The notes under the pieces were generated by a model that did not search any database, was not told the DNA's origin, and saw nothing but the letters and a program-made list of their open reading frames with translations. From Nitrospirota bacterium (GTDB taxonomy: Bacteria; Nitrospirota; UBA9217), in contig CAWIYV010000008.1 of NCBI GenBank assembly GCA_963840455.1, positions 1-64,000 on the forward strand: 64,000 nucleotides of DNA. The letters are read 5' to 3'. Both the position numbers and the translations under genes were made by a program. Below are positions 1-64,000 of the stretch, piece by piece. Within the stretch, counting starts at the first letter, position 1, and each line of letters starts with the position of its first letter.

Positions 1-109
1 ATCTGCGGACTGACGCGCCTGACGGAGTTCTGATCCGTCGGGAGAGAGGGCTAACAAAAAGCTGTTTTGTTGGCCTTTTCTTATTTTCGCTCCCGGAGAA
101 TGTCCATGG

Positions 110-708
110 ATGTATCCGAGTTTCTTCATCAAACTGCTGGTGATCATCCTTTCGGCGAAGTTGTTCACCGAGGTCTTTGCGCGCCTTCGCATGCCGTCGG
201 TGCTGGGGGAGGTAACGGCCGGGATCGTGATCGGCCCGAGCCTGTTCAGGTTCATCGAGCCGGACGCCACGTTCCATCTTCTGGCGGAGATCGGGATCCT
301 GCTGCTCCTGTTCGAGGTGGGGCTCGAAACTGACGTGGGTCGGATCATCAAGGTCGGTGTCCAGTCAACATTGGTGGCCCTGACGGGCGTCGTCGTCCCC
401 GCGGTCTCGGGATTTTACATCGCCTACGCCTGGTTCTCGCGGGAACGCTCACGGCTGCGGCGACCCTCTCCAAGATGGCGAGCGGCCTGTGGGTGAAGGG
501 AAGATGGAACTGTAAACTGTCCACGGGAATGGCCATGGTGCCTCGCGAGGAAGTGGGGCTCATCTTTGCAGAGGTGGGCAAGCGGAACGGGATCTTTGAT
601 GACTCGGTGTACGCGGTTGTTGTGTTCGTCGTTGCCGTGACCACGCTGCTCGCGCCGCTCGCACTTAAGCCTTTGATGAAGGACCTGCCAGAGGAATGTT
701 CTGTCTGA
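110..708 (+). pseudogene. CPA2/KefB-like cation:proton antiporter with a large internal deletion
   Basis: N-terminal part (PSVLGEVTAGIVIGP, LAEIGILLLLFEVGLETD) joins near 430-470 out of frame to the C-terminal part (MAMVPREEVGLIFAEVG); the central helices are absent. Confidence 0.8.
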
Positions 709-729
709 TAATGCGAAAGGTGTCATCCG

Positions 730-1744
730 ATGCTATTGCTCTGGTTTGAATTCCTGCTCTGCTCCGCAGTCATCGTCTACTGTGGGACGAACCTGTCGCG
801 GTACGGGGACGTTATCGCGGAAAAGTCAGGGCTGGGGAGGGCATGGATAGGCCTGATCCTGATGTCCGGCGTCACGTCCCTGCCGGAACTGATCACGGGG
901 ATCAGTTCCGTCGCCCTTGCCGGCGCGCCCGATATCGCTGTCGGCGATGTGATGGGGAGCTGCGTCTTCAACCTGTCCCTGATCGCCCTCATGGACATGT
1001 TGCACGGTCCGCAGCCGATATTTTCTCGGGCGGAGCACAGTCACAACCTGAGCGCGGGATTCGGCGTGATCCTGATAGGGTTTGCCACGCTTTCCATAGC
1101 AGCGGCAGGAGGCATGCCGCTGATCGGCAGGATATCCCTCTCAACGCCGGTCATCGCGGTGCTGTATGCACTCGCCATACGCAGCGTATTCCTGTTCCAG
1201 AAAAGGCAGGTTGCGCAGCATATCGGCGAGATCGCGCCTGATCTTCAGTATGGCCATATCTCCACCAGGGAAGCCGCAGTGAAATATACGGTGAACGCCC
1301 TGGTCATCATCGGCGCAGCAACGTGGCTTGCCTTTCATCGGCGATCTGCTGGCGGAAGTGACCGGTCTCGGCAGGAGCTTTGTCGGCTCCATTTTCATCG
1401 CCATGACCACGTCGCTGCCGGAGCTGGTCATATCTATCTCGGCACTCAGGATCGGCGCTGCGGACATGGCAATTGCGAATCTCCTGGGAAGCAACTTGTT
1501 CAACATGGTGATTCTCGCCATCGACGATCTCGCATATCCCGACGGCCCCCTGTTCAGTGCCGTATCGCGGAACCATGCGATCACGGGAACGATCGCCGTT
1601 GTCATGACCGGCATCGTGGTCGTGAGCCTCATGTACCGGCTGGAGAAGAAGACGGCCCTTCGAATCGGATGGGACGCGCTCGCACTAATCCTGGCCTATC
1701 TGGTAAACATCGTGCTGCTGTACCGTATGCGGGCACAGGGATGA
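730..1744 (+). CDS. Sodium:calcium antiporter (YrbG/CaCA family), one +1 frameshift near 1327
   Basis: Two alpha repeats VTSLPEL...GDVMGSCVFN and TTSLPEL...ANLLGSNLFN split across ORFs 730.. and 1328..1744. Confidence 0.85.
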
Positions 1745-2110
1745 TGCCGGAATAGCAGGTATAAAGACCGCGATAGCGATCGCCGGGGGTATCGTTCTTT
1801 TCTCCGCCTGCAATCCAGAGGTAATTTCCACCGACCTTCTGGTTGGCACGATTCGCATGGTTTTTTCGGGGACGCCTAGGGGCCCTGTGCTCCTCGATGC
1901 GTTAGCGTGGGGGATTCTCATGACGATGCTGAGACAATGCGTTCCCGAAAGAGAACGCGATGGGAAATGACGGAAATTGTCGCGATTATATGGTAGGTGT
2001 AATGCTTTCACTAAAAGAAAGATGCCTGAGGCCGTGATATATTCCTTCTCCCGGGGCGCTGTTTCCCTGGAATGGAATTCCTTCGATGATCATATTTCAA
2101 GGGGAACAGT

Positions 2111-3469
2111 ATGAAAAGAAAGATAGTGGAAAGCTCGGTCCTGTTCGTGAGTATCCTGAAGTGGATATTCCTGGCGACCTGCGCGGGCATCCTTGTCGGC
2201 CTGTCTACAACGGTCTTTCTCAAGGCGCTCGGATTCAGCATAGCCGCAGCCTCGGGGTATCATTATTATTACCTGCTGTTGCCCGCTGCCTTGTTCCTGA
2301 CCGCCCTCATGGTCCGGTATCTGGCGCCGGATGCCGAAGGGCATGGAACGGAAAAGATCATCGAGGCGGTCCACCAGCGTTCCGGCAAGATCAGGCTTAT
2401 GGTGGTGCCGGTGAAACTGGTCGCTACGGTCATTACGATCGCCTTCGGCGGATCGGCGGGCAAGGAAGGCCCGGCAGCACAGATCGGTGCGGCCGTTTCG
2501 TCCGCCTTTTCGGACCTTCTGCGGTTCGACAGCAGCGACCGGAAGAAGCTGGTCATTTGCGGTATCAGCGCCGGCTTTGCCACGGTGTTCGGCACGCCCA
2601 TCGCCGGCGCAATCTTCGGCGTCGAGGTCCTGTTCGTCGGCGGCATGCTTTATGATGTCCTGCTTCCCTCGTTCGTGTCCGGCATCGTGGCCTTTCAGGT
2701 GTCCTCAGCCCTGGGGATCACCTATTTCCATGAGCCGCTCCAGTTCGTGCCGTTGTTCAGTAGCCTGTTCTTCATCAAGGTCTGCGGCGCGGGGATCTTT
2801 TTCGGTCTGTGCTCGCTCCTGATGATCGAAGTGCTCGGTCTTTTTGAGAAGATGAGCCGCCGGCTGACCATGTGGCCGCCCCTGAAAGCTCTTCTGGCAG
2901 GAGGCGTCCTGGTGCTGCTTACGTTCCTGTTCTCGACCCGCTATCTCGGGCTGGGCCTTGACACCATCAAAGATTCGCTCGAAGGAGGACAGGTCCCGGG
3001 AGGTGCATTTCTCCTGAAGATGCTCTTTACCGCTATTACGCTCGGTTTCGGCGGAAGCGGCGGGATCATTACGCCCATCTTCTTTGTCGGTTCGACGGCT
3101 GGGAACGCGTTCGGCAGCGTTCTCGGGTTCGACGTGTCGGTGTTCTCGGCGATCGGCATGGTCGCCCTGCTCGCAGGCGCGGCCAACACGCCCATCTCTT
3201 CGAGCATCATGGCCATCGAGCTGTTCGGGCCGGCCATCGGCCCCTATGCGGCCGTGGCCTGCGTCATCAGCTTTCTCATGACCGGCCACCGGAGCGTGTA
3301 CCCGAGCCAGGTGCTGTCGTTCACGAAATCAGCGTCCCTCTCGGTCCAGCATGGCAAAGAAATGAGGAATATCGGCGCCGTTGAATACCAGCCGCACCCG
3401 AAGAGCATGAGCACGGCCGTGATCAAGGGATTCAAGAAGGTCGTCGGAAAGAAGGACCGCGATGCATGA
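2111..3469 (+). CDS. ClC-family chloride channel/transporter
   Basis: GSAGKEGP gating motif, FGTPIAGAIFGVE, GGSGGIITP; many TM helices. Confidence 0.92.
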   Translation: MKRKIVESSVLFVSILKWIFLATCAGILVGLSTTVFLKALGFSIAAASGYHYYYLLLPAALFLTALMVRYLAPDAEGHGTEKIIEAVHQRSGKIRLMVVPVKLVATVITIAFGGSAGKEGPAAQIGAAVSSAFSDLLRFDSSDRKKLVICGISAGFATVFGTPIAGAIFGVEVLFVGGMLYDVLLPSFVSGIVAFQVSSALGITYFHEPLQFVPLFSSLFFIKVCGAGIFFGLCSLLMIEVLGLFEKMSRRLTMWPPLKALLAGGVLVLLTFLFSTRYLGLGLDTIKDSLEGGQVPGGAFLLKMLFTAITLGFGGSGGIITPIFFVGSTAGNAFGSVLGFDVSVFSAIGMVALLAGAANTPISSSIMAIELFGPAIGPYAAVACVISFLMTGHRSVYPSQVLSFTKSASLSVQHGKEMRNIGAVEYQPHPKSMSTAVIKGFKKVVGKKDRDA

Positions 3470-4278
3470 ACGATCAGCGCCGTCCCGGCGCCTGATAATC
3501 ATTACCGATCTGGACGGCACGCTGCTCCATCCGCGGACCTATTCCTTTGAGGAGGCGAGGCCGGCGCTCGATCTGATAGAGCAACCGGAACGTCCCCCTG
3601 GTCATCTGCTCGAGCAAAACGCGGACGGAGATCGAGGTGTACCGGAAGCGTCTAGACAACGACCATCCGTTCATTTCCGAGAACGGCGGCGGGATCTATA
3701 TTCCCGCGGGATATTTTCCCTTTCACGGGTCCGGTGACCATCAGGGCGGGTATGAGGTGATAGCGCTGGGCTCACCCTATGAGGAGATACGAAAACGGTT
3801 CGCAGCAATGCGCGCCCGGCTCGGGACCGCTGTACGCGGCTTTGGCGATATGACCATCGAGGAAGTGGCCGATCTGACCGGACTGACACTTGAGGAGGCC
3901 CGCTTGGCCAAGCAAAGGGATTTTGAAGAGCCCTTCATCTTTTCCGGAGAGCCCGATGACCGGTTCCTCAGGGAGATCGAAGGGGAAAGACTTCGCTGGA
4001 CCCAAGGACGGTTCTTTCATCTCATGGGCGATCACCACAAGGGGAGGGCAGTCAATATGCTCCGGAAACTTTATGAACGGAGAGACGGGCCGGTCATGAC
4101 CATCGGCATCGGCGATAGCCTGAACGATCTTCCGTTCCTCTTTGCCGTGGACCGGCCGGTGCTGGTCAAAAAAGAGTCGGGCAGGTACGATGCGCGCATC
4201 GATATTCCGGGACTGGTCCGAACGGAAGGCATCGGTCCGGCCGGGTGGAACGAGGCAGTTCTGGAGCTGCTGAAATGA
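3462..4278 (+). CDS. Glucosyl/mannosyl-3-phosphoglycerate phosphatase (HAD-IIB), +1 frameshift near 3585
   Basis: TDLDGTLL motif I; after the shift CSSKTRTEI, PFISENGG and GDSLNDLP; lies in the glucosylglycerate cluster. Confidence 0.85.
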
Positions 4279-5609
4279 TGAATAGACAATTGCTGCTGGA
4301 TATGTTCAACGCTGCCCTCGCGGCGGTGGATCCCTACCGTGCGGTGACCAGGGCCCTACGGGTCGAGAGTGGCATGCTCACAGCCGGGGGAAGCGTATAC
4401 GATCTTAAGATCTTTGACCGTGTCCTGGTCGTCGGTGCGGGAAAAGCCGCGGCAGCAATGGCAGCTGCTGTCGAGGATGTCCTCGGCGACCGGATCGACC
4501 GCGGAATCGTTGTCGTGAAGTACGGCCATGCGGGAAAGCTCACGACGATCGAGCAGGTCGAGGCGGGCCATCCAGTCCCCGATGAAGCAGGAGTTCAGGG
4601 CACGCAGAGGATCCTCGAGCTGGTCCGGCGCACTGACGAGAAGACACTGGTGATCTGTCTTCTCTCGGGCGGAGGTTCATCCCTGCTGGTCGCGCCGAGC
4701 CGCGGCATAACCTTGGAGGATAAGCAGCGGACGACCGAGTTGCTGCTCAAGGCCGGCGCGACCATCGATGAACTGAATACGGTGCGGAAGCATCTGTCCG
4801 CGGTCAAGGGGGGCCGACTCGCCCAGATCGCCCATCCGGCAACGGTGGTGACGCTGATCCTTTCCGACGTCATTGGCGACCGGCTCGACGTGATCGCTTC
4901 CGGACCGACGGCGTCTGACAGCTCGACCTTTTCCGATGCCGCGGCGGTGATCGAACGGTATCGCTTGAAGACGAAGACCCCTCCGGCGGCGGTCGCGTTC
5001 CTGGAACGGGGGGCGGCGGGGCAGGAATCGGAGACCGTGAAGAGCGTGGACCCGTGCTTCCTCAGGACCAGGAACATGATCGTCGGCAGCAGTGCCCAGG
5101 CTCTTGCCGCCGCCCGGGAGAAAGCTGCGGCACTTGGCTGGAGGCCTGAAGTCATCACTGCGGAGCTTCAGGGTGAAGCTCGCGACTCGGCCCGAGTGCT
5201 GGCGCGGAAGGCCGTGGCTGCACGGGATGAGATGAAGCCCGGTGAGCGGCGGTGTCTCCTATCAGGCGGGGAGACCACGGTCGTTGTTCGCGGGTCCGGC
5301 AAGGGCGGCAGAAATCAGGAATTAGCACTGGCGTTCGCACTGGAGATCGCGGGAGTGGACGGGATAACCCTGCTCTCGGCAGGTACCGACGGAACGGACG
5401 GCCCCACGGACGCTGCAGGCGCCATGGTGGACGGAAACGTGGTGACTACTGCGCGGAACCTGGGCATCCATCCTGAGGTATACTTAGGAAATAACGACTC
5501 CTATGCGTTCTTTCAGCGGCTCGATGCGCAGAGCGGTGAACAGCACCATCTGATGACTGGCCCGACGGGGACGAACGTAATGGATATCCAGATCATTCTC
5601 ATGGAATGA
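4275..5609 (+). CDS. Glycerate kinase (MOFRL/GckA-TtuD family)
   Basis: VGAGKAA, AGHPVPD, LSGGGSSL, VKGGRLA, GGRNQE, GTDGTDG, TGTNVMD motifs. Confidence 0.92.
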   Translation: MMNRQLLLDMFNAALAAVDPYRAVTRALRVESGMLTAGGSVYDLKIFDRVLVVGAGKAAAAMAAAVEDVLGDRIDRGIVVVKYGHAGKLTTIEQVEAGHPVPDEAGVQGTQRILELVRRTDEKTLVICLLSGGGSSLLVAPSRGITLEDKQRTTELLLKAGATIDELNTVRKHLSAVKGGRLAQIAHPATVVTLILSDVIGDRLDVIASGPTASDSSTFSDAAAVIERYRLKTKTPPAAVAFLERGAAGQESETVKSVDPCFLRTRNMIVGSSAQALAAAREKAAALGWRPEVITAELQGEARDSARVLARKAVAARDEMKPGERRCLLSGGETTVVVRGSGKGGRNQELALAFALEIAGVDGITLLSAGTDGTDGPTDAAGAMVDGNVVTTARNLGIHPEVYLGNNDSYAFFQRLDAQSGEQHHLMTGPTGTNVMDIQIILME

Positions 5610-5637
5610 TCATGACGTCCGGCGCCGTATACCTATA

Positions 5638-6921
5638 ATGGCAACAGTGCGACAGGGACCTATGACAAGTATTGTCCAGCGAAAAGAAATCGGCCAATTT
5701 CTTGATCAGACCGGATCGGCCGACATTGTCGTCGGCATTCCGAGCTATAACAACGCACGGACGATCGGCCACGTTGTCCGGGCCGTTCAGGCCGGCCTTG
5801 CGAAATACTTTCCCGGACACAAGGCGGTACTGGTGAATTCCGACGGCGGGTCTCGGGACGGGACCATGGACGTGGTGCGGAGCACGCGCATCGAGGACCA
5901 GGCGGCGATCCTCGTGCATCATCGGATCGACTCGGTCCCCGTCATCGCAACACCCTATGAGGGGATCCCGGGAAAGGGGAGCGCCTTCAAGGCGGTCTTC
6001 GAGATCGCCGACGCGCTGAACGCGAAGGCCTGCGCGGTCGTTGATTCGGACCTGCGGAGCATAACCCCGGAATGGGTGGAGCTTCTGCTCACACCCGTGC
6101 TTCAGGAGGAGACGGAATTTGTCGCTCCGCTGTATCACCGCCACAAGTTCGACGGTACGATCACGAACAGCATTGTCTATCCTCTGACACGGGCGCTCTA
6201 TGGCAGGCGCGTACGGCAGCCCATAGGCGGCGATTTCGGTTTTTCCGGCAAGCTTGCCCACTTCTATCTTTCGAAGGACGTATGGGAAACGGACGTGGCG
6301 CGGTTCGGCATCGACATCTGGATGACCACCACGGCCTTGGCGAACGGATTTACCGTCAGCCAGTCATTCCTCGGCGCGAAGATCCACGACACGAAAGACC
6401 CCGGCGCCGACCTCTCCGCAATGCTGTATCAGGTTGTGAGCGCGACGTTCGGGCTTATGCAGACCTACCCGGATGTATGGAAAAAGGTGCATGGCTCCGA
6501 ACCGGTCCGTACCTATGGCTTTCAGTATGCCGTGGGTCTCGAGCAGGTGAATGTGAACGTGGAGCGCATGCTCGGGATCTTTCGCGAGGGCATCAGGAAC
6601 CTTCGTGATATCTGGATCGCAGTTCTCGGTCAGGGCGATTTTGGAGAGGTCGAATCGCTCGGGACCGCCGGAGCCGATGCATTTCGTTTCCCGCGAGGAC
6701 TGTGGTCGCGGATCATCTATGATTACGCCCTTGCGTACCATCGGAAGAGTCTGCCTGTCGAACACCTGATCAAGTCCCTGACGCCGCTGTATCTTGGCCG
6801 CACCGCATCGTTCGTCCTGGAGATGCGTGATGCGGACCAGAGCGGCGCGGAAGGGGAAATTGAACAGCTCTGCGAGGAATTCGAGAGGAACAAGGATTAT
6901 TTGCTGAACAACTGGAAGTGA
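5638..6921 (+). CDS. Glycosyltransferase, glucosylglycerate synthase (single-step Ggs)-like
   Basis: VGIPSYNNA, NSDGGSRDGT, GKGSA, DSDLRSI, RQPIGGDF, FGIDIWMT; cluster context. Confidence 0.75.
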   Translation: MATVRQGPMTSIVQRKEIGQFLDQTGSADIVVGIPSYNNARTIGHVVRAVQAGLAKYFPGHKAVLVNSDGGSRDGTMDVVRSTRIEDQAAILVHHRIDSVPVIATPYEGIPGKGSAFKAVFEIADALNAKACAVVDSDLRSITPEWVELLLTPVLQEETEFVAPLYHRHKFDGTITNSIVYPLTRALYGRRVRQPIGGDFGFSGKLAHFYLSKDVWETDVARFGIDIWMTTTALANGFTVSQSFLGAKIHDTKDPGADLSAMLYQVVSATFGLMQTYPDVWKKVHGSEPVRTYGFQYAVGLEQVNVNVERMLGIFREGIRNLRDIWIAVLGQGDFGEVESLGTAGADAFRFPRGLWSRIIYDYALAYHRKSLPVEHLIKSLTPLYLGRTASFVLEMRDADQSGAEGEIEQLCEEFERNKDYLLNNWK

Positions 6922-6934
6922 AGGAGGGATAATC

Positions 6935-7633
6935 ATGCAAGACTTTCTGACGCTGGTGCTGGAACCATTCCGGGAGGTGTTTGCCGGGTTCACGCGATTC
7001 GCCCCGAACATGCTGGCGATGCTTACGATTCTGATCGGGGGGCTGGTGTTCGCCCGGATCGTTCGCGTGCTGCTCCGCAAGGCTCTGATCGCGCTCTCCT
7101 TCGATGCCTGGAGCGACCGCATGGGATTCACCGTCATGATGCGGAAGAGCGACTTTTGGGCGAAGCCCGCCGATGCGGTCGTTCGCGTCGTGTTCTGGTT
7201 TCTCATGATCTTTACGATCATGATCGGCCTGAGTGCGCTCAAGGTGCATGCCGTCGACAACCTGGTGGCCCAGTTCTTTCTCTATCTTCCGCGCGTTTTC
7301 TCGGCCGTTCTCATTCTGATCATCGGCTATGTAGCGGCCGGATTCCTGAGCAGGACGGTGTTGATCGTCCTTGTGAACAACGGGTATCACTACGCAAAAC
7401 TGCTGGCTGAGGCAGTCCGGTTGCTGCTGATTGTCCTGCTCCTCGCCATGGCGCTGGAACAACTCCAGGTCGCTCCCAATATCGTCGTTGCGGCGTTCTC
7501 GATCATCTTCGGCGGCATTGTCATAGCCATTGCCATCGCGTTCGGCGTCGGCGGGATCGAGGCCGCCCGCAGGATCATCGAAAAAGGGGCAGCCGAAAAA
7601 AGGGAAGGAAAGGATGATATGCAGCATCTTTAG
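6935..7633 (+). CDS. Membrane protein with MscS-associated TM-helix repeats
   Basis: Two repeats (FAPNMLAMLTILIGG / YLPRVFSAVLILIIG) and C-terminal AIAIAFGVGG. Confidence 0.65.
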   Translation: MQDFLTLVLEPFREVFAGFTRFAPNMLAMLTILIGGLVFARIVRVLLRKALIALSFDAWSDRMGFTVMMRKSDFWAKPADAVVRVVFWFLMIFTIMIGLSALKVHAVDNLVAQFFLYLPRVFSAVLILIIGYVAAGFLSRTVLIVLVNNGYHYAKLLAEAVRLLLIVLLLAMALEQLQVAPNIVVAAFSIIFGGIVIAIAIAFGVGGIEAARRIIEKGAAEKREGKDDMQHL

Positions 7634-7644
7634 GAGGATCTTCC

Positions 7645-8853
7645 ATGTCCGATTTCTATCAGACCGGCATCATCACCACGCTGCACCGGCTCGGCAGACC
7701 GTTGCTGGAGAGGATCGAGGGGGAGCTGCTGCAGTTCTCGAAAGCCCGTCCAATCGCGCTGGTCCTCCCCGCTCTGTATTCCGAGTTCGAGGGCCCGGCT
7801 ATGCCGAAGATCGTTGACGAGCTTTCGAAGGTGAAATACCTGTGCGAGATCGTGCTGGTTCTCGATAAGGCATCGGAAAAGGAGTTCCAGCGGGTACGGC
7901 AGTTCATGGCGCCCATTCCCGGAGACGTCAAGATCATTCACAACGACGGAAAGCGCATCCTTGAGATCTACGATACGTTCAAGCGCAACAGCCTAAGTGT
8001 TGGGGAGCAAGGCAAAGGACGATCGGCCTGGCTGGCCTACGGCTACGTCATCGCCAGCGGCAAGTGCGATGTGATCGCGCTCCATGACTGCGACATCGTG
8101 AACTATAGCAGGGAGCTGCTGGCCCGGTTGTGCTACCCTGTGGCGAATCCGAACCTGGATTACGTGTTCTGCAAGGGATTTTACAGCAGAGTGACGAACA
8201 AGATGCACGGCAGGGTCACGCGGCTCCTGGTCACCCCACTTATCCGCTCGCTCCGGAACCTCGGGGGCGAGCACCGGTTCCTCGCGTTCATCGACAGTTT
8301 CCGCTACCCTCTTGCCGGCGAATTCGCTATGCATACCGACATGGCGCGGGTGAATCGGATTCCTTGGGATTGGGGTCTCGAGGTAGGTTCCCTTGCCGAG
8401 GTATACCGGAACTACTCCCCCCGCCGGGTATGCCAGGTGGATATTGCAGACACGTACGAGCATAAACACCAGGCATTGTCTTCTGAGGACCCCGAGGAAG
8501 GGCTTATGAAAATGACGATCGACATCAGCAAGTCAATCTTCCGGACCCTTGCGTCGGAAGGGGTTGTTTTCTCCGACGGTTTTTTCAAATCGTTGTCTGT
8601 GGCCTACCTGCGGCTCGCCGAGGACACGCTCATGAAGTACGAGGCCGATGCGGCCATAAACGGTCTGGAGTTCGACCGGCACGACGAGGCCAAGGCCGTA
8701 GAATCCTTTGCGCGGGCCATGACCTTGGCGGCGGAGACATTCATGAAAAACCCCATGGGTACTCCGCTCATTCCCAACTGGAACCGCGTTACCTCGGCCA
8801 TACCGGGTATCCTCGAAATGCTTAAGAAAGCGGTTGATGAGGATAATAAGTAA
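7645..8853 (+). CDS. gpgS: Glucosyl-3-phosphoglycerate synthase
   Basis: MSDFYQTGIITTLH N-terminus, GKGRSAW, LHDCDI, GRVTRL, FRYPLAGEF, YEHKHQ; AGGAGG RBS. Confidence 0.8.
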   Translation: MSDFYQTGIITTLHRLGRPLLERIEGELLQFSKARPIALVLPALYSEFEGPAMPKIVDELSKVKYLCEIVLVLDKASEKEFQRVRQFMAPIPGDVKIIHNDGKRILEIYDTFKRNSLSVGEQGKGRSAWLAYGYVIASGKCDVIALHDCDIVNYSRELLARLCYPVANPNLDYVFCKGFYSRVTNKMHGRVTRLLVTPLIRSLRNLGGEHRFLAFIDSFRYPLAGEFAMHTDMARVNRIPWDWGLEVGSLAEVYRNYSPRRVCQVDIADTYEHKHQALSSEDPEEGLMKMTIDISKSIFRTLASEGVVFSDGFFKSLSVAYLRLAEDTLMKYEADAAINGLEFDRHDEAKAVESFARAMTLAAETFMKNPMGTPLIPNWNRVTSAIPGILEMLKKAVDEDNK

Positions 8854-9407
8854 GAGTGGAAAACCCGTGCTCCATTCAAGTGAACTCCGCTTCGCTCTGC
8901 TTACTAGCTGGCAGGCGCGACGCAGTGGTCGCCTTAGGCTGGTGCAGTACGCTCTTTTCCTACGAAAGGATTAAATAGTTAACGACTGATAATGACAAAG
9001 AACAGCGATACTTGATCAACACGAAAACCATCAGTTTCATATTCCCAGCAGAATACTAAAGGGGAGAGTCCTTCTTCAAACAATAATATTTATGGCCTGC
9101 TAAAGGCCATATATTTTATCCTAACTTCTAGCCTGCCTTCGCATTACCGCAGCCGATTAGCTTTTGTTGCTATTTGCGGTTGGGTCCTATCAGTGTTGTC
9201 CTAAGCGCCTTCTCCCGAACATTTATTATTCCCTGTTTTCTGACGGGAACCATTGCATAACCATTGCATCGTGCAATACCTTTTCCTCCTCACATTCACA
9301 TCATATCCTTCAACCAACTGAATGATATGCTCCGGTAGCTCTTCTTTACCCCCAAACCGGAGCGGCTCAATCTCATATATATCGCGAGGTTGCATTGATT
9401 CAGCCTT

Positions 9408-9425
9408 CTGGCATAGCGTATGCAA
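9408..9425 (+). promoter_or_regulatory. sigma54 (-24/-12) promoter
   Basis: CTGGCATAGCGTATGCAA = GG-N10-GC, close to the TGGCAC-N5-TTGCA consensus. Confidence 0.7.
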
Positions 9426-9551
9426 TTCATTTGTATACAAACGGTCGAGCGAGAGCTAGCCTTCACATTGCACCGGCCCAGCATCCAGAAAGGACATTGA
9501 AATGGCAGTACGAAGTAATCGTTCGAGTGAAATGCATTTTAAAGGAGGTGT

Positions 9552-9620
9552 ATGATCATGACGAGAGTAAGATCGGGCAAACAAACCATTGTTGCATGCA
9601 GGTGCCATAGCCCTTGCTAG
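9552..9620 (+). CDS. Putative 22-aa Cys-rich peptide MIMTRVRSGKQTIVACRCHSPC
   Basis: AAAGGAGGTG at 9541-9550 just before ATG 9552 and 7 nt before in-frame ATG 9558; downstream of a sigma54 motif. Confidence 0.4.
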   Translation: MIMTRVRSGKQTIVACRCHSPC

Positions 9621-9787
9621 ATCTAAGACCGGAGGGAAGGACCATCCGGTGAATGGAGAGTCCGAAGTGGGAGCGTTGCTCCTCCATAAGAGGCACGACA
9701 TTCCCGTGGCTTTTTCACAATTAACTTAAACGCTAATTCAGTATCCCGGTTCCAACCAATGAATAGCGCGAAAAAAAGGAGATCAAA

Positions 9788-10135
9788 ATGAAGACGCTCA
9801 TTTCTTTAGCAGCAGTAATGATGGTTGCCGTAACTTTCGGAACGGCATATGCGGATGATGATCAGATCCCGTATCCCGGGATGGCCATTGCATCCGTTGC
9901 TCATAGTACTTTCGATTGGAGTGCAAAGGGTCAGGCTGCGGCAGACCAGCTTGCTTCCTACACAAATGATGAGACGCCAGTGCTGAGCTCCAACAATGAG
10001 ATCGGCACCGCACTTTACCATGAGGCCTTCGAGGTCCATCAGACAGCTCTGGCAGCCAGGGCTAAAAAGGGCTCGGCAGCGGGAGGCATGGCGAAAGAGG
10101 ATGTGAACAGCAGCATTTTCAAACTTACCGAATAA
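9788..10135 (+). CDS. Hypothetical secreted protein
   Basis: AAGGAG RBS, Sec signal peptide ending TAYA, terminator downstream. Confidence 0.75.
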   Translation: MKTLISLAAVMMVAVTFGTAYADDDQIPYPGMAIASVAHSTFDWSAKGQAAADQLASYTNDETPVLSSNNEIGTALYHEAFEVHQTALAARAKKGSAAGGMAKEDVNSSIFKLTE

Positions 10136-10229
10136 GCCGGCTGATCTGATCTGCCGTAGTCGTTTTTTATACGATCGGATCCCGTGACAGGCCAAAACAA
10201 AAGAAACACAACAGATGATAATCTCATTG

Positions 10230-10260
10230 AGCAGGCCGGACCTCCGGCCTGCTTTTTTTC
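10230..10260 (+). terminator. Rho-independent terminator
   Basis: AGCAGGCCGGA-CC-TCCGGCCTGCT followed by a T-run. Confidence 0.8.
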
Positions 10261-10387
10261 CGTCATAACAAGTATGCTTTCGCTCAGGGTGGGAGATATG
10301 CTGCCATATTCCCATGCGTTTGCCGGAGCCGATCGTTAACACTTAGAGGCTCCAATATGCCGCCTGCAGCCGGACTCGGAACAAAAG

Positions 10388-10419
10388 AAAAGGCCGGTCA
10401 TGAGCTGACCGGCCTTTTC
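10388..10419 (-). terminator. Terminator (bidirectional-type) after the DUF922 gene
   Basis: AAAAGGCCGGTCA-TGAGC-TGACCGGCCTTTT. Confidence 0.75.
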
Positions 10420-10439
10420 CGAGATCGAGCGCTGAATGA

Positions 10440-11078
10440 TCAGGGAAAGAACGCTCCTTGCACGATGCCGTGGCGGGTAGCCTCATCATACGCCTTCGAC
10501 TCTGCATCCAGCCAGTTTAACCGCTCATGGCACAAGGATTGGATTATGCGGTCAAGCTCCGCACAGGTAGGCGCCGGCGGCAGTTCGGCCACTGCCCGGG
10601 AAAGCTCGGTCGTGGCTTTCACGACCATGTCGCGATGTCCATTTTCATGCGCCACAAGGCTTTTCATATAATTGTCCCATTTAGCCGCTAGGGACTGCGG
10701 AACGTCGCCGGTGTGCACCCATTTGGGATAGCGGGAGCTTATGTCGACAGTGGCCCTGAAGGAATTGACTGAGCAAGTTTGAGGGGCTCGGTCATGGTCA
10801 TAATCCCATTTCACATGCCAGCTGGTCTCGGAATCGTAGGTTTTTCCATCCTTCCACCTGCAACCGCAACGGCACATCTCGCTTCGCAGCTGGTCTTCGC
10901 TATCCCCTTTGATCTCATAGTATTCATATTTTTCGGAGACGATGGGGGGGAGAATGCTTTTCGCTTGTGGGAAACGGGTCGTTTTATCCAGGCTTGCGAT
11001 GTCAACGGCATTTTCGGCGGCGAACACAGAGGCAGCAATGGCCAGAGGAAGAAAGAATATTAAGAGCCTTTTTATCAT
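10440..11078 (-). CDS. Secreted Zn-dependent protease-like protein (DUF922-like)
   Basis: Signal peptide (SVFA), HENGH zincin motif, YDEATRHG C-terminal motif. Confidence 0.75.
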   Translation of the reverse strand: MIKRLLIFFLPLAIAASVFAAENAVDIASLDKTTRFPQAKSILPPIVSEKYEYYEIKGDSEDQLRSEMCRCGCRWKDGKTYDSETSWHVKWDYDHDRAPQTCSVNSFRATVDISSRYPKWVHTGDVPQSLAAKWDNYMKSLVAHENGHRDMVVKATTELSRAVAELPPAPTCAELDRIIQSLCHERLNWLDAESKAYDEATRHGIVQGAFFP

Positions 11079-11529
11079 GTTCAAGCTTCTCACGATACTT
11101 CGTAGAGCCGGCTTGCACCAACTCGCCGATGGTTTTGGTGGACGATGATAAGGTCCCTTATCTATCAAACGACTTCCTCTATTACTAGATTATCTGAATC
11201 AAGAAAGTTGAGTCGCTTAAAAGACAACGTATTAAATTAAAACAATTATACGACTAGCGGCGTGGGGTTTCAAGCAGGAAGTAATGAAATCGTTCTTATG
11301 CTGTACCTCCGGCCTAGATCTTATTGATCTGGTTGCCGGTGTGGTAAGAGTGACGTTTCTTGCGTACGCTGCCAAGGCCAGCGTCCTTCGACTTCCATAA
11401 TGTCGCCTGCGATGAGGAACTCGAGACCCAAAAGGATAGCCCGTCCCAAGTCTTGCCGGTAAAGTCGGTAAGATTTGCCGGTCTCCCCATGTCGTTTTAC
11501 AAGGAAGCGAACGGTGGCAAGGAGCGCTA

Positions 11530-11870
11530 GGGGGTCTTTCTACGACTGTTTTTTTGAAGCTGCTCTGCCTCAGGATTGCCGCGACAAGCGGGTATCGCTA
11601 CTATTTTTTTATGCTCCCAGCCGCGTTGTTCCTGAGCGCTTTGGTCGTGAAATATCTCGTTTCTGATGCGCAAGGTCACGGGACGGAAAAGATCATTGAG
11701 GCGGTTCATAAAGCATTCCGGCAGGATCAAGGCGGCAGTCGTACCGGTCAAACTCGTCGCCACGATCATTACGATCGCATTCGGCAGATCGGCAGGGAAG
11801 GAAGGCCCGGCTACACAGATCGGCGCAGCTGTAACGTCGACCGTATCCAATCTTCTAAGGTTCGATAATT
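11530..11870 (+). pseudogene. Degenerate fragment of a ClC paralog
   Basis: Translates to LPAALFLSALVVKYL..GHGTEKIIEAVH / VPVKLVATIITIAFGRSAGKEGP, matching about 2195-2530; no start, frameshifted, truncated. Confidence 0.85.
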
Positions 11871-12228
11871 CTCCCTCGTGAAATGACGAACGAAGGCTTT
11901 CGCACAATACGCAGTTTCTGAAATCATTCCCAGAGCGCGCGTGAATCAGTCGGTAGTAGATATTTGTTCGATAGCAGATAGTGTGAAGCGGAGTTGATGT
12001 GTATCCTTTGCCGGTGAACAGCTTCCTGTGCATGGCATTTCCGACGCATCTGGCAAAAAATATCTTAACGAACAGAAGGATAAAATTTACACATAAAATG
12101 CGAAGGTTGTTACAATTGGTAGCAGAACGTGTTGCCTAGAAATGGTATTGAATCTGAGAATAGTATTTTCAGAGTCCGTAAGTGTTTAATAGAATGGTAC
12201 TTACCAAGAAAGTATTTCGTGATTGATT

Positions 12229-12245
12229 TTGGCATATAAAATGCT
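12229..12245 (+). promoter_or_regulatory. sigma54 (-24/-12) promoter
   Basis: TTGGCATATAAAATGCT = GG-N10-GC. Confidence 0.7.
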
Positions 12246-12284
12246 ATAAATTACGTCGTTAACATAACCGGATGTAACCGGTTA

Positions 12285-12977
12285 ATCCTAGGTGGAGACT
12301 GTCAGAAAGGAATAGATGCGTGAGGTAGGAAAAAAACACGTCTGCTTCCCTTTTCCATGGGGCGCGGAGATCGAGAGGAGAAACTGATTATGGTATTGCT
12401 TTTCCTCGGACTTCCGTCAGCCTCATCGGCTTCGAAGGCGTGTTCCCTTTTTCCGCAACGGGAATCCGTCTTCCTCCCTCTGTTCGTTCATTCCTCTCTG
12501 ATAAGATCCCGACAGGAAACCGATTCCGCGCTCAATCCCTGACCGCAAGGGGCAGTGCAGGTGCGGCGCTGTGCCGCGCGACGATGTTCGATGATTCAGC
12601 CCGACCCTGTCGGGTATCCTAGGTGGAGACTGTCAGAAAGGAATAGATGCGTGAGGTAAGGAAAAAACACGTCTGCTTTCCCCTTCCATGGGGCGGAGAT
12701 CGAGAGGATGAGATATTGCTTTTCCTCGGACTTCCGTCAGCCTCATCGGCTTCGAAGGCGTGTTCCCTTTTTCCGCAACGGGAATCCGTCTTCCTCCCTC
12801 TGTTCGTTCATTCCTCTCTGATAAGATCCCGACAGGAAACCGATTCCGCGCTCAATCCCTGACCGCAAGGGCAGTGCAGGTGCGACGCTGTGCCGCGCGA
12901 CGATATTCGATGATTCAGCCCGACCCTGTCGGGTATCCTGGGTGGAGACTGTCAGAAAGGACTGGACGTGCGAGGTG
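12285..12977 (+). repeat. Tandem repeat: two diverged units (331 and 319 bp) plus a ~43-bp partial third unit; candidate structured leader RNA
   Basis: ATCCT(A/G)GGTGGAGACTGTCAGAAAGGA begins at 12285, 12616 and 12935. Confidence 0.9.
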
Positions 12978-12981
12978 TCTT

Positions 12982-13557
12982 ATGACGGAAGAAATAATTG
13001 CCATACAAAGGGAAGAAGTGGCCGAGAAAAATTATGCGCAAGTTCTTGCCGAAATTAATGACAACTTGCGCAGAGTATTCCAGGCGGTCCAGGAGCACTC
13101 GAAGCGTGTGGAACGGGAGACCGGGTTGACCGGTCCCCAGGCCTGGACGATACGGGTTATTGCGGATAACGAGCCCATCAAGATCTCCGACATTGCCCGC
13201 CGAATGTATCTGCATGTGGCCACCGTAGTCGGCATCATCGACCGCCTCGAGATGCGGGATTTTGTTCGACGCACTCGCGACCACAAGGACCGGCGCGTCG
13301 TCTACGTCATGCTGACAGCGGAGGGGAGGGCGTTGATTGCCAATGCACCTCAGGTGGCGCAAAGCCTGCTCCTTTCCGGCTTGGAGGTGCTGCCGAACCG
13401 GAAATTGAAGACCGTTCATGCGGGGATTGAAATACTGGCGAGTATTTTGAGCGTCCAGAATCTGGCCCCACAAATGCTGATCACCGAGGAAACCTGCGGG
13501 CCAATGACATCCTCCAATACGCATGAGAAGGCAGCTGCGAGCGTTCGCAGAGCATAA
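12982..13557 (+). CDS. MarR-family transcriptional regulator
   Basis: GLTGPQ, VVGIIDRLE..FVRRTRDHKDRRVVYVMLTAEG winged-helix signature; GAGGTG RBS. Confidence 0.9.
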   Translation: MTEEIIAIQREEVAEKNYAQVLAEINDNLRRVFQAVQEHSKRVERETGLTGPQAWTIRVIADNEPIKISDIARRMYLHVATVVGIIDRLEMRDFVRRTRDHKDRRVVYVMLTAEGRALIANAPQVAQSLLLSGLEVLPNRKLKTVHAGIEILASILSVQNLAPQMLITEETCGPMTSSNTHEKAAASVRRA

Positions 13558-13624
13558 GGGCCTATGGTTTGAACATCATTGTTTGTCAGAAAATACCAAA
13601 CCATGTGTAATCACGGAAGTAAAC

Positions 13625-13639
13625 GTTACCAATGGTAAC
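13625..13639. promoter_or_regulatory. Palindromic putative operator
   Basis: GTTACC-AAT-GGTAAC in the AT-rich region upstream of the acetate cluster; extra AATGGTAAC half-site near 13697. Confidence 0.4.
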
Positions 13640-13750
13640 ATAAAAATGACTGTTAAATTAATGATATAAATACATAACGTGCTGATTAGTAATTGAAATG
13701 GTAACTGGCATTTTAATTGCTGTTGTTTTATTTTCATAAGGTAAAGACCG

Positions 13751-15652
13751 ATGATTTTAGAAGACGTCATCAAATTCTTGCAGAATGTTCCTCCCTTTCA
13801 GTTCCTCGACGGGGCGTCCTTGGCCGACGTCGCGAAGGACCTGTCCATGGAGTTCTATCCCAAGAACACGGTCATCCTGAAGCAGGACGGACCGCCGAGC
13901 GACTCTCTTCGGATCGTCAAGAAGGGCGGCGTGCGGATCTCCGTCAAGTCGGGAACCGGAGAGGACGTGGTCATTGACTTCCGGGGCGAGGGTGACACCT
14001 TCGGCATCGTTTCCCTCATGAGCAAGGACCGGCAGAAGACGACCATCGTCGCCATTGACGACACCATCTGCTACCTCCTGAATAAGGAACATCTGTACCG
14101 GATCATCGAATCGCATCCCATGTTCACGGAGTACCTCCTCCAGTCCCATTTCACCAAGTACATCGACAAGACCTACCGTGAGATGCACAACAAGAGCCTG
14201 TTCTATGGCAGCAGCGACCACCTGTTGTTCACGACTCAGATCGGGGATATGGCCACGAAGGACATCATCGCCGTCTGTGAGAAAGCAACCATCCGTGAGG
14301 CGGCCGAGGAAATGGTGCGGAACCGCATCAGCTCCGTCATCGTCTTTAACGCCGACGGGCAGCCGACCGGCATCGTGACGGACCGGGACATGCGGGAGAA
14401 GGTGGTGGCGCGGGCCCGGAATGTGAACGATTCGGTGAAGGACATCATGTCGCTCCCCCTGGTGCGCGTGGACGTAAAGGACTACTGCTTCGAAGCCGTC
14501 CTCCGTATGATCAAGCACAACATCCACCACATCCTGGTGATCAAGGAGGGGACGCTCAAGGGCGTACTGACGAACCACGACCTCATGCTGCTCCAGGGAT
14601 CGTCACCGCTGTCCTTCGCCAAGGACCTCGAGAGCCAGCAGACCATCGAGGGACTGATCCCCGTATCAGTGAAGATCAACCGGGTGGTGGGCCTTCTGCT
14701 GAAGGAAGGCGCCCGGGCGAGCAACATCACCAAGATCATCACGGAACTGAACGACCGGCTAGTGCGGAAGGTGCTGGAGATCGCCGAGAAGCAGTTCGGA
14801 CAGCCGCCAGTGGCCTACTGCTGGGTGTCCCTCGGGAGCGAGGGCAGGAAAGAACAGACCTTCAAGACCGACCAGGACAATGCCGTCATCTACGCCGATC
14901 CGGAAACAACGATGCAGGAAGCGGAGATCCGGCGTTACTTCACGGAATTCACCGGGTTCGTGAAGGACGGCCTCCTGCGGTGCGGCTTCCCGCCCTGCCC
15001 CGCGGACTACATGCCGACCAATCCGAAGTGGTGCCAGCCGCTCGGGGTGTGGAAAAAATACATCTCCGACTGGGTGTCCACGCCTACGCCGGACGCGCTC
15101 TTGAACGCGCTCACCTTCTTCGATTTCCGTCCGTTGCACGGCGAGAACGCGCTGGCTGAGGACCTGAGGACCTACCTTATCGGCGCCCTGAAGGACCAGA
15201 AGGTCTTTCTGGGGCACCTTGCCAACATGGCGATCAAGAACTCGCCTCCCATCGGGTTCTTCAAGTCATTTGTCGTGGAGAAGGACGGCGAGCACAAGAA
15301 CGAGTTGAACCTCAAGGTCAAGGGGGTCGCCCCGCTCGTGGACATCATACGGCTTTTCGCGCTCGAGCGCGGCATCCGCGAGACCTCGACGCTGGAACGC
15401 ATCGCTGCGCTCCGTGCAAGCCATACGATCGTTCAGGAATATGCCGACGAGTTCGAACACGCATTCGAGTTCATCATGCTCCTGCGGATCCATCACCAGT
15501 TCTCCCAGTTGAGCGTCGGCGGGGCGCCGGACAACTTCATCAACCCCAACAAGCTGAGCAACCTTGAGAAAAGGTCCATCAAGGACGCCTTCCATCTCAT
15601 CACCACGGTGCAGGACCTGATCATCGAACGATACAAGTCGCTGATCTGGTGA
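13751..15652 (+). CDS. cNMP-binding / CBS-pair / DUF294 nucleotidyltransferase-like signalling protein
   Basis: N-terminal cNMP domain, GIVTDRD CBS motif, LGSEGRKEQTFKTDQDNA. Confidence 0.92.
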   Translation: MILEDVIKFLQNVPPFQFLDGASLADVAKDLSMEFYPKNTVILKQDGPPSDSLRIVKKGGVRISVKSGTGEDVVIDFRGEGDTFGIVSLMSKDRQKTTIVAIDDTICYLLNKEHLYRIIESHPMFTEYLLQSHFTKYIDKTYREMHNKSLFYGSSDHLLFTTQIGDMATKDIIAVCEKATIREAAEEMVRNRISSVIVFNADGQPTGIVTDRDMREKVVARARNVNDSVKDIMSLPLVRVDVKDYCFEAVLRMIKHNIHHILVIKEGTLKGVLTNHDLMLLQGSSPLSFAKDLESQQTIEGLIPVSVKINRVVGLLLKEGARASNITKIITELNDRLVRKVLEIAEKQFGQPPVAYCWVSLGSEGRKEQTFKTDQDNAVIYADPETTMQEAEIRRYFTEFTGFVKDGLLRCGFPPCPADYMPTNPKWCQPLGVWKKYISDWVSTPTPDALLNALTFFDFRPLHGENALAEDLRTYLIGALKDQKVFLGHLANMAIKNSPPIGFFKSFVVEKDGEHKNELNLKVKGVAPLVDIIRLFALERGIRETSTLERIAALRASHTIVQEYADEFEHAFEFIMLLRIHHQFSQLSVGGAPDNFINPNKLSNLEKRSIKDAFHLITTVQDLIIERYKSLIW

Positions 15653-15709
15653 ACGAGATCGCGGATTTCGATGTGCCGAGCGCGCTCCCGGCAGCGAGAG
15701 GGAGACCCT

Positions 15710-16417
15710 ATGTTCGATCGATTCGGGGGAAGAACGAAAACACCGTTCAGCGTTGACGGGACAACACCGATCACCGCGGCGAGGTATGTTGTATTCGATA
15801 CGGAGTTGACGGGCCTCGACGAGAAGAGGGACGCCATCGTTTCCCTGGGCGCCGTCCGGATGACCGGCGGAACGATCCATCTCGGCGAGACCTTCTACCG
15901 CCTCGTGAATCCCGGAAAAGCGATCGCGGCCTCGAGCGTCGTCATCCACGAGATCACACCTGCAGACGTGCAGGAACAGCCGGGCATCGAGACCGCACTC
16001 CGGGACTTCCTTAGCTTCTGTGGACAGGCCGTGCTCGTGGGCCATTTCGTGTCCATCGACCGCGGTTTCCTGGACCGTGATATGCGGCAGATCTCCGGGA
16101 AACCCTGCGCGCTGCCGGTCATCGATACCTTCAGTATATATACCTGGCTCCGGCAGCGACTGCAGAACGCGGAACACTTCATGGCTCCGGAGACCGGCGT
16201 GAAGCTGTACGACATCGCGAAGTGCTTCAGCATTGCGGTAGAGGGGGCGCACAATGCCCTGCAGGACGCCTTCATCACGGCCCAGCTGCTGCAGCGGTTC
16301 CTGCCCCTGCTGGGAGCGGCGGGGGTAATGGATATCGCCGATCTGCTGAGGATCGGGACGCCCTTCGAGGGGGGAGACCATCACCGCCCGCCGATCGGCG
16401 AGTTCAGCAATTTTTAA
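15710..16417 (+). CDS. DEDDh 3'-5' exonuclease (DnaQ-like)
   Basis: VFDTELTGL, LVGHFVSID, HNALQDA. Confidence 0.88.
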   Translation: MFDRFGGRTKTPFSVDGTTPITAARYVVFDTELTGLDEKRDAIVSLGAVRMTGGTIHLGETFYRLVNPGKAIAASSVVIHEITPADVQEQPGIETALRDFLSFCGQAVLVGHFVSIDRGFLDRDMRQISGKPCALPVIDTFSIYTWLRQRLQNAEHFMAPETGVKLYDIAKCFSIAVEGAHNALQDAFITAQLLQRFLPLLGAAGVMDIADLLRIGTPFEGGDHHRPPIGEFSNF

Positions 16418-16462
16418 GGACCGCGCGAATGCGGATATCCTATCTCACAAGGAGGTAACACG

Positions 16463-16777
16463 ATGAGCAGTAAAATGAAGAAAGAAGACCTTCTGAACGA
16501 CGAGGACTTCAAGACATTGGTGGGCCAGAAGAACACCATTTCCTGGATCCTCACGGTCCTGGAACTGGTGCTGTACTTCGGGTTCATCGCCCTGATCGCG
16601 TTCAACAAGCCGTTCCTGGCGCAGAAGTTGACCGCGGGCAAGGCGACCACGATCGGTATCCCCATTGCCGTGGGCACGATCCTCTTATCGTGGGTGTTCA
16701 CGGGGATTTATATCTTCTGGGCAAACACCAAGTATGACGCCATGGTCAAGAAACTCAAAGATAAGGTTGGAGGCTAA
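16463..16777 (+). CDS. DUF485 (YjcH-like) small membrane protein
   Basis: Two TM helices, [10 protein letters not shown], directly upstream of actP; AGGAGGT RBS. Confidence 0.88.
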
Positions 16778-16779
16778 CG

Positions 16780-18582
16780 ATGCATACGACGACGATTGGT
16801 ACCTTAAATATCACTTCGGTCATATTCTTCCTTCTGTTCGTTGCGAGCACGCTGGCAATCACGTGGTGGGCGGCCAAGCGGACGCGCACGACGAAGGATT
16901 TCTACGCTGCAGGCAGGAGCATCACGGGTTTCCAGAACGGTCTCGCCCTTGCGGGCGACTACATGAGCGCCGCCTCGTTCCTCGGCATCGCGGGCCTCGT
17001 GTCCACCCGCGGCTATGACGGCCTGATCTACTCGGTGGGCTGGCTCGTGGGTTGGCCCATCATCATGTTCCTGATCTCCGAACCGCTCCGGAACCTCGGC
17101 AAGTACACCTTTGCCGACGTGGTCGCCTTCAGGCTCTCGCAGCGCCCCATCCGGGCTGCCGCGGCGGCAGGCTCTCTCGCCGTGGTGATCTTCTACCTTA
17201 TCGCGCAGATGGTGGGAGCAGGCACCCTGTTCAAGCTGATGTTCGGACTTCCTTTCGAAATGGCCCTTGTTCTCGTGGGCATCCTGATGATTTCCTACGT
17301 GCTCTTCGGCGGCATGATCGCGACCACCTGGGTGCAGATCATCAAGGCAGGTCTGCTGCTGGGCGGCGCCACGCTCCTCGTGGTCATGGTGCTGTACAAG
17401 GTGGACTTCAGCTACGGCAATCTCTTCGGCCAGGCTGCTGCCAAATACGGCGACAAGTTCCTTGAGCCGGGCCAGCTGGTGACCGACCCGGTCGACGCCT
17501 TCTCGCTCGGACTTGCTCTCATGTTCGGCACGGCCGGACTTCCGCACATCCTGATGCGGTTCTACACCGTGCCTGACGTACAGGCAGCGCGCAAGTCGGT
17601 GTTCTACGCCACCGGGTTCATCGGCTACTTCTACATCCTGACCGTGACCATCGGCTTCGGCGCGGCGGTCCTGATCGGCGCCGACTCCGGTAAGCTTGGC
17701 CGCGACATCATCATGACCATTGACAAGGGCGGCAACATGGCCGGTCCGCTCCTGGCAGAGGCGCTGGGCGGCCCCATATTCCTCGGCTTCCTGGCTGCGG
17801 TAGCCTTCGCGACCATCCTTGCTGTGGTGGCCGGCCTCACCCTGGCAGGAGCATCGGCTCTCTCCCATGATCTGTACGTCGGGGTGATCCGCCGCGGACA
17901 GTCGAACGAGAAAGAAGAAGTGAAGGTGGCCAAGATCGCAACGGTTGTTCTCGGCGTGACCGCGATGCTGCTGGCCATGGCGTTCAAGGGCCAGAACGTG
18001 GCCTTCATGGTCGGCCTTGCCTTCGCCATTGCTGCGAGCGCGAACTTCCCGGCATTGATTCTTTCGCTCATGTGGAAGAAGTTCTCGACCCAGGCGGCCG
18101 TGTGGAGCATCTATAGTGGCATGGTCTCCGCAGTGCTCTTCATCGTGCTTTCGCCCACGGTGTATATCGACATCCTGCACAAGGACACGATGGCCGCCAT
18201 CACCAAGCAGGTGACCGAGATCGACGGAAAGGCCAAGACCATAGACGCCGAGATCGAGGCCCTGACCAAGCAGATCGTTCCCGCAGATGCGATCGCGAAA
18301 TTGAAGAAGAAAGAGCAGCCCGCCGCCGCGAAGAAGAACGCCGATCTCCAGTCGTCGATCGACGGCAAGAAGAAGGACAAGGATGCCCTGGCGGCGCAGA
18401 AGACGGCCGCAAATGCCACGAAACCGGTTGCGCCGATCAAGTATCGGAACCCGGGCATCTTATCCATGGCGATCGCGTTCCTGGTCGGCATTCTCTTCTC
18501 TTTTATCTTCCCGGAGAAGGACGCGGAAGCGAAATTTGCCACAGAAAAGCTCCGGGAGTACGTCGGTATCGGAGCGGAATAG
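16780..18582 (+). CDS. actP: Cation/acetate symporter ActP
   Basis: [41 protein letters not shown]. Confidence 0.93.
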
Positions 18583-18615
18583 TACCGGACCGCATGCGAA
18601 CGAGACGGTGATCGT

Positions 18616-18648
18616 CCGGTGGAGGGTTTCGGCCCTCCACCGGTTTTT
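18616..18648 (+). terminator. Terminator-like hairpin between actP and acs
   Basis: CCGGTGGAGGG-TTTCGG-CCCTCCACCGG-TTTTT. Confidence 0.7.
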
Positions 18649-18695
18649 CCTGTCGTTCGAACGCATCAACGAAGCGAATAAGGAGGCAGTTCACT

Positions 18696-20672
18696 ATGGC
18701 CGAAAAGAAAGGCATCGAGGTATTGTCGACGGAGAAAAGGACCTTTCCTCCGTCGAAGGCCTTCAGCGAGAAGGCGCACATCAAGAGCATGGCCGAGTAC
18801 GAGAAGATGTACAAGGCGTCGGTGGAGAACCCGGACAAGTTCTGGGCCGAGCAGGCCGAGAAGAACCTGACGTGGTACAAGAAATGGGACAAGGTGCTGG
18901 ACTACGATTTCCACAAGCCCTACATCAAGTGGTTCCAGGGCGGGAAACTGAACGCGTCGGTGCAGTGCCTCGACCGGCACGTGAACAACGCTACGCGGAA
19001 CAAGGCAGCGCTCATCTGGGAGGCCGACGGAGGCGAGTACCGGACCTTCACGTACCAGCAGCTGTACATGGAAGTGAACAAGTTCGCCAACGTGCTGAAG
19101 AAGAAAGGGATCAAGAAGGGCGACCGGGTGACGATCTATCTTCCCATGATCCCGGAGCTCGCGATCTCCATGCTGGCCTGCGCCCGCATCGGCGCCATCC
19201 ACTCCATCGTGTTCGGCGGGTTCTCCGCCAAGTCCATGATCGATCGCATTCAGGACTGCCAGTCGTCGCTGCTTATCACCGCCGATGAAGGCATGCGGGG
19301 CGGCAAGTTCGTGGCGCTCAAAGCGAACGCAGACGAAGCGCTGAACGAGTGCCCGACGGTCAAGAACGTCATTGTCGTCAAGCGCGCAACGGGAAAGATG
19401 CCGATGGAGCCGGGCCGCGACACGTGGTGGCATGACGAAGTGAATGCCCCCGGCATCGGCCTGTACTGTGAGCCCGAGAAGATGGACGCCGAGGACCCGC
19501 TCTTCATCCTGTATACGTCCGGTTCCACAGGCAAGCCCAAGGGAGTGCTGCACACCACGGCGGGGTACATGCTGTATACCAACCTGTCCTTCAAGTACAT
19601 CTTCGATTATCACGATGAGGACATCCACTTCTGCACCGCCGACATCGGTTGGGTGACGGGCCATAGCTACATCGTCTACGGACCGCTCTCCGCCGGCGCC
19701 ACGAGCCTCATGTTCGAAGGCATCCCGAGCTATCCCAACCCGGGCCGGTTCTGGGACATCGTTGACAAGCACCGCGTGAACATCTTCTACACGGCGCCGA
19801 CGGCCATCCGCGCCCTGATGAAGGAAGGCGAAAAATGGGTCACGAACCACGACCTGTCGAGCCTCAAGGTTCTCGGCTCCGTGGGCGAGCCCATCAACCC
19901 CGAGGCCTGGATGTGGTACCACAAGAACGTGGGCCGCGAGAAGCTTCCCATCGTGGACACATGGTGGCAGACCGAGACGGGCGGCATCCTGATCACGCCG
20001 CTGCCCGGCGCCATGACCACCAAGCCCGGCTCGGCGACAAGGCCGTTCTTCGGCGTGGTTCCCCGTGTCCTCAAGGACGATGGCACGCCCGCCAAGGTAA
20101 ACGAGGGCGGCAAGCTCGTCATCGAAAAGCCCTGGCCCGGCATGCTGCGCGGCACCTACGGTGATCCCGAGAACAAGCGCATCAAGGAGGTCTACTTCTC
20201 GACCTACCCGGGCGTTTACTTCACCGGCGACGGCGCGCGGGTCGACGAGGACGGGGACTACTGGCTCATGGGCCGCGTTGACGATGTGATCAACGTGTCC
20301 GGCCACCGCCTCGGCACCGCCGAGGTGGAGTCCGCGTTGGTGAGCCATCCCGCCGTGGCCGAGGCCGCGGTCGTGGGCTATCCCCACGACATCAAGGGAG
20401 AGGGCATCTACGTGTACGTGACGCTCAAGGAAGGCCAGACCCCGAGCGATGACCTGAAGAAGATCCTGGTGGGCCATGTGCGGACGGTCATCGGCCCCAT
20501 CGCCACGCCGGACAAGCTGCAGTTCGCGCCGGGCCTGCCCAAGACACGGAGCGGCAAGATCATGCGGCGCATCCTGCGGAAGATCGCGCATAACCAGGTC
20601 GACGAGCTCGGCGACACGTCGACGCTGGCCGATCCGTCGGTGGTCGATTCGCTGGTGAAGGGGAAATTGTAA
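18696..20672 (+). CDS. acs: Acetyl-CoA synthetase (AMP-forming)
   Basis: [32 protein letters not shown]. Confidence 0.97.
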
Positions 20673-20701
20673 GTCTCTGTCAGCAATATGATCTCTCCTT
20701 G

Positions 20702-20739
20702 AGGGGGAGCGGGGCTGCCTGCCTGCTCCCCCTTTTTTA
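20702..20739 (+). terminator. Rho-independent terminator after acs
   Basis: GGGGGAGCGGG...CCTGCTCCCCC-TTTTTT. Confidence 0.75.
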
Positions 20740-20781
20740 TCGTTATTTGTCGGCAGATGCCTGTTATCGTGAAAAGAATTA

Positions 20782-20883
20782 AGGCTCATCTTTGCAGAGG
20801 TCGGCAAACGGATCGGTGTCTTTACTGATACCGTCCATTCTGATATGGTATTCGTCGTCGCAGTCACAACACTCTTTCCACTG
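20782..20883 (+). pseudogene. Remnant of a CPA2 antiporter C-terminus
   Basis: Reads RLIFAEVGKRIGVFTDTVHSDMVFVVAVTTLFPL, versus GLIFAEVGKRNGIFDDSVYAVVVFVVAVTTLLAPL at 556-660. Confidence 0.75.
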
Positions 20884-21059
20884 AACATCATGCATTCGGT
20901 CACGGGCCGCGGACCCGTTCGTGAGTGCAGCTCTGCCGGGTAGAGAAGGCTCTTGATGTCATGAAGCCAGTCGTGCGGGAGGGAGGCCATCTTATCGCAC
21001 GCGGACAGGCTGTCACCCCCCCCTCTCATAATAGATATTTATACGGCTATAAATAATGC

Positions 21060-21088
21060 TTGCCAAGCATCAAAATTTAAGGTAGAGT
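21060..21088 (+). promoter_or_regulatory. Putative sigma70 promoter upstream of fdhA1
   Basis: TTGCCA-17 bp-TAGAGT. Confidence 0.4.
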
Positions 21089-21367
21089 CACTTTCGGTAA
21101 CGGTATTTCTCATATGCAATATGCTGATGCGTCATAATGGCCGGGATTTTGGCTCATCATTTCGTGGCAGGTAATTGATGGCTCATAAAATATTTTCAAC
21201 TGGACACAGAGGGCAGGTACGGTTCTTCTCAGGGCTCGATCCGAGATGATCCGGGATACCTGCCTTTTCTTTTTTTGCTATAATTCAGGTCATGTGCTTC
21301 TGGCAGCAAAGAGGTTCACCGATATCGTCACAGCAATAACGTCTCTATCTTATAGAAGGAGGGTACT

Positions 21368-24300
21368 ATGGGGGTATCACGACGGGATTTTCTAAAGATC
21401 TCAGGCAGTGCGCTTCTCCTCGGTCCGCTGGCCGCCCCGGGTTCCGCTGAAGCACAAGAGCGGGAGTCGAGGATCAAGGGCGCCAAGCAGACCACAACCG
21501 TCTGCCCGTACTGCTCGGTGGGCTGCGGCATCATCGTCCACACGAAGGACGGTAAAGTGGTGTACACAGAGGGTGATCCCGATCATCCGATCAACGAGGG
21601 AACGCTCTGCCCGAAGGGCGCGTCGATCGCACAGCTGGTGAACAACGACACCCGTGTCCTGAAACCGATGTACCGGGCGCCGGGCGCCGACAGCTTTAAG
21701 GAAGTTGAGTGGGACTGGGCGCTGGATCAGATCGCGAAGAAGGTGAAGGACACCCGCGACCGCACGTTCAAACTGACCTCCAAGGCCAAGGTGAAGGAGA
21801 CGCAGCCTGACGGCACGGAGAAAGATGTCGAGAAGGAGTTCACGGTCAATCGGACCGACGCCCTCGCCCATGTGGGCAGCGCGGCCCTCGACAACGAAGA
21901 ATGCTACCTGCTCCAAAAGATGATGCGGTCCTTTGGCCTGGTATATATAGAACACCAGGCGCGTATTTGACACTCCGCAACTGTAGCGGCTCTGGGAGAG
22001 TCGTTCGGACGCGGTGCAATGACGAATCACTGGATAGATTTCAAGAATGCTGACGTTATCCTCGTAATGGGCTCCAATCCGGCCTCGAACCACCCGATCT
22101 CGATGAAGTGGGTTATGCGGGCTAAGGAAAAGGGTGCCAAGCTCATCGTGGTGGACCCCCGGTTCACCCAGACAGCCTCGAAGGCGGACCTCTACGCACC
22201 CATGCGCTCGGGAACGGACATCGCCTTCCTGGGCGGCATGGTCAAGTACATCCTCGACAACAACCTCATCTTCAAGGATTATGTCGTCAACTACACGAAC
22301 GCGCCCTTTCTCGTGAACCCTGACTTCAAGGGCCCGGGCGAGCTGAACGGGCTGTTCTCGGGGTATGACGAGAAGGCGCGGAAGTACGACAAGAAGACCT
22401 GGGGCTACCAGATGGGCGAGGACGGGATCCCGAAAAAGGACCCGACGCTCAAGAACCCCCACTGCGTGTTCCAGCTCCTGAAGAAGCACTATTCCCGCTA
22501 TACCCTCGACAAGGTATCCTCCATCACGGGTACGCCCAAGGACAAGCTCGAGGATGTGTACAAGCTCTACGGATCCACCGGCAAACCGAACAAGGCCGGC
22601 ACCGAGCTCTACGCCATGGGCTGGACGCAGCACACCGTGGGCACACAGAACATCCGCGCCATGGCCGTCATCCAGCTCCTGCTCGGCAACATGGGCATTG
22701 CCGGCGGCGGCATCAACGCGCTCCGCGGCGAATCGAACGTGCAGGGGTCCACGGACCAGGGTCTTCTGTTCCACCTCCTGCCGGGGTACAACGCCACGCC
22801 GTCGGCCTCGCTCAAGGACCTGACCGCCTACATCGAGAAGTACACGCCGAAGACGAAGGACCCCAAGAGCGTCAACTGGCTGTCGAACCGGGCCAAATAC
22901 ATCACGAGCTACCTGAAAGCCATCTATGGCGCCAACGCGACCAAGGAGAACGACTTCGGCTACAGCTTCCTGCCGAAGATCGACGAAGGCATGAACGCCT
23001 CATGGCTCATGCTGTTCGACAAGATGCACAAGGGCCAGTTCGAGGGCTTCTTTGCCTGGGGCCAGAACCCGGCCTGCTCAGGCGCGAATTCCAACAAGAC
23101 TCGCGCGGCGCTCGCCAAGCTCAAGTGGATGGTGAACGTCAACCTATTCGACAACGAGACGGCCTCCTTCTGGAAAGGTCCGGGCATGAACCCCAAGGAC
23201 ATCCAGACCGAGGTGTTCATGCTGCCCTGCGTCTCTTCCATCGAGAAAGAAGGCAGCCTCACCAACTCGAGCCGGCTGGCCCAGTGGCGCTACAAGGCCA
23301 TCGACCACGTCGGCCAGTCGAAGCCCGACGCGGAAATCATGAACGACCTGTTCCTTAAGGTCCGGGAGCTCTATAAAAAGGAAGGGGGCAAGTTCCCCGA
23401 TCCGATCATGAAGCTTACCTGGAACTACGGGAAGGAAGTGGACGTCCACAAGGTTGCCAAGGAGATCAACGGCTACTACCTCGAGGATGTGTATGACAAG
23501 AAGGCTACGCCGCCCAAGCTCCTGGGCAAGAAGGGCGATCTTTGCGCCTCCTTCGTCCATCTGCAGCCGGACGGCACCACCTCCTGCGGCAACTGGCTCT
23601 TCAGCCAAAGCTATACCCAGAAGGAAGGCAAGGTCATCAACATGATGGCCCGCCGCGGCAAGGCGGACCCCACGGGCCTCGGACTCTATCCCGAGTGGGC
23701 GTGGTGCTGGCCGGTGAACCGCAAGATCATCTACAACCGGGCGTCCGTGGACCTGAACGGAAATCCCTGGGACCCGAAGCGGCCGCTGCTCAAGTGGGAC
23801 GCCAACAAGGAAGACCCGGCGACGAAAAAACCGGGCGTCTGGGTGGGCGATGTGCCCGACGGTCCGGCGCCGCCCATGGCGAAGGATACTGGCAAGTATC
23901 CCTTCATCATGATGTCCGAAGGCAAGGGCGCTATCTACGGTCCTGGACTGAATGACGGGCCGTTCCCCGAGCACTACGAATCGCTGGAGTGCCCGCTCGA
24001 GGAAAGCCTGATGTCCAAGCAGCGGATCAACCCGACGATCAAGATCTTCGGTGAGAAGGAAGACGCCTTCTACTCCTGCGACATGCGGTATCCCTATGTG
24101 GCCACCACCTACCGCGTTACCGAGCACTGGCAGACCGGTGTCATGACGCGTCACACCCCCTGGCTCCTCGAGATGCAGCCTCAGCAGTTCGTCGAGATGA
24201 GCAGGGAACTGGCTGCTGAGAAGGGCATCAAGAATGGTGATCCGGTGAAGGTGAAATCAGGCCGCGGCGAGATCATGGCAAGTGCCATGGTCACGACTCG

Positions 24301-24487
24301 GTTCAAACCCTTCAAGATCGGCGGCCAGACCGTGCACGAGGTCGGCATGCCGTGGTGCTTCGGATGGCAATACCCCGTCAATGGCAAGCAGGGCGACAGT
24401 TCGAACCTGCTGACCGCGACCGTCGGCGATGCCAACACCATGATCCCCGAATCCAAGGCGTTCATGGTGAACGTCGAGAAAGCATAG
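21368..24487 (+). CDS. fdhA: Selenocysteine formate dehydrogenase alpha subunit 1 (Tat-exported, 1039 codons; UGA=Sec at 21968-21970)
   Basis: SRRDFLK Tat motif, CPYCSVGC [4Fe-4S], HQARI-U-HSATV, GRGAMTNHW; the two ORF-track pieces are in frame across UGA. Confidence 0.96.
21986..22004 (+). promoter_or_regulatory. Bacterial SECIS hairpin of fdhA1
   Basis: GCGGCTCT-GGG-AGAGTCGT starting 16 nt after UGA; conserved in fdhA2. Confidence 0.75.
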
Positions 24488-24496
24488 GAGGCAGTT

Positions 24497-25318
24497 ATGG
24501 CAACGAATAACGGGAAATCAAAAGGCGTGCTGGTGGACCTGACCCGATGCATCGGCTGTCGCGGCTGCCAGGTCGCCTGCAAGTCGTGGAACGAGCGGTC
24601 GGTCAAACCGACCGTCATGTACGGGAACTTCACCAATCCCCCGAAGCTCAATTCCGAGTGTTTTACGAACATCAGGTATGTCGAATGGGAGACGGACAAG
24701 GGGCCGGTGTGGCAGTTCGTCAAGAGCCAGTGCATGCACTGCAAGGACCCGGCCTGCGCATCGGCCTGCCCCGCCAGCGCGCTCATAAAGACGCCGGAGG
24801 GTCCCGTCACATACTATTACGAAAAGTGCCTCGGTTGCAGGTACTGTATGATGGCCTGTCCATTCCACATCCCGAAATACGAGTGGGAAAAGACCATGTT
24901 TCCCTTTCCCTGGGTGCGGAAGTGCACCTTCTGCGCCGACCGGCAAGCCGACGGCAAGGTGCCCGCGTGCATCAAGGTCTGCCCCACGAATGTCATGTTC
25001 TTCGGTCCCCTCGATGACGTGAAGCAGGAGGCCGAGAAACGGCTGAAGGAGAATCCTGGTAAATATGTAAACCACATATACGGCAAAGAGGAGGCAGGCG
25101 GTACGGCATGGATGTATCTTTCGGCAGTGCCTTTTGCGCAACTGGGATTCGAGACGGATATCCCGGCCAAGCCGCATCCGGATTACACCTGGGCGATGCT
25201 CCGGGAGATTCCCTATAAAGTCGCCGGGCTGGTGGTTGGTCTTTCGCTCATCGCCGCCTTCAGGAACCGGGGGAGCAGCGAACAGGACTCCGATACAACG
25301 CACGGGAAGGAGAAATAA
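24497..25318 (+). CDS. fdhB: Formate dehydrogenase iron-sulfur subunit with C-terminal TM anchor
   Basis: CIGCRGCQVAC, CMHCKDPAC, CLGCRYCMMACP, KCTFC motifs. Confidence 0.92.
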   Translation: MATNNGKSKGVLVDLTRCIGCRGCQVACKSWNERSVKPTVMYGNFTNPPKLNSECFTNIRYVEWETDKGPVWQFVKSQCMHCKDPACASACPASALIKTPEGPVTYYYEKCLGCRYCMMACPFHIPKYEWEKTMFPFPWVRKCTFCADRQADGKVPACIKVCPTNVMFFGPLDDVKQEAEKRLKENPGKYVNHIYGKEEAGGTAWMYLSAVPFAQLGFETDIPAKPHPDYTWAMLREIPYKVAGLVVGLSLIAAFRNRGSSEQDSDTTHGKEK

Positions 25319-25320
25319 CC

Positions 25321-26457
25321 ATGACGATCACTGAAGGACTGCAAAAAAGCTTTGAATCGAAAGGGATGCGACTCCTTCTCCTACTCGTCGGTCTGGGGAT
25401 CGTGGCGACCATCTACCGGTTTGCAGTGGGTCTCGGCGCCTCCACGCACCTCACCGACGATATGCCTTGGGGCCTTTGGGTCGCCGTCGATGTGCTTTCT
25501 GGCGTCGCCCTGGCCGCCGGCGGCTTTGCCATCACTGCGGCGGTCTATATCTTCAATATGAAGAAGTACAAGTCGATCGCTCGGCCGGCGATCCTGACCG
25601 CGTTCGTGGGCTACGCGATCGTGCTCGTGGGCCTGGCCATCGACGTGGGGAAACCGATCTCCGCATGGCGTCCGCTGATCTTCTGGCAACCCCATTCGGT
25701 CATGTTCGAGGTTTTCTGGTGCATTACGATCTACACGACCGTGCTGGCCTTCGAGTTCGCTCCGGCTTTCCTTGAACGGGTAAAGTGGGAGACGCCGCTG
25801 AAGATCATCCATATTCTCCACTACCCCCTGGTGATCGCCGGCATCGTTCTGTCGTTCCTGCACCAGTCGTCCCTGGGCGGCTTCTTCCTCATCATGCCGT
25901 CGAAGCTCAGCCATCTGTGGTACACGCCGAACCTGCCGTACCTCTTCTACCTCTCTGCCATCGCCGCGGGACTCGCGATGGTCTCCTTTGAGGGAATTAT
26001 CAGTACCCGCGCCCTCAAACGGAATGTGGATGAAATGCCGATCCTCCAGGGCCTTGGCCGCGGCGCACGGATCACGCTGATCATCTACCTCGTTGCGAAG
26101 ATCGCCGATATGACCTATCAGGGCAACTGGCCGCTCCTGTTTGCAGGGACCAAGGCGAGCCTGTTCTGGAGCGTCGAGTTGATCGTCGGCGTGATCGTGC
26201 CGATCGTGCTCTACTCGATGAAGTCGGTCCGCGAATCGGAAAACGGATTGCTCGTCACCTCCGGGCTGGTGCTGTTCGGTGTTGTCCTGAACCGGTTCGA
26301 CGTGAACTTCTTTGCCCAGGCGGGGACCAGCACGCTTTACTTCCCGTCGGTGTGGGAAATGCTCGTGACCGTCGGGCTCATTTCTGCCATTATCCTGGCC
26401 TACCGCCTTGCCGTGATGCACCTGCCGGTGTTCCATGAAGGGGCGCTGAACCGCTGA
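25321..26457 (+). CDS. NrfD/HybB-family membrane quinone-interacting subunit
   Basis: PWGLW..DVLSGVALAAGGF, HSVMFEV, LHQSSLG, LNRFDV. Confidence 0.88.
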   Translation: MTITEGLQKSFESKGMRLLLLLVGLGIVATIYRFAVGLGASTHLTDDMPWGLWVAVDVLSGVALAAGGFAITAAVYIFNMKKYKSIARPAILTAFVGYAIVLVGLAIDVGKPISAWRPLIFWQPHSVMFEVFWCITIYTTVLAFEFAPAFLERVKWETPLKIIHILHYPLVIAGIVLSFLHQSSLGGFFLIMPSKLSHLWYTPNLPYLFYLSAIAAGLAMVSFEGIISTRALKRNVDEMPILQGLGRGARITLIIYLVAKIADMTYQGNWPLLFAGTKASLFWSVELIVGVIVPIVLYSMKSVRESENGLLVTSGLVLFGVVLNRFDVNFFAQAGTSTLYFPSVWEMLVTVGLISAIILAYRLAVMHLPVFHEGALNR

Positions 26458-26477
26458 TGTCAGAAGCATACCATCTC

Positions 26478-26507
26478 AAGGAGGGGACGCTTGTCCCCTC
26501 CTTTTTC
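26478..26507 (+). terminator. Terminator-like hairpin between the membrane subunit and the DsbA-like gene
   Basis: AAGGAGGGGAC-GCTT-GTCCCCTCCTT-TTT. Confidence 0.65.
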
Positions 26508-26520
26508 TTGGAGGTCCACC

Positions 26521-27111
26521 ATGAAGAATGCTCTCAGAATCATCACGTTGCTCCTGCTGATCGTCGGCACGGCCTTTTCTGCTGACAAGCGCGTTTCGAT
26601 TCCCATTGCCAACGCTCCGTCGCTTGGCCCCGAGAACGCACCGGTCACGATCATCGAGTTCATCGACTTCCAATGACCGCACTGCGTGGCGGCCGGTCCG
26701 ACCGTCAAAAAGATCATGGATGCATATAAAGGCAAGGTGCGGCTGGTGATCAAGAACTATCCCTACAAATACCGGGACTATTCCCGCATCGCAGCCGAGG
26801 CGTCCCTCGCGGCCAAGGAGCAGGGCAAATACTGGGAGATGCATGATCTGCTGATCAAGAACTCCCCGAAGCTCGACCGGGCAAGCGTTATCGCTTACGC
26901 GAAGGAGCTGGGGCTCGATGTGAAGAAGTTCACCGACTCCGTCGATGGCCAGAAGTTCAAGAAGGAGATCGATGCGGACCTTAAACTCGCGACAGACATG
27001 GACCTTTACAATACCCCGACCTTCTATATCAACGGCAGGCAGGTGGTGGGGGAGCGTCCCTTCGAGTATTTCAAGAAGATCATCGATGAGGAACTGAAAA
27101 CAACAAAGTAA
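26521..27111 (+). CDS. Periplasmic DsbA-like (thioredoxin-fold) selenoprotein, UGA=Sec at 26674-26676, active site U-P-H-C
   Basis: GGAGGT RBS, signal peptide, GPENAPVTIIEFIDFQ-TGA-PHC continuing in frame to YWEMHDLL and NTPTFYING; hairpin at 26688-26706. Confidence 0.88.
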
Positions 27112-27148
27112 GTTCGGAATTCTGGGCAAGGCAGAAGGAGATACGGCT

Positions 27149-28204
27149 ATGGTCAAGAGCGTGTTCAAACTGGTCCTTTGCGCGGTTTTAACTGCCGGCA
27201 CGGCATACGCCGGGAAGCTCATGCCGGTGAACGAGGTGCCGGTCCCTGCGGCCAATCCGCAGACGCCGGAGAAGATCGAGCTCGGTAAGAAGCTGTTCTT
27301 CGACCGGAGGCTTTCGGGCGACGGGACCATGAGCTGTTCCACCTGCCACGATCCGGAAAAGGGGTACTCCGACGACCTGGCAATATCGCTGAGCTATCCC
27401 ACGACGCGGAACTGGCGGAACTCGCCGACGCTCATCAACGTGGGCTTTCAGAAGTTCCTGTTCCATGACGGCAGGGCCCATACCCTCGAGGAGCAGGCGT
27501 TGTTCCCGATGATGTCCGCCTTCGAGATGAACCGGAACCTCGATTTTGTCGAGGAGGTGATCCGGTCGGTGCCCGAGTATGTCGAGGCCTTCCAGAAGGT
27601 CTTCGGCGGAGAGGTGAGCCGGGAGCGAATGGCCATGGCGCTTGCCGCCTTCCAGCGCACGCTTGTATCCGTGAACTCGCCGCTCGACCGGTTCCTGATG
27701 GGCGACAAGAAGGCCCTCTCCGCCGAGGCAAAGAAGGGGTACGACGTCTTCATGGGGAAGGGCAGATGCGCTGACTGCCATGACGGAGTGAACCTTGCAG
27801 ACAACAAGTTCTACGCGCTGAACGTGCCCGAGAACGCGGAGCAGGAGAAGGACCCGCGGGTGGCGGCGACGCGACGCTTCGTGGCGAAGGTCTCGCATTA
27901 CGAGGATTACCTGAACCTCAAGGAGGACCCGGGAAGGTACCTGGTCACCAAGGACAAGAAGGACTGGAAGGCATTCCGGACGCCCACGCTGCGGGAGGTC
28001 GCCAAGACCGGGCCGTACATGCACAACGGCATCTTGTCCACGCTCGATGAGGTCATCGAGTTCTTCGACAAGGGCGGCGGGCAGGGGAACAGTGCCCTCA
28101 AGCCGCTGAAGCTGACCGATGCGGAAAAGAAGGCCTTGAAGACTTTCCTCGTTGAAGGCCTGGCGGGCGAAGAGGTGCCGTTCAAGTACCCGAAGGTCCC
28201 GTAG
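27149..28204 (+). CDS. Diheme cytochrome c peroxidase (CCP/MauG family)
   Basis: LGKKLFFDRRLS, CSTCH and CADCH heme motifs, RNSPT, FRTPTLREVAKTGPYMHNG. Confidence 0.92.
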   Translation: MVKSVFKLVLCAVLTAGTAYAGKLMPVNEVPVPAANPQTPEKIELGKKLFFDRRLSGDGTMSCSTCHDPEKGYSDDLAISLSYPTTRNWRNSPTLINVGFQKFLFHDGRAHTLEEQALFPMMSAFEMNRNLDFVEEVIRSVPEYVEAFQKVFGGEVSRERMAMALAAFQRTLVSVNSPLDRFLMGDKKALSAEAKKGYDVFMGKGRCADCHDGVNLADNKFYALNVPENAEQEKDPRVAATRRFVAKVSHYEDYLNLKEDPGRYLVTKDKKDWKAFRTPTLREVAKTGPYMHNGILSTLDEVIEFFDKGGGQGNSALKPLKLTDAEKKALKTFLVEGLAGEEVPFKYPKVP

Positions 28205-28571
28205 CTCCCGGGATTGATTTCGTTGGCGCGGGGGCCTGCAAAGGTGTGTGCAGGGCCTCTCTATGGGCGGCATTCACAGCCCCTCTGTCGTTTCTACCCG
28301 TTACCGGTATAATCAGTCGGTGGCTTCACGAGTCTGAAAATGCACGGAGAAAGACCGTGATGCTCCTTTTGACATCCGCCACCTTCCCGTGAGTCATCTA
28401 CAAGGTAAGTCGGCATCGAGTGTACGCATTGAATATCGTCCAACACATTCTCATCGCAGATCGATCAAGGCAGGGTTGGTTCTCCCGGTAGATATCAAGG
28501 GGACCTTGCATCTGCCTTTTTTTGCTGTACTGAGACATTATTATATTTTCAGGCACCAAATGGAGGGAACC

Positions 28572-31500
28572 ATGGGGGTATCGAGACGAGATTTTCTGAA
28601 GATCTCCGGTAGTACGCTGCTTCTGGGCCCGTTGGCCGCCCCGGCTTCTGCTGATGCAAAAGAGCAGGAGTCGAAGACCAAAGGCGCCAAGGAGACCACG
28701 ACCGTCTGTCCATACTGCTCGGTGGGCTGCGGCATCGTCGTTCATACCAAGGACGGCAAGGTGGTGAACACCGAGGGCGATCCCGATCATCCGATCAACG
28801 AGGGGACTCTCTGTCCGAAGGGCGCGTCGATCATGCAGCTGGTGAACAACCCGACGCGCGTCCTGAAGCCGATGTACCGGGCGCCGGGTGCAGACAGTTG
28901 GAAGGAAGTGGAGTGGGATTGGGCGCTCGACAATATCGCGAAGAAAGTAAAAGAGACCCGTGATAGAACGTTCAAGCTGACCTCCAAGTCCAAGGTGAAG
29001 GAGAAACAGCCAGACGGGACCGAGAAGGAAGTCGAGAAAGAGTTCGCGGTCAACCGGACCGACGCCATAGCCCACGTTGGCAGCGCGGCCCTCGACAACG
29101 AGGAGTGCTATTTGCTCCAGAAGATGATGCGGGCCTGGGGCCTGGTATATATAGAACACCAGGCGCGCATTTGACACTCCGCGACTGTGCCGGCTCTGGG
29201 AGAGTCGTTCGGACGCGGTGCAATGACGAATCACTGGATCGACCTGAAGAATTCTGATGTCATCCTCGTAATGGGAGCGAATCCTGCCTCGAACCACCCC
29301 ATCTCCATGAAGTGGATCATGCGGGCGAAGGAGCGGGGCGCCAAGCTCATCGTGGTGGACCCCCGTTTCACGCAGACCGCGACCAAGGCGGATGTGTACG
29401 CGCCTCTGCGCTCCGGCACGGACATCGCGTTCCTGGGAGGCATGATCAAGTATATTCTTGAGAACAAGCTCTACTTCAAAGAGTATATAGTCAATTACAC
29501 GAACGCAAGCTTCCTGGTGAATCCCGATTTCAAGGGGCCTGGCGAACTGGACGGGCTATTCTCGGGCTATGACGCCAAAACCCGGAAGTACGACAGGAAG
29601 ACCTGGTCCTACCAGATGGATGAGAATGGGGTGCCGAAGAAAGACCCCACGCTTCAGGACCCTCACTGCGTGCTCCAGCTTCTGAGAAAACAATATTCCC
29701 GTTACACGCCCGAGAAGGTATCGAACATCACCGGCACACCTCAGGAAAAACTCGTTGAGGTCTATAAGCTCTTCGGCTCAACCGGCAAGCCGAACAAGGC
29801 TTGCACCTCGCTCTATGCCATGGGATGGACGCAGCACACCATCGGAACCCAGAACATCCGGACGATGTGCATCATCCAGCTCCTGCTCGGGAACGTCGGC
29901 ACCGCAGGCGGTGGTATCAACGCCCTCCGCGGGGAGGGAAATGTCCAGGGATCCACTGATCACGGGCTCCTGTTCCACACCCTGCCGGGTTATAATGCCA
30001 CGCCCACTGCATCAATCGTTGACTTGAATGCCTACATCGAAAAATATACACCGAAGACCAAGGACCCCAAGAGCGTCAACTGGCTTTCGAACCGAAACAA
30101 GTACATCGTAAGCTATCTCAAGGCCATTTACGGCACTGCTGCCACGAAAGAGAACGATTTCGGCTATTCCTGGCTGCCGAAGCTTGACGAGGGGATGAAC
30201 GCGTCATGGCTCAATCTGTTCTACAAGATGTGGCAGGGCAAGACGGAGGGGTTCTTTGCATGGGGACAGAACCCCGCCTGTTCGACGCCAGCTGCCAAGT
30301 ATGTCCGAGACGCCTTCGGGAAACTGAAATGGATGGTGACCGTCAACCTCTTTGACAATGAAACCGCCTCGTTCTGGAAAGGCCCGGGTATCAATCCCAA
30401 GGACATCCAGACGGAGGTCTTCTTCCTGCCCTGTGTATCATCGATCGAGAAAGAGGGAAGTCTCACTAACTCCGGCCGTTGGGCCCAGTGGCGATATAAG
30501 GCGCTTGATCACCTTGGTCAGGCCCGTCCCGACGCGGATATCGCGAGCGATCTCTTCCTGCGGGTAAGGGAACTCTATCGAAAAGAAGGCGGCAAGTTCC
30601 CGGCTCCCATCATGAACACCACCTGGAACTACGGGAAAGAGGTGGACATCCACAAGGTGGCCAAGGAGATCAACGGCTATTACCTCGAGGATGTGTACGA
30701 CAAGAAGGCGACGCCGCCAAAATTGCTCGGCAAAAAGGGCGCGCTCTGCGCGACTTTCGTCCATCTCCAGGCGGACGGCACTACCTCCTGCGGCAACTGG
30801 CTCTACAGCCAGAGCTACACGCAGAAGGAAGGCAAGGTCATCAATATGATGGCCCGCCGCGGCAAGAACGATCCAACAGGGCTCGGTCTCTACTCCGAGT
30901 GGGCCTGGTGCTGGCCCGTGAACCGGCGCATTATTTACAACCGCGCCTCGGTGGATCCGAACGGAAATCCATGGGACCCGAAACGACCGCTTCTGAAGTG
31001 GGACCCGAACAAGGAAGATCCCGCAACCAAGAAGCCCGGTATGTGGGTTGGCGATGTGCCTGACGGCCCGGCGCCGCCCATGGCAAAGGATACAGGCAAA
31101 TATCCCTTTATCATGATGTCCGAAGGAAAAGGCGCCATCTACGCGCCTGGCCTTAACGACGGGCCGTTCCCCGAGCACTATGAATCGCTCGAGTGTCCAT
31201 TGGAGGAAAATCTCCTGAACAAACAGCGGATCAATCCGGCTGTCAGCCTCAAGATCCAGGAGGAACTCGGTGTTGACCTTGCGAAGTACTACTCCTGCGA
31301 CCTGCGGTATCCTTATGTCGCCACCACGTACCGCGTGACCGAGCACTGGCAGACCGGCGTCATGTCGCGCCACACCCCCTGGCTCCTCGAAATGCAGCCC
31401 CAGCAGTTCGTCGAAATGAGCAAAGAGCTGGCAGCGGAGAAAGGGATCAAGGGAGGCGACATCCTGAAAGTGTCGTCGGCCCGCGGCGAGCTGCACGCCG

Positions 31501-31706
31501 TGGCCGTGGTGACCTCCCGGTTCAAGCCCTTCAAGGTCGGCGGCTCGACCGTGCACCAGATCGGCATGCCCTGGTGCTTCGGCTGGCAGTACCCGGTCAA
31601 CGGGAGACAGGGCGACAGTGCAAATCTTCTCACGCCGTTCATCGGCGACGCGAACACCATGATCCCCGAATCCAAGGCATTCATGGTCAACGTCGAGAAA
31701 GCGTAG
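28572..31706 (+). CDS. fdhA: Selenocysteine formate dehydrogenase alpha subunit 2 (1044 codons; UGA=Sec at 29172-29174)
   Basis: Close paralog of 21368..24487 with Tat motif, CPYCSVGC and HQARI-U-HSATV. Confidence 0.96.
29191..29207 (+). promoter_or_regulatory. Bacterial SECIS hairpin of fdhA2
   Basis: CGGCTCT-GGG-AGAGTCG, same spacing from UGA as in fdhA1. Confidence 0.75.
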
Positions 31707-31715
31707 GAGGCAGTC

Positions 31716-31778
31716 ATGGCGACGGATAATGAAGAAGCAAGCGGTGGAAAGGGCAACACAGCGCTGAAGGTGCCGTAA
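31716..31778 (+). pseudogene. 20-codon stub of an fdhB start (MATDN...)
   Basis: TAGGAGGCAGTCATGGCGACGGATAAT mirrors the fdhA1-fdhB junction TAGGAGGCAGTTATGGCAACGAATAAC, then diverges and stops. Confidence 0.6.
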
Positions 31779-31803
31779 CGTCACACGACATGCAGCTATC
31801 TTG

Positions 31804-31838
31804 AAAGGACGCGCTCGACATCTTGAGTGCGTCCTTTA
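31804..31838 (+). terminator. Terminator after fdhA2
   Basis: AAAGGACGCGCTCGA-CATC-TTGAGTGCGTCCTTT. Confidence 0.7.
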
Positions 31839-31937
31839 TTATTGAGCGGCGGGTCTGCTTGATGCCCCGAAAGGAGCGGACCTTTCACTGGCTGCACCCG
31901 GCTTTCATGAAAAAACGATGGCCTGCCCCAAAAATGT

Positions 31938-32906
31938 TTGACTTCCCCGAGTCTCCTTGCTAATATGCCGCAAATGCAGAGATTTTTAACGGGACCATGC
32001 CTGGGGATCGAGTTCACGTCCCGGGCGTTCAGGATGGGTCTGCTCACCGGCAACGGCGCATCGAGGTCCGTGCTCGCCTCAAGAACGGTGCCGATGGAGG
32101 CGGGCATGGTGACCGAAGCGTTCGCAGCCCAGAACATCAGGGACAGCGAAGGCCTCGCATCCCTTGTCCGAAGCAGTCTGAAGGACCTTACCACGCTTTC
32201 CCTCCGCCGCGCAGCCCTCAGTCTTCCGGACGGGATCTTCCGCGTCCAGACCCTCGAGTTCGATGAACTTCCGTCACATCGTCGGGACCGCGACCGGCTG
32301 GTCCGGTGGCGCTTGGAGAAGGGCGCGGCCTTTGACGTGTCGAACACGGTGCTGCGCTATCAGGTCGTTCCGCGCCGCGACAAGGGCTGTTCCGTGCTCG
32401 CCTGCGTTGCAAAACAGGAGGTCATTTCCCAGTACGAAGACCTGCTGACAGGACTGGGCCTCGAACCATGGGCGGTGGCGCCGTCCTCTTTCAACGTCTT
32501 GAACTTCTACGGCCCCTATCTCGAGGTGAAGAACATCCCCTCCTTTGCCCTCGCATGGGTCACCGAAGGTTCGTACACGACGATCATCCTGGAACAGGGC
32601 GGACCGCGGTTCTACCGTCACAAGGAGATCAAGGCGGTCACGCCGGCCGACGTTACCGCGCGGCTCATTCGCGAGCTCGACGACTCGCTCCACTTCTATC
32701 TGCACATGGACCGCCAGCAGCAGTCCGAAGTCGGACGCCTCTATCTTACCGGTGAACAGGCCGTCGTGGCCCCGCTGTTCGAGAGCCTGAAGAACGAAAC
32801 GACCCTTGAGATCGAAACGCTCGTGCCCGCCGTCGTCCTTACTTCGGGAAGGGATGCAGCTGCGTCCCTTGCGGCGGCCTTCGGTGCGGGAGGTGTCCGG
32901 AGATGA
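31938..32906 (+). CDS. PilM/GspL-like cytoplasmic assembly protein
   Basis: LGIEF N-terminal strand, ALSLPD, RELDDSLHFY, LYLTG actin-like pattern; first gene of the cluster; start uncertain. Confidence 0.75.
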   Translation: MTSPSLLANMPQMQRFLTGPCLGIEFTSRAFRMGLLTGNGASRSVLASRTVPMEAGMVTEAFAAQNIRDSEGLASLVRSSLKDLTTLSLRRAALSLPDGIFRVQTLEFDELPSHRRDRDRLVRWRLEKGAAFDVSNTVLRYQVVPRRDKGCSVLACVAKQEVISQYEDLLTGLGLEPWAVAPSSFNVLNFYGPYLEVKNIPSFALAWVTEGSYTTIILEQGGPRFYRHKEIKAVTPADVTARLIRELDDSLHFYLHMDRQQQSEVGRLYLTGEQAVVAPLFESLKNETTLEIETLVPAVVLTSGRDAAASLAAAFGAGGVRR

Positions 32907-33478
32907 AGCGGGCGGCGGTGATCACCATCAACTTTGCCCGGACCGACTTCGGGCTTATCGCACAAGTTCGCCAGTGGCTCATCGCTGGTATTGTCGTGCT
33001 CGGGATCCTTGCAGGCGCGCTCCTGTGGATCGCGAACGCTACCGTGCATCAGGGCGCAGCTGCGGAACAGCGCGTCAGGGACCTTGCCGCCTCGGCAGAG
33101 AAGTTGCATCCGGCATTGGAAGAACGGCAGCAGCTGGTGAAGAACCTGGGCGCCATGTCGGGCCTGATCGAGGCCAGGCGGCATTCGTGGACGCAGTTCC
33201 TGAGCAGGATCGAGGCAGTATTCCCCTCCGGCATCGCCCTGACGAAGGTGGATTTCAACATCCGTGAGATGACCGTGGCCCTTGAAGGATCGGCGCAGTC
33301 GCCTGAGGCGCTCAGCAATCTCATGATCGGGCTGCAGCGGTCCCGCTCGTTCAAGAACCCCCAGTTAAAGCACCAATCGCTGGAAAAAGGGAGCCTATCG
33401 TTCAATGTGGCAGTCTCGTATCAGGAACATGGTGTCGCCGGACCCGCTCCGGACACTGATCGGAAACCCGGCAACTAA
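32903..33478 (+). CDS. PilN-like protein
   Basis: ITINFA motif, single TM, SWTQFLSRIE..P, LEGSA. Confidence 0.78.
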   Translation: MKRAAVITINFARTDFGLIAQVRQWLIAGIVVLGILAGALLWIANATVHQGAAAEQRVRDLAASAEKLHPALEERQQLVKNLGAMSGLIEARRHSWTQFLSRIEAVFPSGIALTKVDFNIREMTVALEGSAQSPEALSNLMIGLQRSRSFKNPQLKHQSLEKGSLSFNVAVSYQEHGVAGPAPDTDRKPGN

Positions 33479-33965
33479 GCGGCTTCGGGTCCTTGCGGCA
33501 GTGTGTGCGGGGCTCATCGTGCTGAACCTGCTGTTGTATGCCTTCACCGTTGTCCCGGCCGCCGCGCGTCTTGCGGCGAGCAGGCAGCAGTACGCCGACC
33601 TCAAGAGGGAATACGCCGAGGCGGCGCTGTTCCAGAAACAGAAACAGCTCTTTGCCGGCCTCATGTCGGGCATCCCTGCGCAGAAGGACGTTCCGCTCCT
33701 GATCAAGGACCTGGCTCAGACGGCCCGCAGGCTGAACCTCTCGGTGGATGCGATCAATTCGGACATCCCCACGCAGGGGACCGGCGGTCTGACCATGCTG
33801 ACGTTCACCTTTCCCGCGGCAGGTTCTTATCCCGATGTGAAGCGGTTCATCTACCAGGTCGAGACCTCATCCCGCCTCGTGGGGATCCAGGACCTGAAAC
33901 TGGGCTCCGAGAAGGGGCGGGTAAAGCTCCAGATGAAGCTGGTGACCTATATTCGGGGAGAGTAG
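33429..33965 (+). CDS. PilO-like protein
   Basis: Single TM, coiled coil, GSYPDVKRFIYQVE..RLV. Confidence 0.78.
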   Translation: MVSPDPLRTLIGNPATKRLRVLAAVCAGLIVLNLLLYAFTVVPAAARLAASRQQYADLKREYAEAALFQKQKQLFAGLMSGIPAQKDVPLLIKDLAQTARRLNLSVDAINSDIPTQGTGGLTMLTFTFPAAGSYPDVKRFIYQVETSSRLVGIQDLKLGSEKGRVKLQMKLVTYIRGE

Positions 33966-34014
33966 GGAGCCTCCCCGGGCGCGAGCCGCAAGCGGGAGAG
34001 CGCCGTAAAGCATC

Positions 34015-34608
34015 ATGACATTGGCAAAATCGCAGCAGATAACAGTTCTGGCGGTCCTGGCAACGGCCCTTGTCGCGCTCTCCGTGTACCAGCGGGTCTC
34101 TCAAGAGGCGCCCCGGACCCAGCCGCTGACCTACACACGCGGCATGAAGGTCTCTGCGCCGGTCCGCAGGGGGATATCCGCGTCCGGTCCGGCGGCCGAC
34201 CTGCTCGCGGTTGTTGTGGAGCGGCGGGCGGATACCTATCCCCGCGTCATGCGGGATATCTTCCGGATGAGCGTTCCGGAGCCGGCGGGGAAGCGGAAAC
34301 CGGTCGTTGCGCAGTCCGCAACGATCATCACGCAGCCGGTGTCAACGGTACCGGTGAAGACCGCAGAGGAGGTCGCTGCGGACCTGGCGCGGGCCGACCT
34401 CTCAAAGTTCCGGTTCCTGGGATACCTGACCGACAAGGACAGTTCGCTGTTTCTGTCCAAAGAGGGCGAGCTCTTCATCGTCAAGAGCGGCGAAACAGTG
34501 CTCAAGAACTATCAGATAAAGGCCGTGGGGAAGGACCATGTGGTCATGCAAGACACGGTCACCAAGGTGGAGGCCCGGATTGAACTGACCGGAAGCGGCG
34601 GCAAGTAG
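34015..34608 (+). CDS. PilP/GspC-like protein
   Basis: N-terminal TM, RDIF motif, FRFLGYL...LFIVKSGE beta domain; position before the secretin. Confidence 0.6.
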   Translation: MTLAKSQQITVLAVLATALVALSVYQRVSQEAPRTQPLTYTRGMKVSAPVRRGISASGPAADLLAVVVERRADTYPRVMRDIFRMSVPEPAGKRKPVVAQSATIITQPVSTVPVKTAEEVAADLARADLSKFRFLGYLTDKDSSLFLSKEGELFIVKSGETVLKNYQIKAVGKDHVVMQDTVTKVEARIELTGSGGK

Positions 34609-34744
34609 GTCCGGATATCCGGGTGCGGCCGCCTTGCTGCGATCGTCGGAAAAGTCATGATGATCAGCGTGAGCGATCGCCGCAAGAGTGCCCTGATCGG
34701 TACGCTCGATTCTCGTGATCGTTGTTATCATTCTGGAGGGGAAG

Positions 34745-37084
34745 ATGAAAAAGATCGGCATGCTAATGCTGACCATGGTCGTGCTGCTCGGAGGCTGCGC
34801 CGGCTCGCGGGCGTTCCAGCGCGGGGACCAGTACGCGAAGGACGGCGAATGGGACCTGGCGGTGAAGGAATACCGCGATGCCCTGAAGAGCAATCCCCAG
34901 GACATCGAGTACCGATCGGCGCTCCTGCGCGCGGAGGAAACGGCGGCGAACCAGCACTACAAGAGGGCCCGGAACTTCCTGAAGGAACGCAAGCTGGACA
35001 CGGCCATCCTCGAGCTCCAGCAGGCCATCTATCTGAATCCCACCAACTCGGCGATCCAGGGCGCCCTCAAGACCGTATTGAACATGAAGCAGGCGGAAGA
35101 GCACTATCGCGCTGCCCTGACCTTCCAGGAGCTGAACCGCCTCAGCGAGGCGGCCAACGAGCTGAACCGGGCGGTGGAGCTTGATCCGGAGAACGCGAAG
35201 TATGTCGATACCCTGGAAAAGATCCAGAAAAAGAGGAGCGAGGCCGAGCCCGATGAAGCCCTGACCCTGGCGTCGGACAAGCCGATCACCCTGAACTTCA
35301 AGAACACGAACATCAAGGAGGTCTTCGAGCTCCTTTCCAAGCTTTCGGGCATCAACATCATGTTCGACGAGGAGATCAGGGCGCAGCCTGTTACGGTCTT
35401 TGTGAAGGATGTGTCGTTCCAGTATGCGCTCAACCTCCTCCTGTCCACGAACAAGCTCTTCATGAAGAAGGTCAGCGCCGACACGATCATCATCATTCCC
35501 AAGACAAAGGCGAAGATGGACCAGTACCAGGACCTGGTGATGAAGACATTCTACCTGAACAATGCCAAGTCAAAGGATATGGTGAACCTGCTCCGCTCGA
35601 TGCTGGACACACGGAAGGTCTATGTGAACGAGGTGCTGAACTCCATCACGGTCCGGGATACACCGGAGAAGATCAAGCTGGTCGACAAGATCATCGCTGC
35701 GAACGACCTGAAGGAGGCTGAGGTCATCCTCGACGTGGAGATCCTCGAGATCTCGAGGACCAAAGCCCTGTCCTACGGCTGGAATTTCCAGCCGGGGCTG
35801 ACGGTCGGAGCCTCGGTCTCGGGGACGAAGCTGACCCCGGAAAATCCCAGCAGCAGCAACGTGGGGGTCACCCAGGGGATCAGCCTGAGCCAGTTTCGGA
35901 GCGCGACGAGCGATAATATAATCTTGACGCTTCCGAGCCTCCTCCTGACGCTGATCAAGCAGGATTCCGACGCGCAAACGCTTGCGAACCCGCGCGTCCG
36001 GGTTCTGAACAATAAGCAGGCAAAGTTCCATATTGGCGACAAGATCCCGATCCAGACAACAACGAGCCAGGCGACGATTGCCGGGACAGTGGTCTCAACC
36101 TTCGAGTACAAGGATGTCGGCATCAAGCTGACCATCGATCCGAACGTGCACTTGAGCAACACGGTGACGCTCAAGATGAACCTGGAGATCAGCAGCCTCG
36201 GCGATGCCATCGACTTCGGCAACGGCCAGAAGCAGTACAAGTTCGGCACGCGCAACGTGGATACGACCATCAACCTGCGCGATGGCGAGACCGTGATCAT
36301 CGGCGGGTTGATCAAGGACGAAGAGCGGAAGAGCAGCAACAAGATCCCCCTGCTGGGAGATATCCCGGTGGTCGGGAAGCTCTTTTCGCGGAGCGACGAC
36401 GGCACGATCAAAACGGACATCCTCATGTCAATCACGCCCAACATCGTGCGTTCTCTCGAGCTGCCCGACAAGGACCATCAGTCGTTCTGGTCGGGCACGG
36501 AAGAGGCGTACGATGTCAAACCGGTCTTCACCAGCGCTGGCAAGAGCTCGAAACCGGCCGAAAAGGCGCTGGAGAAGACCGCGGTGCTCGATGCGCTCGC
36601 GAAGCGCGAAAAGCCGGCTCCGCAGAAGCCTCCCGAGGCTAAGGCGGAGGTCCCCGAGGCGGCGAGTACCGTCGCGGTGCTCGAACTCAAACCGGCAGAA
36701 ACGGCAGCGGCGGTGGGGCAGGAGGCGAGGTACGAACTGTCCGTGACCGGCGTCAAGGACCTCTATGGTGCGATCATTACGCTCAGCTACGATCCCAAGA
36801 TCGTGGATTTCAAGGCCGCGGCCGAAGGGGCCTTCCTGAAGAAGGACAATCAGCAGACGTCGTTCCTCTTCTCGAACAATCTCAAGGCGGGGACCGTGGA
36901 CATCTATATCACCCGGATCGGCGATGTGGGCGGCATCGAGGGGGCAGGGAACCTTTGTACCGTCGTGTTACAGGGAAAATCCGCCGGAACGAGCCCGATC
37001 GTGTTCAAGAGCGTCAAGCTGGGGAACTACAACCGTGAGCAGGTCAAAGCGGACGTCAGGGCAGCGACGATCGTTGTAAAATAG
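34745..37084 (+). CDS. Secretin (GspD/PilQ family) with lipoprotein signal, TPRs and a C-terminal cohesin-like domain
   Basis: LGGC lipobox, TPR repeats, LANPRVRV, YKDVGIKL, GETVIIGGLI, KIPLLGDIPVVGKLF, LSYDP..EGAFL tail. Confidence 0.9.
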   Translation: MKKIGMLMLTMVVLLGGCAGSRAFQRGDQYAKDGEWDLAVKEYRDALKSNPQDIEYRSALLRAEETAANQHYKRARNFLKERKLDTAILELQQAIYLNPTNSAIQGALKTVLNMKQAEEHYRAALTFQELNRLSEAANELNRAVELDPENAKYVDTLEKIQKKRSEAEPDEALTLASDKPITLNFKNTNIKEVFELLSKLSGINIMFDEEIRAQPVTVFVKDVSFQYALNLLLSTNKLFMKKVSADTIIIIPKTKAKMDQYQDLVMKTFYLNNAKSKDMVNLLRSMLDTRKVYVNEVLNSITVRDTPEKIKLVDKIIAANDLKEAEVILDVEILEISRTKALSYGWNFQPGLTVGASVSGTKLTPENPSSSNVGVTQGISLSQFRSATSDNIILTLPSLLLTLIKQDSDAQTLANPRVRVLNNKQAKFHIGDKIPIQTTTSQATIAGTVVSTFEYKDVGIKLTIDPNVHLSNTVTLKMNLEISSLGDAIDFGNGQKQYKFGTRNVDTTINLRDGETVIIGGLIKDEERKSSNKIPLLGDIPVVGKLFSRSDDGTIKTDILMSITPNIVRSLELPDKDHQSFWSGTEEAYDVKPVFTSAGKSSKPAEKALEKTAVLDALAKREKPAPQKPPEAKAEVPEAASTVAVLELKPAETAAAVGQEARYELSVTGVKDLYGAIITLSYDPKIVDFKAAAEGAFLKKDNQQTSFLFSNNLKAGTVDIYITRIGDVGGIEGAGNLCTVVLQGKSAGTSPIVFKSVKLGNYNREQVKADVRAATIVVK

Positions 37085-37153
37085 GTGCAGTATGAGTTGA
37101 CCGCCGAATTGAAATGTGAAGACGGTCATGCTATGTGCAACCTCCGATCTTCC

Positions 37154-37642
37154 ATGATGGATAAACGAGGCCTTACTCTCATAGAAATGCTCGTGGTCAT
37201 CGCGATCGTCAGTATCCTGGCGGCGGCGGTCATGCCACTCTCGCGCATGACCGTGAAACGGGTGAAGGAAATCGAGCTCCGGAGCGGCCTGCGGACGATC
37301 CGGTCGGCGATTGATGCGTTCCGAAAGGACTGTGAACCTACAGCGAAGAAACTTTCCACGGATTACTGCAAGGCAGACCAGGATTACTATCCTGAGTCAC
37401 TGGAGCAGCTAACCCAGCCGCTGAAGCTTGCCGGTACGGGCGACAAGACAAGGAAATATTTGCGCCGGATCCCGCGGGACCCCATGATGACGTCAAGCTA
37501 CGATGGCGACGCGAACGGCTGGGGGCTCCGTTCCTACAGCGACCCCCCCGATTCGACGCAGTGGGGAGGGGGGAACGTGTACGACGTGTATTCGAAGAGC
37601 GAGGCAGTTGCCCTTGACGGGACGAAGTACAGTACGTGGTGA
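37154..37642 (+). CDS. Type II secretion pseudopilin
   Basis: RG^LTLIEMLVV prepilin cleavage motif; YLRRIPRDPM, VYDVYS, LDGTKYSTW. Confidence 0.88.
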   Translation: MMDKRGLTLIEMLVVIAIVSILAAAVMPLSRMTVKRVKEIELRSGLRTIRSAIDAFRKDCEPTAKKLSTDYCKADQDYYPESLEQLTQPLKLAGTGDKTRKYLRRIPRDPMMTSSYDGDANGWGLRSYSDPPDSTQWGGGNVYDVYSKSEAVALDGTKYSTW

Positions 37643-37843
37643 ATCCAGGAGCGAGCGAGACCCCCGTGGGCTAGCGAGCGATTAGAATAATAGCTTCCTT
37701 GAGGATCGAAGATTCAAAGCCGTCGGCAGCTGGAAGCTTCAATCCAGGAGCGAGCGAGACCCCCGTGGGCTAGCGAGCGATTAGAATAAATAACTTCCTT
37801 GAGGATCGAAGATTCGAAGCCGTCGGCTGCTGGAAGCTTCAAA
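37642..37843. repeat. Two tandem ~99-bp copies of a palindromic MITE-like element (family A)
   Basis: AATCCAGGAGCGAGCG...AGCGAGCGATTAGAATAA...CCTTGAGGATCGAAGATTC...GCTTC at 37642 and 37741. Confidence 0.85.
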
Positions 37844-37864
37844 TGGTCAAAAGAACGGGGACCG

Positions 37865-38311
37865 ATGACAGACATCAGAACAGAACGGAAAGAACTGACG
37901 GACCGGCAGAGTGTCGGGACCGCCCGCAGCCTGTCTGCCCGCGGCTTCACGCTCCTGGAGCTCATGATCGTGCTGGCGATCATCGGTGTCCTGATCACGA
38001 TCGCCCAGCCGAACCTGAAGACCTCCATCACCCGGGCCAGGGAGGCCGTGCTGCGCGAGGACCTGTTCCAGATGCGGGATGCCCTTGACCAGTTCTATGC
38101 CGACAACGGAAAGTATCCCTCCCGGCTTGAGGACCTCGTCAGCGAGTCGGAAAAGTCCAAAAGCTATCTGCGCAGCATTCCGAAGGACCCCTTCACCGGC
38201 GCCACGGACTGGATCACCGTTGCTCTTGATACCGAAGACGGCGGCGTTTTCGACATTCACAGCGCCAGCCCCCTTGTCGCAACGGACGGGACCGCCTACA
38301 ACACCTGGTAG
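37865..38311 (+). CDS. Type II secretion pseudopilin (GspG-like)
   Basis: RG^FTLLELMIV; MRDALDQFYAD.GKYP, YLRSIPKDPFT. Confidence 0.88.
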   Translation: MTDIRTERKELTDRQSVGTARSLSARGFTLLELMIVLAIIGVLITIAQPNLKTSITRAREAVLREDLFQMRDALDQFYADNGKYPSRLEDLVSESEKSKSYLRSIPKDPFTGATDWITVALDTEDGGVFDIHSASPLVATDGTAYNTW

Positions 38312-38391
38312 ACCATCACTTCTCCGTTTTTTCAAGGAATTCCGCGGAAAAAAAGCTTGCAAGCCTCCAGTAAAATCAGTAATATAACGGC

Positions 38392-39027
38392 GTGAAAAAA
38401 CTGAAGAATTTTCTGAAGAAAAACTTCATCACCGGTCTTCTCGTGCTGGTCCCTGTGGGTGTGACCATCTTCGTGCTCAAGGGCCTGCTCGGGTGGATCG
38501 ACAACATCCTGGGGGACATCCCCGGGGAAGTGATCGGGATCCGATTCCCGGGCCTCGGCATCATCACCCTGATCCTGTTCATCCTCGTCGTCGGCATGAT
38601 CTCCGCCAACTATTTCGGGAACCGGATCGTCCGCTACTGGGACGAGCTCATGCAGAAGGTGCCCCTGGTGCGCGGGGTGTATTCCACGGTCAAGCAGGTA
38701 ATGGAGACGTTCTCCGTCAAGCACAACTTCCACGGCGTGGCTCTCGTGGAGTACCCGCGCAAGGGGTGCTACAGCATCGGGTTCGTGACCTGTGACGTCC
38801 CGGGCGAGTCCGTGGGGCTCATCGGAAAGTACGAGACGGTCTTCGTGCCGACGACCCCCAACCCCACGGCGGGGTTCCTCCTCATGCTCCCGGAGGCGGA
38901 AGTGCGCCATCTCGACATGACGGTGGAGCAGGGCATGAAGTTCATCATCTCTCTCGGCCTCGTGTCGCTCTCCGAACGGGAAGCTTTGAAATTGAAGCGA
39001 CAGTGCGCCAGAGGGGGCGCCGCATGA
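38392..39027 (+). CDS. DUF502 membrane protein
   Basis: FITGLLVLVP, VPLVRGVYSTVKQ, VEYPRKG, FVPTTPNPTAG. Confidence 0.9.
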   Translation: MKKLKNFLKKNFITGLLVLVPVGVTIFVLKGLLGWIDNILGDIPGEVIGIRFPGLGIITLILFILVVGMISANYFGNRIVRYWDELMQKVPLVRGVYSTVKQVMETFSVKHNFHGVALVEYPRKGCYSIGFVTCDVPGESVGLIGKYETVFVPTTPNPTAGFLLMLPEAEVRHLDMTVEQGMKFIISLGLVSLSEREALKLKRQCARGGAA

Positions 39028-40406
39028 GACCCACGGTGATCATTCTCGCGGCGGGCCTGGGGACGCGCATGCGGTCAGCCCTGCCCAAGGCCCTCCACCT
39101 GCTTGCGGGCAAGGCGCTCATCCGGCATGTCCTGGACGCGGTCAAGCCGCTCGGGCCGGGGAAGACCGCCGTCGTATTGGGACACCAGGCCGACCGCGTC
39201 CGGGAGGCCATGGACGGCTATGCCGTTGAGATCGTCCACCAGGCCGAACAGCTCGGCACCGGCCACGCCGTGCGGCAGGCCGTTGATATAATCACCGCAG
39301 CGGCGGGACCGGTCGTCGTGCTGTGCGCCGACACGCCGCTCATTACGCCGGGAACGCTGATCTCCCTGATCGAGGCACATTCCCGGGCAAAGGCCGCGGT
39401 CACGGTGATGACCGCGATGGCCGAGGACCCTGCGGGGTACGGGCGGGTGGTGCGCGGGAAGCCCGGCGTCATGCGGATCGTGGAGGAAAAGGACGCCTCG
39501 GCCGCGCAGAAGAAGATCCGGGAAGTGAACGCCGGCGTCTACTGCTTCGAAAAGAAGTTCCTGCTGTCGGCGCTCGGCGGCATCAAGAACAGGAACGCCC
39601 AGGGCGAGTACTATCTTCCCGATACGATCGCCCTTGCGCGGAAGAAGAAGCTGAAGGTAGCCGCTGTCCTGTGCCCGGACACCGACGAGACCATGGGCAT
39701 CAATTCGCGCTTCGATCTGAGCCAGGCGGAGATGGTCCTGCAGGCCAGGACCAACCTGCGGTGGATGCTGGAAGGCGTCACCCTGCCGGACCCGGCCACG
39801 GTCTTCATCGGCATGGACGTGAGCATCGGCAGGGACTCCATCGTATACCCCAATGTACGGCTGGAAGGGAAGACGACGCTGGGCGAAGGTTGCACCGTGT
39901 ATCCCGGGTCCCGCATCGTGGACAGCACTCTCGGAAGCGGCGTTGTGATCAAGGACTGCTGCGTCATCGAGGACAGCAGGATCGAGGATAGGGCCTCCGT
40001 GGGTCCCTTCGCCCATCTCCGGCCCGGCACCGTCCTCGGCGCTGGCTCGCGCATCGGCAATTTCGTCGAGGTCAAAAAATCCGTCATCGGCGAGGGGAGC
40101 AAGGCGAACCACCTGGCCTACCTGGGCGACGCGACCATCGGGAGGGACGTGAACATCGGCGCCGGAGTGATCACCTGCAACTATGACGGGTACCAGAAGC
40201 ACCAGACCGTCATCGAGGATGGCGTGTTCGTGGGAAGCGACGCCCAGCTCGTTGCGCCGGTCCGGATCGGCAGGGACGCGCTCGTGGCCGCCGGCACCAC
40301 GGTGACCCGCGACGTGCCGGCGGAAGCGATGGTCATCAGCCGCGTGCCCCAGGAGGTCCGGGAAGGCGTGGCAGGCCGCCGGAAGAAGATGAAGCAAAAA
40401 AAATGA
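39024..40406 (+). CDS. glmU: Bifunctional UDP-GlcNAc pyrophosphorylase/acetyltransferase
   Basis: LAAGLGTRM, QLGTGHAV, EYYLPD, GNFVEVK, TCNYDG. Confidence 0.97.
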   Translation: MRPTVIILAAGLGTRMRSALPKALHLLAGKALIRHVLDAVKPLGPGKTAVVLGHQADRVREAMDGYAVEIVHQAEQLGTGHAVRQAVDIITAAAGPVVVLCADTPLITPGTLISLIEAHSRAKAAVTVMTAMAEDPAGYGRVVRGKPGVMRIVEEKDASAAQKKIREVNAGVYCFEKKFLLSALGGIKNRNAQGEYYLPDTIALARKKKLKVAAVLCPDTDETMGINSRFDLSQAEMVLQARTNLRWMLEGVTLPDPATVFIGMDVSIGRDSIVYPNVRLEGKTTLGEGCTVYPGSRIVDSTLGSGVVIKDCCVIEDSRIEDRASVGPFAHLRPGTVLGAGSRIGNFVEVKKSVIGEGSKANHLAYLGDATIGRDVNIGAGVITCNYDGYQKHQTVIEDGVFVGSDAQLVAPVRIGRDALVAAGTTVTRDVPAEAMVISRVPQEVREGVAGRRKKMKQKK

Positions 40407-40496
40407 AAAAGGTAAAAAGGAAAAAAGCACCATAAAGGCGTTACCCGCCATTTTTTTCATTTTGCGTTGAGCGTTTTAGATTGGAGCTAATCGACC

Positions 40497-42326
40497 ATGT
40501 GCGGCATCATCGGCTACATCGGCAATGAACCTGCCGTCCCCATCCTGATCGAGGGGCTGAAGAAGCTTGAGTACCGCGGCTATGATTCCTCGGGCATTGC
40601 CGTACTTCAGAACGGCAGGCTCGAGCTCCGCAGGGCGGTGGGCAAGCTCCAGAACCTCGAATCGGTCCTCCGGAGCGACACCCTGACCGGGACCATGGGG
40701 ATCGGCCACGTGCGCTGGGCCACCCACGGAAGGCCGTCGGAGGAGAACGCCCATCCCCACCGGGCAGGCAGCGTCGTGGTGGTCCATAACGGCATCATCG
40801 AGAACTATACGGCCCTCAAGAAGGACCTCATGGCCCGGGGACGCGTGTTCCTGTCCGAGACCGACACCGAGGTCATCGCCCACCTGATCGACAGCATCGC
40901 CGCGACGGGGACGAGCCTCGAGGATGCGGTGCGGGAAGCGGCGCGCCATCTGGAAGGCGCCTATGCCATCGCGGTCATCGACGAGCGGACGCCGGACATC
41001 GTTGTCGGCGCGCGCAAGGGGAGCCCGCTCGTGGTGGGGCTGGGCCAGGGGGAGTTCTTCCTGGCCTCGGACATCCCGGCGATCCTCCACCGCACGCGCG
41101 ACGTGCTGTTCCTCAACGACGACGAGATGGCGGTCCTGTCGGCGGAGGGGGTCCGCATCACCGATCTCAGGGGCAACGAGGTCTCCCGCGAGGTCACCCG
41201 CGTGCTCTGGAACCCGGTCATGGCCGAGAAGGGCGGCTACCGCCACTTCATGCTGAAGGAGATCCACGAACAGCCGCGCGCCATCATGGACACGATCCGC
41301 GGGAGGATCTCGCAGGACAGGGGCGTCGTCCACCTCGAGGAGATCGGCATCACCCGGGAGCGCTTCACCGCCATCAAGAAGATCTTCATCGTTGCCTGCG
41401 GCACGTCCTGGCACGCCGCGCTGGTGGGAAAATTCATCATCGAGGAAATGGCGGCCGTCCCCACCGAGGTCGACATCGCGTCGGAGTTCCGGTACCGCAA
41501 GCCTCTGGTGAACGGCGACACGCTCCTGATCGCCATCACCCAATCGGGCGAGACCGCCGACACGCTGGCGGCCATGCGCGAGGCAAAGGCGCGCGGCGCC
41601 ACGGTGGTGACCATCTGCAATGTGGTCGGCTCCACGGCGAGCCGCGATGCCGGCGGCGTGGTCTATACCCATGCCGGTCCGGAGATCGGCGTTGCGTCGA
41701 CCAAGGCCTTCACCGCCCAGCTCACCGCGCTCTATCTCTTCGGGCTCTTCCTCGGCAGCCTGCGGGGCGTCTTGTCGCCGGACGATATCCGGAAAGGGCT
41801 GGCGGACCTCGTGCGCGTCCCGGCGCTGGTGGAGCAGTGCCTCGAACAGAACGACGCCATCGAGCGGGTCGCCCGGCGCTTTTTTCAGGCCGCTGATTTC
41901 CTGTACCTGGGGCGGGGGCCGAACTATCCGGTCGCCCTGGAAGGCGCGCTGAAGCTGAAGGAGATCTCCTATATCCACGCCGAAGGCTATCCCGCAGGCG
42001 AGATGAAGCACGGTCCGATCGCGCTCATCGACGAGAAGATGCCGGTGGTCGTTCTTGCCGGCAGGAACAACGTCTATGAGAAGGTCCTCGCGAACATCCA
42101 GGAGGTGAAGGCCCGGAGCGGCATCGTCATCGCCGTTGCGAATGACGGGGATCCCGAGATCGCGAAACTGGCGGACCACGTCATTACCGTGCCGGGGACC
42201 AGCCCGCTCCTGCAGCCCATCGTCATGTCCATCCCGCTTCAGCTCCTCGCATACCACATCGCCGTGCTCCGGGGCGCCGACGTGGACCAGCCACGGAACC
42301 TGGCGAAGAGCGTGACAGTGGAGTAA
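40497..42326 (+). CDS. glmS: Glutamine-fructose-6-phosphate aminotransferase
   Basis: [32 protein letters not shown]. Confidence 0.98.
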
Positions 42327-42328
42327 CA

Positions 42329-42395
42329 ATTGCGGATTGTGAATTTTGGATTGAAAAGCTTATAAATCCGCAATTGACAATCCGCAATCCGGAAT
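42329..42395. repeat. Heptamer-periodic inverted repeat
   Basis: ATTGCGG ATTGTGA ATTTTGG ATTGAAA ... AATCCGC AATTGAC AATCCGC AATCCGG. Confidence 0.75.
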
Positions 42396-44655
42396 GAATC
42401 GCATGGATTATCTCAACGACCTCAATCCTCCCCAGCGCGAAGCGGTCCTGCACGGCGACGGTCCGCTCCTGATCCTTGCCGGCGCGGGCAGCGGCAAAAC
42501 GCGCGTGATCACCTGCCGGATCGCGCACTTGATCCGGGAGCGGGGCGTCCATCCGGGGAACATCCTGGCGGTGACGTTCACGAACAAGGCGGCGACGGAG
42601 ATGCGCGAGCGGCTGGAACGCCTGCTCGCCATGCCGCTCCGGGGTCTCTGGATCAGCACGTTCCACGCTGCCTGCGTCCGTATCCTCCGCCAGCATATCA
42701 ACGCGCTGGGCTACAAGAAATCCTTCGTGATCTACGATGAAACGGACCGTTCGTCGCTGATCAAGACCTGTATGCAGGACCTGCGGATCGACGACAAGCA
42801 TTATCAGCCCCGGGCCGTCATCGCGCGCATCAGCGCCCTCAAGAACAACCTTACGGACCCCGAGCAGTTCGCGAAGAGGAGCGCGGGGTTCGGCTTCGAC
42901 GACGCCGTGTACCGGACCTACAGCCTCTATAACGAGCGCCTGAAAGAATCGGGCGGCGTGGACTTTGATGACCTGCTGATGCTCACGGTCCGGCTCCTGG
43001 AGCAGCACCCGGACGTGCTCGCGTACTACCAGCAGCTGTTCCACCACGTCCTGATCGACGAGTACCAGGACACCAACCACGCGCAGTACCGGCTGGTCCG
43101 TCTCCTGACCGCGAAGAGCAGGAGCCTGTGCGTGGTGGGCGACGACGACCAGAGCATCTACAAGTTCCGGGGCGCTGACATCACGAACATCCTGAACTTC
43201 GAGAAGGACTATCCGGACACGACGATCATCAAGCTGGAGCAGAACTACCGCTCCACGGAGAACATCCTCGGCGCGGCCAGCGCCGTGGTGAAGCGGAACC
43301 TGGGCAGGAAGGACAAGACGCTCTGGACGAGCCGCCGCGGCGGGGAACAGATCCTCTGCTACACTGCCGTTGACGAAAAGGACGAGGCGCGCTTCATCTG
43401 CAGGAACATCGAGCGGTTCATCGACGACGGCAGGGCGCTCGCGGAGATCGCGGTCCTGTACCGCACCAATGCACAGTCCCGCGCCCTCGAGGACGCGCTC
43501 CGGAACCGCGGCGTCGCGTACCGGATCTTCGGCGGTCTCCGGTTCTACGACCGCAAGGAGATCAAGGACATCATCGCCTACCTCCGGGTCCTGCACAATC
43601 CGGCGGACGCGGTCAGCCTGCGCCGCATCATCAATGTCCCTGCCCGCGGCATCGGCGACACGACCGTGGACCGGCTCGAACGGACGGGCCAGCAAAAGGG
43701 CCTCTCGCTCTACCAGGCGGCGATGGACCCGGCCGGTGCCGATGTTTCGACGGCTGCTGCGCGAAAGCTCGGAGAGTTCACCGGCATGATGGAGCGGCTT
43801 CGCGCCGGGCTGGACGGCCTGACCCTGACCGACCTCGTCCGGAAGGTCATCGAGGACTCGGGCTACGTGAGGTCCCTGGAAGAGGAGCGGTCCATCGAGG
43901 CCAGGATCAGGATCGAGAACCTGACCGAGCTGCTCACGGCGACCGAGGATTTTCAGGAGCAGAACCGCGAGGCCACGCTTCCCGCGTTCCTGGACCAGGT
44001 GGCGCTGATCACCGACATGGAACAGCAGTCGGCAGGGGAGGGGAAGGGGAGAACGACAGCGAACAGCGTGACGCTCATGACCCTGCACAATGCCAAGGGG
44101 CTGGAATTCCCGGTGGTGTTCATGGCCGGCATGGAAGAAGGCCTGTTCCCCCATGCACGCTCGGCTGAAAGCGAAGAGGAGCTGGAAGAGGAGCGGAGGC
44201 TCTGCTACGTGGGCATGACGCGGGCGAAGGAGCGGCTCATCCTGACCCACGCGTCGGAGCGCAGGATCTACGGTTACCCTCAGGCGAACCTCGTCTCACG
44301 GTTCGTCGAAGAGATCCCCGCAGAGCTGATCGAGCGGGAAGGAATGCCGGTCTTTACCTCAGGTACCGGGAAACGGTATGTCCGGTGGGAGGACGCAATC
44401 GCACCTGACCATGCGCCGCCGGTGCTCGTGAACGCGGGACGCAAGGCGGCGAGCGGGCCGCCAACCGCAGCAGCGGCAAGGTCCGGCGATAAGACCCCGT
44501 ACTACAACGGGGCTGTGGTGAAGCACGCGAAGTTCGGCATCGGGACGGTCCAGCGCTCGGAAGGCGCCGGGGACGACCTGAAGATCAGCGTCAGCTTCCC
44601 CGGCCACGGGGTGAAGACCCTGGCGGTGAAGTACGCGAACCTTGAAGTGATATAG
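42394..44655 (+). CDS. pcrA: ATP-dependent DNA helicase PcrA/UvrD
   Basis: AGAGSGKT, DEYQDTN, GDDDQSIY, HNAKGLEF, EERRLCYV, C-terminal Tudor-like domain. Confidence 0.95.
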   Translation: MNRMDYLNDLNPPQREAVLHGDGPLLILAGAGSGKTRVITCRIAHLIRERGVHPGNILAVTFTNKAATEMRERLERLLAMPLRGLWISTFHAACVRILRQHINALGYKKSFVIYDETDRSSLIKTCMQDLRIDDKHYQPRAVIARISALKNNLTDPEQFAKRSAGFGFDDAVYRTYSLYNERLKESGGVDFDDLLMLTVRLLEQHPDVLAYYQQLFHHVLIDEYQDTNHAQYRLVRLLTAKSRSLCVVGDDDQSIYKFRGADITNILNFEKDYPDTTIIKLEQNYRSTENILGAASAVVKRNLGRKDKTLWTSRRGGEQILCYTAVDEKDEARFICRNIERFIDDGRALAEIAVLYRTNAQSRALEDALRNRGVAYRIFGGLRFYDRKEIKDIIAYLRVLHNPADAVSLRRIINVPARGIGDTTVDRLERTGQQKGLSLYQAAMDPAGADVSTAAARKLGEFTGMMERLRAGLDGLTLTDLVRKVIEDSGYVRSLEEERSIEARIRIENLTELLTATEDFQEQNREATLPAFLDQVALITDMEQQSAGEGKGRTTANSVTLMTLHNAKGLEFPVVFMAGMEEGLFPHARSAESEEELEEERRLCYVGMTRAKERLILTHASERRIYGYPQANLVSRFVEEIPAELIEREGMPVFTSGTGKRYVRWEDAIAPDHAPPVLVNAGRKAASGPPTAAAARSGDKTPYYNGAVVKHAKFGIGTVQRSEGAGDDLKISVSFPGHGVKTLAVKYANLEVI

Positions 44656-44660
44656 TTTAT

Positions 44661-44753
44661 TTTCACCGCAGAGACCGCGGAGGACGCAGAGAAGATCTCG
44701 GGATTTATGTTGGTTCATCATTCCTCAGCGCTCTCTGCGATCTCTGCGGTAAA
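44661..44753. repeat. 9-bp-periodic inverted repeat (family B)
   Basis: TTCACCGCAGAGACCGCGGAGGACGCAGAG ... CTCAGCGCTCTCTGCGATCTCTGCGGTAAA. Confidence 0.8.
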
Positions 44754-44774
44754 AGAATATTCAGGAGTCAATGT

Positions 44775-45062
44775 ATGAAGATATCGAAACAGGAAGTGGA
44801 GCATGTGGCGAAGCTGGCGAGGCTGGAGCTTTCGGAGCAGGAGAAGGAAAAGCTCACGGACCAGCTCTCGAACATCCTCACCTATGTGGAGACGCTGAAC
44901 TCGCTGGACACGAAGGGCGTTGAACCGACCTCCCATGTCCTCGACCTCAAGAACGTGATGCGCGACGACGTGGCCGTACCGGGCCTTACCCAGGAGCAGG
45001 CCCTGGCGAACGCGCCGGACAAGGCAGCGGGGCATTATAAAGTGCCGAAGATCATCGAATAG
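44775..45062 (+). CDS. gatC: Asp/Glu-tRNA amidotransferase subunit C
   Basis: [25 protein letters not shown]. Confidence 0.96.
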
Positions 45063-45156
45063 ATTGCGGATCGCAGATCGCAGGTCGCGGATCGTGAAGC
45101 GACCGCGGCGAACTATTTGTGCTCATTCCACAATCCGAAATTCGCAATCCGCAATT
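45063..45156. repeat. Heptamer-periodic inverted repeat
   Basis: ATTGCGG ATCGCAG ATCGCAG GTCGCGG ATCGTGA ... AATCCGA AATTCGC AATCCGC AATT. Confidence 0.75.
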
Positions 45157-45168
45157 AAAGGGAGACCC

Positions 45169-45519
45169 ATGTTACGACTGATGTTGAGATCGAAGATCCA
45201 CCGGGCCACGGTGACGGACGCGAACCTGGAATACGAGGGGAGCCTGACCGTGGACCCCCTGCTGCTTGAGGCGGCGGGCATCCTGCACTACGAGCAGGTG
45301 AGCGTCTCGAACCTGAACAACGGCGAGCGCTTCGAGACTTACGTGATCCCCGGCAAGCGCGGCTCCGGCGACATGGTCCTGAACGGGCCCACGGCGCGGA
45401 AGGGCGCGAAGGGGGATAAGGTCATCGTCTTCTGCTATGAGTACTATAGCGAGCAGGAGCTCAAGACCTTCAAGCCCCGGATCATCATGGTCGACGACCA
45501 GAACAGGATAAAGGAGTAG
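45169..45519 (+). CDS. panD: Aspartate 1-decarboxylase
   Basis: [12 protein letters not shown]^S self-cleavage site, [10 protein letters not shown]. Confidence 0.96.
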
Positions 45520-45521
45520 CA

Positions 45522-46979
45522 ATGGACCTCTTTTCCCTCACGGTCAACGAGCTGGGCGGCCTGCTTGCGAAGGGCGAGACCACATCACGGGCCGTGACCG
45601 AATCCGTCCTGGAGCGGATCAAGGCCGTGGACAGCAAGGTCCGGGCATATATCACGGTGACCGGCGACGCTGCGCTTGCGCAGGCAGACAAGGCGGACAA
45701 GGACCGCAAGGCCGGCACCGCATCGCCTGTGCTCGGCATCCCCGTTGCCATCAAGGACAACATGTGCACCGCAGGCATACGGACGACCTGCGCATCGAAG
45801 ATCCTGGGGAACTTCATTCCGCCCTACGATGCCACGGTTGTCAGTCGGCTCGGCCAGGCGGGAACGGTGATGCCCGGCAAGGTCAACATGGATGAGTTCG
45901 CCATGGGCTCTTCCACGGAGAATTCGGGGTTCTTCGCGACGAAGAATCCCTGGGACCTCGAGCGCATCCCCGGCGGGTCCAGCGGCGGGTCCGCGGCAGC
46001 GGTGGCCGCGGGAGAATGCATCGCAGCGCTGGGGTCCGACACAGGCGGCTCCATACGCCAGCCGGCTGCCTGCTGCGGCGTGGTGGGCCTCAAACCCACC
46101 TATGGCAGGGTCTCGCGCTTCGGGCTCGTTGCCTTTGCCTCGTCCCTGGACCAGATCGGTCCGCTCACCAAGGACGTGACCGATTCCGCCATCATGATGA
46201 ACGCCATTGCGGGCCATGATCCGAAGGACTCGACGTCCGCCGACGTGCCGGTCCCGGATTTCAGGTCGTCGCTGGTCAAGGATGTGAAAGGCATGAAGGT
46301 CGGCATCCCAAAGGAGTACTTCATCGAGGGCATGGATCCCGAGGTGGACAAGGCGGTCCGGGACGCGGTCAGGACGCTCGAGGGCCTCGGCGCCAAGATC
46401 GTGGACGTCACCCTGCCGCACACCGGCTATGCCGTGGCCACGTACTACATCCTCGCCACCTCTGAGGCGAGCTCGAACCTCGCCCGCTACGACGGGGTCA
46501 AGTACGGGTTCCGCGCCGAGGGTGCGAAGGACCTCCTGGACCAGTACATGAAGTCCCGCAGTCAGGGCTTCGGGCCCGAGGTAAAGCGCAGGATCATGCT
46601 CGGCACCTATGCCCTCTCGGCGGGCTACTACGAGGCCTACTACAAGAAGGGTCAGCAGGTCCGCACGCTGATCAAACAGGACTTCGAGGAGGCCTTCAAG
46701 AACGTTGACGTGATTGCCACGCCCACGGCGCCGACAGCCGCGTTCAAGCTCGGGGAGAAGTCATCGGACCCGCTCCAGATGTACCTGTCGGACATCTTCA
46801 CCATCAGTGTGAACCTGGCCGGCATTCCCGGCATTTCCTTGCCCTGCGGGTTCGCGACGGGCAACCTCCCCATCGGACTCCAGCTGCTGGGCAGGCACTT
46901 CGACGAGGCCTCGGTCCTGCGCGCGGCCTTCGCGTATGAGCAGGCGACGGATTGGCATAAGAAAAGACCGAAGATATGA
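45522..46979 (+). CDS. gatA: Asp/Glu-tRNA amidotransferase subunit A
   Basis: [33 protein letters not shown]. Confidence 0.97.
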
Positions 46980-47160
46980 TAATTTGCCGCAAAGACATAG
47001 AGGGCACGGAGAAGACCGAAAAGCATATTTTGACAGGATCAACAGGACAGCACCACAACCTGAGTTTTGTTGGTGCAGCGAAAGAAGAGAACCTTTAATC
47101 AGTAAGCTTTACTTTGTATCGCCGCGCCTCTGCGGCGGATGTTCCTGAAAGGATGTTACG

Positions 47161-48591
47161 ATGAAATACGAAGCAGTCATCGGACTGGAGGTGCACGCGC
47201 AGCTCCAGACCAACACCAAGATCTTCTGCGGCTGCGAGACCGCGTTCGGCGAGGAGGCCAACACGCGGACCTGTCCGGTCTGCATCGGCATGCCGGGCGT
47301 GCTGCCGGTGCTGAACAGGAAGGCCGTCGAGTTCATCATCAAGACCGGCCTGGCAACGCACTGCACCATCAGCACCTTCAGCAGGTTCGCCCGGAAGAAC
47401 TATTTCTATCCTGACCTGCCCAAGGGCTACCAGATCTCCCAGTATGAGCTGCCGCTGTGCGAGCACGGGTATGTGGAGATCGTGGTCGACGGTGCGGTCA
47501 AGCGGATCGGCATCACGCGCATCCATCTCGAGGAGGACGCAGGCAAGAATCTGCACACCGCCGAGAGCGGCGCGAGCCTGGTGGACCTGAACCGCGCCGG
47601 CACGCCGCTCATGGAGATCGTATCCGAACCCGATATCCGCACGGCCGATGAGGCCGCGGAATATCTCAAAAAGCTCCGCTCCCTCCTGCGCTATATCGAG
47701 GTGTCCGACGCCGATATGGAGAAGGGGAACTTCCGGTGCGACTGCAACGTGTCGATCCGGCCCGTGGGCGCCAGGGAGTTCGGCACCCGGGCGGAAGTCA
47801 AGAACGTCAACTCCTTCAAGTTCGTGCAGAAGGCGCTGGAATACGAGATCAAGCGCCAGGCCCAGATCCTCGACGAAGGAGGGCGGGTGGTTCAGGAGAC
47901 GCGCCTGTTCGATTCCACCAAGGGGATAACCTTTTCCATGCGGAGCAAGGAAGAGGCGCACGACTACCGGTATTTCCCCGAGCCTGACCTCGTGCCTGTG
48001 GTGACCTCACCGGCGACCGTTGAGAGCATCAGAGCGACCATCCCCGAGCTGCCGGACGCAAAGCGGGAGCGGTTCGTGAAGGAGTACGGACTGCCGGAAT
48101 ACGACGCCGACATGCTGACCCAGAGCAGGGGGCTTGCGGCGTACTTCGAGGAGTCGGCAGCGCTTTCGGGGCAGCCCAAGGTGATCTCGAATTGGATGAT
48201 GGGCGAGCTTATGCGGCTCATGAACGCGGACAACAGGGAGATCGAGGCATGTCCGGTTAGGCCGGACCGGCTCGCCGGCATGGTCAAGATGATCGCGGAC
48301 GGAGTGATCAGCACCAAGATCGCCAAGACCGTGTTCGAGGAGATGTACAGGACCGGCAAGGACGCCGGGACGGTGGTAAAAGAGCAGGGACTGGTGCAGG
48401 TGTCTGACACCGGAGAGATCGAGAGGATCATCGCTGAGGTGATCAAGGCCAACCCATCCCAGCACGCCGACTACAAGACTGGAAAGGATAAGCTGTTCGG
48501 ATTTTTCGTGGGACAGGTGATGAAGGCGAGCAAGGGCAAGGCGAACCCGGATATCGTGAACCAGCTGCTGAAGAAGAAACTGGCAGAATAA
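47161..48591 (+). CDS. gatB: Asp/Glu-tRNA amidotransferase subunit B
   Basis: [36 protein letters not shown]. Confidence 0.97.
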
Positions 48592-48623
48592 GGAAAATGA
48601 TGCGGTGAGGTCGACAGAATCAA

Positions 48624-48707
48624 TTTCACCGCAGAGGACGCAGAGATCGCCGAGAAAAAGTGATCTGGCCGATTCACCTCTGCGGCCTCCGCGTTCTCTG
48701 CGGTAAA
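48624..48707. repeat. 9-bp-periodic inverted repeat (family B)
   Basis: TTCACCGCAGAGGACGCAGAGATCGCCGAG ... CTCTGCGGCCTCCGCGTTCTCTGCGGTAAA. Confidence 0.8.
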
Positions 48708-48758
48708 TAATATCTATTTTGTGAATCGGAAATCTACTACGATGTAGGGGGATATCAG

Positions 48759-49451
48759 ATGCTTGAACAAATGCGGAAACATATGAACTGGATCATGTGG
48801 ATCATCCTGATCCTCGTGATCATCTCTTTCCTGTTCTTCGGGATATACCCGTCCGACCGGGGGCGGGGCGAGGCGGCAACGGTCAATGGCGATGTCATCA
48901 CCGCCGGAGAACTGGACCGGGCATACCGGAACATGTACGAATCGTACCGCCAGATCTTCAAAGACAAGTTCACCGACGCCATGGCCAAGACCCTCCGGCA
49001 GCAGGCGCTGCGGGACCTTGTCCAGAACCGGCTTCTGGTCCAGGAGGCGTCAAGGATGGGACTCCGGGTGTCCGATGAAGAGATCCAGGCGGCGATCATG
49101 CGGACACCGGCATTCGCGCCGGGTGGCAGGTTCGACAAGGCCGCCTACGACCGCTACCTTGACTACATCAACGTCAAACACAGCGTGTTCGAAGAGACTC
49201 AGCGGGAATTCATGCTGAAGCAGAAGATCGAACGGATCATCGAAGATGCGGTCGATGTGACCGAGGACGAGCTGAAGGCAGCGTATGCCTCCCGCAATGC
49301 CAAGGCAAAGGCCGGAGACTTTGACAAGGACCGCGAGGCCTTCCGGAAGACCTATTTGGCGGAGAAAAGACGGGATGCCGTGAACGCTTACGCCCAGGCC
49401 CTCTTCAAGAAAGGCAAGATCACGTTGAACCAGGCGGAGCTCGCATCGTAA
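48759..49451 (+). CDS. SurA N-terminal domain protein (short PpiD-like, no PPIase domain)
   Basis: MLEQMRK + TM, ATVNGDVIT, MGLRVSDEEI, GRFDKAAY. Confidence 0.8.
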   Translation: MLEQMRKHMNWIMWIILILVIISFLFFGIYPSDRGRGEAATVNGDVITAGELDRAYRNMYESYRQIFKDKFTDAMAKTLRQQALRDLVQNRLLVQEASRMGLRVSDEEIQAAIMRTPAFAPGGRFDKAAYDRYLDYINVKHSVFEETQREFMLKQKIERIIEDAVDVTEDELKAAYASRNAKAKAGDFDKDREAFRKTYLAEKRRDAVNAYAQALFKKGKITLNQAELAS

Positions 49452-49473
49452 AACGCATCTTGCCGGAAAAACA

Positions 49474-49510
49474 GCGGGGCACGGCCGTTCGATCGGCCGC
49501 GCCCCTTTTT
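49474..49510 (+). terminator. Rho-independent terminator
   Basis: GGGGCACGGCCG-TTCGAT-CGGCCGCGCCCC-TTTTTT. Confidence 0.75.
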
Positions 49511-49593
49511 AATTGGATCTTCTCCCTGTTAAGTGGGCAAAACATACCAGACAAGGGCCGGGTTTTTGCATATCCCCTTCGCGTTCTGAATGG

Positions 49594-49720
49594 ACCCCTC
49601 CGCACCTCCCCTTGTTAAGGGGAGGCTGGGTGGGGTAGGCCACGTCCGCTCGCCCGATAATAAAGCACCCTCTCCCTTTTCCCCTCTCCCCTCGAGGGAG
49701 AGGGGCGGGGGTGAGGGGCA
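49594..49720. repeat. REP-like purine/pyrimidine palindromes (family C)
   Basis: CCTCCCCTT-GTT-AAGGGGAGG and CCCCTCTCCCTCGAGGGAGAGGGG with flanking arms. Confidence 0.65.
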
Positions 49721-50061
49721 GTCTTGATACTTCGGCCTCAGACATGCGCGTTTAAGCTCCATGCAGTTTGCTTTTGGGAGCTTCAACAGGTCTGTGCACA
49801 AGCATGCGCAAGCGGTCACAGTCGATCACATCACGAAGCCAAGCAGACACGGCCGAGCCCGGTTTAACGGGCGAAGGGATGTGCCGCTTTGCCCGATGAA
49901 TATTGATATCAGTACCAGCCCTGCATGCCTGCACTGAGCTGTGAGCCGGGGTGCAGAAAAGAAAGTGAATTATTCTTGTACCTGATTTAAATCGTTGTAT
50001 GATACCCACTTGTTTAAGATGTGATCCCTTCTGGTATTGTCCGGAACGAACGGACCGTGCG

Positions 50062-51456
50062 TTACTTCCGCTCCCCAAGCTCCGCGAACAGATGGATCAG
50101 GCTCCTGCAGGCGCTCTCCCAGTCGGCGATGACCAGGCTTTCGTTCTCCGAATGGTTGGCAGCGTAGGGATCGCCGACACCGAAGAGCAGGGCCGGCACG
50201 CCGCCCAGGGTCTCGGTGATGGTCTGGACAAACGGTATCGATCCGCCGGCGCCGGTGACCACGGGTTTCCTGCCGTACCCTTTTTCCAGCGCTGCCAGAG
50301 CCGCTTCGAAGATCGGCCCCTCCGTGTCGGTCCGCCACCATCGCGAGGGAGATTCCGGGTTCACCGTCACCTGCACCCCCCAGGGCGCCTGTTTCATCAG
50401 GTGGTCCTTCAGAAGTCCCAGCGTCTCTACGGGGTCCATGTCCGGGACGATGCGGATGCCGACGCGCGCCCACGCCGCGTCGTTGATGATGTTTGCCGCC
50501 TGTTTTCTGCTGCTGGCCTCGATGGCGTTCACGGCGATCGATGGCCGGTACCACATCTTCTCGTACACCGTTCCCGTTCCGCCGATAATGTTCACGCTGT
50601 CGAGGACCCGGGACTGCCTCCGGTAGACGGCTTCCTGGAACGGCAGGCTCTCCAGGCTTGCCCTGTCGCGGGGGGAGAGGGGCCGCACCTTGCCCAGGAT
50701 CCCCGGAATGGCAGGCCTTCCCTGATCATCAACGAGCGTTGCGAGCATCCTGGCAAGGGCCAGGACCGGATCGGGCAGGGGGCCTCCCCAGGTGCCCGAG
50801 TGCACGCTTGAGGACAGGGACCTGACCTCGACGGTCACGGTAACGATGCCCCGAAGCGATGCCGTAAGCGACGGCGTGCCGGTCTCGAAATTCTCGCTGT
50901 CCGCGATGACCACTGCATCGGCCGCGAGCAGTCTGCCGTGTTCCTTGAGAATCTGCTCCAGGTTGCCGGACCCGACCTCCTCCTCGCCTTCGATCAGCAC
51001 CTTCACGTTCACGGGAAGTCTTCCCGCGCCCTGCAGCCAGGAACTGACCGCGGCAAGGTGCATCATGACCCCGCCCTTGTCGTCCGAGGCGCCGCGGCCG
51101 TAAAGCCTTCCCTCCCGCTCCGATGGTTCGAACGGAGGCGTCTTCCAGAGGTCCTCTCTCCCTACGGGCTGGACATCATAATGGGCGTACAGGAGCAGGG
51201 TGGGCCCGCCGGGTGCGCCGATCCGCTGTCCGAACACCGAGGGGTATCCGGCGGTCGTCCCGAGGACCCTGACGTCGTTGAGCCGGTGTTTCCGAAGCAG
51301 CGTTGCCACGGCCCCTGCGCACGCCATGACCGGAGAGGCGTCGAAGCCGGGAAAACTGATGCTCGGGATGCGGACGAGGTCCTTCAGGTCCTGCAGATGG
51401 TCCTTTGCATGTTGTGAGAAGTGGTCCAGTGCGGTGGAGAGCGGTTTTCCTGTCAT
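50062..51456 (-). CDS. M20-family dipeptidase (ArgE/DapE/CNDP-like)
   Basis: YAHYDVQP, GRGASDDKG, EGEEEVGS, HSG, GGSIP, NHSENE. Confidence 0.92.
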   Translation of the reverse strand: MTGKPLSTALDHFSQHAKDHLQDLKDLVRIPSISFPGFDASPVMACAGAVATLLRKHRLNDVRVLGTTAGYPSVFGQRIGAPGGPTLLLYAHYDVQPVGREDLWKTPPFEPSEREGRLYGRGASDDKGGVMMHLAAVSSWLQGAGRLPVNVKVLIEGEEEVGSGNLEQILKEHGRLLAADAVVIADSENFETGTPSLTASLRGIVTVTVEVRSLSSSVHSGTWGGPLPDPVLALARMLATLVDDQGRPAIPGILGKVRPLSPRDRASLESLPFQEAVYRRQSRVLDSVNIIGGTGTVYEKMWYRPSIAVNAIEASSRKQAANIINDAAWARVGIRIVPDMDPVETLGLLKDHLMKQAPWGVQVTVNPESPSRWWRTDTEGPIFEAALAALEKGYGRKPVVTGAGGSIPFVQTITETLGGVPALLFGVGDPYAANHSENESLVIADWESACRSLIHLFAELGERK

Positions 51457-51599
51457 CGAGGCTCCTTGCCGGGAAGAAGACCTGGCCCGTTTGGCCGTCC
51501 ATGCGGTCCGAAACGGTCTGAGCGGATACCCGGTATTATAATCGCGTCATGCCGGATTATCAACCGGTCGCCTTGCGAAGAGGTATCTTGACCTGATCG

Positions 51600-51680
51600 T
51601 AGGAGCGAGCGCGTTCCCGGCTGTTCTTTACGGGGATAGCGAGCGAATAGGATGAGCATTCTTCCTTGAGGATCGTCTTC
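51600..51680. repeat. Degenerate family A element
   Basis: AGGAGCGAGCGCGTTCCC...GGGGATAGCGAGCGAATAGGAT...CCTTGAGGATCG. Confidence 0.65.
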
Positions 51681-52356
51681 AGAGACCTCTGCGGCCTCCT
51701 CTCCTGAGCTCGATCCCCGCTCTCACCAGCGCCGCCTCGAAATCCGGAAAGTCCTTCGGCTGCATCCCTGCATCCTTCCATGCTCTCACGAGATGCTCAA
51801 GGACCTTCCTCCTGTCATGCAAGGTCTTCGGGACGATGCCCCTGTGGTGTGCCGCCATGACAACGAGGTCGGAAGGGAGGGGATCGGCCTTTTCCCAGAT
51901 GCCGCGCATCTCTCTGAGGAAAATGCCCGCGGTCACGTCGCCGATGCCTTTGGCAAGTGACTTGATCCGCTGTTCGAGGTTCTTGCCATCCGCTGCAGCG
52001 GCGTGGAGGTTCGCGAGATCAGCCTGGTAGTCCTGCGTCAGCGCCCTGCACAGGTCCAGCAGCTTGGTCGCGGTCTTGAAGTCGTACCGCACATAGCCGC
52101 CTTGGTCCAGGACCTCCACGAGGCCGTCCCATCCTGTTTTGAGAACGGCTTTAGGCGAAACGATGGCCCTGGAAGCGAACTCGCGGAAGGTCTTTTTCAC
52201 AATGGTTTCCGATATCCTCGCACCGAAGAGCACGGACGCGAGGAACCACTTGAATATCTCCCGCGAGCGTCCCCGCGAAAGGTCGATCCCGAGCTCATCG
52301 GAGAACCTTCCCGGGTACTGCCCCCTAAGCGCCCGTATGGCGGATGCCGCGGTCAT
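51679..52356 (-). CDS. HhH-GPD superfamily-like protein
   Basis: FKWFLASVLFGARI, GGYVRYD, KGIGDVTAGIFLRE helix-hairpin-helix. Confidence 0.7.
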   Translation of the reverse strand: MTAASAIRALRGQYPGRFSDELGIDLSRGRSREIFKWFLASVLFGARISETIVKKTFREFASRAIVSPKAVLKTGWDGLVEVLDQGGYVRYDFKTATKLLDLCRALTQDYQADLANLHAAAADGKNLEQRIKSLAKGIGDVTAGIFLREMRGIWEKADPLPSDLVVMAAHHRGIVPKTLHDRRKVLEHLVRAWKDAGMQPKDFPDFEAALVRAGIELRRGGRRGL

Positions 52357-52589
52357 GATGCGTAATACCATGCCAGGACATTCTCGTCGAAATAGATCCG
52401 ATGGGTATTCCCGTCGCTTCCCTTGACCCTGAAGAACCGCTTTCGCACCCTGTACTCGGACCCTTCCTCGATCCAGCGGTCCGCGATCTCCACAACGTCG
52501 ATGCGCAGCCCCCGGAGGATGAATGTCACGGGCCGCTCATCACCCTTGTTGCCTGAATAGGATATGACGTCGATCTGTTCTGCGTACAT
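52353..52589 (-). CDS. Small conserved hypothetical protein (DUF6504-like)
   Basis: AGGAGGT RBS; ERPVTF..V.EIADRW..FFRV..DG pattern; ATGA overlap with the next gene. Confidence 0.6.
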   Translation of the reverse strand: MYAEQIDVISYSGNKGDERPVTFILRGLRIDVVEIADRWIEEGSEYRVRKRFFRVKGSDGNTHRIYFDENVLAWYYAS

Positions 52590-52752
52590 GCGACGACCTC
52601 CTTTTTCGGGACAGGGGAAATGCACGATTGTGCTCATCTTCGCTCGCGTCATAGCATTACCGGCACACATCTTCTTGAACTCTCGTTCATTACAAAAAAG
52701 ACTCCCCCTTTCTTAGAGTATGCCATAATTAAAGCAGGGAGGTGATGTTCTC

Positions 52753-53487
52753 ATGTTCCCATCCGCGAAAACGGTCGTCCGGATCCTGCTCTATTTCCTG
52801 GTCATGCTCCTTATCCTCTTGTATCTTGCCCTCTCTGCTGCAGCGGACCAGTACACGCTCAAGCGGCAGCAGATGGTCGAGCAGGATATCAGGGGAAGGG
52901 GCATCCAGGACCCTGTCGTTCTTGGTGTCATGGGCAGAGTTCCGAGGCATGTGTTCGTGGATGCATCCTACCGGGACAAGGCATATGGCGACCATCCACT
53001 GCCGATCGGAGAGGGGCAGACAATCTCGCAGCCCTATGTGGTCGCGCTCATGACCGAGGCTCTGCTGCTGAGGCCTGCCGACCGGGTGCTGGAGATCGGA
53101 ACGGGCTCTGGCTACCAGGCGGCAGTGCTTGCCGAGATCGTGAAGGAGGTCTATACCATCGAGATACGCAAGCCCCTTGCCGACCGGGCTGCGAAGACCC
53201 TCGCTGACCTCGGGTACCGGAATGTGAAGGTCAAATCCGGCGACGGGTACTTCGGTTGGGCGGAGCAGGCGCCTTATGACGCGATCATCATCACGGCTGC
53301 GGCAAACCACATCCCCCCGCCGCTCATTGAGCAGCTCAAGGAGCGCGGCAGGCTCATCGTGCCGCTCGGCAGCACGGTGTATTTCCAGACCCTCACTGTC
53401 GCGACGAAGCGGAAAGGGGAGCTGGACGTTGAACAGATATGCCCCGTGGCCTTCGTGCCCATGACCGGAAAGATGCAGGAGCGGTAA
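52753..53487 (+). CDS. pcm: Protein-L-isoaspartate O-methyltransferase with N-terminal hydrophobic leader
   Basis: [44 protein letters not shown]. Confidence 0.93.
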
Positions 53488-53675
53488 ATATTGAGGTTCT
53501 TCTCCTTGCTGAGCGGATAGATAACGGTGAGAAAACTTCGTTCTCGCAGGCTGTGACAACACCTTTCTCAATCTACCGGCTGTTCTCATATTCTGCACGC
53601 ACAGTCGTCTTAACCGAGCTGCCCGGGGTTGAGGGTACATCAGATTCAAAGGCTTCGGTTCTCACCTAACCCTCC

Positions 53676-53845
53676 GCACGTCCCCAGAACGGCCCTACGA
53701 AATTCCTGGGCACCCGACTTGGCCTAAGGAAGCGTCCCAGCGGGGCGAACGCGCATGTCTGAGGCCGCAGGCCGAGTTTGCGCGGACGAGCGGACGTGGC
53801 CTTAGACGGGTCGGGAATTTCGTTCAGGCCGCGAAGGGGATGTGC
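53676..53845. repeat. 170-bp foldback element (family D)
   Basis: GCACGTCCCC/GGGGATGTGC and ACGAAATTCCTG/CGGGAATTTCGT arms; core fragment reverse-complemented at about 49733-49752. Confidence 0.65.
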
Positions 53846-54125
53846 AAAAAAAGCCGTCATGGTTCCGCTTCTTATCGTTAATATGTATTTAGGGCAGCGT
53901 AGTGCTCGTCAGGCTGCATGCCCCACCTTATCGCGAACAATAACCAAACTCAAAGCAGCTTGTCCGAAGGGGAAGCGCTGCCGGGATATGCTGGACCGTG
54001 ACAATAATGCGCAGGTTCATCCGGACATGCTTAGCACGGCGGATTGCTGCGTTGCCTAAAAATGAGACCTGCTTTCTCTGCAGCTTGGTTTGAAGCTTCC
54101 TGAAGCAAACCGCATGGATCTTCGA

Positions 54126-56528
54126 TCAGATTTTCCCCGGACCTTTTTCAGCATCCCCTCCCCGCCGGATCACCCCAAAGGCCGCCATATACGCCGCTGC
54201 GCCGCAGAGCAGCACGAACTGATATCCCGTTGACAAGGCAAGCATGACGGCTAGGATCGGGGCGATCACCGAGAAACAGCCGTTCACTGCCCACGCCCAG
54301 GGAACGAGACGGGGAGCAGTCGAGCCGATGATCGAGATGCCGAGGGGGAAGGGGATGCCCATCAGTACGCCTGCAGGCATGACGATACAAAAAGAAAGAA
54401 AGATCCGTATCATCAGCGATTGGCCGCTCATTGCCCCGATGGTCCGGGGCAACAGGAGGCTGTAGAGAAGCACGGTCCCCACAAGGACAAGAAGGATGCG
54501 GGGGCTCCTCATCGACCGTATGCGGCCGCCCAACGCGCTCCCGATGCCCGAGCCGATCAGGACCGATGCGATGACCGTGCTTGCCGCCGAGGACGGGTTC
54601 TCAAGACCGAGGATCATTTTCTGGATGAATGCGATCTCGACGAACAGATACGCCACGCCGAGAAGGGCGAAATACGAGAGTGCCCGAACATGGCTATACG
54701 TGAAAGCCGCGGCTCCTGTGCGCCTCTGTGTGACGAGCGGAAGGAGGACCAGGAGCGCGCTCACGACGAGCACTTGCACGAAGACGACCGGCAGGAGGTA
54801 CCCCTCTTCGATAAAATAGTGCCATTTCTCTCCCATGACCCGGTAGATCGCCTTGATGTTTCCGATCTTCAGATAGTAATGAAAGAAGGGCCGTTCATCC
54901 GTAGCCGGCCGGACGTCGAAGAGGTAGTCGGCCATGAACCGCTCCCGGCTATCGCTCTTCAGCAGCCGCTGGAAGGCTTCGGCATATTCGTTCCCCGGCT
55001 GCTTGATGTAGACATTGCTTTCTCCCGGCGCGATGCCGGGGTAGTACACGATGTCGAACCGCATCTCGCGTGAAAATGTCCTGATCCGCTGGATGTCCTC
55101 CCCGGTCAGCGGCGATCGTTTCACGAGCACGGTCAGGGTGTCCCAGCTCCGCACGGCAGCCACGTGCCGGGAGATGTCTGTGATGCCGAATGCCTCCGCG
55201 CTTTCGGCCAGGGTCGCCATCAGGCGAAGCTCCGTTCTCGGCGGCGGAACGATATACAGGTTCAGGGAAAGGAATCCCCCGGATCTCAGGTGGGCCAGGT
55301 ACTGCTCGAAGGCCTCGATGGTGAACCGGTAGTCTTCTGCAAACCCGAAGGCTGCAGACGGCCACGAACCCATCAGCGAGAGATCGATCAGGTCGAACGT
55401 TTGTGCCGATGCAGCAAGCCACGTCCGCGCCAGCCCGGCCCACGCCTGGCGCTCAGGAACGGGCAGTGCATGCGTCCGGCCATATTCCCGCATCACGCGA
55501 AGGGCGAGCGGATTCGAGTCGATGGCGGACAGGGTCCCGGCCCCGAACGCCCGCGCAGTAAGGAGCGCGAGACCGGCCCGCGGTTCGATGATCAGCACAT
55601 CGCTGGTCCTTCCCATCCGGTAGGCCAGGCTGGAGGGGAGGGAGCGGACAAAGGAGAGCTTGCTGCTGTCCGATGCATCGGTCATGGCATAGATGTCGCC
55701 TGCGTCAACGGCCATTCCTGTTTGTTCGGGAAGCGGTTTCCGGTACGTAAAGCTCAAGCCGGGTGCGAACCGTACTGCAGGGCTCGTGAACAGGTCGACA
55801 CGCGAGTACGGGCTGTACGCGGTGCCGAGGTGCCTGGCGCCGGGCATCTGCATGGCAAGCGAAAAGGGCTTGTAAGGCGATATCCTGGGCTGGAAGAAGG
55901 CCGGATGCAAAGAGAGGACGACGATGTTCACCACGATCAGCAGCGCGGAGGCCAGCCGGATCGTCCGTCCGGCAGGCGGGAAAAGAAGCGCCGCGGCAAG
56001 GAGCGTGGAGATGATGAGCACGCTCGTCTCGGGTCCGCCTAAGGAGAGCAGCCAGACCATGGCAAGCGCACCGGCGCCGGCCCCCGTGAGGTCAGACGCA
56101 TAGATCGCGTTCGCATCATGCAAAAGGGTGGAATAGGCAATGGAGACGATCATTCCGAAGCAGAGGAAGGGAACGCAGAGAATGACGTAATAAAGTCCGA
56201 TGGCGAGAAGCTGGAGCCTGTCCCAGGAGAGCTGTACCGGGTCGAAGGAGACGCTGTTCGCAAGGAGATAGGACGCAGGGATCCCGATGGCGAGAAGGAG
56301 CGCGTAGCCCGGCAGCCGGCGGATGTCCTTCAGACCGGGAAGAACGGAAAGCACGGTACCGCTGGCGCCGATGCCCAGCATGGCTATGCTGATGACCATG
56401 AACGCGAAATGATACCAGAGGGAGATGGAAAAGATGCGCATAAGCGCCAGTTCGTAGGAAATGCCGGCGAACGAGGCGGCGAAGATGAGCCTCAGGAAGG
56501 CGCGGTTGGTATCGCCGGATCTCTCCAT
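54126..56528 (-). CDS. Multi-TM spermidine-synthase-like (SAM-fold) membrane protein
   Basis: YELALMRIFSISLWYHFAFMVISIAMLG, YASDLTGAGAG, EDYRFTIEAF, ATDERPFF, WAWAVNG. Confidence 0.75.
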   Translation of the reverse strand: MERSGDTNRAFLRLIFAASFAGISYELALMRIFSISLWYHFAFMVISIAMLGIGASGTVLSVLPGLKDIRRLPGYALLLAIGIPASYLLANSVSFDPVQLSWDRLQLLAIGLYYVILCVPFLCFGMIVSIAYSTLLHDANAIYASDLTGAGAGALAMVWLLSLGGPETSVLIISTLLAAALLFPPAGRTIRLASALLIVVNIVVLSLHPAFFQPRISPYKPFSLAMQMPGARHLGTAYSPYSRVDLFTSPAVRFAPGLSFTYRKPLPEQTGMAVDAGDIYAMTDASDSSKLSFVRSLPSSLAYRMGRTSDVLIIEPRAGLALLTARAFGAGTLSAIDSNPLALRVMREYGRTHALPVPERQAWAGLARTWLAASAQTFDLIDLSLMGSWPSAAFGFAEDYRFTIEAFEQYLAHLRSGGFLSLNLYIVPPPRTELRLMATLAESAEAFGITDISRHVAAVRSWDTLTVLVKRSPLTGEDIQRIRTFSREMRFDIVYYPGIAPGESNVYIKQPGNEYAEAFQRLLKSDSRERFMADYLFDVRPATDERPFFHYYLKIGNIKAIYRVMGEKWHYFIEEGYLLPVVFVQVLVVSALLVLLPLVTQRRTGAAAFTYSHVRALSYFALLGVAYLFVEIAFIQKMILGLENPSSAASTVIASVLIGSGIGSALGGRIRSMRSPRILLVLVGTVLLYSLLLPRTIGAMSGQSLMIRIFLSFCIVMPAGVLMGIPFPLGISIIGSTAPRLVPWAWAVNGCFSVIAPILAVMLALSTGYQFVLLCGAAAYMAAFGVIRRGGDAEKGPGKI

Positions 56529-56902
56529 GTGATGATTCTAACATACAACCGTCTTTCATGAGAGCGGCATGAAGGCCTGCAGAGGCATACGATGGCCGTT
56601 GCCGGAACCCCATGCCCCTTGTGTACCGCTCGCCCGCAGTCCCGTAATAAAAAGGTTGTTCCGATGGCCGACCCCCGGTTGTTCCTGACTGAACCGGAGG
56701 GGTTGCGCTCCAGTTCACGAGCATGGCCTATCTCGCCGTGTATTCCCTTGAAGCATGGGGGGCTTTTTGCGCTGCTATCCGGGCTTTTTGCATTGTCATA
56801 CGACCAGGTTTCTGCTATCATTCATTTTTAAACGGACGTAATAGCACCTGCCGCTCATAAACCGAAAAACGTTTCCCTTCGACGCAAAGGAGAACATACT
56901 GC

Positions 56903-57505
56903 ATGGGAAGGACCCCCTCCCTTTCCTTTCAGGTCCTGCCGGCTGCTGCAATGCTGATGCTGCTTTCGGCCTGCGCGTCCACGGACCTCACCTCGGTCTG
57001 GAAGGACGTTCAGTATAAGGGCCATGCCCGGAAGATCATGGTCATCGGCATCCTGCAGTCGCCGGTGATCCAGCGGCAGTTCGAGGATGAGATGGCCCGG
57101 CGTCTCAAGGAACACGGTGCTGACGCGATCGCCGGGTACACCGTGCTCCCGGACCGCCCGGAAGATGACCGGGCAGCCGCGGAGCAGAAAATCCGGGAGC
57201 TCGGCGCCGATGCCGTGATGATCGTGCAGGTGGTGGACAAGAAGACCGTAACGAACTATGTCCCTCCGCCCGGATATTATGGTTCGACCTGGCGGGGGTA
57301 TTATGCGTATTCTTCCGGGACCGTGGTTCAGGACGACTACGCGGTGGTCCAGACGAACCTCTATGACCTGGCCTCCGGAAAGCTCATCTGGAAGGCATCT
57401 TCGGAGACCCTGTTGGGCGACAATGCCGGGTCCCGGGTCGCGGCGTTCGTCAAGGTCATCGTGAAGAGCCTCGCTGACAATAACGTGATCGCGCCGCCGC
57501 AATGA
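56903..57505 (+). CDS. Lipoprotein (DUF4136-like fold suspected)
   Basis: LSAC lipobox, SVWKD, QTNLYD..SGKLIW. Confidence 0.75.
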   Translation: MGRTPSLSFQVLPAAAMLMLLSACASTDLTSVWKDVQYKGHARKIMVIGILQSPVIQRQFEDEMARRLKEHGADAIAGYTVLPDRPEDDRAAAEQKIRELGADAVMIVQVVDKKTVTNYVPPPGYYGSTWRGYYAYSSGTVVQDDYAVVQTNLYDLASGKLIWKASSETLLGDNAGSRVAAFVKVIVKSLADNNVIAPPQ

Positions 57506-57511
57506 AACGTG

Positions 57512-57738
57512 AATCCAGGAGCGAGCGCATTCCCTGCAGCTTGCTGCGGGGTTAACGAGCGATTAGAATAACCATAGTTCCTTAAGGATCGAAGCTCCAT
57601 GCATTTCTCTGTAGGGAGCTTAAATCCAGGAGCGAGCGCATTCCCTGCAGCTTGCTGCGGGGTTAGCGAGCGATTAGAATAAATTGCGCTACCTTGAGGA
57701 TCGAAGATTCCCTGCAGCTTGCTGCAGGGAGCTTCAAA
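57512..57738. repeat. Two tandem ~111-bp family A elements
   Basis: AATCCAGGAGCGAGCGCATTCCCTGCAGCTTGCTGCGGGG at 57512 and 57623. Confidence 0.85.
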
Positions 57739-57780
57739 TGCCGTCACCGGAGAACGGTGCGGCCGGGAAGGACGAAAAGA

Positions 57781-58416
57781 ATGACGACGAAGAGGATCGT
57801 GGCAGTGGCGTTTTCGGCAATCAGTGCGGCCGTCATCATGACGGCCTGCGCGGGGACCAAGCTGGTCGCCCAATGGAGGGACGATGCCTACTCGGGTCGT
57901 GCGGTAAAGGTCTTCGTGATCGCCTTGCTGCTGGACACCCGGGTCCGGGGGCCGCAGACCCTGGTGGAGGACGAGTTCGTCAAGCAGTTCAAGGCCCGGG
58001 GGACCGAGGCCGTCGCGAGCTATACGGTGTTCCCGGAAGGCCCCCGGCCGACGAAAGAGGAGGTCCTGGCCAAGGTCAAGGAAGTGGGCACCGACAGCAT
58101 TCTCGTTGTGAGGTTCCTCAAGAAGAGTATGGAAGAAACGCACACGCCGAACCTGCGGTATGCTGTGCCCAGCGGATTCGACTCGAGTTGGAACTCCTAT
58201 GGATACATGTCCACATCGTCCGATGTGGGCATTCGCGATGTTTCTTATGACTATGACTTCTTGACCGCGGAGGTCACCCTGTATCAGGCCACGACGGGCA
58301 ACCCGATCTGGTCCGCCATGTCCCAAACGAAGTACCAGCAGGGGCCGCTCAAGGAGATCAAACCATTCACCACCTCGATCATGAAAGGACTCTCCCATGC
58401 AAAGGTCATTCAATAG
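57781..58416 (+). CDS. Lipoprotein, paralog of 56903..57505
   Basis: MTAC lipobox, QWRD, VTLYQATTGNPIW. Confidence 0.75.
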   Translation: MTTKRIVAVAFSAISAAVIMTACAGTKLVAQWRDDAYSGRAVKVFVIALLLDTRVRGPQTLVEDEFVKQFKARGTEAVASYTVFPEGPRPTKEEVLAKVKEVGTDSILVVRFLKKSMEETHTPNLRYAVPSGFDSSWNSYGYMSTSSDVGIRDVSYDYDFLTAEVTLYQATTGNPIWSAMSQTKYQQGPLKEIKPFTTSIMKGLSHAKVIQ

Positions 58417-59051
58417 ACGGGTGCTGAAATCGCTGGCCGTGCTGCTTCCTGCGGTCTGCCTCGCGCTTTCCGGATGCGCAGCCACAAAGGTCACGCAGGT
58501 GTGGCGGGACGAATCCTATCGGCCAGTGAAGCTGAAGAGCGTCCTGGTCATCGCCCTCGCAGATGATCCCGACCGTCCAGCGGGAGATCGAAAGCCGGTT
58601 TGCGAAACAGTTCCAGGACCGCGGCATTACGGTGACCGAGGGCTTCCGGATCCTTTCGGCTGACCAGCGCAATGCACCTGACGCCCGGGACGTGGTCGCT
58701 GCGAAGGTCCGGGAACTGGGAGTCGACTCTGTCCTGATCATTGAGCGCGATTCCGGCAGGACGGAAACGGCATACATCCCCGGCATGACCATAGTCCATG
58801 GAACGGGATATGGTATGGGTGGGGGAGGAACAGCGGTCATTGCATCCTCTCAACCCATGGCCCCCACGACGCAGGGATACGAACATACGAACAAGTTCTT
58901 CGGCATGCAGACCCAGTTGTACGATGCAGGGACCGGGAAGATCATCTGGTTCGTACGGACCGAGACGCGGATGAGCGGGCCGCTGCAGGAGGAGATCAAG
59001 CCGTATGTTGCCGATGTCTCGGCAAGGTTGTTCGGGGAGCGGTTCTTTTGA
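58397..59051 (+). CDS. Lipoprotein paralog, +1 frameshift near 58570
   Basis: LSGC lipobox and QVWRD in the first frame; QTQLYDAGTGKIIW in the second. Confidence 0.7.
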
Positions 59052-59272
59052 ACCCGTTGATTCTCCCTGCAGCAAGACTTCGGCGAGCTCAGTCGAGTCG
59101 CTGCAGGGGATCTTCGTGCAGAATGTTTGTTCTCATCGATCGCTCCCGGATCTAAATGACTGGGGAAAAAGGTAGGGAAGAGGCTGGAGAAGGTCAGGAA
59201 CTTCTCCGTGTCTTCCGCTACTCTGCGGCGAAAAGGTCTTTACAGCACGGACAACGACTCAAGGAGGAAGGC

Positions 59273-59683
59273 ATGAAACAATATCTTTTAGCGATGTTCA
59301 AGGCAGGCGTATTGGCAGGCGTGTTCCTCATGGCGCTTTCAGAAGGAATGCCTGTGTACGCGCTGGAGATAGGCCCCTGCACCGATGACTTCAAGCAATA
59401 CTGCGGTGATGTCACGCCCGGCGGCGGCCGACTGGTCCGCTGCTATGAAGAGCGCAAGGGCAAGATGTCGGCCGACTGTGTCGGCTGGGTTGAAACGGCA
59501 AAAGCGAACGCCAAGGCGTTGCAGGCGGCGTGCGCCAAGGAGCTCGATGCGCGCTGCAATTCCGAAAAGGGCGATCTCTTCGAAACACTTGACTGCCTCC
59601 AGAGCAACTATATCGACCTTTCCATGGGCTGCAGGGAAAAGTTGAACGCGTTCAAAGGCAGATATCCTAAGCCGCTTCAATAG
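59273..59683 (+). CDS. Secreted cysteine-rich repeat protein
   Basis: AAGGAGG RBS, signal peptide, two C-x7-C-x12/13-C-x10-C repeats (CTDDFKQYC..VTPGGGRLVRC). Confidence 0.75.
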   Translation: MKQYLLAMFKAGVLAGVFLMALSEGMPVYALEIGPCTDDFKQYCGDVTPGGGRLVRCYEERKGKMSADCVGWVETAKANAKALQAACAKELDARCNSEKGDLFETLDCLQSNYIDLSMGCREKLNAFKGRYPKPLQ

Positions 59684-59930
59684 TGCGGTTGATTGCGCGG
59701 GACAGGCCAATGCGGCAGCGGATCTGACGGATATCCAGTGCGTTGCGATTCCTCAAGATGCAGCCTAGGTTGCGCGGTGCAGCACAGATCATCGACAATA
59801 TGTACGAGCAGCTCGCTTAGTTGGGAGAGCGAGCAATCCATCCCCCGATGCCAGCGTCGTTCGTCAATATGCTGTAACCGTCGCGGGATCATAGGACCTC
59901 GCAAAAGGACAACAAGCCGCTGAGGGAAGA

Positions 59931-60863
59931 ATGATTGCGATGTTAAGCATGAAGCACAGAGCTGCTCTTCTCCTGTCGTGCCTTATGCTGGCGACGTTGT
60001 TTGGAAGCGGCAATTCTGTTCAGGCGCAGCAGCTCGAGCCCCGGGCCTACTCGCCGGCGCCTATAGGCCTGAACTTCATCGGCTTGGGCGCCCTGTATAC
60101 GAGCGGCGGTGTGGTCACCGACATGGCTTCGCCGATCCAGAACGTTCAAGCAAGGGTCTACGCCGTGGCGCCCTACTACGGGCGTACGTTCGGCCTCTTC
60201 GGCCGTCTGGCGAACGTGACCGTGACGACGCCTTTCGCTACGGCCAATGTCCATGGCGACGTGTACGATGTGGGCCGAAGCATTGATCGTTCCGGGCTGC
60301 TCGATCCTCAGCTGCGGTTCGCCGTGAACCTCCTCGGTGGGCCGGCACTGACGCCGCAGGAGTTTCACCAGCACAAGCCGGAGACCACGCTCGGCGCGAG
60401 CATCACTGTCAATGCCCCCTTCGGCCAGTACGATTCCGCGAAGTTGATCAACCTCGGCACGAACCGGTGGGCATGCAAGCCCGAGCTGGGGCTCTCCCAT
60501 CCCGTGGGTGACTGGACCTTCGAGCTCTACGCAGGCGTCTGGCTTTTCGAGGCCAACGATAACTTCTTTGGCGGCCAGGTCCGAAGGCAGGACCCGTTGC
60601 AGTCCTATCAGGCGCATATCGTATACGAGGTGCGTCCGCGTCTGTGGGCCGCCGCCGACTTCACTTACTACGCAGGCGGGGAGACCACGCTCAACGACAA
60701 GCCGCAGAACGACCGGCAGGGCAATACCCGCGCGGGTCTGACGGTCTCGGCCCCAATCAAACAGGACCAGTCCTTCAAGCTGACCTGGGCGCGGGGCGTG
60801 TCGACACGGATCGGCTCGAACTTCGACACGTTCGGTGCCGCCTGGCAGCTGCTCTGGTTCTGA
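59931..60863 (+). CDS. Outer-membrane beta-barrel (MetA-pathway of phenol degradation-like)
   Basis: Signal peptide, QQLEPRAYS, P.GQYD..KLINLGTNRW, terminal WQLLWF. Confidence 0.8.
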   Translation: MIAMLSMKHRAALLLSCLMLATLFGSGNSVQAQQLEPRAYSPAPIGLNFIGLGALYTSGGVVTDMASPIQNVQARVYAVAPYYGRTFGLFGRLANVTVTTPFATANVHGDVYDVGRSIDRSGLLDPQLRFAVNLLGGPALTPQEFHQHKPETTLGASITVNAPFGQYDSAKLINLGTNRWACKPELGLSHPVGDWTFELYAGVWLFEANDNFFGGQVRRQDPLQSYQAHIVYEVRPRLWAAADFTYYAGGETTLNDKPQNDRQGNTRAGLTVSAPIKQDQSFKLTWARGVSTRIGSNFDTFGAAWQLLWF

Positions 60864-61025
60864 AGACGGGTGCTGTCCCGGCATCGGTAACAGGAGAATC
60901 GTGATATTGCGGGATATGCGTGCCGTGAGGATAATGAAAAATCCCACAAATACGGGAACCGATGAGCATCAGCACCGGTAGCGCATCAGCGTGCCGGAAT
61001 ACAGCACCACCGAAAGGGGAATGAT

Positions 61026-61599
61026 ATGAAAGCAGCATGGTCAGCAGTTGCAGCAGTGCTCATGGTTATTGCAGTGGCAATGCCAGGGATGGCGGAGCAG
61101 AAGAAGGCGGATCGGCCCGGAGGTGCCATGGTCGAAGCAACGAGCATAACGGCCACGATCGAGAAGATCGACCCCAAGACCCGGGAGATTACGCTGAAGG
61201 GGCCCAAGGGCGGACTGGCGACGTTCATCGCCGGCGACGAGGTGAAGCGGTTCAACGAACTGAAGAAGGGCGACCAGGTGACCTTCGATTATACCGAGGG
61301 CGTCGCGATCGACGTGCAGAAGTCCACCGAGGCGCCGAAGATGGTGGAGACGCAATCCGTCAAGCGGGGTTCCGGCAAGAAACCGTCGAGGCAGCATCGA
61401 GACCGTTGGATTCCTGACCGCCCGGGTCGACGAGATCGACTACAAGACCCGGGTCGTGAAGCTCGCGCTGCCGGAAGGCCAGTCCCTCAAGTTCACGGTC
61501 GGCGACCAGGCAAAGCGGTTAAACGAGGTGAAGAAGGGCGACGAGGTCGTCGTTCAGTACATGCAGAAGCTGACCATCAAGGTCGCTTCGCCGAAGTAA
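61026..61599 (+). CDS. Secreted protein with two small beta-repeat domains, +1 frameshift near 61389
   Basis: Repeat 1 TATIEKIDPKTREITLKGP..KRFNELKKGDQV; repeat 2 TARVDEIDYKTRVVKLALP..KRLNEVKKGDEV; hairpin terminator at 61619-61650. Confidence 0.7.
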
Positions 61600-61788
61600 C
61601 GCAACGGTCTGGAAGGCCGGGGGCACGGCATCAGCCGTGCCCCCGTTTTATTTACGGTTATCAGACCGTCCGCCGGAGAAGGCGCGGCGATACAATTCCC
61701 CTCTTGAATGCCCGATGCATTCGTACTACAATAACGATCAGGTCACAGGCATACGCAGAGCGATCACTGACCTCAAGGAGGAGAGAAT

Positions 61789-62609
61789 ATGAAACATTCC
61801 GGACGATGGGTATGTGTTTGTATGGTGGCCATGGTTGTGCTGTTGAGTGTCCCCGCATGGGCGGAAGAAGAGCAGCTGCCTGACCGGTTCATGCTCCGGC
61901 TCGGAGGGTATGCTGTCAAGGGTGCCGACACCATCGCACGTCTAGACGCAAATAACGGTCCCGTCGGCACCTACGTTGATTTCGCATGAGACCCTGGGCG
62001 GAGATATCCGACGCAACGGTCTTCAGACTGGATGGGCTGTACCGTTTCAACGACACGTCACGCTCTTGGCTTTTCCTGGTACGCTCTCAGATTCACGGGT
62101 TCAAGGGACTTGAGCTAGGACATTCCTGGGGAGACGTGTGACCATTTCAGCAGGCACCCATGTCAATAGCGAGCTCAAGTTCGACGTGTATAAGCTGAAC
62201 TACCAGTACTCTCTGCTCCATAATAAAGAGGCCGAGCTCGGAGTGTTGGTCGGCTTTCACGTCATGCGCACTTTCGCTAGCATTGATGCGTCCGGAATCG
62301 GCGAGTCCAAAGCTGAAGCGATAACAGCGCCCCTGCCCGTATTCGGCCTCTATGCGGATTACAATTTCACGCCACGTTTTTCCGCCTTTTACAACTACCA
62401 GTTCTTCTTCGTCAATTACCAGGACAAGGTCAAGGGTGGGCTGCAGGATTTCCTGATCGGACTGGAATACCGGCTCTTCCGAAATTTTGCCCTGGGCGTA
62501 GCGTATAACCGTTTCGCTCTGGAGCTGCAGAGGGAAAGGGAACAACGCGACGCTGAATGTCAAAACTAGTTGGAACGGCGGGATGTTGTATGGAGCATTG
62601 TATTTCTAG
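61789..62609 (+). CDS. Outer-membrane beta-barrel protein interrupted by several small insertions (errors or pseudogene)
   Basis: AAGGAGG RBS, signal peptide, FRLDGLYRFN, APLPVFG, terminal YGALYF reconstructed across frames. Confidence 0.6.
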
Positions 62610-62630
62610 ATCATGCAGGAGAGGGGCCGT

Positions 62631-64000
62631 GTGCGCAGTCTGAAGATCGGGTATTCTGCTCCGCTGGCGGTGCGGCGGGTCACCCTGTTCACCGCTGCGC
62701 TGCTTGTCATGATCAGCGGTTGTGCGACTTTACCGAAGGACTATCCCCGGGAACCATCCCGGGCCTGGGACCGGCCGCAGGAAACGAATCTGGGCCAAGC
62801 GTTCGCGCCGGCTGCGGCGCAGCATCCCGGAATGTCGGGCTTCCATGTGCTGGGGAACGGCATGGACGCCTTTGTGGCGCGAATGGCGCTTGCGGAAGCG
62901 GCAGAGCGCACGCTGGACCTGCAGTATTACATCTTCCATGGCGACCTGACGGGGAAGTTGATCCTTGACAGCCTGGTCAGGGCGGCGGACAGGGGTGTGC
63001 GGGTCCGCCTCCTGATCGATGATACTGCCGCCAAGGGCAAGGACGCCGTGCTCGCCGTCATTGCATCCCATCCGCAGATCGAGGTGCGGGTGTTCAATCC
63101 GTCAGCCGGAAGGTCGGGGGCAGCCTGGCTCTTCGGCGCTGCCGCGGATTTCGACAGGATCAACCACCGCATGCACAATAAGATGTTCGTGGCCGACAAC
63201 CAGGCGGGGGTCGTGGGCGGTCGGAACATCGGTGATGAATACTTCGGCGCCCGGGAAGGCGTGAACTTCGCCGATATGGACCTCCTGGCAACGGGGCCCG
63301 TGGTGCAGGACCTGTCGCGGAGCTTTGACGAGTTCTGGAACAGCGAATGGGCCTATCCCATCGAGGCGCTGCATGCGGCCAATCCCGACCCTGCTGCCCT
63401 CGAGAAGGGGAGGGAAATGCTGGCCTCGCACCGGTCGGCTGCACAAGACTCGGACTATGCGAAGCGGCTGCGCGACTCGGACCTTCTGAAGCGGCTGGAG
63501 GGGCACGATCTTCCGCTGGTCTGGGCTCCGGCACGGATCGTGTACGACAGGCCGGAGAAGGCCGGAAGCGAGGGGCAGCCTGCCGATGACCTGAAGCTGG
63601 GCCCGCAGCTCAAGTCCGCCGTCGCCGAGCCGCGGTCGGATTTTCTCATCTCGTCACCCTACTTCATTCCCGGCGAGCGGGGGGTGGCTTCGTTCAGGCG
63701 GCTGCGGAAGAAGGGCGTTCGCATCAGGATCGTGACCAACTCCTTTGCCGGCAACGATGTCGCTCTCGTGCACAGCGGATACGCCAAGTACCGCAAGGAC
63801 CTGCTGAAGCTCGGCGTGGAACTCTATGAGCTGAAGCCTTCGCTTGCCGCGGCGCCGGAAAAGGACCGGCAGCGCTTCGGGTCCTCCGGAGCCAGCCTCC
63901 ATGCCAAGGTATTCATCGTCGACCGGGAACAGGTGTTCGTGGGATCGCTCAACCTGGACCCGCGGTCCCTGGACCTGAACACGGAGCTGGGCTTCATCGT
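62631..64000 (+). CDS. Phospholipase D family protein (ClsC/YmdC-like), runs off the window end
   Basis: ISGC lipobox-like motif, LDLQYYIF, two in-frame HKD motifs RMHNKMFVAD (~63171) and SLHAKVFIVD (~63900); absent from the ORF track because there is no stop. Confidence 0.9.
   Translation, partial: MRSLKIGYSAPLAVRRVTLFTAALLVMISGCATLPKDYPREPSRAWDRPQETNLGQAFAPAAAQHPGMSGFHVLGNGMDAFVARMALAEAAERTLDLQYYIFHGDLTGKLILDSLVRAADRGVRVRLLIDDTAAKGKDAVLAVIASHPQIEVRVFNPSAGRSGAAWLFGAAADFDRINHRMHNKMFVADNQAGVVGGRNIGDEYFGAREGVNFADMDLLATGPVVQDLSRSFDEFWNSEWAYPIEALHAANPDPAALEKGREMLASHRSAAQDSDYAKRLRDSDLLKRLEGHDLPLVWAPARIVYDRPEKAGSEGQPADDLKLGPQLKSAVAEPRSDFLISSPYFIPGERGVASFRRLRKKGVRIRIVTNSFAGNDVALVHSGYAKYRKDLLKLGVELYELKPSLAAAPEKDRQRFGSSGASLHAKVFIVDREQVFVGSLNLDPRSLDLNTELGFI

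Follow-up and report, generated by a model that had tools for sequence, protein, structure and literature searches.

Leaders of the ermC and cat type are translational attenuators with anti-Shine-Dalgarno (anti-SD) and anti-anti-SD strands and a leader open reading frame. According to the respective papers, the Na+-I riboswitch (DUF1646 motif) lies in the 5' UTR of genes that serve Na+ transport and osmotic adaptation (PMC9337991), and nhaD, a sodium/proton antiporter gene, is among the genes tied to the Na+-I and Li+-I riboswitches, which stand before it in tandem and in one triple arrangement (White et al. 2022, PMC9646797). The main text of PMC9337991 does not name nhaD, actP, CBS, MarR or Nitrospir-, and the relevant passages of the DUF294/actP literature deal only with DUF485/ActP. 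Regulatory RNAs of the Nitrospirota are poorly charted. The window analysed here is a 64,000-nt stretch of DNA from a Nitrospirota bacterium (assembly GCA_963840455.1, contig CAWIYV010000008.1), and the marR gene within it is preceded by a long repetitive leader. The leader holds a hairpin and a purine-rich core three times, and because other Nitrospirota place the same hairpin and core before nhaD and a few other genes, the pair is probably an undescribed gene-control element; no published description of it was found in the literature.

The array before marR was delimited by direct-repeat search and BLAST against the organism's own genome, and its layout agreed with that given in an earlier note on this DNA. 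Unit 1 comprises 331 nt (12289-12619), unit 2 comprises 319 nt (12620-12938) and is 94 % identical to unit 1 (E 4e-142), and a 36-nt head of a partial third copy (12941-12976, 86 % identical) carries the marR ribosome-binding site, so that two full units and a third head stand in series (copy number approximately 2.1). The largest difference between the units is, as the same note had it, an indel at the GAGGA...UUCCUC stem, of which the top and loop are deleted. Tandem Repeats Finder did not report the array, and BLAST found no unit-like sequence elsewhere in the 4.03-Mb genome. The array and the 319-nt variant are known from the assembly: the read runs consist of short-read contigs, all of which break at the repeat, none of those listed spans it, and in four runs positions 12656-12900 are without cover. 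A contig from an RNA library of a relative matches 12279-12496 at approximately 92 % identity, which is a weak hint that the leader may be transcribed. The in-frame ATG at 12910, from which marR would cover hairpin 3 and core 3, was rejected as the start of the gene because the reading frame differs within that stretch in the leader L064 (by eye). The features of the locus are listed in Table 1.

Table 1 Features of the marR leader and adjoining DNA (positions in the window)
Feature	Position	Strand	Basis or remark
GTTACAATTGGTAGC, imperfect inverted repeat	12109..12123	.	approximately 110 bp 5' of the -24/-12 site
sigma54-type -24/-12 promoter TGGCATATAAAATGCT	12230..12245	+	fits TGGCAYN5WTGCW
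Hairpin 1 (AACCGG-ATGTAA-CCGGTT)	12266..12283	+	predicted at the transcript 5' end; differs in sequence from hairpins 2 and 3, pairing retained
Core 1 ATCCTAGGTGGAGACTGTCAGAAAGGA, conserved purine-rich element	12285..12311	+	covariance model (CM) match 64.6 bits; identical in at least 34 instances elsewhere
uORF1, 23 codons, MREVGKKHVCFPFPWGAEIERRN followed by stop	12316..12387	+	putative ORF, read in the sequence
Pyrimidine tract 1 (anti-core) CTTCCTCCCTCTGTTCGTTCATTCCTCTCTGATA	12470..12503	+	folding: partners core 1, core 2 or core 3
Unit 1 tail (domain 2): GCGGCGC..GCCGCGC hairpin and hairpin 2 (12600-12614)	12505..12619	+	folding, RNAalifold
Core 2	12616..12642	+	CM match 72.6 bits
uORF2, 71 codons (71 aa)	12647..12862	+	same start as uORF1, then a 2-nt-deletion frameshift
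Pyrimidine tract 2, same sequence as tract 1	12790..12823	+	direct repeat, offset 320
Hairpin 3 (CCCGAC-CCT-GTCGGG)	12919..12933	+	read in the sequence, CM-aligned
Core 3 (12935-12961) and marR SD GAGGTG (12972-12977), partial third repeat	12935..12977	+	CM match 64.9 bits
marR gene, 191 aa, ATG at 12982	12982..13557	+	Pfam MarR PF01047, E 5.7e-16
Second sigma54-type promoter TGGCATTTTAATTGCT	13706..13721	+	before the DUF294-exonuclease-DUF485-actP operon (13751 onward); conserved in L072, L075 and G003

The -24/-12 motif that had been noted before the leader stands out from background. The pattern TGGCAYN5WTGCW has three matches in the window where shuffles give 0.22 (none of 100 shuffles reached three), and rpoN is present in the organism's own genome, so that both features of a sigma54-dependent promoter are found, namely GG and GC elements at the -24/-12 spacing and the gene for the sigma factor. 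The site lies 48 nt from the core in the window and 46 nt from it in L048, and sigma54-type sites were also seen by eye 5' of the element in the DUF294 leaders L029, L039 and L063. No sigma70-like promoter was predicted within the units, including the last of them, from which marR might otherwise have been transcribed. The inverted repeat GTTACAATTGGTAGC resembles GTTACCAATGGTAAC at 13625-13639, 5' of the second sigma54-type site, and may be an enhancer-binding-protein site.

The head of the repeat consists of a 6-bp hairpin, a linker of 8-9 nt and an invariant 27-nt purine-rich core (ATCYTAGGTGGAGACTGTCAGAAAGGA), and it recurs well beyond this locus. In Nitrospirota genomes and metagenomes 48 instances were collected (37 clusters at 97 % identity), every one on the sense strand and directly 5' of a gene; the genes are nhaD (10 of the 37 clusters), a 141-aa protein without a family, the DUF294-actP operon and marR. 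The 18-mer GGAGACTGTCAGAAAGGA occurs at 34 genome loci, half of which (17, in Nitrospirota-type records) have the same hairpin, linker, sense orientation and place directly 5' of a gene, and a 21-nt degenerate pattern gave 20 further metagenome loci. The element is scarce and specific: positive genomes carry one or two copies; the organism's own genome has three, all at the marR leader. A CM search of 140 relatives of this genome under strict filters (37 candidates scored per genome) gave no hits, and comparison of the unit DNA with 40 relatives gave only one 23-nt chance match (E 0.0038). The element is taken to be the head and not the 330-nt unit because the head also occurs in short leaders that lack the body: in the nhaD leaders L015, L022, L032 and L046 the core is fully conserved while the uORF and the tract are lost, and the primary function of the core would therefore be independent of the tract. 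The unit is thus no orphan, its head being part of a conserved Nitrospirota 5'-UTR element.

The earlier note had proposed homologues and covariation as the check on its structural claims. Homologues exist and the hairpin covaries, while the covariation covers only part of the structure. Across the 37 CM-aligned instances, 96.5 % of hairpin cells are paired compared with 81 % in shuffles, compensatory changes occur in five of the six pairs, and the covariation score was reached by none of 500 shuffles; controls in which the hairpin was slid along the alignment were 24-57 % paired, and the covariation was similar on alignment A1. The loop of the hairpin is not conserved among the copies in the window. 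The core is highly conserved without covariation and contains a short quasi-palindrome, CTGTCAG. RNAalifold detected no pseudoknot or second helix around it; a local helix closing the core, formed by the linker and post-core sequence, was inconsistent by eye and absent from the RNAalifold result. The 3' end of the core, AGAAAGGA, is complementary to the 3' end of 16S rRNA (...CACCUCCUUUCU, read in a motif-bearing genome), and a longer pairing of core and rRNA beyond AGAAAGGA was not convincing.

Such conservation without covariation, together with the quasi-palindrome, would suit a DNA operator of the invariant 27 bp, bound by a transcription factor just 3' of the start site as a roadblock and present in three copies, with the RNA features incidental. 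This is very improbable: the site lacks symmetry and is on the sense strand in every case, its spacing to a covarying hairpin is fixed, its end is SD-like and in many cases has an AUG after it, and a MarR orthologue was found in none of five motif-bearing genomes (E up to 1e-5, in a search that had no positive control), on which count an autoregulatory operator bound by MarR was rejected. CsrA was rejected as the core-binding factor in the same manner, its gene (PF02599) being found in none of the five motif-bearing genomes, including the 100 %-complete genome of this organism, with positive controls in E. coli, B. subtilis and T. maritima. With both proteins missing from the search results for these genomes, binding of the core by MarR or CsrA is improbable. 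A trans-acting small RNA with a Watson-Crick complement of the core was also sought (up to three mismatches, both strands, the five motif genomes and the organism's own genome) and rejected, only known instances and chance hits being returned.

No known RNA family was recognized at the locus, as had been reported from the sequence. A cmscan search of 11000-14500 with Rfam 15 gave six matches at E up to 10, none of them within 12229-12984 and all far below the gathering score, and 17 element-bearing loci gave no match at E up to 1; the families without a match include Na+-I/DUF1646, nhaA-I, T-box and known leaders. The 141-aa partner protein has a confident AlphaFold model (pLDDT 89.4) and belongs to no Pfam or NCBIfam family; its fold had no match (Foldseek best E 9e-3, VIA-align best Z 4.4) and its Atlas matches were hypothetical proteins only. 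The hairpin and core might be the aptamer of a new riboswitch class, the ligand possibly an alkali cation or an osmotic-stress signal, which would make the marR leader a tandem or triple riboswitch comparable to the Li+-I/Na+-I arrangements. Its position before nhaD and before an operon that holds the sodium:solute symporter gene actP and genes for CBS/cNMP-domain proteins is in keeping with this, as is the link of nhaD to those riboswitches in PMC9646797. The proposal is nevertheless improbable, given that no Rfam model matches, those classes included, that one short covarying hairpin is the only helix, RNAalifold having found no aptamer-like fold beyond it, that the loop varies among the window copies and that the window hairpins are not followed by a terminator-like U tract.

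The first two heads open small uORFs beginning MREV, as had been read from the sequence, and uORF1 shares its start (M-x-E-V-x-K...C) with the uORF of the L071 marR leader and those of the nhaD leaders, in which third-position changes coincide with a hairpin. A short uORF with the SD-like AGAAAGGA at a short, aligned spacing from its AUG thus lies 5' of marR, as in leader-ORF attenuators. The recurrence of the peptide start before both marR and nhaD could indicate that the units encode functional small proteins or are independent small RNAs. This was the least probable of the readings considered, since prediction gave neither a promoter nor a terminator within the units, uORF2 is frameshifted and the AUG after the core is absent in many instances of the element; the reading as a pair of small RNAs, offered in the earlier note, likewise found no support.

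Purine-rich and pyrimidine-rich stretches pair readily through composition alone. The pairing of the head UGUCAGAAAGGAAU with AUUCCUCUCUGAUA described earlier (13 of 14 pairs, one of these a G-U pair, and one A-C mismatch) is present in the minimum free energy (MFE) fold, and AUCCCGACAGG (12506-12516) pairs with CCUGUCGGGUAU in the same fold across a one-base bulge, competing with the local hairpin at 12600-12614. When a single unit is folded, tract 1 pairs with core 1. In the MFE fold of the full leader, tract 1 pairs with core 3 and the marR SD, tract 2 with core 2, and core 1 is free. Whichever core is blocked, the other two occupy the two tracts, tract 1 pairing with core 2 when core 3 is blocked. 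The ensemble unpaired probability is 0.11 for 12971-12976, which is most of the marR SD. At equilibrium, the marR SD is thus predicted to be paired, and in each of the predicted states one of the cores has no partner. In silico the leader accordingly has helices that exclude each other, and one of them buries the marR ribosome-binding site as in an attenuator; the proposed occlusion of that site by the leader is reproduced by the fold, the upstream pyrimidine tract being the partner. The fold energy of the unit is modestly better than that of shuffles (z -1.83 on the plus strand, with 4 of 100 shuffles as good; z -2.86 on the minus strand). RNAalifold of five units has the long-range helix between core and tract in the consensus, with compensatory changes in 16 of 94 pairs, and most of this helix is retained in the distant L071, where two neighbouring pairs are compensatory; most of the compensatory changes in the long helix come from that single distant sequence, the alignment of which is uncertain.

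From these elements a cis-acting leader is tentatively proposed in which cores and tracts compete and relay the occupancy of the first core to the marR ribosome-binding site, a reading that is favoured here while falling somewhat short of probable. The leader would be transcribed from the sigma54-type promoter as two tandem copies of a module known from Nitrospirota and a third head. The module would begin with a small hairpin, followed by the invariant purine-rich core, which would be single-stranded and which ends in the SD-like AGAAAGGA. In units 1 and 2 an AUG after the core would open a short uORF, and a pyrimidine-rich tract approximately 160 nt 3' of the core would be able to pair with any core. 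As there are three cores and two tracts, the pairings would be mutually exclusive. If core 1 is free during synthesis, each tract would pair with the core of its own unit, leaving core 3 and the marR SD open. If instead an initiating ribosome or a core-recognising factor sits on core 1, tract 1 would take core 2 and tract 2 would take core 3, closing the marR ribosome-binding site; this re-allocation of tracts would thus relay first-core occupancy to marR translation. Gain or loss of a unit would leave the logic of the relay unchanged, and this insensitivity to unit number would explain the variation in copy number. The repeat, the conserved element with its covarying hairpin, the complementarity and the tandem state in other organisms are observed, whereas the scheme infers where transcription starts, that the pairings switch, in which direction marR is regulated and what kind of signal acts.

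The pairing statistics bear on a rival reading. The core-tract duplex energy of the window units is indistinguishable from that of shuffled leaders (z -0.5) and z is approximately 0 in several other leaders; in the long nhaD leaders an anti-core tract lies approximately 34 nt before the start codon, with a duplex z of -1.6 to -2.4, which speaks for competing cores and tracts. Unit 2 has several helix-breaking changes in addition to its frameshifted uORF, and may be decaying. It is conceivable, if rather unlikely, that only the hairpin and core are functional (for example as a binding site setting translation or stability of the following gene) and that unequal crossing-over between copies of the element flanking an ancestral single leader gave rise to the tandem units as a neutral by-product, the extra unit having no regulatory role. 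Besides the weak duplex statistics and the state of unit 2, the retention of the core in short leaders without the body, an array of 2.1 copies (as expected from recombination between flanking heads) and a unit composition that differs between the window and the near-identical strain L072 are consistent with this. Against it, the tandem state exists in two lineages whose marR genes differ by 24 %, and all units have kept the pyrimidine tract, as has the leader L071 with its one unit. In L072 and L075, two independent metagenome contigs, marR is preceded by two or more tandem units (spacing 331 and 333 nt). In L071, whose marR has 66 % nucleotide identity, the single unit has its own SD, and the marR ribosome-binding site UAGGAGGAGAC resembles the L071 core UAGGUGGAGAC (by eye); as the site mimics the core, one tract could choose between the two.

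Comparison of these marR loci also bears on the possibility that a mobile or selfish repeat, or a recent transfer, came to lie before marR by chance and makes up the units. Between the window and L075 the head and domain 1 are 98 % identical, marR is 76 % identical and the tail 74 %; the tails of the marR-proximal units in L075 and L064 are just 74-75 % identical. In L071 the leader (65.7 % identity) is no more conserved than the coding sequence (66.3 %). Such a pattern resembles the outcome of recent recombination more than that of lasting constraint on the unit as a whole. The near identity of the distal unit between organisms with 76 % identical marR genes, and the absence of the whole 4.7-kb block including marR from G003 of the same genus, would suit a mobile repeat. 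Such an origin is hardly credible, however, as the unit body was found at marR loci only, no further copy exists in the organism's own genome, viral contigs gave no matches to the core pattern, neither terminal inverted repeats nor a transposase are present, and L071 has a diverged homologue of one unit in the corresponding position. Of 40 relatives, 8 have MarR homologues (51-54 % identical), with upstream regions that are short and unrelated.

A broader and more speculative reading, regarded as doubtful, is that the hairpin and core constitute a new cis-regulatory RNA class in Thermodesulfovibrio-type Nitrospirota. It would mark a small regulon (nhaD, the DUF294-actP operon, the 141-aa protein and marR) for cation, osmotic or carboxylate homeostasis, would sense a small ligand or ion directly or else a dedicated RNA-binding factor, and would form in the marR leader a relay of three cores and two anti-cores, a modular attenuator independent of copy number. 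If the element is a sensor, the regulon would link a Na+/H+ antiporter, an acetate-permease operon with CBS/cNMP signalling proteins, the 141-aa protein and a MarR regulator, and would offer a concrete handle on the sensing of ion or osmotic state by uncultured anaerobes. The layout of three cores and two tracts would be a simple natural relay that passes the state of the first site down the leader, and would show that regulation can stay intact when unequal crossing-over alters copy number. Being short and clearly delimited, the element is directly testable in vitro and in reporters.

Among known systems, leaders bound by CsrA/RsmA resemble the marR leader in that its element has two GGA motifs at a distance of 12 nt, of which one belongs to the SD; they differ in that none of the five motif-bearing genomes has a recognizable CsrA gene. 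In attenuators of the ermC and cat type, as in the marR leader, a short uORF is preceded by an SD of its own, and a pyrimidine strand further 3' can pair with an upstream purine strand or with the ribosome-binding site of the regulated gene. Unlike in those attenuators, the upstream strand of the marR leader is 27 nt long and invariant across gene families and genera, its core persists in leaders that have neither uORF nor tract, and the module is duplicated. The Na+-I riboswitch (PMC9337991) likewise belongs to the 5' UTR of genes with roles in Na+ transport and osmotic adaptation; its sequence and architecture differ, and cmscan gave no hit to it at E up to 10 in the window region or up to 1 at the 17 loci. 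A parallel in arrangement is with tandem riboswitches, including the tandem and triple Li+-I/Na+-I arrangements before cation-transport genes (PMC9646797), where complete regulatory units also stand serially in one 5' leader and nhaD and genes of ion or osmotic type are also involved. The marR-leader units match none of the Rfam models of those riboswitches and have no terminator after each unit. Unlike tandem riboswitches, they share interchangeable core and anti-core strands, and are therefore predicted to interact with each other instead of acting independently.

A sigma54-type site followed by a tandem repeat ahead of marR, as an earlier note had described for 12229-12984, was confirmed by pattern matching and by repeat and genome searches. 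Three sites in the window fit the promoter pattern, compared with 0.22 expected on shuffling, rpoN is encoded in the same genome, and a search of the whole 4.03-Mb genome gave no further copies of the repeat. The heads that open the repeats each consist of a hairpin, a linker and a purine-rich 27-nt core. The pairings described in that note were found in the sequence and in the minimum free energy (MFE) fold of one unit, both of its uORFs are present, and its failure to place the leader in a known family agrees with an Rfam scan in which no family matched it. Folding energy is only modestly below that of shuffles (z -1.83; opposite strand, z -2.86), and energy-based statistics are weak. An RNA-library contig of a relative spans 12279-12496 at ~92 % identity, which hints only weakly at transcription.

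Features of the marR leader and its surroundings in the window
Feature	Position	Strand	Remarks
Intact ClC gene	2111-3469
Third sigma54-pattern match	9409-9424	+	TGGCATAGCGTATGCA; surrounded by short overlapping ORFs, no obvious gene
ORF fragment	11554-11868	+	ClC chloride-channel motifs GHGTEKIIEAVH and GKEGP; no Pfam match; looks like a gene remnant
Inverted repeat	12109-12123		GTTACAATTGGTAGC
Sigma54-type -24/-12 site	12230-12245	+	TGGCATATAAAATGCT; pattern TGGCAYN5WTGCW
Unit 1	12289-12619		331 nt
Tract 1 (core-complementary, pyrimidine)	12470-12503		in unit 1
Unit 2	12620-12938		319 nt; 94 % identical to unit 1
Tract 2 (core-complementary, pyrimidine)	12790-12823		in unit 2
Partial third copy	12941-12976
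marR SD	12972-12977		GAGGTG; inside partial third copy
marR	start 12982	+	Pfam MarR, E 5.7e-16
Inverted repeat	13625-13639		GTTACCAATGGTAAC; like that at 12109-12123
Sigma54-type site of DUF294 operon	13706-13721

An 18-mer common to all three heads was searched against one genome per species (596 Gb) and matched 34 loci, where ~17 are expected by chance; 17 loci share a common extended context and the other 17 lack it. The former are labelled Nitrospirae, Nitrospirota, Thermodesulfovibrio, Thermodesulfovibrionales or Sulfobium in 16 cases and simply "bacterium" in one. In these 17 genome loci a 5-6-bp hairpin is followed by an 8-9-nt linker and the core AUCYUAGGKGGAGACUGUCAGAAAGGA, often with an AUG 4 nt past it, and the element invariably lies on the sense strand a short distance 5' of a gene; an Rfam scan with E up to 1 returned nothing for any of the 17. 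A 21-nt degenerate pattern added 20 metagenome loci, all with identical context, and together with two more covariance-model (CM) matches the searches yielded 48 instances, which fall into 37 clusters at 97 % identity. Since these searches demanded a near-exact core, its conservation is overstated; bias is absent only from the flanking positions, the hairpin and the two variants recovered by CM alone. In a CM alignment of 37 instances, drawn from the window and 31 loci after eight loci that nearly duplicated others had been omitted, 96.5 % of hairpin cells are paired, compared with 81 % for shuffles and 24-57 % for slid controls; five of the six hairpin pairs show compensatory changes, and the covariation score was reached by none of 500 shuffles. 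The homologue collection and covariation check proposed with the original reading bear out the head hairpin. The core is probably single-stranded, because RNAalifold detected no local helix besides the hairpin. Positive genomes carry one or two copies; the window's own genome carries three, all at the marR leader. A strictly filtered search of 140 relatives of that genome did not find the element; among 40 relatives of one positive genome three have it, one of them as a weak match within a gene.

Counted per cluster (n = 37), the gene behind the element encodes a 141-142-aa protein without family in 13, an NhaD-type Na+/H+ antiporter in ten and a DUF294 (cNMP-CBS-nucleotidyltransferase) operon in four; heads at marR loci make up six (from five loci), and a Yip1-domain protein, a CBS-domain protein, an exported protein and an unknown gene account for one each. 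Family searches used one representative per gene type (NhaD: NF038006, 167.7 bits, cut-off 80), remaining members being assigned by eye from their N-termini. The commonest product, the 141-142-aa protein (MGLFGKLFGK...; L021, L024, L037, L040, L057, L060, L066-L069, L077, L078, L080, L071), has no Pfam or NCBIfam family and no fold match, although AlphaFold models it with confidence (pLDDT 89); the copy in the window's own genome (C4:1002-1425) seems to be frameshifted and lacks the element upstream. At L057 (G145:C98), L063 and L080 two copies ~540 nt apart face away from each other, one driving the 141-aa gene, with the variant GGAGTC...AAAGG(G/A), and the other a sigma54-promoted DUF294 operon. 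Sigma54-type sites lie upstream of the hairpin in three of four DUF294 leaders checked (L029, L039, L048) and in L063. The distance from the end of this site to the 18-mer is 46 nt in L048 and 48 nt in the window, which supports a transcription start just 5' of hairpin 1. A DUF294-exonuclease-DUF485-actP operon lies 3' of marR in the window, and a genome-wide motif search placed no element near three further DUF294 paralogues of the window's own genome (C2:7373-9253, C3:14112-15992, C9:423439-425316; 44-68 % identical). The two inverted repeats stand ~70-110 bp upstream of the sigma54-type sites of marR and this operon, conservation of the second extends to L072, L075 and G003 (a genome of the same genus), and they may be sites of one enhancer-binding protein co-regulating both.

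In long nhaD leaders the core is accompanied by a uORF (MFEV...) and, ~34 nt ahead of the start, by an anti-core tract (z -1.6 to -2.4), and the short leaders are internal deletions retaining only hairpin and core; the core therefore appears functional on its own, most simply as a binding site for a ribosome, protein or ligand. In one motif-bearing genome the 3' end of 16S rRNA reads ...CCUCCUUUCU, to which AGAAAGGA at the 3' end of the core is complementary. Other candidates were rejected: a MarR operator (no MarR orthologue found in five of five motif-bearing genomes), a CsrA site (no CsrA found in five of five, controls positive) and an antisense-RNA target (no obvious antisense RNA found). 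The core was not found on viral contigs. In L020, L043, L044 and L079 the 16-17-codon nhaD uORF (MFEVKGK.INC...) ends in a stop-codon-bearing hairpin with compensatory changes (GGAUAUC/GAUAUCC versus GGAUUUC/GAAAUCC), so apparently synonymous changes there may be structural.

In an RNAalifold consensus of five units the long-range core-tract helix is kept, and L071 contributes two compensatory pairs next to each other; compensatory changes affect 16 of 94 pairs, mostly from L071 alone. The MFE fold of the full leader (12257-13015, -281.6 kcal/mol) pairs core 2 with tract 2, and core 3 plus the marR SD with tract 1, leaving core 1 free; 12971-12976, covering the SD, has an unpaired probability of 0.11. 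When any one core is blocked the remaining two take both tracts (-272.3, -269.6 and -259.7 kcal/mol for cores 1, 2 and 3). Occlusion of the marR RBS, as originally proposed, is supported by these models, which also suggest a relay between cores: with core 1 available during transcription each tract would pair inside its own unit, leaving core 3 open, and with core 1 occupied the tracts would shift one step and close the RBS.

Similar leaders precede marR homologues elsewhere. In L072 (marR 98.8 % identical to the window) a full unit is followed by the 3' two-thirds of a second one, a head and marR, and L075 (76 % nt identity) has the same layout with heads 333 nt apart; the contig of L064 (84 %) begins within the tail of a unit. 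L071/L065 (66 %) have a single unit with hairpin, core, uORF MGEVGK..., ~330 nt and its own SD, the SD region of L071, UAGGAGGAGAC, being core-like. On this comparison the tandem state is present in independent assemblies and two lineages, and the leader predates its duplication. Leader conservation in L071 is no better than that of the CDS. Against L075 (reverse strand), head and domain 1 are 98 % identical (196/200), the marR-proximal tail 74 % and the CDS 76 %; within the marR-proximal unit, near position 405 in the oriented contig, identity falls sharply from 98 % on the upstream side to 74-76 % on the downstream side, which suggests a recombination breakpoint inside the leader. Because of this unevenness we favour recent recombination or gene conversion in the distal part over uniform constraint. 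G003 (DUF294 97 % identical) lacks 8847-13566 entirely, being syntenic with 6638-8846, then 340 nt, then 13567 onward; this 4.7-kb block (small ORFs, a DUF922 gene, the ClC remnant, leader and marR) is either an insertion in the window or a deletion in G003. ClC genes adjoin MarR homologues in two relatives (L012, L013).

Among known systems, anti-SD/anti-anti-SD attenuators with a leader ORF come closest in predicted mechanism. In gene association the closest are the Na+-I and Li+-I riboswitches (PMC9646797; PMC9337991), which are linked to nhaD among other genes and occur before it in tandem, once in triplicate (PMC9646797). From both kinds of system the element differs in the same three respects: it has an invariant, probably single-stranded core and not a folded aptamer, this core persists without the switching parts, and the duplicated units of the marR leader have interchangeable strands.

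Follow-up and report, generated by a model that had tools for sequence, protein, structure and literature searches.

A selenocysteine DsbA-like protein and a dihaem protein encoded with formate dehydrogenases that carry a redox-switch cysteine pair

Gene organization of the formate dehydrogenase locus

The window analysed here is a stretch of 64,000 nucleotides (contig CAWIYV010000008.1, positions 1 to 64,000, assembly GCA_963840455.1) from a Nitrospirota bacterium. The coordinates bear out the gene order fdhA1-fdhB-nrfD/hmcC-like-dsbA-ccp-fdhA2, all on the + strand, which a first, sequence-only reading had noticed. The features are as follows.

21368..24487, + strand: fdhA1, alpha subunit of a Tat-type periplasmic Sec formate dehydrogenase (FDH); TIGR01553 score over the cut-off; U201, C875/C904, M417
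21968..22015, + strand: Sec codon of fdhA1 with a SECIS-like hairpin just downstream
23990..24079, + strand: switch loop of FdhA1, from C875 to C904
24497..25318, + strand: fdhB, 4x[4Fe-4S] subunit, HmcB/HybA-like; among the NCBIfam hits listed, only broad ones reach the cut-off
25321..26457, + strand: membrane anchor of NrfD/HmcC/HybB type
26478..26507, + strand: G+C hairpin with a T-run, in the gap between the anchor gene and dsbA
26521..27111, + strand: dsbA, Sec-DsbA-like protein, Thioredoxin_4, U52-P-H-C55, Thr-cisPro loop, catalytic domain only
26674..26707, + strand: Sec codon of dsbA with a conserved SECIS-like hairpin
27149..28204, + strand: ccp, dihaem protein of the CCP_MauG family, FDH-linked clade
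28572..31706, + strand: fdhA2, second intact Sec-FdhA, C875/C909; 84% identity to FdhA1
31716..31778, + strand: 20-codon remnant made of the fdhB 5' end, an internal ccp piece and the ccp 3' end

FdhA1 and FdhA2 each have a Tat motif, a 4Fe-4S motif and Sec-His, with an in-frame TGA as codon 201, and score 1413 and 1400 bits against the FDH-N-type alpha model TIGR01553 (cut-off 814). Signal peptides of the window proteins were assessed by eye. The in-frame TGA codons lie at 21968 (fdhA1), 29172 (fdhA2) and 26674 (dsbA, in U-P-H-C), and a hairpin follows 3' of each. For Sec machinery, the source genome has selA and two tRNA-Sec calls, predicted at C1:311722-311820 and C9:389438-389532. An Rfam scan of the whole window gave zero matches. 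Hairpin and T-run elements of similar look were seen by eye 5' of both fdhA genes (21210-21280 and 28465-28525).

A third Sec-FdhA of this genome (C13, L069:12609-15848), about 45% identical, has neither the Cys pair described below nor an equivalent of Met405. Upstream in the window, positions 13751-20672 hold an acetate uptake cluster (CBS/DUF294, exonuclease, DUF485, actP, acs), which in many family members sits 5' of either the fdh operon or dsbA-ccp. Acetyl-CoA synthetase was considered as a partner of the module and rejected, as acs, a marker of the insertion site, adjoins it only in some genomes of family f1.

Both FdhA proteins carry the cysteine pair of the D. vulgaris redox switch

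The disulfide of Desulfovibrio (Nitratidesulfovibrio) vulgaris FdhAB is described as an allosteric switch, with an oxidised form that is nearly inactive and oxygen-stable and a reduced form that is active (PMC13397495, PMC11134731, bioRxiv 2024.01.10.571421). The switch is opened by DTT, and the portions of these sources available to us name no partner protein. The enzyme is reported to be purified in the closed form and to need a reductant, and a D. vulgaris FDH can reportedly form H2O2 from formate and O2.

The Cys codons that had been pointed out at 23990/24077 (C875/C904) and 31194/31296 (C875/C909) are present in FdhA1 and FdhA2. In a HMMER alignment to PDB 6SDR, the FdhA1 pair occupies the columns of D. 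vulgaris C845 and C872, a correspondence that the sequence-only reading had proposed, and M417 aligns to M405. FdhA2 has the same C845/C872/M405 columns. Thus both proteins show the sequence marks of the DvFdhAB redox-switch subclass, namely both Cys and a Met at M405. Among relatives, both switch Cys are altered jointly in G006, G044, G152, G236 and G357, and this joint change fits a pair.

Meanwhile, we notice that the longer switch loop of FdhA2 (31207-31300) matches the FdhA of other genera (G007, G019, G024, G125), whereas the rest of the protein groups near FdhA1; recombination is a possible explanation. In the FdhA of G158, an in-frame TGA occupies the second switch Cys (L232:161-163; identical at L242:1501-1503), which is either a nonsense change or a Sec within the switch itself. 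Recurrent Sec at this position was rejected, because the sole metagenome hit is DNA-identical to G158 and so not independent.

The second fdhA is the remains of another operon copy

The two FdhA genes had also been taken as a bracket around dsbA and ccp. As a design, this arrangement does not stand, since fdhA lies 3' of ccp in 0/5 same-genus genomes and in 0/80 loci. The 31716-31778 remnant joins pieces of fdhB and ccp, and the spacer beyond it matches the ccp-to-pilM spacer of the relative G003. Judged from these sequence remains, fdhA2 is the head of a second, collapsed operon copy whose other genes were deleted, and the bracket is a strain-specific accident. The second fdhA of the window is incidental to the module.

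dsbA and ccp form a conserved unit next to formate dehydrogenase genes

Synteny of dsbA-ccp (the module) with fdh, which the sequence-only reading had wanted traced in relatives, recurs in two phyla, with conservation far past chance. We surveyed GTDB loci of the haem protein, taking the best 80 of 295, a set that overlaps the genomes of the co-loss counts below. In these best 80 of 295, dsbA adjoins ccp in 78, and the remaining two begin at contig ends. Of the 80 loci, 39 contain FdhA and 37 an FdhE-like gene that scores under its cut-off. The anchor is of the NrfD type in 23 and an FdnI-type cytochrome b in another 23; the dsbA-ccp block persists despite this swap. The usual operon reads fdhA-fdhB-anchor-dsbA-ccp-(fdhE), and the module ranges over Nitrospirota, Desulfobulbaceae and other deltaproteobacterial groups. 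Where the region of the linked FdhA is visible, both Cys are kept in 37/38.

The terminator-like stem before dsbA is real (26478-26503 plus T-run). A strong hairpin stands 5' of dsbA in 13/13 related loci inspected, with unrelated sequences and a T-run in most. It may act as a partial terminator or a stabiliser, lowering the expression of the accessory genes. In the RNA runs, at most 0.08 of words were found, and among the contig pieces listed for four of them, none spans nrfD-dsbA.

These features bear on the idea that the pair serves maturation, forming the FdhA disulfide a single time, following Tat export, or guarding the Sec/metal site together with FdhE, with no reversible switching. The FdhE-like gene follows 3' of ccp in the 37 loci above and stays when fdhAB moves: fdhA is elsewhere in seven relatives, and dsbA-ccp still ends in fdhE in five of them. 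The conserved hairpin before dsbA suggests sub-stoichiometric expression, and the MauG family is reported to include protein-modifying enzymes. On the other hand, nested lineages that have no module keep their fdh operons intact. The disulfide form of the D. vulgaris enzyme is described as near-inactive, so that a pair which only installs it would leave the enzyme in need of another activator. We regard a maturation role as unlikely.

The Sec-DsbA-like protein

The DsbA-like protein has a Thioredoxin_4/DSBA domain, a UxxC motif and a cis-Pro loop, as in DsbA/DsbG-like proteins. It also bears the marks of a bacterial selenoprotein, with a conserved in-frame TGA at a Cys site, a SECIS-like hairpin and genomic selA/tRNA-Sec calls. 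The Sec codon is TGA in 75/75 dsbA loci where the motif is visible, with Cys never taking the place of Sec, and the SECIS-like hairpin is conserved over 76 motif matches. The PHC of U-P-H-C is a motif that we take to be that of oxidising DsbA.

Among close structures, the BdbD and ScsC types come out alike. As for possible partners, a DsbB or VKOR hit is missing in 16/30 module-bearing genomes. Three DsbD/CcdA genes occur in the source genome, along with a weak VKOR-like hit fused to a CxxC domain (L238, C10:381421-381765). A second Sec-DsbA type with U-P-L-C lies in tandem 5' of ccp in G018 (L008 / L081) and stands alone in G013 (L009 / L089), where a close FdhA was not found.

The dihaem protein departs from canonical peroxidases

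The ccp product is a CCP_MauG member with two CxxCH motifs, and its scores are below the MauG/MbnH cut-offs (TIGR03791, 237 vs 444; TIGR04039, 212 vs 363). Tyr83, Trp89, Gln116 and Glu126 are invariant in 80/80 orthologues. Compared with solved bCcPs, the loop His is replaced by Tyr83, the bridging Trp by His106 and the Met ligand position by Phe. The loop His is Tyr in 80/80 orthologues, and position 106 is Trp in 6/80. F305 is found in 80/80, and position 306 is Phe in 76, Leu in three and Ile in one, never Tyr or Met. Most family representatives, including the 65% identical P0125, have Tyr at position 306, which probably corresponds to MauG Tyr294. Q116 and E126 are the distal Gln and Glu of the peroxidatic haem, positions with a catalytic role in bCcPs. 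An AlphaFold model of the protein (23-row alignment) was discarded for its mean pLDDT of 63.7, with residues 56-109 below 50. An atlas search with the haem protein returned only generic CCP_MauG clusters.

The protein, first named a diheme peroxidase, is therefore not a canonical one: the axial Met/Tyr and loop His are gone and the bridging Trp mostly so. Because the canonical CCP residues are missing, the removal of peroxide with formate-derived electrons, also suggested at the outset, becomes only one option. BthA has no bridging Trp and is nevertheless a peroxidase in the account given in PMC6405878, so the haem protein may still carry out peroxide chemistry.

The pair may serve local peroxide scavenging or repair for an oxygen-sensitive FDH, leaving the FdhA disulfide untouched. 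We consider this possible, at a fairly low probability. It would agree with the invariant Gln116/Glu126, with the activity of BthA and with the reported H2O2 formation by a D. vulgaris FDH. Related IdrP proteins of the iodate reductase cluster idrABP1P2 are likewise proposed in PMC8692401 as peroxide scavengers for a molybdoenzyme. However, Met or Tyr stands at the usual sixth-ligand position in 0/80, and scavenging leaves unexplained the tight linkage of a dithiol-type oxidoreductase to the haem gene.

The kinship with Idr proteins is seen in the tree, which, like all trees of this analysis, was built with FastTree. The haem clade (support 100) falls within a 56-row group (support 99) that includes the tandem ccp of aioA-like operons. 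In the Nitrospirota genomes G034 and G025, ccp-ccp-Rieske-aioA-like clusters have the iodate reductase arrangement (L152:4619-10537, L153, L154).

The grouping with ccp pairs of aioA-like/idr-like operons would agree with a respiratory outlet, in which the haem protein carries FDH electrons to peroxide or an oxyanion in the manner of IdrP, and DsbA serves the haem protein or other periplasmic proteins. Yet each operon already has a membrane anchor, ccp and fdhA hits are apart in 11/11 genomes of family f15, and what is co-lost, as reported below, is the FdhA Cys pair rather than FDH itself. Such an outlet seems to us quite improbable.

The module and the cysteine pair are lost together

We surveyed 251 Nitrospirota genomes of at least 90% completeness. 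The haem clade was found in 63, and in 65 with G146, where the gene is split by a frameshift, and G102, where dsbA lies at a contig end. An intact Cys pair is present in 61/61 readable module-bearing genomes; G013, G023 and G137, whose region is unassembled or was not found, are left out of the 61, as is G158 with its TGA in place of the second Cys, and the second Cys of G087 and G117 was read by eye. Among 24 Nitrospirota genomes with a close FdhA and no module found, the pair is broken in nine, in six residue patterns (C/G twice, C/N twice, C/A, S/A twice, S/C, and both lost in G236). The other 15 keep the pair: three are at contig breaks, nine belong to a Desulfovibrio-like FdhA clade, in which no module and no anchor gene were seen, and G076, G127 and G164 remain as three clean exceptions. 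In the module-lacking operon of G236 (L164), about 5.4 kb separate fdhA from fdhB, which suggests an insertion.

The pattern points to about six separate losses of the Cys pair. On a FastTree tree built with the switch columns excluded, six losses lie inside a 73-row clade, each of them on a branch that lacks the module; such branches account for 15-20% of tree length. A branch-length-proportion test of our own design on this tree gives p 7e-5. Adding the second copy of G006 gives p 4e-4, and adding G158 too gives 1.3e-3. In G006, the FdhA just 5' of dsbA-ccp has Cys changed to Ser twice and the other copy keeps both Cys. An independent-pairs test on starred branches was not significant (five pairs, of which about half agree and none oppose; median p 0.25). 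We do not rely on Fisher tests over genomes (p ~1e-6), since related genomes are not independent.

A second sample, 201 genomes, covered the class surrounding a Desulfobulbaceae locus. The haem clade is in 36, and the identical 36 hold top-tier FdhA, 35 of them on one contig. We fetched 20 of the 36: the Cys pair is present in 20/20, with dsbA-ccp downstream in 19. Lower-tier FdhA (20 fetched of 21 rows) has the pair in 0/20 and the module in 0/20. Since this contrast lies mostly between FdhA clades, it adds only one nested loss, that of the lower-tier G357, which is nested in the module clade and in which both Cys are gone.

The expectation that dsbA-ccp co-varies with the Cys pair is thus upheld in part: loss of the pair tracks loss of the module, but the switch also occurs where there is no module. 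The dependence is one-way, in that the module implies the switch and the switch does not imply the module. For D. vulgaris, a table from 2006 (PMC1794560) has no DsbA-like selenoprotein among its entries.

Shared ecology, namely oxygen exposure, could drive the same co-loss. On the scavenging explanation, the pair and the disulfide would be kept and lost together because both matter only under oxygen exposure, and the presence of the switch in genomes that have no module agrees with it. Against it, the FDH clades that have no Cys pair, in the same genomes, have dsbA-ccp next door in 0/20.

Possible operation of the FdhA disulfide

On balance, we lean towards a reading in which these two periplasmic proteins, Sec-DsbA and dihaem protein, serve FdhA as dedicated redox accessories and work on its disulfide, with the haem protein as the electron partner of DsbA, and we hold it somewhat probable. 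As far as gene content and conservation can tell, the two proteins are the leading candidates for operating the FdhA switch in these bacteria. DsbA would exchange its Se-S bond with C875-C904 of FdhA, setting the protected or the active state.

The pair might work in either direction. In closing, peroxide would oxidise the haem protein, which in turn would oxidise Sec-DsbA in the place of DsbB, and oxidised Sec-DsbA would shut the FdhA disulfide in time to spare the active site from destruction by oxygen. In opening, the pair would re-reduce the disulfide once anoxia returns. Closing is favoured by the PHC motif, by BdbD as a top structural relative, by the retention of the distal Gln/Glu and by the 16/30 genomes with no DsbB/VKOR hit. 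Opening is supported by ScsC, which is equally close, by the three DsbD/CcdA genes and by the isolation of the D. vulgaris enzyme in its closed form. The Cys pair kept in the three clean module-lacking genomes fits slow decay rather than lock-off, which tilts us slightly to closing, and we prefer it slightly over opening. We put forward tentatively, as a specific version of closing, a peroxide relay in which the atypical dihaem protein would replace DsbB, oxidise the obligate Sec-DsbA and thereby close the allosteric disulfide of FDH.

Every part of this system belongs to a known family, as the available text of PMC9312934 and PMC13188914 indicates. In the literature searched (titles and abstract starts, with subscription papers and the primary switch paper outside the scope), we found no description of the combination of FDH switch, Sec-DsbA and dihaem protein. 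The present analysis itself addressed the co-loss of module and Cys pair, the origin of fdhA2 from a collapsed copy and the tie to idr-like haem proteins.

With two specific proteins and a co-loss pattern in hand, the in-cell operation of the FdhAB disulfide becomes directly testable in an enzyme already used for CO2 reduction. If the accessory role is true, an uncharacterised selenoprotein family would gain a function, and a dihaem clade whose ligand set is unusual would be defined. If the relay is true, the FDH oxygen switch would gain a physiological operator, the first to be named as far as the literature we found goes, and disulfide formation would gain a haem-to-selenium route.

Comparison with known systems

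The window FdhA proteins and D. vulgaris W/Sec FdhAB (PDB 6SDR, 8CM6) are of the same family, and the Sec, the switch Cys and Met405 align. The residues between the switch Cys number 28 in FdhA1 and 33 in FdhA2, against 26 in D. vulgaris FdhA. Unlike D. vulgaris FdhAB, the window operon adds genes for a membrane anchor, a Sec-DsbA and a dihaem protein.

UxxC DsbA-like and DsbG-like selenoproteins (PF01323, PF13462), BdbD and ScsC have the Thioredoxin_4 fold and the Thr-cisPro loop in common with the window DsbA. The UxxC families are called largely uncharacterised in the available part of a 2026 review. The window protein scores 98.9 on NF041057 (cut-off 190) and, compared with the DsbG-like/ScsC/BdbD set, has no N-terminal oligomerisation segment. 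Its fixed partner is the haem protein, not DsbB or DsbD.

The haem protein and canonical bCcPs have two CxxCH motifs and the distal Gln/Glu in common, with about 40% identity to solved bCcPs, whereas the Met-ligated haem, the bridging Trp and the loop His do not characterise the window clade. It also differs from the MauG/MbnH/BthA type, having no Tyr at position 306 for a Tyr-His six-coordinate haem and scores short of the family cut-offs. With IdrP1/IdrP2, compared through the idr-like operons of relatives rather than through characterised IdrP sequences, it has in common a CCP_MauG dihaem gene beside a periplasmic enzyme of the DMSO-reductase family and a Tyr-Pro motif. IdrP proteins are a tandem pair beside idrAB, whereas the window ccp is single, has no Tyr306 and is joined to a Sec-DsbA.
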